Source of the DNA: an uncultured Mycoplasma sp.
Lineage (GTDB): Bacteria; Bacillota_I; Bacilli_A; RF39; UBA660
NCBI GenBank assembly: GCA_964491445.1
Contig: CAZBFY010000001.1
Location: 1 to 31,467 of the forward strand
Reading direction: 5' to 3'
DNA: 31,467 bases
The translations under genes were made by a program, and so were the position numbers. Within the stretch, counting starts at the first letter, position 1. Each line of letters opens with the position of its first letter. Of the stretch, positions 1-31,467 are shown one piece after another. Below the pieces are notes generated by a model. It was not told where the DNA came from, ran no database searches, and saw nothing but the letters and a program-made list of their open reading frames with translations.

Positions 1-1
1 A

Positions 2-181
2 GAAGCTAAACAGGCTGGAATAAAAGATGGTATAAACATAGGAAAAGAAGCTGGAGTTAAAGCTGGAAGAGCAGAAGAAAAACTAGAAACAGCAAAAAAT
101 ATGTTAAAAGATAATGTAAGTATAGATAATATTTCTAAGTACACAGGACTTACAAAAGAAGAAATAGAAAACCTAAAATAG
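2..181 (+). CDS. C-terminal end of Rpn-family (PD-(D/E)XK, recombination-promoting nuclease/putative transposase) protein, partial at window edge
   Basis: Frame 2 reads [59 protein letters not shown]. The G-xxx-G repeats followed by IAKNML...ISKYTGL..EEI are the typical Rpn/PDDEXK_2 tail. Hairpin ctactt-gaaa-aagtag follows at 182-197. Confidence 0.75.
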
Positions 182-424
182 CTACTTGAAAAAGTAGTTA
201 TTTTAGTATAAAGTTAAATTATAAAGAAACTAAACTAAGTGAATATTTATTAAAGAATGAAGAAGATGGAATATTAAGTAAATCAAAAAACAGTGATTAG
301 ATTCGCTATTTTAGTCATGTAATAATTTAATTTTAGCTGTGAATAGTAATACAATTTTTTAAAAACAGTTTAATAGCTCTTTTTTTTTGTTTTTATTTTT
401 GATATACTTTAAGTGGTGATTAAA

Positions 425-1573
425 GTGAGAAAGAAAAAAGAAATAGATATTGAAAATCTAAATAGTGTTATTGTTTTGAGTAAGAGGATACTTAAGGTTT
501 TGTTTTTTGTTGTTATTTTAGCTTGTATTTTACTTGCTATACTTATATTTGATAAGTTTAATTTATGGAAGACTATTTTAAATGTTTTAGCAGTTGCTGC
601 TCCTTTGTTTATTGGGTTTGTTATAGCATGGCTTTTGAATCCTGCGGTTACTTATTTGAATAAAAAGGGTGTTAAGAGGGGTCTTGGTTCTGCATTTGTT
701 TTTGTTATGTTTTTGATACTTTTATTTTTGGTTATAAAGTTTATGCTTCCTATGTTATATAAACAAATAAATGATTTTTTAGATATAATACCTTCGCTTG
801 TTTTGCAATCTACTAATTTTATTCATGAGAGTTTTGTGAAACTTAATTCTACTGGTTTTGATTTTACTAATATTGAGACTAAGATATATGATACTTTAGA
901 GTCTTTTGGAGGTGATTTAACTACTAAGCTTCCTGGTATGTTAATTGGTGGTGTTAGTAGTGTTATATCTAGTATTTGGTCTGTTCTTTTAGGTTTTATA
1001 GTTGGTTTTTATTTGTTAATTGATTTTGATGGTATGAAAAAGATATTTGGTTTTATACCTAAGAAATATAAGAATACTGCTAGAAAGGTGTTTCATGATT
1101 TAGATGAGACTTGTAAAGATTTTGTTCAAGGGACTTTATTAATTTCTTGTATAGTGTTTGTTATAACTAGTATTTTGTTTGCTATTATTGGTCTTCCATC
1201 TCCAATGTTATTTGGTCTTATTTGTGGTATTACTAATATAATTCCTTATATTGGACCTTGGGTAGGTGGTGCGATAGCTGCTATTGTAGGGTTTACAGTA
1301 TCTCCACTTGTTGGAATACTTGCTATAGTAATTTGTTTTGTATCTCAACAAATAGATGGTATAATACTTCAACCAATTATAATGGGTAAGACTATGAAGT
1401 TACATCCTGTTACTATAATGATAGGTTTATTAGTATTTGGTTATTTATTTGGAATAATTGGTATGATAATAGCGACTCCTACTATAGCATGTATAAAGGT
1501 AATACTTACTTATTTAGAGAAAAAGTATAGAATAAAAGATAGGATAGTTAATAGTGAATTAAAAGGAGAATAG
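425..1573 (+). CDS. AI-2E family transporter (PerM/UPF0118 permease)
   Basis: Multi-TM protein with family motifs NIIPYIGP and QQIDGIILQPIIMGKTMKLHP. Start moved from 413 to GTG 425 because GGTGA-N5-GTG matches the RBS spacing used elsewhere in the window. Confidence 0.9.
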   Translation: MRKKKEIDIENLNSVIVLSKRILKVLFFVVILACILLAILIFDKFNLWKTILNVLAVAAPLFIGFVIAWLLNPAVTYLNKKGVKRGLGSAFVFVMFLILLFLVIKFMLPMLYKQINDFLDIIPSLVLQSTNFIHESFVKLNSTGFDFTNIETKIYDTLESFGGDLTTKLPGMLIGGVSSVISSIWSVLLGFIVGFYLLIDFDGMKKIFGFIPKKYKNTARKVFHDLDETCKDFVQGTLLISCIVFVITSILFAIIGLPSPMLFGLICGITNIIPYIGPWVGGAIAAIVGFTVSPLVGILAIVICFVSQQIDGIILQPIIMGKTMKLHPVTIMIGLLVFGYLFGIIGMIIATPTIACIKVILTYLEKKYRIKDRIVNSELKGE

Positions 1574-1576
1574 TTT

Positions 1577-2122
1577 ATGCAAATAATATTAATTGGTGGA
1601 AAAGCTAGAAGTGGTAAAGATACAATAGCAGATATTATGATAAATGAATTAAAAGAGCAAGATAAGAAAGTAGCAAGACTTCAAGTAGGTCAATATATAA
1701 AGTATTATGCGACTAAATATTTTGGTTGGGATGGTAGTGAAGAGTCTAAGCCTAGAGATTTATTAAATAAGCTTGGAACAGATATAATAAGAAATAAGAT
1801 AGATCCTGATTTTCATATAGATAGGTTAATTCAAGATATAAAAGTTCTTTCTTATTTTTATGATATTTTTGTTATATCAGATATTCGTTTTCCAGTTGAA
1901 ATAGAGAAGACTTGTGATAGTTTTGATAATGTAATTACTATTAAGATGAAAAGAGAAAGTGATGAGTTAAATGATGTTCAAAAGAAGCATGTTTCTGAGA
2001 CTATTTTAGATAATTATGATGGTTTTGATTATGTTATAGATAATAATGGTACTCTTGATGAATTAGAGGAAAAGGCTAAGGGTATATTAACAGAGATAGG
2101 TGATTTGGATGAAAGAGTTTAA
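1577..2122 (+). CDS. P-loop nucleotide kinase, deoxynucleoside-monophosphate-kinase-like (phage dNMP kinase / PMVK fold)
   Basis: GGKARSGKDT Walker A; R-x-LL-x-x-LGTD-x-x-R, ISDIRF and HxSE...FDYVIDNNGTL motifs. Confidence 0.65.
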   Translation: MQIILIGGKARSGKDTIADIMINELKEQDKKVARLQVGQYIKYYATKYFGWDGSEESKPRDLLNKLGTDIIRNKIDPDFHIDRLIQDIKVLSYFYDIFVISDIRFPVEIEKTCDSFDNVITIKMKRESDELNDVQKKHVSETILDNYDGFDYVIDNNGTLDELEEKAKGILTEIGDLDERV

Positions 2123-3851
2123 AGCAAATGAATTGAAAAGGGAGTATATTGAGTTTTTTAAGACTAAGGGGCATACTGAAATAGAGAGTGCTTCTTTAAT
2201 ACCTGAGGATAATTCTTCTGTATTATTTACAATAGCAGGTATGCAACCTTTAATACCTTATCTTTTGGGTAAGCATCATTCTAGTGGGTCTAGGCTTGTT
2301 GATAGTCAAAAGTGTATAAGAACAAAAGATATAGATGAAATAGGGGATAATTCTCATTTAACTTTTTTTGAGATGTTAGGTAATTGGAGTCTTGGGGATT
2401 ATTTTAAAGAAGAGTCTATTGAGTATAGTTATGAGTTTTTGACTAAGCATTTAATGATACCTAATTCTAAGCTTGCAGTAACTGTATTTAAGGGTGATGA
2501 TAAGGTTGCTAAAGATGTAGTAAGTGCTAGTAAATGGGAAGAGCTTGGTATTTTAAAAGATAATATATTTTATTTAGGAAAAGAAGATAATTGGTGGTGT
2601 GCTGGAGAAGAGGGTCCATGTGGTCCTGATACTGAAATATTTTATATATTTGATAAAGAAAAGTGTTCTGATAATTGTTCTCCTGCTTGTAGTTGTGGGC
2701 GTTATATGGAGATTTGGAATAATGTTTTTATGGAATATAATAAAGTAAAAGATGATTTGATTCCTCTTAGTCAAAAGAATGTAGATACTGGTATGGGTCT
2801 TGAGAGAATTATTACTGTTTCACAAAGAAAAGATAGTGTTTATGATACTGATGTTTTTGAAAATACTATGAAAAAGATTAATGAACTTTCTAAAGTAGAT
2901 AATCTTGAGAGTAAAAGAATAGTAGCAGATCATTTAAGGGCAGCTTCGATGATAATAAATGATGGTGGTTTGCCTAGTAATGTTAATGAGGGTTATATTT
3001 TAAGGAGATTAATAAGAAGAAGTATTAGGCATATGAGAAAGTTAAAGATAGATACTAGTTTAATTAATGATATAGTATTGTCAGTACTTCTTGATTTGAA
3101 TGAACAAATTGGTAATTTAGATGATAAAAAAATAATTTCTGTCATAAATGAAGAAGCAAATAAATTTTTAAAGACTATTGCAAAAGGTTTTAAAAGAATA
3201 ATGGAAGAGATAGAGAAACGTGGTAGTTTAATACCAGGGGAAATAGCTTTTAGGCTTTATGATACTTATGGGTTTCCTCCAGAACTTACTGATGAGATAG
3301 CTAGGGAACATGGTTTAAGTGTTGATATGGATGGTTTTAATAAATTATTTAAAGAACATCAAGAAAAGAGTAGACAGGGTGCGGAGATTAAGTTTAAAGG
3401 TGGTTTAAAGAAAAATGGTGAGATGGAAACTAAGTATCATACTGCTACTCATTTATTAAATAGGGCTTTAAAGGATGTTTTAGGATCTCATGTTCATCAA
3501 AAGGGATCAAATATAACAGAAGAAAGATTAAGATTTGATTTTTCTCATCCTGAGAAGGTTTCAAAAGAAGATTTACAAAAAGTAGAAGATATAGTAAACG
3601 AAAAAATACAAGAAGATTTAAAAGTAACATATGAGGTTATGAGTAAAGAAGATGCTATAAAAACAGGAGCAGAAGCTATGTTTATAGATAGGTATGATGA
3701 TGAAGTTAAAGTATATTCTATAGGAAATTATTCTAAAGAGATATGTGGTGGACCACATGTTAATAGTACTAAGAGTTTAGGACATTTTAAGATTAAAAAA
3801 GAAGAGTCTTCATCAAGTGGTGTAAGAAGAATAAAAGCAATACTTGAATAA
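2109..3851 (+). CDS. alaS: Alanine--tRNA ligase, short form lacking C-Ala domain
   Basis: Motifs SVLFTIAGMQP, HLTFFEMLGNWS, DTGMGLER, ADHLR, LYDTYGFP, editing-domain HTATHLL and CGGPH; ends at GVRRIKAILE. Start ATG 2109 after GGTGA. Confidence 0.97.
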   Translation: MKEFKANELKREYIEFFKTKGHTEIESASLIPEDNSSVLFTIAGMQPLIPYLLGKHHSSGSRLVDSQKCIRTKDIDEIGDNSHLTFFEMLGNWSLGDYFKEESIEYSYEFLTKHLMIPNSKLAVTVFKGDDKVAKDVVSASKWEELGILKDNIFYLGKEDNWWCAGEEGPCGPDTEIFYIFDKEKCSDNCSPACSCGRYMEIWNNVFMEYNKVKDDLIPLSQKNVDTGMGLERIITVSQRKDSVYDTDVFENTMKKINELSKVDNLESKRIVADHLRAASMIINDGGLPSNVNEGYILRRLIRRSIRHMRKLKIDTSLINDIVLSVLLDLNEQIGNLDDKKIISVINEEANKFLKTIAKGFKRIMEEIEKRGSLIPGEIAFRLYDTYGFPPELTDEIAREHGLSVDMDGFNKLFKEHQEKSRQGAEIKFKGGLKKNGEMETKYHTATHLLNRALKDVLGSHVHQKGSNITEERLRFDFSHPEKVSKEDLQKVEDIVNEKIQEDLKVTYEVMSKEDAIKTGAEAMFIDRYDDEVKVYSIGNYSKEICGGPHVNSTKSLGHFKIKKEESSSSGVRRIKAILE

Positions 3852-3908
3852 AGCTCTTTCTTTTATAAAATTTGTGTGTTAGAATATATTTATAGTAGGT
3901 GGTGTAAT

Positions 3909-4439
3909 ATGAAAAGTAAAACCTCTGGAAAAAAAGATATTCCTTTTAAGAATTATATTGTGTTAGGAGTTATTATAATAGTGACTTTGCTTGTATCATT
4001 ATATATTTTCTCATGGTATAGACAGTATAATGATAATAAGATTTCAAAGCCAATAATAACTGAAACTTTAAGAGAAGTAGAGTATGATAATTTACCTAAT
4101 GTATTACAAGAGAGAGATGTTTTAGTTATGTATATGTGTACTACTAATGAGGATATATGTAGAAAGTTTGAGAAGAAGTTTTCTGAGTATATAAAAGATA
4201 ATAATTTAACTGATGAGATTATATATTTAAATTTAGGGTATGTAAGTGATGAAAATAGTCTTTTAGATAAGGTTTATTTGAATTATAAAAGTGATGATTT
4301 AGTGAAGAAAGTTTATACTTATCCAACTCTTTTAATATTTAATCAAGGTAAAATAGTAGATGTTTTAAGTTCTAGTAGTAAGAATAAAGTTGATATAAAG
4401 CAAGTTGATGAGTTTTTAGAGGGTTATGAGTTATGGTAA
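3909..4439 (+). CDS. Membrane-anchored thioredoxin-fold protein (DUF6568 / bacteriocin-transport-accessory-like)
   Basis: Single N-terminal TM helix, C-x6-C at the CxxC position (MCTTNEDIC) and cis-Pro-type YPTLLIFNQGKIVD motif. Start ATG 3909 preferred to the ORF-track start 3876. Confidence 0.55.
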   Translation: MKSKTSGKKDIPFKNYIVLGVIIIVTLLVSLYIFSWYRQYNDNKISKPIITETLREVEYDNLPNVLQERDVLVMYMCTTNEDICRKFEKKFSEYIKDNNLTDEIIYLNLGYVSDENSLLDKVYLNYKSDDLVKKVYTYPTLLIFNQGKIVDVLSSSSKNKVDIKQVDEFLEGYELW

Positions 4440-4948
4440 ATATAGTACTTTATGAACCAGAAATACCACAGAATACTGGTAATATAATGAGGACATGTGT
4501 TGCTACTAATACTATGCTTCATTTAATAAAGCCTTTAGGTTTTTCTTTAGATGAGAAAAGTATAAAAAGAAGTGGTGCTAATTATATAGATAAGTTAAAT
4601 TATAAGGTCTATGAAGATTATGATCATTTTAAAAGAGAGAATAAAGGAACTTATTATTATTTTACTAGATATGGTAAGAAGCCACATAGTGATTTTGATT
4701 ATAGTAATAAAGAGGATAATATATATTTAATTTTTGGTAGAGAATCTAGTGGTATTGATAAGAAAATATTAAAGGGTAATTTAGATACTTGTATTAGGAT
4801 ACCTATGTCAGAGGATGTAAGAAGTCTTAATTTATCTAACTGTGTTGCTATAGTTTTATATGAAGTTTTAAGACAACAAGATTATAATGATTTGTTAAGA
4901 TATGAGCCTCATAAGGGTAAAGATTTTTTAGAAGAGTTAGATATATGA
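4433..4948 (+). CDS. trmL: tRNA (cytidine(34)-2'-O)-methyltransferase, SPOUT family
   Basis: LYEPEIPQNTGNIMRTC, LIFGRESSG and RSLNLSN motifs. Confidence 0.95.
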   Translation: MVNIVLYEPEIPQNTGNIMRTCVATNTMLHLIKPLGFSLDEKSIKRSGANYIDKLNYKVYEDYDHFKRENKGTYYYFTRYGKKPHSDFDYSNKEDNIYLIFGRESSGIDKKILKGNLDTCIRIPMSEDVRSLNLSNCVAIVLYEVLRQQDYNDLLRYEPHKGKDFLEELDI

Positions 4949-5032
4949 TTAGTTTTTGTAAAAGAAAAAGTAGTATTAATGATTTGTAAGAATAGATGAA
5001 GTTTGATATACCGAAATTCAAAATAAAAAGAA

Positions 5033-5061
5033 TTGACATTTTGTAAGATTTATAGTAAAAT
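5033..5061 (+). promoter_or_regulatory. Sigma-A promoter P1 of putative antisense sRNA
   Basis: TTGACA (5033-5038), 17 bp, TAAAAT (5056-5061); no + strand ORF downstream. Confidence 0.75.
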
Positions 5062-5084
5062 ACAGAAACAACGAAAAAAAAGCC

Positions 5085-5113
5085 TTGAATTATGCTTCTT
5101 AAGTTGTTATAAT
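5085..5113 (+). promoter_or_regulatory. Sigma-A promoter P2 (extended -10) of putative antisense sRNA
   Basis: TTGAAT (5085-5090), 17 bp, TATAAT (5108-5113) preceded by TG-n. Confidence 0.75.
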
Positions 5114-5119
5114 TTATTT

Positions 5120-5290
5120 AGAGAAGTTTGTTTTTCTCGTAAGTTCCAATAAGTATATTTAAATAAATATTTGAATATACTAAAAAAAGAGATATGCTAA
5201 TTTGCCAGTTAGTACTTATCTCTGTTCTCTGTAATTAATTTTTTGTGATTAGAAAAGTACCACTCGTGTTGAGTTGGTACTTTTCTTAGT
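5120..5290 (+). ncRNA. Putative antisense antitoxin sRNA (type I TA-like)
   Basis: Strong promoters upstream, no ORF, ends at hairpin 5251-5286, overlaps the 3' ~100 nt of the convergent peptide mRNA. Ends are inferred. Confidence 0.5.
5251..5286. terminator. Strong, potentially bidirectional hairpin
   Basis: agaaaagtacca-ctcgtgttgagt-tggtacttttct: 12-bp perfect outer stem plus ctc/gag inner pairs. Confidence 0.8.
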
Positions 5291-5354
5291 TCTTTTGTTT
5301 TGTTGCTAGTATAAGCAAAAGAATAACTACGCAAAACGCAATTAATTCGTGCAT
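5286..5354 (-). CDS. Small hydrophobic peptide, candidate type I toxin (22 aa)
   Basis: MHELIAFCVVILLLILATKQKN*: one TM helix plus basic tail. GGAGGTGA RBS upstream; stop codon abuts the hairpin. Start is uncertain (see findings). Confidence 0.55.
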   Translation of the reverse strand: MHELIAFCVVILLLILATKQKN

Positions 5355-5463
5355 TATATTTGTCTTTCCACATTGAACATCACCTCCGTTCTTATTAAAT
5401 TTTAAAAAAACTTGAACAGAGGAAGTACCAACAATTAGCATATCTCTGAAATTAGTATTAGCA

Positions 5464-5492
5464 AAATAATAATATTTAGTCAATAAATTAAA
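5464..5492 (-). promoter_or_regulatory. Putative promoter of the fold-back peptide mRNA
   Basis: Minus strand TTGACT-17 bp-TAATAC (imperfect -10), placing the start site at about 5447, the first base of the inverted repeat. Confidence 0.5.
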
Positions 5493-5668
5493 AAGAAGAT
5501 AGTGTAAAAAAAGTGTTTGAAAATTGTAAAAAAATAACTAATAACATTGAGGTTTATGTGTTTTTTATGTATATAATTCAAAATATTACATATAATGTTG
5601 TTACAAATATATTGTACTTAACAAATAAACGAATATATAGTATTATTACTAGTGAGAAGTGATGTTTT

Positions 5669-5961
5669 ATGAATAGTATATCTAATACAACTAATATGAC
5701 TATCAGAATAGATAAAGATTTAAAAAAAGTGTTGATAGTTTATTTAAAAAATTAGGAACTAATACTAATTCTGCTATTAATATGTTTTTAAGACAATGTG
5801 ATAGAGAACAAGGGTTAGCTTTTAAACCTACAATGGCACCTGCACCAAATAAAGAGTTAATAACATCTTTACAAGAAATAGAAGACTATAAAAATGGTAA
5901 AGTAGAGTTAGAAAGTTACGAAGACGTTAAGGAGTTAAGAAAGGCTTTAATAGATTATTAA
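5669..5961 (+). pseudogene. RelB/DinJ-family antitoxin, frameshifted (copy 1)
   Basis: MNSISNTTNMTIRIDKDLKK then frameshift in A7 (5722-5728); adding one A gives SVDSLFKKLGTNTNSAINMFLRQCDREQGLAF...ALIDY*. Confidence 0.85.
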
Positions 5962-6246
5962 CGAAAAATGTATTTTAATTTTATCTAGTAATTTTAAAAA
6001 ATAATATAAAAAAGTATCAAAGCAAGGTAAAGACTTAGATAAAATAGATTATGTAATTGATAAATTGGCAAAACGTGAAGAATTAGAGGAAAAATATAAA
6101 GATCATAAATTAATAAACGATAAGTATTATGTAAATTGTATAGAGTGTCATATAGAGCCAGACTGCTATTAGTTTATCAATATGAAGATAATAAACTTAA
6201 TCTTTTATTAGTAGCAACGGGTAGTCATAGTGAAATTTTTAAATAA
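5954..6246 (+). pseudogene. YafQ/RelE-family mRNA interferase, inactivated (copy 1)
   Basis: No ATG at the expected overlap; in-frame TAA at 6002-6004; 1-nt deletion in the PDW codon (gac-tg-cta, ~6205); remnants KDHKL, ECHIEPD, ATGSHSEIF. Confidence 0.85.
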
Positions 6247-6272
6247 TAGGGAAATATGAACCTATTATTTTT
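6245..6272 (+). terminator. Intrinsic terminator of TA copy 1
   Basis: aatagg-gaaatatgaa-cctatt followed by T-rich tract; homologous to the terminators after copies 2 and 3. Confidence 0.6.
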
Positions 6273-6502
6273 ATGTACTGTACATGACATATAACTAGGT
6301 TGTGAAAGTCCACTAATGGAAAGTAGTTAAACATAGAATAAAATGTTAAATTAAGCTTGGAATAAATAAGGATACAGCAAGTGCTTAGAAGGAATTATTG
6401 ATGTGTTAGTAAATCTATACTTCAAATGAGATATTACAACAAAAAGGGTTAGACCATTACTTAAAAGTATATACGTGGTGGTGTGAGAGAGACAAATTAA
6501 AA

Positions 6503-6529
6503 TAGAGAAAATCTAATTAATTTTCTCTA
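6503..6529. terminator. Hairpin terminator downstream of SPFH gene
   Basis: tagagaaaat-ctaatta-attttctcta perfect 10-bp stem. Confidence 0.65.
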
Positions 6530-6560
6530 CTTAATATATTATTTTTTAATTATTCTTTAA

Positions 6561-7322
6561 TTATTTTTTTATGTCGATGTTACTTTTTTCAATAGCTCTT
6601 AAAACTTCAATAGGAAGAGCAAATACAATAGTATTAGACTGATCTGATGAAATATCATTAATAGTAGATAATGTTCTTAAATGAAGTGCACCATTTGCAT
6701 TTGCCATAGTTTCAGCAGCCTTTGCTAGGTTTTTAGAAGCTTCAACTTCTCCGATAGATTTAGTAATAACAGCTTGTTTTTCTCTTTCAGCCTCTGCCAC
6801 TTTTGCTATAACTCTTTTCATTTCAACTGGTAGAGAAACATCTTTTAATTCAACGTTTTCTACTTTTATTCCCCATGGGTCAGTAGCTTTATCAATGATA
6901 TTACATATTTCTAAAGATAGTTTATCTCTTTCGCTTAATAGTTCATCTAGTGATACTGAACCTACAACATTTCTCATGGTAGTTTGAGCAAGTTGAGATA
7001 CTGCATAAAAGAAATTTTCAACTTCTAAAACACTTTTTGATGCATCAAATACTTTATAATATATAACAGCATTAATTTTTACAGAAACATTATCTTTTGT
7101 AATAGCTTCTTGTTCAGGAACATCTACTGCTTTAGTTCTAATGTCAACTTTCTTATAAGACTGAAATACAGGAATAACAATTCTCCATCCAGGTTCCATT
7201 ATTTTAGTGAATTTACCTAGGCTAAATTTAATACCTCTTTCATATTGATTAATTTGTTTAATTGACGCTAGTAAAACTAGTATTACTACTACTACAACAA
7301 GTATAAATAAGCTCATATACAT
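6561..7322 (-). CDS. SPFH/band 7 stomatin-like (slipin) protein
   Basis: N-terminal hydrophobic anchor; QYERG, ITKDNVSV, AQTTMRNVVG, TDPWGIKVENVELKD, AEAEREK motifs; AAGGAGG RBS. Confidence 0.95.
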   Translation of the reverse strand: MYMSLFILVVVVVILVLLASIKQINQYERGIKFSLGKFTKIMEPGWRIVIPVFQSYKKVDIRTKAVDVPEQEAITKDNVSVKINAVIYYKVFDASKSVLEVENFFYAVSQLAQTTMRNVVGSVSLDELLSERDKLSLEICNIIDKATDPWGIKVENVELKDVSLPVEMKRVIAKVAEAEREKQAVITKSIGEVEASKNLAKAAETMANANGALHLRTLSTINDISSDQSNTIVFALPIEVLRAIEKSNIDIKK

Positions 7323-7373
7323 ACCTCCTTTACTTGAATTATATCATTAATGAGTAAAAATAAAAACAATAAT

Positions 7374-15729: not shown

Positions 15730-16884
15730 ATGATTAATTATTTTTGGATAGAGATAAAGGGTAAGAATCCAAAGAAGTTTTTAACTAAGGTATTAAAGCT
15801 TAAAATAAATATAGAGAGTATAAAGTATGAAAGGGATAGGGTTTTATTAAAAGTATCATATGATGATTATAAGAAAATTAAACAGATTAATACTATATAT
15901 GAGATAAATATAATAAGAACTTGTGGTAAGAGAAGAGTAATAGAAATACTTGATAAGTATAAAGTACTAATATTAACTTTTATTATAAGTATTTTTTTCT
16001 TAGTGGTAATTTCTAATAGAATATTATTTATAGATATTGATACTGATAATAAGTCTATGAAAGCTTTGATAAAAGAGTCTTTAAGGGATAATAATATAAT
16101 GCTTTATTCAAGAAAAAGAAGCTATGATGTGTTAAATAAAGTTACTAAGAGTATAAAGAATAACAATTTAGATAAAATTGAATGGATAGAGTTAGAGCAA
16201 AAAGGAGTTTATTTAAATGTAAGGGTAATTGAGAGGGTATCTAGTAGTACTAAAGAGGATACAAGTTTTAAGGATATTGTTGCTAGTAAGAATGGTTATA
16301 TAAGAAAGGTTTATTCTAGAAAGGGACAGCTTTTAAAGAATATAGATGATTATGTAAAAAAGGGTGATGTTATAATAAGTGGTAATATTTATAGGAATGA
16401 TAAAGTAATAGATAAAGTAAGAGCAGAGGGAAAGGTATATGCTGAGGTTTGGTATATTGTAAAGGTAAATGATGCTTTGAGACATTCTACGTTAGTAGAG
16501 AAAGATAAAGGTGTTAAAAGATTAGTTTTAAGGGTGAATAATAAGGAAATATCACTTTTATCTATTCCTAAGGAAGTAGTTTCAAATAGTAAAAGGACTT
16601 TGTATAAGAATAATTCTTTTTCGTTATATATAAAAAATGAGATAAATTATATAAAAAAAGATGAAAAGAGGAGTGAGTTTGTATTAAAGAAAATACTTGA
16701 GGAAAGGGCTAAGAGTGCTATTAATAATACTTTAGATAAAGATGAGTATATAATTAAGCAAAAAACTTTGAAAAAGTATGTTAAAGATGGTAAAATGTAT
16801 ATAGAAGTTTTTTTTAAGACGTATGAGGATATTTCACTTATAAAGGATATTAAAGAAGAAATAGATAAAGAAGAAGAGGAATAG
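15730..16884 (+). CDS. yqfD: YqfD (stage IV sporulation) family protein
   Basis: IEIKG.NP.KFL N-terminus, TM helix, IEWIEL..KGV.L.V.V.ER, DIVASKNGYI, VKKGDVIISG, AEGKVYAEVWY motifs. Start ATG 15730 after GGTGA. Confidence 0.85.
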   Translation: MINYFWIEIKGKNPKKFLTKVLKLKINIESIKYERDRVLLKVSYDDYKKIKQINTIYEINIIRTCGKRRVIEILDKYKVLILTFIISIFFLVVISNRILFIDIDTDNKSMKALIKESLRDNNIMLYSRKRSYDVLNKVTKSIKNNNLDKIEWIELEQKGVYLNVRVIERVSSSTKEDTSFKDIVASKNGYIRKVYSRKGQLLKNIDDYVKKGDVIISGNIYRNDKVIDKVRAEGKVYAEVWYIVKVNDALRHSTLVEKDKGVKRLVLRVNNKEISLLSIPKEVVSNSKRTLYKNNSFSLYIKNEINYIKKDEKRSEFVLKKILEERAKSAINNTLDKDEYIIKQKTLKKYVKDGKMYIEVFFKTYEDISLIKDIKEEIDKEEEE

Positions 16885-16887
16885 TGT

Positions 16888-17490
16888 ATGATTGAAGGTT
16901 TAAAGTATCAAATATTATCATTACTTGGGTTTTCTTGGCCTATGATTGCTATTGGGGTTATAATAGCAGTTTTGCTTAGAATTACGTATCTTTTAGTTAA
17001 TAAAGAGAAGTTAGTTATTCATGAAGAATTATTTAAGTTATGTTCTATTATTTATATACTATGTCTTTTTTATGTAGTAACGTTTCAAGATGTTAGCTGG
17101 TCTTCGCATAATTATATTCCTTTTAAAGAAATATTAAGATATGATTTTGGAAGTGGGCTTTTTTATAAAAATATATTTGGTAATATGTTATTGTTTTTAC
17201 CATATGGTATTTTTATAGCTAAGTATGTTAAGTTAAAGAGTCCTGTAATACTTGGAATAATAGCATTTATAACGTCTCTTTCTATTGAAGTTATTCAGTT
17301 TTTAATAGGTAGGGTATTTGATGTAGATGATATAATATTAAATGTAGTAGGTTGTTTAATTGGATTTTTTATTTATAATGTATTTAAAAAGTTTAATAGT
17401 AAATTACCAAATATATTCCATAAAGATATATTTTGGGATATAATATCAGTAGTTGCACTAGGAGGTTTAGTATGGTTTTTAATTCCTTAA
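16888..17490 (+). CDS. VanZ family membrane protein
   Basis: NYIPF, NIFGNMLLFLPYG, SLSIEVIQF, RVFDVDDIILNVVG motifs. Confidence 0.9.
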   Translation: MIEGLKYQILSLLGFSWPMIAIGVIIAVLLRITYLLVNKEKLVIHEELFKLCSIIYILCLFYVVTFQDVSWSSHNYIPFKEILRYDFGSGLFYKNIFGNMLLFLPYGIFIAKYVKLKSPVILGIIAFITSLSIEVIQFLIGRVFDVDDIILNVVGCLIGFFIYNVFKKFNSKLPNIFHKDIFWDIISVVALGGLVWFLIP

Positions 17491-17924
17491 ATAGATTTAG
17501 TATTTATAATAAGACTGATAAGAATATAGAAAAAGAGATAAAGAGTATAAAGAAGTATGTAAGGAAGTGTTTAAGATTAGAAAGAGTAAAGAATGCTAGG
17601 TTTAATATAATTTTAACTGATAATAAAGAAATAAAAGAGTTAAATAGTAAGTATAGGAATATTAATAAAGTAACAGATGTAATAAGTTTTGCTTTAGAAG
17701 ATGAAAAGGAAGAGAATTTCTTTTTAAAAAAGAGAGTACTTGGAGATATTTATATATCAGTTGATAAAGCAGAATCTCAGAGTAAGGAATATAAACACTC
17801 ACTTAAAAGGGAATTATCGTTTTTGAGTGTACATGGTCTTTTACATTTATTAGGCTATGATCATATAGAAAAAGAAGATGAAAAAATAATGTTTAGGTTA
17901 CAGGAGAGGATATTAGATGAATAA
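17472..17924 (+). CDS. ybeY: rRNA maturation endoribonuclease YbeY
   Basis: LNSKYRNINKVTDVISF, LGDIYIS, HGLLHLLGYDH zinc motif; GGAGG-N6-ATG at 17472. Confidence 0.95.
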   Translation: MVFNSLNRFSIYNKTDKNIEKEIKSIKKYVRKCLRLERVKNARFNIILTDNKEIKELNSKYRNINKVTDVISFALEDEKEENFFLKKRVLGDIYISVDKAESQSKEYKHSLKRELSFLSVHGLLHLLGYDHIEKEDEKIMFRLQERILDE

Positions 17925-18321
17925 TAAAGATAAGGAAATGTTTAAAAGAAATAGAAAGAGTTTAAAGAGGTTTACTAAGTCATTTGGATATGCTGAAGAG
18001 GGAATAAGATATGCTTTTTATCATGAACAAAATATTATAGTAATGTTTGTTATGGGTATAATTGCTATTGTAATGGGTCTTATATTTAATATAAGTTATT
18101 TAGAAAGATTAGTTATAATACTTTTAACAGGTATAATACTTTCACTTGAGATGTTAAATACTGCAATAGAGGCTGTTGTAAATTTACATGATGGTGATAA
18201 AAAAAGTAAGTATGGTAAAATTGCTAAAGACTGTGCAAGTGGAGCAGTAGCACTAGCTTCTTTATTTGCTTTTCTAATTGGATTAATTATTTTTGTACCA
18301 CATATAATAAATTTATTTTAA
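17917..18321 (+). CDS. dgkA: Diacylglycerol/undecaprenol kinase
   Basis: SFGYAEEGI, EMLNTAIEAVV, AKDCASGAV motifs; conserved position after ybeY. Confidence 0.93.
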   Translation: MNNKDKEMFKRNRKSLKRFTKSFGYAEEGIRYAFYHEQNIIVMFVMGIIAIVMGLIFNISYLERLVIILLTGIILSLEMLNTAIEAVVNLHDGDKKSKYGKIAKDCASGAVALASLFAFLIGLIIFVPHIINLF

Positions 18322-18331
18322 GGAGAATGTT

Positions 18332-18712
18332 ATGTTAGAAAAATTAAAAGAAGTAATAAAAAATTCATATGCTCCATATTCAAATTTTCATGTAGGGGCT
18401 ATATTGGTTACTAAAGATGGAAAAGAGTATACTGGAGTAAATATAGAAAATGCATCTTTTGGGGCTACTATATGTGCTGAAAGAGTTGCTATAACAAAAG
18501 CAGTAAGTGAGGGTTATAAAGAATTTAAAGAGATTCATATAATATGTGATAGTAAGAAAGGTGCTATGCCATGTTTTCTATGCAGACAAGTATTTGTAGA
18601 ATTTTTTGATTCTAGTACTATGATATATGTTTATAATAAAGATGGAGTACGAGAAGAATATACTCTAGAAGATATTTGTACTTATCCTTTTTCTAAAGGA
18701 GATTTAAAATGA
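18332..18712 (+). CDS. cdd: Cytidine deaminase
   Basis: SYAPYSNFHVGA, GVNIENAS, CAERVA, PCFLCRQ. Confidence 0.96.
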   Translation: MLEKLKEVIKNSYAPYSNFHVGAILVTKDGKEYTGVNIENASFGATICAERVAITKAVSEGYKEFKEIHIICDSKKGAMPCFLCRQVFVEFFDSSTMIYVYNKDGVREEYTLEDICTYPFSKGDLK

Positions 18713-19593
18713 AAAGTGGTTTTGTAAGTATAGTAGGAAGACCTAATGTAGGTAAAAGTACTCTTCTTAATAAACTAATTAATAAAAAACTTGCAATAAC
18801 TTCAGATAAAGTAGGAACTACAAGAAATAATATATATGGTATATATAATGAAAAAGATACTCAAATAGTATTTATAGATACTCCTGGAATAGGTAGAGCA
18901 ACTGATAAACTAGGAGAGACTTTAAATAAGAAAGCATATTTGTCTTTTGAAAATGATTTAGTTTTATTTTTAGTGGATATAGCAAGTGGTTTTGGCAAGA
19001 ATGATGAAAAAATACTAGAAAAGTTAAAGAAAGAAAATAAAGAAGTAATATTAGTATTAAATAAAATAGATAAGATTACAAAAGAACAATTATTTAAAGA
19101 AATATTAAGTTTAAAAGATTTATATGATTTTAAAGAAGTAGTGCCTATTTCAGGATTAAAAGGTAAGAATACAGATGAGCTTATAAAAGCTATAAAGAAA
19201 CACTTAAAAGATGATATAAAGTATTTTGAAGATGATACTATTACTAATACAAGTGAAGAGTTTATGATTGGAGAGATTATAAGAGAAAAAGTATTAAATT
19301 TAACAAAAGAGGAAGTACCACATTCTGTAACTTGTGTAGTAGAACATTTAGAGTTTAAAAAGGGTATAGCAAATATTAATGCTTTAGTAGTAGTAGATAG
19401 AAAGAATTTAAAGAAAATAATTATTGGTAAGAATGGTTCTATGTTAAAGAAAATAGGAATGCTTGCAAGAAAAGATATTGAAGAGTATCTAAATATAAAA
19501 GTTTATTTAGAATTATATGTAAAAACTATAGAAAATTGGAAAAATAAAGAAGAAATGTTTGATTTTTTAAAAATAACTGAAAAAGATTTATAA
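18709..19593 (+). CDS. era: GTPase Era
   Basis: GRPNVGKSTL, DTPG, NKID, EEVPHS, KH-domain IIGKNGSMLK. Confidence 0.97.
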   Translation: MKSGFVSIVGRPNVGKSTLLNKLINKKLAITSDKVGTTRNNIYGIYNEKDTQIVFIDTPGIGRATDKLGETLNKKAYLSFENDLVLFLVDIASGFGKNDEKILEKLKKENKEVILVLNKIDKITKEQLFKEILSLKDLYDFKEVVPISGLKGKNTDELIKAIKKHLKDDIKYFEDDTITNTSEEFMIGEIIREKVLNLTKEEVPHSVTCVVEHLEFKKGIANINALVVVDRKNLKKIIIGKNGSMLKKIGMLARKDIEEYLNIKVYLELYVKTIENWKNKEEMFDFLKITEKDL

Positions 19594-19624
19594 AAAAGTA
19601 TCACTATATATATAGGTGATAAAA

Positions 19625-19732
19625 ATGAAAGATAAAATATGGAATTTATTTAAAATAACTGGAGATATAAAATACTATATGTTATATAAAGAAATGGAGA
19701 ATGTTGAAGAAAGTGCAAATCTTAAAGATTAA
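19625..19732 (+). CDS. yqzL: YqzL-family small protein (35 aa), absent from ORF track
   Basis: MKDKIWNLFKITGDIKYYMLYKEMENVEESANLKD*; W-x-x-F-x-x-TG-x-I-x-x-Y-x-x-Y/FKE pattern; GGTGA RBS; era-yqzL-recO order as in Bacillus. Confidence 0.85.
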   Translation: MKDKIWNLFKITGDIKYYMLYKEMENVEESANLKD

Positions 19733-20412
19733 AGGTATAGTAATAAATGATACTAATTATAGTGAATCAAGTAAAATATTAAATATCAAAGGGTTGTAGG
19801 GGTTATAAATCAAAATTAAGAAGTGTATCATGTAAGATGACATATGGTTATTTTTACATAAATTATAAAGAAAATACTTTATCAACTTTAGTAGAAGCTG
19901 ATGTAATAAATGAGTTTAAAAGTATTAAAACAGATTTAAAGAAAATAGGATATGCTGTGTACTTATTAGATTTAGCAAAACAAGTAGAAAAACAAAATAC
20001 AAATGATAGAGAAGAAATATTTAGTATTTTAGAAGAATCACTTTTAAAGATAGAAAATAGTTTTGAACCTAGTATAATAACTAATATAGTAGAGTTAAAA
20101 TATTTATCATTTTTAGGAGTTGAACCAGTACTAGATAGATGTAGTATATGTAATAATAAACAAGATATTATAACTATAAATAGTGATGCTGGAGGATATA
20201 TTTGTAAGAATTGTTATACAAATGAGTATATAACTGATGAGAAGACATTAAAGTTATTAAGAATGTTTGATTTTGTAGATATATCAAAAATAAAAGAATT
20301 AAATATTTTGGATAAGAATAAAAAAGAAATAAATAAGTTTTTAGAAGATTATTATAGTAAATATACTGGTTTATATTTAAAATCAAAAGATTTTTTAAGT
20401 CAAATTAAGTAA
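19713..20412 (+). pseudogene. recO: DNA repair protein RecO with N-terminal deletion/frameshift
   Basis: GTG 19713 frame: MQILKIKGIVINDTNYSESSKILNI then stop at 19797. A second frame from 19786 reads SKGCRGYKSKLRSVSCKMTYG... through the zinc finger CSIC/ICKNC to 20412. Confidence 0.85.
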
Positions 20413-20499
20413 GTTTGAGAATTTACTTTTTTTTAATATTTTCTTTTAAAAATTAATAATTTATGTTATTATTTGTTTAATATTTAAGGAGGAATTAAT

Positions 20500-21057
20500 A
20501 TGAAGAGAAATATTATATCATTAAGTGGAGATTTAGCATCTGGAAAAGGGACTGTTTCTAAACTTTTAATGGATAAACTTTCATTTGGTATTTATAGAAA
20601 TGGAGAATATTTTAGAAAACTTGCAAAGGAATCAGGGATGAGTCTTGAAGACTTTGGTAAGTATGTAGAGAAACATCCAGAAATAGACGAGAAAATAGAA
20701 AATAGTGCTAGGGAATATGCTTGTTGTCATGATAATTTTGTTATAGATGCAAGACTTGGTTTTTATGCTGTGCCTGAATCATTTAAAGTATATTTAAAAG
20801 TGGATATAGATGAGGCTGCAAGAAGAGCATTTTTAGATGATAAAAGAAAAGAACTTGAAAACTTTTCTACTGTGGAAGAACATAAACAAGCTTTGATAGA
20901 AAGATTTAATTGTGAAAATGAAAGATATTTTAAACTTTATAAGATTAGAAAAGAAGATTTAAGTAATTATGATTTAGTAGTAGATACTACAAACTTAACA
21001 CCAGATGAAGTTTCAAATATTATTATAAAAGAGTATAATATTTGGAAAAATAATTAA
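20500..21057 (+). CDS. cmk: Cytidylate kinase, archaeal-type (CMP/dCMP kinase)
   Basis: ISLSGDLASGKGTV, GEYFRKLA, EIDEKIE, VIDARLG, FKVYL, YDLVVDTT pattern of the short archaeal-type family. Confidence 0.75.
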   Translation: MKRNIISLSGDLASGKGTVSKLLMDKLSFGIYRNGEYFRKLAKESGMSLEDFGKYVEKHPEIDEKIENSAREYACCHDNFVIDARLGFYAVPESFKVYLKVDIDEAARRAFLDDKRKELENFSTVEEHKQALIERFNCENERYFKLYKIRKEDLSNYDLVVDTTNLTPDEVSNIIIKEYNIWKNN

Positions 21058-21111
21058 TTGCAACTGAAAGTATACAAAAAGAAACTAAAATTTGGTAGTG
21101 TTGCATACTTT
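21045..21111 (+). repeat. 67-bp direct repeat, left copy (includes last codons and stop of cmk)
   Basis: gaaaataattaattgcaactgaaagtatacaaaaagaaactaaaatttggtagtgttgcatacttt-type sequence; 65/67 identical to 22668-22734. Confidence 0.95.
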
Positions 21112-21156
21112 TCTTTTGATAAATACTGTTTTATTTATTAAAAACAGATAAATATT

Positions 21157-21208
21157 TAAACTAAATGACCCACTTGGTATTGACTTAGTGAGTCTTTTAG
21201 TTTAAAAT
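21157..21208 (+). promoter_or_regulatory. AbiE promoter with overlapping 18-bp inverted-repeat operator
   Basis: TTGACT (21180-21185)-17-TAAAAT (21203-21208); arms taaactaaatgacccact (21157-21174) and agtgagtcttttagttta (21187-21204), 16/18 complementary. Confidence 0.8.
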
Positions 21209-21225
21209 TGTATCAGGTGATTTAA

Positions 21226-21765
21226 ATGTTATATTTTCATAAAGAGTTAAAAGAAAAATTAAAATCTGATTATCAAATACAAAAGGCAGTAAGGGATAAA
21301 AAGTATTTTAAAGTATATGATGGATTATATTCAGATAAGTCTGATATTGATTATATTGAAATAATTGCTAAAAAATTTCCAAACTTTGTTTTATATGGAG
21401 AATCTGCCTATTACTATCATAATCTTACTGATTTTATCCCAAGTAAGATTGTTTTAGCGACAACTAAGAATAGTAAAATTAGATTAAAGTTTGTAAAGCA
21501 AGTTAGATTAACTGATGAATTATTTAATATAGGAATAATGAAGACTCAAATAAATGGTATAACAATTAATATATATGATAAAGAGAGAATGCTTATTGAA
21601 CTTGTTAGAAATAAAAATAGAATAGGATATGATATGTATAAAGAAATAGTTATAAATTATAGGAAAATTGTGGATATTCTTGATATGGAAAAAATAGAAA
21701 ACTATTTGTCATATTTTCCTTATGCCGATAAACTTTTTGAAATAATGCAAGATGAGGTGTTTTAA
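21226..21765 (+). CDS. AbiEi-family type IV antitoxin / transcriptional regulator
   Basis: YFKVYDGLY, ESAYYYHNLTD.IP, IYDKERMLIEL motifs; ATGA-type coupling to the toxin. Confidence 0.85.
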   Translation: MLYFHKELKEKLKSDYQIQKAVRDKKYFKVYDGLYSDKSDIDYIEIIAKKFPNFVLYGESAYYYHNLTDFIPSKIVLATTKNSKIRLKFVKQVRLTDELFNIGIMKTQINGITINIYDKERMLIELVRNKNRIGYDMYKEIVINYRKIVDILDMEKIENYLSYFPYADKLFEIMQDEVF

Positions 21766-22586
21766 TGAATTTGAATAATCTTGTTAATAATTATTTATTA
21801 TTAGGATATGGGTTAGTTGATGCACAATCTAAAGTATGTCAAGATTTGATTTTGTATACAATAGGTAAAAGTAAATATGCATATAATATCACTATTAAGG
21901 GTGGGGTAGTAATGCATAATATAAGTAAAAGTACAAGACGTGCTACGAGAGATTTAGATTTAGATTTTATCAAATATTCTCTTGATAATAGTTCAATATT
22001 AAAATTTATAAATGAACTAAATGAGAGTGATCAGCAATTAACAATAGAAATAATTGGTAATATTGAAAGCTTGCATCATCAACTATATGATGGTAAACGT
22101 GTTAATGTATTAATTACTGATTATTATGGTAATTCTTTAAAAACTAAATTAGATATTGGAGTGCATAAATATTTTGAATTAAAACAAGATGAGTATATAT
22201 TTGATTTAGATATTATAAATGGAAGTGTATCACTACTCATAAATTCACCTGAGCAAATAGTATGTGAAAAATTGAGATCTTTATTAAAGTTTGGTATTCG
22301 TTCTACTAGGTATAAAGATGTTTTTGATTTTTATTATTTAATAAGCAATAATTTTTTAAATAAAGATAGATTATTTAAATATATTGACTTATTAATTATT
22401 AAAGATAAAAATATAAATCAAGATACAATCAATGATGTAATATTGAGATTAAAAACCATTTTTAATAATAAAAGATATATTGAAAAACTAGATAATGCAA
22501 GAAGTAATTGGATTAATGTTCCAGTAAGAGAGGTAATTGATGTTGTTATTTCTTTCTTTAAATCTTTAGAGACTATTAAGTTATAA
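21765..22586 (+). CDS. AbiEii-family nucleotidyltransferase toxin
   Basis: IKGG...RATRDLD (GG-x-DxD NTase motif), EKL and RYKDVFD motifs. Confidence 0.9.
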   Translation: MNLNNLVNNYLLLGYGLVDAQSKVCQDLILYTIGKSKYAYNITIKGGVVMHNISKSTRRATRDLDLDFIKYSLDNSSILKFINELNESDQQLTIEIIGNIESLHHQLYDGKRVNVLITDYYGNSLKTKLDIGVHKYFELKQDEYIFDLDIINGSVSLLINSPEQIVCEKLRSLLKFGIRSTRYKDVFDFYYLISNNFLNKDRLFKYIDLLIIKDKNINQDTINDVILRLKTIFNNKRYIEKLDNARSNWINVPVREVIDVVISFFKSLETIKL

Positions 22587-22667
22587 TAAATAGTTATATG
22601 TTTTAAAACTGTTGTAAAGAAGTATGTTGTTTTGTAAAAAATAGAGAAGAATGTCTTTAAACAAAGT

Positions 22668-22734
22668 GAAAAATAGTTAATTGCAACTGAAAGTATACAA
22701 AAAGAAACTAAAATTTGGTAGTGTTACATACTTT
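22668..22734 (+). repeat. 67-bp direct repeat, right copy
   Basis: Matches 21045-21111 except at two positions. Confidence 0.95.
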
Positions 22735-22767
22735 ATTTATAATAAAATATCGGTGGAGGTTGATAAA

Positions 22768-24096
22768 ATGAAATTTTGTGATAAGTTGCCAAAGCTTAGA
22801 AAGGATAATAATTTATCTCAAGAAAAACTTGCAGATTTACTAGGAGTATCAAGACAAGCAGTATCAAAGTGGGAGTCTGGTTCTTCTTATCCAGATATGG
22901 AAAAACTAAATAAATTATGTAAAATACTAAATTGTACTTTAGAAGACTTATTAGATGATGGTAGTATTAGTAAAACAAATAAAGTTAGTTTTAATACTTA
23001 TATAAATGATTTTTTAAAATTAATAACTAATATATATAATATGTTCTTTGCCATGGGTTTAAAAGAAAAAATAAAGTGTTTATTAGAAATGCTTTTTATT
23101 ATATTAGTTCTTTGGGTATTATCTTTTATAGTATTTACTTTTTGTAATAGTTTTATATTTAATTTATTTTTAAATATACCTAAACTAGGTGTATATATAG
23201 ATTATATATTAGAAAATATAACTATGATAATATTATTTATAATAGATTTAATAATATTTATTCATTTATTTAAAATTAGATATTTAGATTATTATATAAC
23301 AGTAGAAGATCAAAATATAAAAGAAAAACAAATAGAAAAAGAAAAAATAAATAAAGAACGTATTATAATAAGAGATCCAAAACATTCTAGTTTTAGTATA
23401 TTTAATATGTTAGCAAGTATAATAGTAGTAGTTTTAAAAATATTGTTTGTAATACTTTTATTATTTATATCATTTTTCTTTATATGTTTATTAGTTTTTT
23501 TAATACTTGCAATATATCATATAAAATATAGTATATTATTTATTTTTGTAACTAGTTTAATACTAGGAGTATTACTAATAAATTATGATTTAATATATCT
23601 TGCTTATAACTTTATATTTTCTAGGAAACAAAATATAAAGAGAGTATTTATTATATTTATAAGTGGTTTATTTGTATCGGGTGTTTCTTTGGGATTAATA
23701 CTTTTAGTGTATTTATCTTTTGATAAAGAAAATGAAATGCCTAGTAGTTTTAAAAATGATGATATAGTTACTGTAAAGATGGAAGATAATCTTATTATAC
23801 ATAATGATGATGTGGTATATAAGATAGATAATTCTATAAAGGATATAGAAATTAAGAATAGTTTTAAGGGTGCTGTAGTAGAAGAAGATTATATGTATTC
23901 ATCATTAAAAGAGTATAAAGTTATATATTTTAAAGATGATAGTAATGTGTTATTAGAATTATTATTTGAGGATATAAAGAATAGTAAAACAAGAGATTAT
24001 AGTAAAGTATTAGATGATTCTATAGTAATTAGTGTTTCTTTGGATAATTATAATAAATTATGTAATAATTATACAGAGTATATAAATGATAATTAG
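22768..24096 (+). CDS. XRE-family HTH regulator fused to multi-TM domain
   Basis: LRKDNNLSQEKLADLLGVSRQAVSKWESG..YPD HTH followed by several TM segments; start ATG 22768 after GGAGG. Confidence 0.85.
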   Translation: MKFCDKLPKLRKDNNLSQEKLADLLGVSRQAVSKWESGSSYPDMEKLNKLCKILNCTLEDLLDDGSISKTNKVSFNTYINDFLKLITNIYNMFFAMGLKEKIKCLLEMLFIILVLWVLSFIVFTFCNSFIFNLFLNIPKLGVYIDYILENITMIILFIIDLIIFIHLFKIRYLDYYITVEDQNIKEKQIEKEKINKERIIIRDPKHSSFSIFNMLASIIVVVLKILFVILLLFISFFFICLLVFLILAIYHIKYSILFIFVTSLILGVLLINYDLIYLAYNFIFSRKQNIKRVFIIFISGLFVSGVSLGLILLVYLSFDKENEMPSSFKNDDIVTVKMEDNLIIHNDDVVYKIDNSIKDIEIKNSFKGAVVEEDYMYSSLKEYKVIYFKDDSNVLLELLFEDIKNSKTRDYSKVLDDSIVISVSLDNYNKLCNNYTEYINDN

Positions 24097-24218
24097 AAAT
24101 AGTAATTAGTGCTGTTTCTTTTTTTGTTAGTAAGTGTTATAATGGAGAAAAGATAAAAGTAGAAAAAATACTAACCTTTTTGGAAAAAATAACACTATAT
24201 TAGTGAAAGGTGATTAAT

Positions 24219-24692
24219 GTGGAAGAAGTTTACAATGAATATTATTATAAGATATATAATTATTTACTTAAGAAGACAAATAATAAAGAGGATGCAGAAG
24301 ATTTAACTAATAGTGTTTTTCTAACTATATTTGAGTATTTTAATAGAAATATAAAAATAGAGAAAATAGAGAATTTAATATGGAAAATTGCTTATAATTT
24401 GTGGTGCACCAAAGCAAAGGAGTATATAAATGAGAAGAATAACACTGGAGTTTTATTAGAAGATTTTGTAGGGTATACAGATAATGTGATAGATAAAATT
24501 ATATATAGAGAGATAGTAAATGATTTGGATAAGTTTAACTTGACAGAAAAAGAGATGAAATCTTTTAGGTTGTTCTACATAGAGGACCTTTCAATAAAAG
24601 ATATTAGCACTAGACTTAGTACTAAAGAGGGTAATATTAAGTATTATTTATATAGTGCAAGAAATAAGATAAAGGAGAGATATAATGAATAA
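24219..24692 (+). CDS. ECF-type RNA polymerase sigma factor
   Basis: Region 2 (YYKIYNYL...DAEDLTNSVF...KIAYN) and region 4 (LTEKEM..F.LFY.EDLSIKDIS......GNIKYYLYSARNKIK); GTG 24219 after GGTGA-N5. Confidence 0.9.
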   Translation: MEEVYNEYYYKIYNYLLKKTNNKEDAEDLTNSVFLTIFEYFNRNIKIEKIENLIWKIAYNLWCTKAKEYINEKNNTGVLLEDFVGYTDNVIDKIIYREIVNDLDKFNLTEKEMKSFRLFYIEDLSIKDISTRLSTKEGNIKYYLYSARNKIKERYNE

Positions 24693-25380
24693 TTTGAATT
24701 TGGATAAGTATTTGAATATTGTGAATAAGGAGAAAGTAAAAAGAGGGCTTGATACATATATACCTTTATATCCTATGTTAAGGGTTCAAGATGGTATGTT
24801 ATATGTTAGTGTACTTTTAACAAGAGAAGAAGATAATGTATGGGATAAAGAAGGTAATGTTAAGGCTGAATATTGGGTTTTAATAGATATTAATAATGAT
24901 GAAATAGTGTCATTTAATAAGACTATAGAAAAAGATTTTGTAGTAGGTAGTCTTATTTCTAAAAATAGGGAAGAAAAGGAGAAAGAGCTTTCTTTATATA
25001 CAGTTAAGAAGACTTTAGAGTATAAAGATTATTTAATTAAGGATATAAAAGAAGAAGAGTTACCACTTCAAAAGAAGTTATCTGGTATTTTAGATAAGAA
25101 TATAGAAATAGATGGAGATATAGTAAATATTAATGAGTATTTATTATCAAATTTAGAGGAGGAAATAAAAGAAAAAGTAAATGCTTTAGTAAATGTATTA
25201 GTAGAGTCTAAGTTTGGAGCATATACTTTCTATTATGATAAGTTATTTTCTATGATTATTGATAGTTATAGTAAGGACAAAGTAATTGATAATGAAAAGA
25301 TTAAATTATGTATAAAAATAATGAATTATTATTATGATGGAGTAATTGGTATAGATAATTTATTTAATATAGAAGAGTAA
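24685..25380 (+). CDS. Hypothetical soluble protein coupled to the ECF sigma gene
   Basis: 231-aa ORF overlapping the sigma stop; no TM helix or motif recognised; hairpin agaaga/tcttct + T tract after it. Confidence 0.7.
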   Translation: MNNLNLDKYLNIVNKEKVKRGLDTYIPLYPMLRVQDGMLYVSVLLTREEDNVWDKEGNVKAEYWVLIDINNDEIVSFNKTIEKDFVVGSLISKNREEKEKELSLYTVKKTLEYKDYLIKDIKEEELPLQKKLSGILDKNIEIDGDIVNINEYLLSNLEEEIKEKVNALVNVLVESKFGAYTFYYDKLFSMIIDSYSKDKVIDNEKIKLCIKIMNYYYDGVIGIDNLFNIEE

Positions 25381-25435
25381 CATCTTCTTTTTTGTTTCAT
25401 TCATATGAATTTTTATTAAAAAATGCAAATAAAAA

Positions 25436-25453
25436 CCGAACCAAAAAGTTCGG
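25436..25453 (-). terminator. tRNA terminator
   Basis: ccgaac-caaaaa-gttcgg hairpin, followed on the minus strand by a T tract. Confidence 0.7.
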
Positions 25454-25465
25454 ATAAAATCACTT

Positions 25466-25540
25466 TGGAGGGCCTGGCCGGATTTGAACCGGCGAATCAA
25501 GGTTTTGCAGACCCATGCCTTACCACTTGGCTACAGACCC
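25466..25540 (-). tRNA. tRNA-Cys (GCA)
   Basis: Reverse complement GGGTCTGTAGCCAAGTGGTAAGGCATGGGTCTGCAAAACCTTGATTCGCCGGTTCAAATCCGGCCAGGCCCTCCA: cloverleaf, GCA anticodon, U73, encoded CCA. Confidence 0.97.
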
Positions 25541-25554
25541 ATTTGACATTATTA

Positions 25555-25583
25555 ATTTTACAGTAGTTTTATGATTATGTCAA
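25555..25583 (-). promoter_or_regulatory. Sigma-A promoter of tRNA-Cys
   Basis: Minus strand TTGACA-17 bp-TAAAAT. Confidence 0.8.
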
Positions 25584-25710
25584 TCTATTTAATTATATAA
25601 TTTTATAAAATAAGTATACTAATTTATGTAAAATATATGTTAAAAGTTAAATTTTTCTTGAAATATAACTAGTTTATGTTAGAATTATATTGTTATGGGA
25701 GTGATATTAT

Positions 25711-27339
25711 ATGGAAAAAACATTTATATTTGGACATCATAATCCAGATACAGATTCAGTATGTTCTGCTATTGCATTATCTTATTATAAAAATAAATTA
25801 GGTTTTAATACTGAGCCTAGAATATTAGATGAAATAAATAAAGAGACAGAGTATACTCTTAATTATTTTAATGTTTCTGAACCAAGTTATATTGATAATG
25901 TAAAATTACAAATAAAAGATATAGATTATCATAAAAACTATTTTATGAAAGAGACTGATTCTATAAAAAAAGTATATGATTTTTTACTTGAAAAATCTAT
26001 AACAGGTCTTCCTATTGTAGATAAACATGAACATTTTGTAGGACTTATTACACTTAAAATGATATTAAATAGATTATTTGAAGGTAATTTAAGAAGAATA
26101 CATACTTCTTATGATAATATACTTGAAGTTTTAAATGCTAAAGAAATATTAAGATTTAATGAAGAAGTAAAAGGAGATGTTTTAGTCGGAGGATATCGTT
26201 CTATGATATTCGTAAATGAAGTTAAACTATCTAGTAAAGATATATTAGTTACTTCAAATCGTCCGATGATTATTAATTATGCAATAAATGAAGGTATTAA
26301 AAACATAATAGTAGTAGGTCTTCAAGAACTTGATCAAGAGTGTTTAGAGAATGCTAGAGCAAATAAAGTTAATGTTTTTAGAACTGAACATGATACTTTT
26401 TATACTATAAAATTAATGTCTCTTGCTAACTATGCTAAGTGTTTTTGTGATAGTGCTAGGGTTACTTGTTTTATGGAAGATGATTATTATAACGACTTTG
26501 TTGATATTTCTAAGAAATTAAAATATAACAATTATCCTGTTATTGGAGATAATAATAAGTGTTTAGGCCTACTTCGTCTTACTGATTTAGATAATGTTAA
26601 TAGAAAGAAAGTAATACTTGTAGATCATAATGAAAGTGGTCAAAGTATTATGGGTCTTAGTCAAGCTGAAATAGTAGAAATAGTAGATCATCATAAGATA
26701 GGAGATTTAACTACTAATAATCCTATTAATTTTAGAAATATGGCAGTAGGTAGTACAAATACTATTATTTATCAATTATTTAAAGAAAAGAATATGGAAA
26801 TACCTAAAGATATAGCAGGTCTTATGCTATCTGGAATACTTTCTGATACACTTATACTTAAGAGTCCTACTACTACAGAATATGATAAAGAGGCAGTATA
26901 TGATTTATCTTCTTTAGCAGGAGTAGATTATGAAAAGTATGGTATTGATATGTTTAAAGCTGGTACTTCATTAAAAGGCAAGACTAAGGAAGAAGTAATT
27001 AATACAGATATAAAATCATTTAATTATGATGATGAGACTAGGTATGCTGTAAGTCAAATATTTACTTTAGATATAGATTCTGTTAAGAAAGATTTAGATA
27101 GTTATATAAAACTTATTGAAAAGATGAAAGATGATGGTAATTATAGATTTATAGTAGTAGCTATAACAGATATTTTATCTAATGGTTCATACTTTATATT
27201 TACTAAGAGTGGTAAAGAGATTATGGAAGCGGGTTATGCTATGCAAAATCTTGAAGAGGGAGTATATATTGATGGACAAGTATCTAGAAAGAAACAAATT
27301 GTTCCTGCTCTTATTAATGGTATAAATAGATTAAAATAA
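25711..27339 (+). CDS. ppaC: Manganese-dependent inorganic pyrophosphatase with CBS and DRTGG domains
   Basis: GHHNPDTDS, LVDHNE, IVDHH, ILSDTL, DIKSF, SRKKQIVP motifs with inserted CBS/DRTGG region. Confidence 0.95.
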   Translation: MEKTFIFGHHNPDTDSVCSAIALSYYKNKLGFNTEPRILDEINKETEYTLNYFNVSEPSYIDNVKLQIKDIDYHKNYFMKETDSIKKVYDFLLEKSITGLPIVDKHEHFVGLITLKMILNRLFEGNLRRIHTSYDNILEVLNAKEILRFNEEVKGDVLVGGYRSMIFVNEVKLSSKDILVTSNRPMIINYAINEGIKNIIVVGLQELDQECLENARANKVNVFRTEHDTFYTIKLMSLANYAKCFCDSARVTCFMEDDYYNDFVDISKKLKYNNYPVIGDNNKCLGLLRLTDLDNVNRKKVILVDHNESGQSIMGLSQAEIVEIVDHHKIGDLTTNNPINFRNMAVGSTNTIIYQLFKEKNMEIPKDIAGLMLSGILSDTLILKSPTTTEYDKEAVYDLSSLAGVDYEKYGIDMFKAGTSLKGKTKEEVINTDIKSFNYDDETRYAVSQIFTLDIDSVKKDLDSYIKLIEKMKDDGNYRFIVVAITDILSNGSYFIFTKSGKEIMEAGYAMQNLEEGVYIDGQVSRKKQIVPALINGINRLK

Positions 27340-27388
27340 TTAAAAAACGAAAATAGTACGCAAAGGAAACGCACTATTTTTGTTTTTT
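27340..27388. terminator. Bidirectional terminator between ppaC and XRE gene
   Basis: aaaaacgaaaatagt...actatttttgttttt imperfect stem with A and T tracts. Confidence 0.6.
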
Positions 27389-27592
27389 TTGAATAATAAC
27401 ATTATAACCATACATATCTGCAACTTTCATTAAAGTTTCGAAAGTATATCTTCTTACACCTCGTTCATAACTTTGAACAGTCATTCTGCTGACTCCTAAG
27501 TTTTCAGCAAATTCACTTTGTTTTAAACCCGACCATTCACGCATTATTTTAAAAACATCTTTCTCATTATAGTTATTTGCAATAAGTCTCAT
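27374..27592 (-). CDS. Small XRE-family HTH transcriptional regulator
   Basis: MREWSGLKQSEFAENLGVSRMTVQSYERG.RRYTFETL; GAGGTGA RBS. Confidence 0.9.
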   Translation of the reverse strand: MRLIANNYNEKDVFKIMREWSGLKQSEFAENLGVSRMTVQSYERGVRRYTFETLMKVADMYGYNVIIQKKQK

Positions 27593-27605
27593 GAAATCAC
27601 CTCTG

Positions 27606-27634
27606 TTGACAAGCTTACATTATGAATGTATAAT
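27606..27634 (+). promoter_or_regulatory. Perfect consensus sigma-A promoter in divergent HTH region
   Basis: TTGACA (27606-27611)-17-TATAAT (27629-27634); palindrome tacatt-atg-aatgta lies in the spacer/-10. Confidence 0.85.
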
Positions 27635-27698
27635 TATTTTATATTACATACATAGTGTATGCATAAAAATTATATTTATACATAAAGAGGTGATTAGT

Positions 27699-27935
27699 AT
27701 TTCAACAGAATATAAAATATATTATAGTGATGAAAGTGAGCTTTATGCAAATAAAACAAAAGAAGAAAAAGAAGTTTTAAGACCTCAAATAGCAGAAATG
27801 GCTAAATTAAGAGGTATTAAACCTACTGCTAGATATTTTAAAACATATCCATCTACAGTAAGAAATATACTTAAAAAGTATGAAGAGGGTGGAGAAGAAG
27901 CTTTAAAACTAAGAAGAAATAATAAAAAGAGTTAA
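27699..27935 (+). CDS. Stand-alone HTH protein resembling an IS481/IS630-type transposase N-terminal HTH
   Basis: GIKPTARYFKTYPSTVRNILKKYEEGGEEALKLRR; GAGGTGA-N5-ATT suggests a non-canonical start at 27699 (ORF track starts at 27591). Confidence 0.6.
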   Translation: MSTEYKIYYSDESELYANKTKEEKEVLRPQIAEMAKLRGIKPTARYFKTYPSTVRNILKKYEEGGEEALKLRRNNKKS

Positions 27936-28816
27936 TTAAAATCTGGTATAAAACTCTTTTTTTGTGTACCATTATCTTGAACAAAACAATTTTCTATTCC
28001 AAGATCATAAGCATAATCTATTAGTTTATAATATTCATCTTTAGATAAAGTTCTATTAAGTTCTTTGTATTTTGTTTCTTTAACAGGGGTATATTGGTTC
28101 ATTAAGCTAATATAAATATTGTTTTTATAAGTATTATAAAGATATAAAAGTATTTTTTTAGAGTCTTCTATATTATTAGGCAGTGCTAAGTGTCTTACTA
28201 TGATACCTTTTACTATTAGATTATTTTTAAATACTGGTTTTCCAACTTGTCTATACATTTCTTTAATAGCTTTTTTTGTGTATGTAGAGTAATCTTTACA
28301 ATAAGAGTATTTTAAAGAAATATTATTATCATAATACTTAAAATCTGGTAAATAAACATCTATAAGACCTTCTAGTAGTTTTAAAGAAGATACTTTTTCA
28401 TAACCACTTGTATTATATATTATAGGGATATTTAGACCTTTTTTCTTAGCTAGAATAAGGGCATCTTTTATTAATGGAATATAATGAGTAGGGGTAACTA
28501 AGTTAATATTATTAGCACCTTTATTTTGAAGAACAATACATATATTACTTAGAGTTTCTACTGTTATTTCTTTACCAATAAAGTTATAACTTAATTGATA
28601 GTTTTGACAGTATATACACTTTAAATTACAATAAGTAAAGAATATAGCACCACTTCCATTTATACCTGAAATACAAGGTTCTTCATAGTGGAATAGAGAA
28701 GCTTTTGCTATTTTTAATTTGTTATTTGCATTACAAAAACCTATATTTATTTCTCTATTAATATTACAGTTTCTAGGACATAGAGTACAGTTTTTAAAAT
28801 AATTCATGTTAATCAC
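27932..28816 (-). CDS. Radical SAM protein, PflX-like (COG1313-type)
   Basis: CTLCPRNC, EEPCISG..GSGAIFF, CNLKCIYCQNY (CxxxCxxC), NINLVTPTH, YNTSGYE, LPDFKY, RHLALP, MNQYTP. Confidence 0.88.
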   Translation of the reverse strand: MINMNYFKNCTLCPRNCNINREINIGFCNANNKLKIAKASLFHYEEPCISGINGSGAIFFTYCNLKCIYCQNYQLSYNFIGKEITVETLSNICIVLQNKGANNINLVTPTHYIPLIKDALILAKKKGLNIPIIYNTSGYEKVSSLKLLEGLIDVYLPDFKYYDNNISLKYSYCKDYSTYTKKAIKEMYRQVGKPVFKNNLIVKGIIVRHLALPNNIEDSKKILLYLYNTYKNNIYISLMNQYTPVKETKYKELNRTLSKDEYYKLIDYAYDLGIENCFVQDNGTQKKSFIPDFN

Positions 28817-29055
28817 CTTTATATATATTAATACTTGTGTAAATTATTGTCAAAAAAGATGTATAATGTTTTTATTTAACTAATTAATGTTTTTAGTAGT
28901 GATGGATATTTTGTATCATAATACTAAAATTGCATATAATATTATTATATAGTTAAATTGTAGTAAATAAATAGTTATTGTGTAGTAAACAACTTGACAT
29001 ATAAAAAATAAAAATATATGTTACTATTATAAACAGAAAGAGAGATGATTATACT

Positions 29056-29343
29056 ATGGCTAGTATGACAAGTGCTATAAACATTAACGTAGATACAGAA
29101 TTAAAAAACGAGGCAACAATAATTTTAAAAGGACTAGGATTAAATATGAGTACATTTATCAATATGGCTTTAACGCAAGTAGTTAAAAGAAATGGTGTAC
29201 CTTTTGAAGTTGTAAACCCTGCACCAAGTAAAGAATTATTAGAAGCACTATCAGAAGTAAACGAAATGATTAACAATCCCGAAAAATATCCAAGATATAG
29301 TAATAGAGAGGATTTAAAGAAAGCGTTGTTATCTGATGACTAA
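29056..29343 (+). CDS. RelB/DinJ-family antitoxin (copy 3, intact)
   Basis: ININVDTELKNEA..ILKGLGLNMSTFINMALTQVVKRNGVPFEV. Confidence 0.9.
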   Translation: MASMTSAININVDTELKNEATIILKGLGLNMSTFINMALTQVVKRNGVPFEVVNPAPSKELLEALSEVNEMINNPEKYPRYSNREDLKKALLSDD

Positions 29344-29631
29344 TTATAAATATGACGTAGTATATTCTACAAATTTAAAAAAGATTTAAAGAAAATCGAA
29401 AAACAAAACAAAAATATTGATGAATTATTAGATATAGTCGATAAATTAGCGATAAAAGAAGAACTAGACCCAAAATACAGAAACCATAAATTGATAGATG
29501 ATAAAAACTATAAAAATTGTATGGAGTGTCATATATGCCCAGACTGGTTATTGATTTATCAATATAATGATAATGAATTGTTACTTTTATTAATGAATAC
29601 GGGTAGTCATAGTGATTTGTTTAACAAATAG
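29336..29631 (+). pseudogene. YafQ-family toxin (copy 3), single -1 frameshift
   Basis: Frame 0 MTNYKYDVVYSTNLKKI* stops at 29387-29389; the -1 frame continues DLKKIEKQNK...RNHKL...ECHICPDWLLIY...TGSHSDLFNK* with all catalytic residues intact. Confidence 0.85.
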
Positions 29632-29652
29632 GGAAAATAACCTTATTTTTTT
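29629..29652 (+). terminator. Intrinsic terminator of TA copy 3
   Basis: taggg-aaaataa-cctta + T7, homologous to copies 1 and 2. Confidence 0.6.
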
Positions 29653-29674
29653 ATAAGCTATTAAATGGGTTTAA

Positions 29675-29972
29675 AAAGATATTTATGATAATAAAGAATT
29701 AGATGAAAAAGCAACTAGTAAGGATTTCTTACTAGTTCAAAAAGAGGGGCAAAGAAATGTAAAAAGAAATACTAAATATTATAATTTATTGATGTATTTT
29801 TGAAATTTAATGAAAGAGATGTACTTAAAATTCCGGTAAAGTATCTCATAAAGTAGCTGAAAGCTTTGTACTTTCTGAATTTGAAAAATATAGAGTTATT
29901 CAAGATAAAGTATTTGAATCTGATTTTGATAAATTCATGTTGTATATAAAAAATAACGATATTGATAATTAA
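29675..29972 (+). pseudogene. RhuM-family (virulence RhuM/DNA-binding) remnant with internal deletion
   Basis: IYDNKELDEKATSKDFLLVQKEGQRNVKRNTKYYNL joined to DVFLKFNERDVL...GKVSHKVAESFVLSEFEKYRVIQDKVFESDFDK; no start, frame shifts. Confidence 0.7.
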
Positions 29973-30132
29973 TGAAACAAGGAGTTTTATTATAAAATAT
30001 TGATTATGTTTTAACTGACAAATATAGTAAAAGATTAAAATAAGCCGAAAATAAATTACATTATTTTATATGTATTATTAGATTATGTGTGATATAATAG
30101 ATTATGTAAAATATAAAGGGAGGAGATTATAT

Positions 30133-30810
30133 ATGAATATAGTAGATGTTGCTATTGTAATGCTTTTATTACTTGGAGGAGTGTCTGGTCTTAAAAATGG
30201 TTTTTTTAAACAAGGAGTAGTTCTTTTAGGAACAATTTTATGTTTTATACTTGCTTGGTATTTAAAAGATATATTAGCTAACTTTTTAAGTTTTACTTTA
30301 CCATTTTTTAATTTTGCAGGAGTATTTGAGGGTCTTACATCACTTAATATAGTTATGTATCAGTTAATATCTTTTATTATCTTATTATCTATATTTTCAT
30401 CAGTTTTAGCAGTTATAATAAAGTTTACAGGGGTATTTGAAAAACTTCTTAATATTACTATAATACTTGGTATACCTTCTAAAATATTAGGTTTTATATT
30501 AGGACTATTAGAAGCTTATGTTATTATTTTTGCTATATTGTTTTTCTTTAATCAACCAGCGTTTAATTTAGAAATAATAAATGATTCTGAATTAACTCCT
30601 AAAATAGTTAATTCATCGCCAGTATTATCATCAGTAGTAGGTAATATGAATGATGCTATAAATGATATATATGATATAACAAAAACATATAATGATAATC
30701 AAAATAAAGATTTATTTAATAGAAGAGTAGTAAATAGTTTATTAGAACATGAAGTAATAGATCAAGAATATTTAAATAAACTAAGAGAGAAAGGAAAAAT
30801 AAATTATTAG
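30133..30810 (+). CDS. cvpA: CvpA (colicin V production) family membrane protein
   Basis: NIVDVAIV...G..GLKNGF..Q, KILGFILGLLEA, INDSELTPKI; start ATG 30133 after AGGAG. Confidence 0.85.
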   Translation: MNIVDVAIVMLLLLGGVSGLKNGFFKQGVVLLGTILCFILAWYLKDILANFLSFTLPFFNFAGVFEGLTSLNIVMYQLISFIILLSIFSSVLAVIIKFTGVFEKLLNITIILGIPSKILGFILGLLEAYVIIFAILFFFNQPAFNLEIINDSELTPKIVNSSPVLSSVVGNMNDAINDIYDITKTYNDNQNKDLFNRRVVNSLLEHEVIDQEYLNKLREKGKINY

Positions 30811-30819
30811 GAGGTTATT

Positions 30820-31110
30820 ATGATAAAGTATTATAATAAAGAAGATTTAAAAGCTTTAAAGGGTGTATATTTAATAGATTTTTATGCAGATTGGTGTGGT
30901 CCTTGTAAAATGTTAGGACAAGTATTAGAGCAATTAGAAGATATTAATATTATAAAAATAGATGTAGATAAAGAAGAAGAACTTGCTAAAGAATATAAGA
31001 TTATGTCTATACCAAATATATTAATAATAAAAGATGGAGATATAAAGAAACAATTAATAGGTTTTAGATCAAAAGATGAGTTAATAAAAGAAATAGAAGA
31101 TGTAAAATAG
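30820..31110 (+). CDS. trxA: Thioredoxin
   Basis: DFYADWCGPCK, IMSIP cis-Pro motif. Confidence 0.95.
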   Translation: MIKYYNKEDLKALKGVYLIDFYADWCGPCKMLGQVLEQLEDINIIKIDVDKEEELAKEYKIMSIPNILIIKDGDIKKQLIGFRSKDELIKEIEDVK

Positions 31111-31190
31111 ATATAAAAGTCTATTTTTTTTCTTGATATAAAACTATTATTATAGTAAAATAATATTGTAATAATAAGAGGTGATTAACC

Positions 31191-31467
31191 ATGGATAAGA
31201 AAGAAAAAAGTAAGTTTTATAAGTATTTATATAAAGATATAAAAGAGTTTAATAGAGGTTTATTATCATTAGTATGTATACTAATACTAGTAGGAGCAGG
31301 TTTATTATCTTATTTTATAACAACATCATATGCTTTATTTAGTGATAGTATAACAGGGACAAAAATAATAGAGGCAGAAGTAAAATTGCCTAGTTTAGAT
31401 ACAAGTGGGGCAAATGAACCAGTACTTGATGATAGTATGATACCAGTATATTATGATAATACAAATG
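31191..31467 (+). CDS. N-terminus of a probable secreted/surface protein, partial at window edge
   Basis: GAGGTGA RBS; MDKKEKSKF...hydrophobic segment...TSYALF then LDTSGANEPVLDDSMIPVYYD; open to the window end. Confidence 0.7.
   Translation, partial: MDKKEKSKFYKYLYKDIKEFNRGLLSLVCILILVGAGLLSYFITTSYALFSDSITGTKIIEAEVKLPSLDTSGANEPVLDDSMIPVYYDNTN

Follow-up and report, generated by a model that had tools for sequence, protein, structure and literature searches.

A probable type I toxin-antitoxin-like locus with a fold-back mRNA in the genome of an uncultured gut Bacilli bacterium

Introduction

An apparently empty gap in contig CAZBFY010000001.1 of an uncultured Mycoplasma sp. (assembly GCA_964491445.1) raises the question of whether it holds a small toxin-like gene under the control of an antisense RNA. 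The stretch analyzed here, positions 1 to 31,467 of the contig (31,467 nt), is called the window. A sequence-only reading of the window had proposed a type I toxin-antitoxin (TA)-like locus in the gap, and sequence checks found every element that it described in its place. The phylogenetic range of type I TA systems is considered narrow, in large part because their detection relies on resemblance to systems already known (PMC5367252, PMC12390103).

Results

Fold-Back of the Minus-Strand Unit

As shown in Table 1, the gap contains a 266-nt unit on the minus strand, which encodes a conserved 22-aa membrane-type peptide. The ends of this predicted mRNA and of the predicted antisense RNA were set by promoter and terminator motifs only. 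Folding of the unit gave a minimum free energy of -83 kcal/mol compared to -45.5 ± 4.4 kcal/mol for shuffled sequences (z -8.55), and none of the 200 shuffles was as stable. The profile of the family matched positions 5183-5446 of the window with an E-value of 9e-55.

TABLE 1. Predicted features of the locus, with their positions in the window.
Feature	Position	Strand	Basis or remark
Predicted peptide (toxin-like) mRNA unit, 266 nt	5447-5182	minus	fold z, family profile match, alignment of 16 units
Gene of the 22-aa hydrophobic peptide MHELIAFCVVILLLILATKQKN	5354-5286, including stop codon	minus	homologues, codon-change counts
Weak SD (GAAAG) of the peptide ORF	5364-5368	minus	9 nt before its ATG
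SD-like box SD1 (GAAC-GGAGGUGAU)	5379-5391	minus	followed by out-of-frame AUG1 at 5373-5371
54-codon ORF from AUG1	5209-5373	minus	gene in public annotation, not conserved as protein
5' arm of the end-to-end helix	5414-5447	minus	pairing, covariation, duplex energy
3' arm (5227-5188) plus U7 (5188-5182)	5182-5227	minus	also local hairpin abutting the U tract
Promoter of the peptide mRNA, TTGACT (5483-5478)-18-AATACT (5459-5454), 9/12	5454-5483	minus	predicted start 5447
12-bp perfect hairpin (5251-5262/5275-5286)	5251-5286	either	begins in the stop codon; likely terminator of the antisense RNA
Predicted antisense (antitoxin-like) RNA, ~184 nt, ORF-less	5120-5303	plus	promoter and terminator motifs
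AT-rich hairpin just past the mRNA end	5152-5181	plus	5'-proximal in the antisense RNA
Proximal antisense promoter, TTGAAT-17-TG-TATAAT, 10/12 with TG	5085-5113	plus	predicted start ~5120
Distal antisense promoter, TTGACA-17-TAAAAT, 11/12	5033-5061	plus	predicted start ~5068

Three blocks of 15 perfect bp, 10 bp including a single G-U, and 8 bp join the 34 nt at the start of the unit to its last 40 nt, and U7 follows. This end pairing had been noted in the sequence-only reading, and it was found to covary in relatives. The arm duplex of the window alone reached -41 kcal/mol compared to -12 ± 2.7 kcal/mol for shuffles, and in 15 of 16 loci the arm duplexes ranged from -28 to -48 kcal/mol with z from -6 to -11. 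The terminal 15 bp were 96% paired, with compensatory changes at 10 of the 15 pairs, and the covariation score of the terminal helix was 0.283 compared to 0.181 in shuffles (0 of 500 as high) and at most 0.122 in slid controls. Register shifts in the MAFFT alignment blurred blocks 2 and 3 of this helix, as well as the anti-SD/SD1 helix described below, and per-sequence duplex energies were used there. The arm duplex was stronger on the mRNA strand in 22 of 24 loci, with 71 G-U pairs compared to 35 on the opposite strand. Directly 3' of the 3' arm, all loci carry a U4-8 tract, and in 23 of 24 a local terminator-like hairpin abuts it.

The 22-aa Peptide

The 22-aa membrane peptide of the sequence-only reading was confirmed as an ORF and proved to be conserved across relatives. 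It has ~16 hydrophobic residues in a row and a tail of the form K-x-K-N. Its homologues are small ORFs at 60-75% identity, with lengths of 17-24 aa and usually 20-22 aa; 21 homologues were aligned, and proline was absent from all 21 peptides. GAAAGG or AGGAG lies 7-10 nt ahead of the peptide start in relatives, and the GAAAG of the window is weaker. No type I toxin family in Pfam or NCBIfam matched the ORFs of the window or the family peptides, and the Fst models of these databases gave no match to the family peptides at E-values up to 10.

The pN/pS ratio over all pairs was saturated and uninformative, and codon changes in close pairs were counted instead. The synonymous and non-synonymous changes in the peptide frame were 9/7, 8/3, 6/4, and 5/2, compared to 0-3 synonymous and 4-15 non-synonymous changes in the other two frames. 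The synonymous excess was thus confined to the peptide frame, and second codon positions were the least variable. These counts indicated that the peptide gene is a genuine coding gene under purifying selection.

The Upstream Ribosome-Binding Box

The sequence-only reading had assigned GGAGGUGA to the peptide as its ribosome-binding site. This assignment was wrong, because 25 nt separate the box, GGAGGTGA at 5387-5380, from the downstream ATG of the 22-aa ORF, and the spacing of the box is right only for the out-of-frame ATG at 5373, which it serves. The box (SD1) was found in 26 of 29 loci, while AUG1 was present in 22 and absent in 7 of the 29. The frame offset relative to the peptide was common to 19 of the 22 loci with AUG1 and was kept over seven spacer lengths, and the leader ORF, with lengths of 8 to 56 codons among relatives, often stops at the border of the 3' arm.

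Convergent Promoters and the Predicted Antisense RNA

A scan of the window for promoters was not by itself above chance (8 sites compared to 7.8 expected in DNA of 27% GC), and the promoters of the locus gain weight only because they are conserved in relatives. The minus-strand promoter, with a predicted start on the first base of the transcript as previously noted, has a -10 box that stops 6 nt short of 5447, where the 5' arm begins. In ~20 of 24 relatives, a sigma-70-like promoter scoring 8/12 or more ended 4-9 nt before the 5' arm, and in 17 of the 24 it scored at least 9/12; that of the window, at 9/12, is weaker than its counterparts. On the plus strand, both promoters of the sequence-only reading were found, and the proximal one is conserved: a convergent promoter 21-67 nt past the mRNA end kept its position in 13 of 16 relatives. 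The distal one fared less well, as a second promoter-like site at a comparable distance occurred in only ~5 of the 16.

The same reading had the ORF-less plus-strand RNA end at the 12-bp hairpin. In the family, the hairpin was 91% paired with compensatory changes at 7 of its 12 pairs. The 12 nt past it contained 6.9 T on the antisense strand compared to 2.5 T on the mRNA strand, which is A/C-rich there. These results indicated that the hairpin likely resembles a terminator on the antisense strand only, and it could also terminate part of the mRNA. The predicted antisense RNA is fully complementary to ~120 nt of the mRNA 3' end, and the overlap expected from the motifs, 5182 to ~5300, would take in the stop codon and the last peptide codons. 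Its predicted fold had an energy of -48.2 kcal/mol (z -6.35) with four stem-loops. A hairpin at the position of the AT-rich one, just past the mRNA end, was present in ~11-13 of 16 relatives with differing sequences.

Distribution of the Family

A search of the genome and its relatives for further copies gave ~35 related loci with covarying terminal stems in at least 25 genomes, all from one family of uncultured gut Bacilli, and the locus was single-copy in the genome of the window. Among 150 genera sampled by one genome each, 15 contained the family, often in more than one copy (1-6 copies per genome). Sixteen full units were aligned, 13 further units were confirmed from a genome-wide pattern scan, and a covariance-model search added ~11 more units with peptides; this model covers the 3' module only, and with the 5 pairs given by RNAalifold it is mostly a sequence profile. 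The loci lie in unrelated, non-syntenic contexts between housekeeping genes. Contigs from four DNA runs carried near-identical copies of the locus that differ by one SNP only, and in a diverged contig from run X8 both flanks were ~85-88% identical and the central 170 nt were replaced. That contig differs in the 5' arm at 5426 and 5435, and its 3' arm is a replaced one.

The locus was not found in any of the 16 further species of the genus to which the window belongs, and a DNA search of the 40 nearest genomes returned AT-rich noise only. The region downstream of trmL is unconserved in 15 congeners and therefore offers no orthologous spacer to compare. A decayed dinJ-yafQ pair adjoins the locus, and the surrounding region differs between species. 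A class-level peptide-profile search of ~350 genomes outside the family gave weak matches only, none of them with the RNA architecture, and Rfam returned nothing relevant at the gathering threshold or at E-values up to 10.

Discussion

The conservation of the ~35 loci supports the type I TA-like reading, in which a fold-back mRNA faces a convergent antisense RNA. Judged from these sequence comparisons, the locus is probably a member of an undescribed family of type I TA-like modules of uncultured gut Bacilli.

The distal segment of the 5' arm, CCUCUGUUC (5422-5414), is anti-SD-like and has an alternative pairing with the GAACGGAGG box of -14.9 kcal/mol. In the window and in loci G072a, G082, and G328, the SD box was predicted to be unpaired with a probability of 0.65-0.80 in the full-length fold and of 0.07-0.31 if the 3' arm was absent or masked. 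In G130, G219, G142, and G112 the box was closed in all three states, and a switch is not predicted there. The anti-SD:SD1 duplexes reached -11 to -16 kcal/mol in 12 of 15 loci compared to -5 to -9 kcal/mol in shuffles, and covarying versions were seen in G141 and G138. In the MAFFT alignment the support for this covariation was modest, since a control slid by -1 paired at 71% compared to 70%.

A mechanism can be sketched from these elements. The mRNA would terminate at the local 3' hairpin and U7 and close into the far more stable 5'-3' helix, which would shield both ends. In this closed state the 3' arm would hold the CCUCUGUUC segment, so that the upstream ribosome-binding box would be open. 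The antisense RNA, carrying a copy of the 5' arm, may displace the 5' arm by pairing with ~120 nt at the 3' end of the mRNA; the resulting long duplex would be a likely substrate of RNase III, and the freed CCUCUGUUC would close on GAACGGAGG and shut down ribosome loading. When the antisense RNA drops, the peptide would be made and the membrane damaged or depolarized. We tentatively suggest, as a possibility rather than an expectation, a three-way RNA switch that would be new for type I systems: the 5' hairpin of the mRNA and its complementary 3' terminator hairpin zip into a 33-bp helix, the antitoxin RNA mimics the 5' arm and takes the 3' arm by strand displacement, the released anti-SD closes a decoy or leader ribosome-binding box, and ribosomes on the leader ORF melt the helix, which would couple leader translation to peptide synthesis or mRNA decay.

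Peptide conservation and RNA architecture alone do not show toxicity. The locus could instead be the gene of a conserved small non-toxic membrane protein that serves a housekeeping or regulatory function and happens to have a structured mRNA and a cis-antisense RNA as its controls, with no addiction or toxin module; the position of most loci between housekeeping genes and not on obvious mobile elements, as well as a length of 17-24 aa, near the lower limit of type I toxin sizes, would suit such a gene. However, the distribution is patchy (~10% of genera, 0 of 16 other species of the window's genus), the sites are non-syntenic with copy numbers from 1 to 6, and some copies are decayed: G045d is without a recognizable promoter, G045e has a weak promoter (8/12) and a deleted 5' arm, and G072b is without the SD box. 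Since patchiness, non-synteny, and decay are a better fit to selfish TA-like modules than to a needed membrane protein, we regard a non-toxic gene as unlikely. A par-like arrangement appears improbable for other reasons. There the mRNA would end at the central hairpin as a shared bidirectional terminator, and the downstream arm would be present only in the antisense RNA, which, as a copy of the 5' arm of the mRNA, would act in trans on the SD box and not via the 3' overlap. The A/U-rich flanks on both sides of the hairpin are as in bidirectional terminators, the antisense RNA carries CUCUGUUC, which is complementary to GAACGGAG, and the par and SprA1 systems do interact outside the overlap (PMC8594479, PMC7472228). 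Yet the mRNA strand past the hairpin has only 2.5 T in 12 and is A/C-rich, the U4-8 tract follows the 3' arm in every locus with its abutting hairpin in 23 of 24, and the compensatory changes of the arms and their G-U bias on the mRNA strand are expected only with both arms in one RNA.

The sequence-only reading had itself raised a MITE. A 33-bp inverted repeat with its copies 186 bp apart (first 15 bp perfect) and the presence of several copies in some genomes would be in line with a mobile DNA element, MITE-like or palindromic, in which the repeats work as DNA, but the chance of this is very small: the window's genome has a single copy, neither strand has its conserved promoter within the repeat, selection acts on the peptide, and the pairing uses G-U pairs that would mismatch on the other strand. 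Moreover, the duplicated segment in G045 (~580 bp) is larger than the unit delimited by the repeats, and its own ends carry none. Hardly any credence is left for the 54-aa ORF (5373-5209) as a real product, although GGAGGTGAT lies 5 nt before its ATG as a strong, well-spaced SD and gene callers pick it. It is a singleton without homologues among 5.8 billion proteins, its length varies from relative to relative, and its frame showed 0-1 synonymous compared to 7-15 non-synonymous changes, so that synonymous changes are essentially lacking; with the peptide's second-position T as the last base of its codons, the frame is kept open passively. The 54-aa ORF was rejected as the product of the locus.

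If the type I TA-like reading holds, the lack of any match to toxin or antitoxin models, together with hosts that are uncultured gut Bacilli with genomes of ~1 Mb, would widen the known lineage range of such modules. Public annotation misses the real 22-aa gene and has the unconserved 54-aa ORF instead. The architecture, as modeled, would be a compact example of RNA strand-displacement control, in which the hairpins at the two ends of the mRNA are complementary, the antisense RNA duplicates the 5' arm, and a second SD box serves a leader AUG in a locked frame; the ~35 natural variants are in hand for covariation-guided mutagenesis.

Several known systems share parts of this architecture. As in hok/mok/sok of plasmid R1 (PMC9841398, references in PMC8594479), a 5'-3' fold-back would lock the full-length mRNA, and the upstream overlapping frame with its strong SD recalls mok, although AUG1 is lacking in 7 of 29 loci. 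The differences are that Sok acts at the 5' leader while the antisense RNA predicted here lies at the 3' end, that hok is activated by 3' processing, and that Hok, of ~50 aa and from a Gram-negative lineage, is unrelated to the present peptide. The aapA1/IsoA1 system of Helicobacter pylori likewise combines a long-distance 5'-3' interaction with anti-SD segments that can occlude the SD in the nascent RNA or in alternative structures (PMC6733600), but IsoA1 lies over the ORF as well as the 5' part, the two systems are unrelated in sequence, and a second SD box is lacking in aapA1.

The par locus of Enterococcus faecalis pAD1 (Fst/RNA I-RNA II) and the Fst/Ldr superfamily (PMC7472228) have convergent promoters with a hairpin between the genes, and in par intramolecular helices sequester the mRNA 5' end (5'-UH) and the SD (5'-SL) (PMC7472228). 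The hydrophobic stretch and charged tail of the present peptide are Fst-like; the PXXXG(C) motif of Fst (PMC7472228) is missing, as the peptides are free of proline, and no Fst model matched. The direct repeats DRa and DRb of par are transcribed from opposite strands and pair between molecules, whereas the repeats here are inverted and pair within one, and par shares a bidirectional terminator, whereas the present hairpin is T-rich on one side only and the mRNA appears to read through it.

In Bacillus subtilis, bsrG/SR4, txpA/RatA, bsrE/SR5, and yonT/SR6 are Gram-positive type I TA systems with a 3'-overlapping antitoxin (PMC8594479). The present locus is like the bsrG/SR4 type in its convergent promoters, in a predicted antisense RNA that is located 3' and covers the mRNA from its end to the end of the ORF, and in its small hydrophobic peptide. 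SR4 alters the structure around the SD as well. This remote effect on the SD is of the kind proposed for the present locus. The locus shows no peptide similarity to the TxpA/RatA and BsrE, BsrG, and BsrH families in Pfam or NCBIfam and no Rfam match even at E-values up to 10, and its peptide has 22 aa compared to 38-59 aa in the B. subtilis systems. What further sets it apart from these is that the mRNA ends would form fully complementary hairpins and that the predicted antisense RNA copies the 5' arm.

Elements of the Locus

All the elements described in the sequence-only reading were found in the window (see the table). The minus-strand promoter (TTGACT-18-AATACT) ends 6 nt before 5447, and transcription would start at the first base of the 266-nt unit, the predicted peptide mRNA. 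The first 34 nt of this unit pair with its 3' arm through 15 perfect bp, a block of 10 bp (one G-U) and a block of 8 bp, and seven U follow the 3' arm. The folding energy of the unit was -83 kcal/mol, compared with -45.5 ± 4.4 kcal/mol for dinucleotide shuffles (z -8.55). The unit encloses the 22-codon ORF MHELIAFCVVILLLILATKQKN and a perfect hairpin of 12 bp that begins at the final base of the peptide stop codon. Both plus-strand promoters were present, with no ORF after them. Promoter-like hexamers here were no commoner than in shuffled sequence, so these promoters taken alone prove little.

The assignment of GGAGGTGA as the ribosome-binding site of the peptide had to be revised, since this box sits 25 nt from the ATG of the 22-aa ORF. 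Its spacing is right only for an out-of-frame ATG, the start of a 54-codon ORF. For the peptide itself, a weak SD (GAAAG) is placed 9 nt ahead of the ATG. The middle of the peptide ORF and the -10 region of its promoter share a 20-nt direct repeat (90% identical), which may be due to chance in AT-rich DNA.

Features of the locus and its surroundings in the window
Feature	Position	Strand	Remark
Alanyl-tRNA synthetase ORF	2100-3851	+	
SpoU/TrmL-type methyltransferase gene	4433-4948		Borders the flagged gap on one side
Distal promoter match	5033-5061	+	11/12
Proximal promoter match	5085-5113	+	10/12 with extended -10
Predicted peptide mRNA	5447-5182	-	
5' arm	5447-5414	-	
3' arm	5227-5188	-	
22-codon peptide ORF	5354-5286	-	
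54-aa ORF	5209-5373	-	Starts at the leader ATG (5373)
Stop of the leader ORF	5211-5209	-	TAA
20-nt direct repeat	5307-5326 and 5453-5472		
Decayed dinJ-yafQ pair	5669-6246	+	Borders the gap on the other side (5669-5961 and 6065-6246)
DinJ/RelB-like antitoxin ORF	5669-5755 and 5782-5961	+	
YafQ-family toxin	6065-6246	+	

The window's assembly (27% GC, ~1 Mb, 145 contigs) was derived from an animal gut metagenome. Fifteen other species of the genus each had different DNA downstream of trmL, which identifies the gap as a variable spot. The decayed type II toxin-antitoxin pair directly adjoins the module; its antitoxin ORF is broken into two frames, and its toxin is frameshifted and lacks the N-terminus (Pfam YafQ_toxin, E 6e-15 on X-joined pieces). 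The alanyl-tRNA synthetase ORF of this ~1-Mb genome encodes only 583 aa, comprising the catalytic core and the SAD domain, apparently without the usual C-terminal domain.

Distribution of the Family

DNA searches found no second copy in the window's genome and no copy among the 40 nearest genomes. When the 22-aa peptide was searched in six frames, relatives at 60-75% identity came up, encoded by tiny ORFs in two genomes of another genus, with five copies in one and two in the other. On inspection, the whole module was kept in these relatives, beyond the peptide. Further members came from profile searches of the fetched loci, from 400 genomes of the order searched at the DNA level, from 185,579 species genomes scanned for an exact pattern, and from a covariance-model search. 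The search for further copies with a covarying terminal stem, as the sequence-only reading had proposed, thus yielded ~35 loci in at least 25 genomes, with compensatory changes in the terminal helix. Every member fell within one GTDB family, the carrier records being labeled mostly 'uncultured Bacilli' or 'Tenericutes' at NCBI. With one genome taken per genus, 15 of 150 genera carried the module, at 1 to 6 copies per genome, and no member was found in ~350 genomes of the class's other families. The flanking genes were unrelated housekeeping genes, including dnaE, an aminoacyl-tRNA synthetase gene, gmk, alr, vanY, and cotJB.

In genome G328 (L059, 207-1166), a reverse-transcriptase gene (Pfam RVT_1, E 6e-18) lies immediately upstream of a family member; it is the sole mobile-element-like neighbor among 20 flanking genes scanned. 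The copies in genome G045 (L030 1655-1903, L038 1000-1407, and L040 500-906) lie inside a ~580-bp repeat. Upstream of the peptide promoter, this repeat contains a poly-C/G tract (10-12 bases) as well as an SD-like GAGGAGGAAG that faces divergently oriented genes encoding membrane-anchored proteins, an arrangement that resembles the phase-variable surface-protein promoters of Mollicutes. A 1670-nt contig from metagenome run X8 matched both module flanks (window 5027-5187 and 5358-5484) at ~85-88% identity; the central 170 nt of the module (peptide gene, hairpin, and 3' arm) were replaced in the contig by 166 unlike letters. This replacement suggests a cassette-like exchange of the core between relatives.

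Conserved Structure of the Predicted mRNA

A sigma-70-like promoter (at least 8/12, several 11-12/12) was present in ~20 of 24 loci, its -10 box ending 4-9 nt ahead of where the 5' arm starts. RNAalifold on a 16-sequence alignment recovered the terminal stem and the hairpin, with double changes in 17 of 26 pairs. With the window's fold as the reference structure, the terminal 15 bp were 96% paired, with compensatory changes in 10 of 15, counts whose significance is overstated because related sequences are not independent. The covariation score was 0.283, compared with 0.181 ± 0.010 for shuffles (0/500) and at most 0.122 with a slid partner. Since register shifts in the MAFFT alignment blur the inner helix blocks, the arm duplex of each locus was scored separately; in 15 of 16 loci its energy lay between -28 and -48 kcal/mol (z -6 to -11). 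In 22 of 24 loci the peptide strand gave the stronger duplex; G-U pairs numbered 71 on this strand and 35 on the opposite one, a bias pointing to the RNA of the peptide strand, and not the DNA, as the target of selection. A U4-8 tract directly follows the 3' arm in all loci, and the 3' arm alone also folds into a local hairpin abutting this tract in 23 of 24. The mRNA ends are therefore two mutually complementary hairpins, and the 3' one is an ordinary terminator, which makes termination independent of the long-range helix.

The Predicted Antisense Unit

Both RNAs are predicted, with ends placed from motifs. The hairpin after the stop codon was 91% paired, and 7 of its 12 pairs covary. The 12 nt after it hold 6.9 T on the antisense strand versus 2.5 T on the mRNA strand, so it resembles a terminator only in the direction of the antisense RNA. 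In 13 of 16 loci a convergent promoter is found 21-67 nt past the end of the mRNA, and the sequence between the two diverges. A second, more distal promoter-like site was seen in only ~5 of 16, and the tandem arrangement claimed for the window is thus not general. Just past the mRNA end, ~11-13 of 16 loci have a hairpin of varying sequence, which would fall in the 5'-proximal part of the antisense RNA. The predicted 184-nt antisense RNA of the window forms four stem-loops (z -6.35), the third being a copy of the 5' arm of the mRNA.

Coding Potential and Alternative Readings

The peptides share the consensus M-E-L-[VL]-x-A-F-A-x-I-x-L-L-x-I-I-A-L-K-[QS]-K-[ND]. Synonymous and non-synonymous codon changes between close pairs numbered 9/7, 5/2, 8/3, and 6/4 in the peptide frame, compared with 0-3 and 4-15 in the other two frames. 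The frame of the annotated 54-aa ORF had essentially no synonymous changes, and its product had no homologue among 5.8 billion proteins. This ORF is held in public protein collections as a called gene, in a singleton cluster. Nothing but the second-position T of the peptide codons, on which its own codons end, keeps this frame open; with no conservation as a protein, it reads as a passively open -1 frame over the 22-aa gene, and its annotation is probably an error.

The sequence-only reading had named many copies with target-site duplications as the sign of a MITE, and the inverted arms would fit one. The single copy in the genome, the conserved convergent promoter, the selection on the peptide frame, and the G-U bias toward one RNA strand all speak against this identity, and it is rejected. 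The feature is real, conserved, and unannotated.

The Upstream Ribosome-Binding Box

The upstream box SD1, GGAGGTGAT, matches the anti-SD perfectly over 9 nt. It was found in 26 of 29 loci, where it precedes the peptide start by 18-39 nt. In 22 loci an ATG comes 4-5 nt after the box, and in 19 of these the distance from this ATG to the peptide start was 13, 16, 19, 22, 25, 31, or 34 nt, always 1 mod 3. Twelve of the 22 leader ORFs are 43-56 codons long, with their stop codon within the 3' arm or at its edge. The leader AUG could be a decoy, could couple to peptide translation as in mok, or could serve to melt the helix.

GAAC stands before the box (GAACGGAGG), and the sequence is CCUCUGUUC in the distal 5' arm and GAACAGAG at the start of the 3' arm. 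This gives the anti-SD-like segment two conserved partners. In 12 of 15 loci its duplexes with SD1 had energies between -11 and -16 kcal/mol, versus -5 to -9 for shuffles, and matching variants occur in G141 (CCUCUAUUU with AAAUAGAGG) and G138. Support on the MAFFT alignment was modest, one slid control pairing equally well. In partition-function folds of the window, G072a, G082, and G328, SD1 was predicted 0.65-0.80 unpaired in the full-length RNA and 0.07-0.31 unpaired when the 3' arm was unmade or masked, as by antisense pairing. It was predicted closed in all states in four other members.

Proposed Mechanism and Comparison With Known Systems

The anatomy of the module and its conservation are established at the sequence level. 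We infer that the mRNA would terminate at its local 3' hairpin and U tract and then zip into the far more stable end-to-end helix, shielding both ends. The antisense RNA, from the stronger promoter, would pair with ~120 nt of the mRNA 3' end and displace the 5' arm. The resulting long duplex would be a likely RNase III substrate, as are those of the RatA, SR4, and SR5 systems, and the freed anti-SD would close the upstream box. When antisense RNA is lacking, the peptide would be translated and act on the membrane.

Searches of Pfam, NCBIfam, and Rfam matched the module to no known toxin or antitoxin family. Membership in the 3'-overlap type I, hok, aapA1, or par families is further contradicted by the absence of the PXXXG motif from the peptides, by repeats that are inverted rather than direct, and by a central hairpin that the mRNA appears to read through. 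Judged from sequence, the module most likely belongs to a new family of type I toxin-antitoxin-like systems, whose RNA design is unusual and whose toxicity and neutralization are putative. It is organized like the Gram-positive type I systems whose antitoxins overlap the 3' end (PMC8594479), its fold-back is like those of hok and aapA1 (PMC9841398, PMC6733600), and it recalls the sequestered 5' end and SD of par RNA I (PMC7472228).

What the first reader, a model, noticed from the sequence alone, without database searches (positions are those of the whole stretch)
21045..22734. Integrase-less AbiE defence cassette bounded by a 67-bp direct repeat duplicating the cmk 3' end
The repeat (65/67 identical) contains the last codons and stop of cmk plus a hairpin-forming tail (aaagtatacaa/ttgcatacttt; also tgcaac/gttgca). 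Recombination between copies would excise a 1623-bp circle carrying only promoter, operator, AbiEi and AbiEii and restore the empty site. This looks like attL/attR of a minimal cassette mobilised in trans, or the addictive remnant of a collapsed integrative element using a protein-coding gene end as attB.
Basis: partly seen in the sequence, partly recalled or inferred. Interest (0 to 1): 0.72.

Follow-up and report, generated by a model that had tools for sequence, protein, structure and literature searches.

The report
AbiE cassette with long target duplication
A two-gene AbiE toxin-antitoxin/phage-defence cassette sits between two housekeeping-type genes of an uncultured tiny-genome gut bacterium, flanked by a 67-base duplicate of the original site; this insertion style was known for restriction-modification genes, and here it recurs for non-nuclease defence cassettes.

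Summary
A 67-nt direct repeat (65/67 identical, weaker likeness to 79 nt) brackets a 1.55-kb insert of promoter/operator, abiEi and abiEii, 1623 nt start to start. No such match is expected by chance, and the genome holds only these two copies.

Nine congeneric species have cmk, one repeat copy, then the HTH gene, so they are empty sites. Only 13 nt of the repeat are cmk; the rest is the conserved cmk-HTH spacer, including the -35 of the HTH promoter.

The att-site/integrase reading is not supported:
- Close homologues of the cassette (81-85% DNA identity against 65-73% for era-recO-cmk) sit at other loci in four other genera. They are bracketed by unrelated, host-derived repeats of 33-160 nt.
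- In this genome a type II RM pair, an AbiL pair and a second AbiE pair have the same architecture with different repeats.
- No integrase-linked or alternatively filled copy of the repeat was found.

This is "insertion with long target duplication", described for RM systems (Nobusato 2000; Furuta 2010), with AbiE as cargo. How the duplication forms is unknown. Excision was not detected, but the data available could not have detected it.

The parts
20500..21057 (+). Cytidylate-kinase-like gene (cmk). Its last 10 coding nt and the TAA stop lie inside repeat copy 1.
   Evidence: Pfam Cytidylate_kin2 1.2e-11 and Cytidylate_kin 4.3e-11. Orthologues at 72-81% DNA identity in 15 congeners.
21045..21111 (+). 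Direct repeat copy 1 (weaker likeness to 21123). It is the native cmk end plus the cmk-HTH spacer, and carries the derived G at 21103.
   Evidence: The alignment with nine empty sites shows A at the position of 21103 in all congeners.
21112..21154 (+). Junction segment private to this insertion. It is not shared with homologous cassettes, and contains the small palindrome CTGTTTT...AAAACAG.
   Evidence: Alignment of four cassettes: homology starts at about 21155. No informative match elsewhere.
21147..21214 (+). AbiE promoter (TTGACT-17-TAAAAT, 21180-21208) embedded in a conserved palindrome (arms 21147-21174 and 21187-21214). This is the presumed AbiEi operator and the 5' edge of the conserved mobile unit.
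   Evidence: Inverted repeat I4. Promoter scan. Near-invariant across cassettes from four genera.
21226..21765 (+). abiEi, the antitoxin/transcriptional repressor (179 aa).
   Evidence: PADLOC AbiEi PDLC02238, E = 3.7e-57, full length. No Pfam hit.
21765..22586 (+). abiEii, the nucleotidyltransferase toxin (273 aa). Its start overlaps the abiEi stop, and the KGG...RDLDLD motif is present.
   Evidence: Pfam PF08843 AbiEii, 4.7e-18, above the curated cut-off. Motif read from the sequence.
22587..22667 (+). 3' junction segment private to this insertion.
   Evidence: Homology with the other cassettes ends at the abiEii stop. No match elsewhere.
22668..22734 (+). Direct repeat copy 2 (weaker likeness to 22746). 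It is continuous with the native HTH-gene upstream region. The G at 22676 turns the copied cmk end into TAG.
22715..22743 (+). Promoter-like site of the downstream HTH gene (TTGGTA-17-TATAAT). The -35 lies inside the repeat and the -10 at its right edge. The same position in copy 1 reads TTTGAT.
   Evidence: Promoter scan. Conserved in nine congeners.
22768..24096 (+). Downstream HTH_3 (XRE-type) gene of 442 aa. In congeners it is the native right-hand neighbour of cmk.
   Evidence: Pfam HTH_3 4.9e-17. It lies adjacent to cmk in nine congeners.

Best explanation
A minimal AbiE module, running from its palindromic operator/promoter through abiEi to the abiEii stop (about 21155-22590), was acquired horizontally from another genus of the same family of tiny-genome gut Bacilli. 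It was inserted into the cmk-HTH intergenic spacer with a long duplication of the target (at least 67 nt, perhaps 79).

This is the 'insertion with long target duplication' type, not integrase att sites. Because the duplicated stretch spans the cmk stop and the -35/upstream part of the HTH promoter, both neighbours stay intact (read from the sequence).

Inferred, not shown:
- The duplication is made at insertion by a process that depends on neither cargo nor sequence. A widely staggered break filled in around incoming DNA, or a template switch, would do it.
- The repeats then allow RecA-type precise excision.
- The addictive toxin-antitoxin nature of AbiE, like that of RM, selects against cells that lose the insert. 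That would explain why mostly addiction or defence cargo is seen in this configuration.
For: 1. Repeat and anatomy are confirmed, and the genome has only two copies.
2. Nine congeneric species have cmk, a single repeat copy and then the HTH gene, so the repeat is the native conserved spacer. Eleven further public contigs carry a single copy of the core.
3. The cargo is AbiEi plus AbiEii, and the insert holds no recombinase.
4. The cassette is 81-85% identical over about 1.45 kb to cassettes in three other genera, against 65-73% for era-recO-cmk in those same genomes.
5. Four homologous cassettes in other genera are bracketed by unrelated repeats of 160, 122, 45 and 33 nt. For the 160- and 122-nt pairs the repeat is the single-copy 3' end of a host gene in the relatives found; the 45- and 33-nt repeats overlap the upstream gene's 3' end in their own genome.
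6. In this genome, kb-spaced high-identity repeats also bracket a type II RM pair (148 nt), an AbiL pair (48 nt), an AbiL-like pair (40 nt) and a second AbiE pair (122 nt). Congeners with both flanks in the fetched locus (at least eight) have the empty RM site.
7. The architecture, the repeat lengths and the repeats spanning stop codons match the class that Furuta et al. 2010 describe for RM systems (PMC2853133).
8. Independent contigs from four runs in two studies hold the cassette at 100% identity, at the same depth as its flanks.
Against: - How a 33-160 nt duplication arises is not known, here or in the literature.
- No excision product or conspecific empty site was seen. The k=31 contigs cannot phase the two mismatches, which lie 50 nt apart, so integrated versus circle-plus-empty is not formally separated.
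- Most homologous cassettes elsewhere lack detectable flanking repeats: they were found in 4 of 19 AbiE, 1 of 24 AbiL and 0 of 16 RM loci.
- For the second AbiE cassette (contig C76) the repeat is not found in relatives, so it may belong to the insert.
- The addiction/survivorship argument is inference only.
Confidence: 0.7

Rival explanations
1. Campbell-type integration by homologous recombination. A circular or terminally redundant copy of the cassette already carried a diverged copy of the cmk-HTH spacer, having been excised from the same locus of a related strain. It recombined with the resident spacer through RecA, giving two hybrid repeat copies.
For: - RecA and ComEC are present.
- The two mismatches fit a single crossover: the outer halves carry the chromosomal or ancestral A and the inner halves carry G.
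- Private segments lie between the repeat and the conserved cassette.
- Cargo GC content equals flank GC content.
Against: - It explains spread at one locus but not how the first duplication arose.
- The same cassette clade sits at five or more unrelated loci, each with its own host-derived repeat, so duplications must be made anew.
- No other genome with a filled cmk site was found.
- The mismatch pattern is equally expected from relaxed selection on the non-functional halves.
Confidence: 0.15
2. The repeats are attL/attR of a site-specific recombinase acting in trans (a CIME-like, integrase-less element), or the remnant of an integrative element whose integrase module was deleted.
For: - Direct repeats that include a gene's 3' end are typical of tyrosine-integrase elements.
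- The genome encodes three Xer-like tyrosine recombinases of about 297 aa and one large serine recombinase elsewhere.
- CIMEs are a known class (PMC5704250, found).
Against: - The repeat is the native spacer, single-copy in every other genome and contig examined and never next to an integrase.
- Homologous cassettes and other cassettes in this genome use unrelated repeats of very different length, with no shared end motif.
- Homology between cassettes stops at the operator and at the abiEii stop, leaving no room for a decayed integrase.
Confidence: 0.1
3. Assembly artefact. A free circular AbiE molecule carrying a copy of the spacer was threaded into an empty chromosomal site through the shared 49-nt identical core.
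For: With k=31, attL plus attR and attB plus attP share all their k-mers, because the two mismatches are 50 nt apart. The two contigs that bridge cmk to cargo come from runs with gaps at the other junction.
Against: - Cargo depth equals flank depth in four runs from two studies.
- The MAG assembler resolved the integrated form.
- The same architecture occurs in other assemblies with repeats that carry many phasing mismatches, for example 160 nt with 12 mismatches in G399.
- The cassette has no replication gene.
Confidence: 0.04

Closest known systems
Insertion with long target duplication of restriction-modification gene complexes (Nobusato et al. 2000, Gene 259:99; Furuta, Abe & Kobayashi 2010, PMC2853133)
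   Same: - A small gene unit with no mobility gene.
- Direct repeats over 30 bp that align with a single copy at an empty site in a related genome.
- Repeat length and sequence vary from site to site.
- Repeats often span a neighbouring gene's stop or start.
- The genome also has an RM pair of exactly this type (148 nt).
   Different: The cargo is an AbiE type IV toxin-antitoxin/abortive-infection pair, and elsewhere in the genome AbiL, rather than RM. Furuta et al. proposed a property common to RM systems, such as double-strand breakage. AbiEii is a nucleotidyltransferase, so that explanation does not transfer. In the library searched, the term appears only with RM cargo.
AbiE (AbiEi/AbiEii) type IV toxin-antitoxin / abortive infection systems
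   Same: - An AbiEi-family repressor gene overlapping a downstream PF08843 nucleotidyltransferase gene.
- Inverted repeats over the promoter.
- Presence on horizontally moving DNA.
   Different: Function is untested here. AbiEi lacks the Pfam AbiEi_4 hit and is recognised only by PADLOC profiles. The mobile unit is exactly operator to stop codon.
CIMEs (cis-mobilizable elements) and other integrase-less, att-flanked islands (review PMC5704250)
   Same: Cargo bounded by direct repeats, with no recombinase of its own.
   Different: CIME repeats are att sites of a specific ICE/IME integrase and recur with that integrase. Here the repeats are plain local sequence, unrelated between sites, and no integrase-linked copy was found.
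pdif (XerC/D) modules of Acinetobacter plasmids, and integron cassettes
   Same: Small cassettes, often toxin-antitoxin pairs, moved without a recombinase gene of their own (from my own knowledge).
   Different: Those are bounded by conserved recombination sites (28-bp dif-like sites, or attC). Here no conserved site exists and the bounding sequence is the duplicated target.
IS elements with long or variable target duplications (IS1630 of Mycoplasma fermentans, cited in PMC2853133; IS1202 family, bioRxiv 10.1101/2022.12.17.520857)
   Same: Target duplications longer than usual, sometimes at terminator-like sites.
   Different: Those reach about 19-29 bp and need a transposase and terminal inverted repeats. 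None is present here, and the duplications are 33-160 nt.

Membership tests
AbiE type IV TA / Abi system | Toxin with the AbiEii (PF08843) nucleotidyltransferase domain and the Gly-Gly ... D-x-D motif. | tested here: met
   PF08843 at 4.7e-18, 66.4 bits against a cut-off of 22.5. The IKGGVV...RDLDLDF motif is read from 21896-21970.
AbiE type IV TA / Abi system | An AbiEi-family antitoxin/repressor gene immediately upstream, translationally coupled. | tested here: met
   PADLOC AbiEi PDLC02238 at 3.7e-57 over 1-179 of 179 residues. The abiEi stop overlaps the abiEii ATG at 21765. No Pfam AbiEi_4 hit.
AbiE type IV TA / Abi system | Inverted-repeat operator in the promoter for autorepression. | tested here: inconclusive
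   A 28-nt palindrome flanks the -35 and is conserved in four genera. Binding is not testable here.
AbiE type IV TA / Abi system | Toxicity neutralised by AbiEi, and abortive infection of phage. | not testable with these tools
   Needs expression and phage assays.
Insertion with long target duplication (Furuta 2010 criteria) | The repeats align with one copy at an empty site in a related genome. | tested here: met
   Nine congeneric species.
Insertion with long target duplication (Furuta 2010 criteria) | Duplication longer than 30 bp, insert shorter than 20 kb, and no other mobile-element genes. | tested here: met
   A 67-79 nt repeat and a 1.55-kb insert holding only abiEi and abiEii.
Insertion with long target duplication (Furuta 2010 criteria) | The insert contains R and M gene homologues. 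| tested here: not met
   The cargo is AbiE. The kind of insertion is the same but the cargo class differs.
Integrase-mediated integrative element / CIME | The flanking repeats are att sites shared with an integrase-bearing element. | tested here: not met
   The repeat core is single-copy and native in 9 congeners, 7 genome contigs and 4 metagenome contigs, with no integrase context. Homologous cassettes have unrelated repeats.
Integrase-mediated integrative element / CIME | A recombinase gene, or its remnant, inside the element. | tested here: not met
   There are only two ORFs. Cassette homology ends at the operator and at the abiEii stop. The genome's recombinases lie on other contigs.

The most novel reading that the evidence does not exclude
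Tiny-genome gut Bacilli have a recombinase-free route of cassette mobility that does not depend on the cargo. Promoter-to-stop defence/addiction modules (AbiE, AbiL, RM) are inserted at gene 3' ends with 30-160 nt target duplications. They can then leave as circles by recombination between the repeats, and they persist only because losing them kills the cell. If so, 'long target duplication' would be a general host- or uptake-linked integration mechanism rather than an RM-specific one.
Probability: 0.3. Interest if true: 0.75.

Novelty: new variant of a known kind. Interest (0 to 1): 0.55.

Why it matters
Insertion with long target duplication has been an unexplained way for RM genes to move since 2000, and it was attributed to the DNA breakage that RM systems cause. 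This lineage shows the same signature on AbiE and AbiL cassettes, which are not restriction nucleases. For AbiE it recurs at five unrelated sites in five genera.

That points to a mechanism independent of the cargo, combined with selection for addictive cargo. It also provides a set of natural insertion junctions, with matching empty sites, on which a mechanism could be worked out. And it bears on how defence genes spread in reduced genomes that carry few classical mobile elements.

Tried and rejected
- **Hairpin or terminator role of the repeat.** The fold is no better than shuffles, no terminator-like site was found, and the pairing is not conserved.
- **Dispersed REP-like element.** Rejected: only two copies in the genome.
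- **Alternative cargo after cmk.** In the five congeners where cmk is not followed by the HTH gene, the neighbours are housekeeping genes (DHH phosphoesterase, rhamnose synthesis, PBP, PIG-L). These are rearrangements, not cassettes.
- **Excision or empty-site reads.** Logan contigs of four runs show no 1623-nt skip. The joints listed have 20-28 nt sides and look like noise. Contigs at k=31 cannot phase the two mismatches and drop rare variants, so this says nothing about excision.
- **Conspecific sequences.** An exact 27-mer of the repeat found nothing in the metagenome contigs. A degenerate 30-mer found only single-copy sites.
- **Shared end motifs.** None seen among six cassettes. The private junction segments gave only chance AT-rich hits.
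- **Full empty sites for the G399 and G129 insertions.** The repeat is single-copy in relatives, but the outer flank was not conserved or was too short, so these remain partial.
- **The Nobusato 2000 paper** is not held.
- **Flanking repeats around homologous cassettes elsewhere.** Found at 1 of 24 AbiL loci and 0 of 16 RM loci.
Full report
**Observation**

The window holds a direct repeat at 21045-21111 and 22668-22734. It is 65/67 identical and the copies start 1623 nt apart. Weaker likeness runs on to 21123/22746 (79 nt, 92%). Dinucleotide-preserving shuffles give no such match. The 1-Mb, 145-contig, 78%-complete assembly that contains the window has only these two copies.

The genes on the + strand are, in order:
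- era
- a recO that appears frameshifted
- a cytidylate-kinase-like gene (20500-21057)
- the insert
- an XRE-type HTH gene (22768-24096)
- a sigma-70-type gene

The insert holds two overlapping ORFs:
- ORF 21226-21765 has no Pfam hit but matches a PADLOC AbiEi profile end to end (3.7e-57).
- ORF 21765-22586 is an AbiEii nucleotidyltransferase (PF08843, 4.7e-18), and its GG...DLDLD motif is readable in the sequence.

**What the repeat is**

In nine other species of the genus, cmk is followed by one copy of this sequence and then directly by the HTH gene. The alignment shows that the repeat is a well conserved intergenic spacer.

Only its first 13 nt are cmk (10 coding nt plus the stop). The remainder runs up to a promoter-like site for the HTH gene (TTGGTA-17-TATAAT, 22715-22743), with the -35 inside the repeat and the -10 at its right edge. 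Copy 1 therefore completes cmk, and copy 2 keeps the HTH gene's upstream region. The insertion costs neither neighbour anything.

At the right-hand mismatch all nine congeners have the A of copy 2, so the G of copy 1 is derived.

The proposed hairpin is not significant (z = +0.8), no terminator-like site is present, and the pairing is not conserved.

A degenerate 30-mer of the repeat core found seven species-representative contigs and four metagenome contigs. All are labelled as uncultured gut Bacilli/'Tenericutes' MAGs where a title is given, and each has a single copy. No filled site with other cargo and no integrase-linked copy turned up. In the five congeners where cmk has a different neighbour, that neighbour is housekeeping.

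**The cassette moves, and lands with a new duplication each time**

A DNA search of 400 genomes of the family with the cargo found cassettes 81-85% identical over about 1.45 kb in three other genera. In those same genomes era-recO-cmk is only 65-73% identical, so the cassette has been exchanged between genera.

Homology begins sharply at a palindrome that embraces the AbiE promoter (TTGACT-17-TAAAAT, 21180-21208; arms 21147-21174 and 21187-21214). This palindrome is almost invariant in four genera and is presumably the AbiEi operator. Homology ends at the abiEii stop. The 43 nt and 78-81 nt between this unit and the repeats are private to the window and match nothing informative.

Of the 19 related loci fetched, four are bracketed by direct repeats:

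| Genome | Repeat length | Identity |
|---|---|---|
| G399 | 160 nt | 92.5% |
| G129 | 122 nt | 96.7% |
| G400 | 45 nt | 86.7% |
| G284 | 33 nt | 97% |

These repeats are unrelated to each other and to the window's repeat. Each includes the 3' end of the upstream co-oriented host gene. For G399 and G129 the repeated sequence is single-copy host sequence in the relatives where it was found.

**The same architecture on other cargo in this genome**

A self-comparison of the assembly found further kb-spaced, high-identity short repeats that bracket one or two genes:

| Contig | Repeat | Cargo |
|---|---|---|
| C23 | 148 nt, 97% | C5 methyltransferase plus type II restriction enzyme |
| C26 | 48 nt, 96% | AbiLi/AbiLii |
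| C11 | 40 nt, 90% | AbiLi-like ATPase plus an unknown gene |
| C76 | 122 nt, 98% | a second, distantly related AbiEi/AbiEii pair |
| C16 | 91 nt, 99% | an unknown membrane protein |

Checks on these:
- The RM insertion has clean empty sites in every congener whose fetched locus holds both flanks, at least eight.
- For C76 the flanking genes are adjacent in relatives, but the repeat itself is not found there.
- For C26 the right flank is not conserved nearby.
- No common motif is visible at the cassette ends.
- Homologous AbiL and RM cassettes in other genomes rarely show such repeats (1 of 24 and 0 of 16). The signature is recurrent but not universal, and it is unusually frequent in this genome.

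**Comparison with what is known**

This is the pattern that Kobayashi's group named 'insertion with long target duplication'. RM gene complexes with no mobility gene are flanked by direct repeats over 30 bp that correspond to one copy at an empty site. The repeat lengths vary and often span a neighbouring stop or start codon (PMC2853133).

Those authors suggested that the mechanism involves a property common to RM systems, such as double-strand breakage, and they proposed an invade-amplify-release life cycle. In the library searched, the term occurs only in connection with RM cargo.

The window's case meets their structural criteria except for the cargo. AbiEii is a nucleotidyltransferase toxin and AbiL an ATPase/RloB pair, so breakage by the cargo's own nuclease is not an available explanation here.

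**Why not att sites**

- A trans-acting integrase would need a recognisable common site. The repeats differ completely in sequence and in length (33-160 nt) between sites.
- The window's repeat is simply the native spacer.
- There is no space in the conserved unit for a decayed integrase.
- The genome does encode three Xer-like tyrosine recombinases and one large serine recombinase, but on other contigs.

A Campbell-type homologous integration of a circle that already carried the spacer would give the same product. It fits the mismatch pattern, and RecA and ComEC are present. It cannot explain the creation of new duplications at five or more different loci. I keep it as the likely way such a cassette could spread between strains at one locus, not as the origin of the duplication.

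**Mechanism: shown and inferred**

Shown:
- Horizontal acquisition of the cassette.
- Insertion in the spacer with duplication of at least 67 nt.
- Preservation of both neighbours.
- Recurrence of the signature with different cargo and at different sites.

Inferred:
- The duplication is generated at insertion by a process independent of cargo. Candidates are a widely staggered break filled in around incoming DNA, or a replication template switch out to the foreign DNA and back to a point upstream.
- The repeats permit RecA-type precise excision.
- Addiction modules are over-represented in this configuration because other cargo would be lost cleanly by recombination between the repeats, while loss of AbiE, AbiL or RM is penalised.

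Ku was not found. DprA was not found either, in an assembly that is 78% complete.

**Read evidence and its limits**

Logan contigs from four gut-metagenome runs in two studies carry the cassette at 100% identity, with cargo depth like flank depth (about 3-6x). Two contigs bridge cmk, repeat and cargo.

No joint that skips 1623 nt was seen. However, contigs drop rare variants. At k=31 the two mismatches, 50 nt apart, cannot be phased, so excision products are neither shown nor excluded. The circle-plus-empty-site artefact is unlikely, but these data do not formally exclude it.

**Verdict**

The integrase/att interpretation is not supported. The feature is a new variant of a known but mechanistically unexplained kind of gene mobility, one not previously tied to AbiE or AbiL cargo in the literature I could search. 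Interest is moderate, and it would be higher if the cargo-independent mechanism were demonstrated.

Noticed in passing
G000 contig C23: 840-987 and 3034-3181 (locus L037): A type II RM pair (C5 methyltransferase 1007-2047, restriction enzyme 2057-2890) is bracketed by a 148-nt, 97% direct repeat. The repeat duplicates the last ~130 coding nt and the stop of the upstream gene. At least eight congeners have the empty site.
   Followed up: yes
G000 contig C76: 2695-2814 and 4410-4531 (locus L041): A second, distant AbiEi/AbiEii pair (27% identical to the window's toxin) is bracketed by a 122-nt, 98% repeat. Its AbiEii is split into two ORFs (3053-3709 and 2857-3102, minus strand). The flanking genes are adjacent in relatives, but the repeat sequence is not found there.
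   Followed up: partly
G000 contigs C26 (4547-4594 / 6662-6708), C11 (10376-10415 / 12446-12485) and C16 (6550-6640 / 7590-7680): AbiLi/AbiLii, an AbiLi-like pair and an unknown 303-aa membrane protein are each bracketed by short high-identity direct repeats. The C26 repeat is a terminator hairpin plus the gene end. The C16 repeat is a whole promoter, RBS and ATG with an (AT)n run, so the inserted ORF uses the duplicated start.
   Followed up: partly
window 19671-19799 and 19783-20412: recO is read in two frames. An N-terminal OB-fold-like piece ends at 19799 and the RecO_C part runs in another frame to 20412. This is either a frameshift or a low-coverage assembly error. If real, it might affect recombination between short repeats.
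   Followed up: partly
window 22768-25380: The module of HTH gene, sigma-70-like gene and a 231-aa ORF downstream of cmk is itself variable in the genus. It is present next to cmk in nine species. It is absent in G005, where cmk is followed directly by the DHH-CBS gene, and in G008, which has one unknown 267-aa gene there.
   Followed up: partly
G000 contig C3: 21033-21839 (contig end at 22165), and C101: 2164-2754: Two more AbiEii paralogues bring the total to four in a 1-Mb genome. The C3 copy is 50% identical to the window's, and the contig breaks inside its abiEi.
   Followed up: no
G014 contig C42: 72618-73433 (locus L030): A congener's AbiEii homologue (54% identical) contains one in-frame TGA. 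It may be a pseudogene, a sequencing error or a recoded codon.
   Followed up: no
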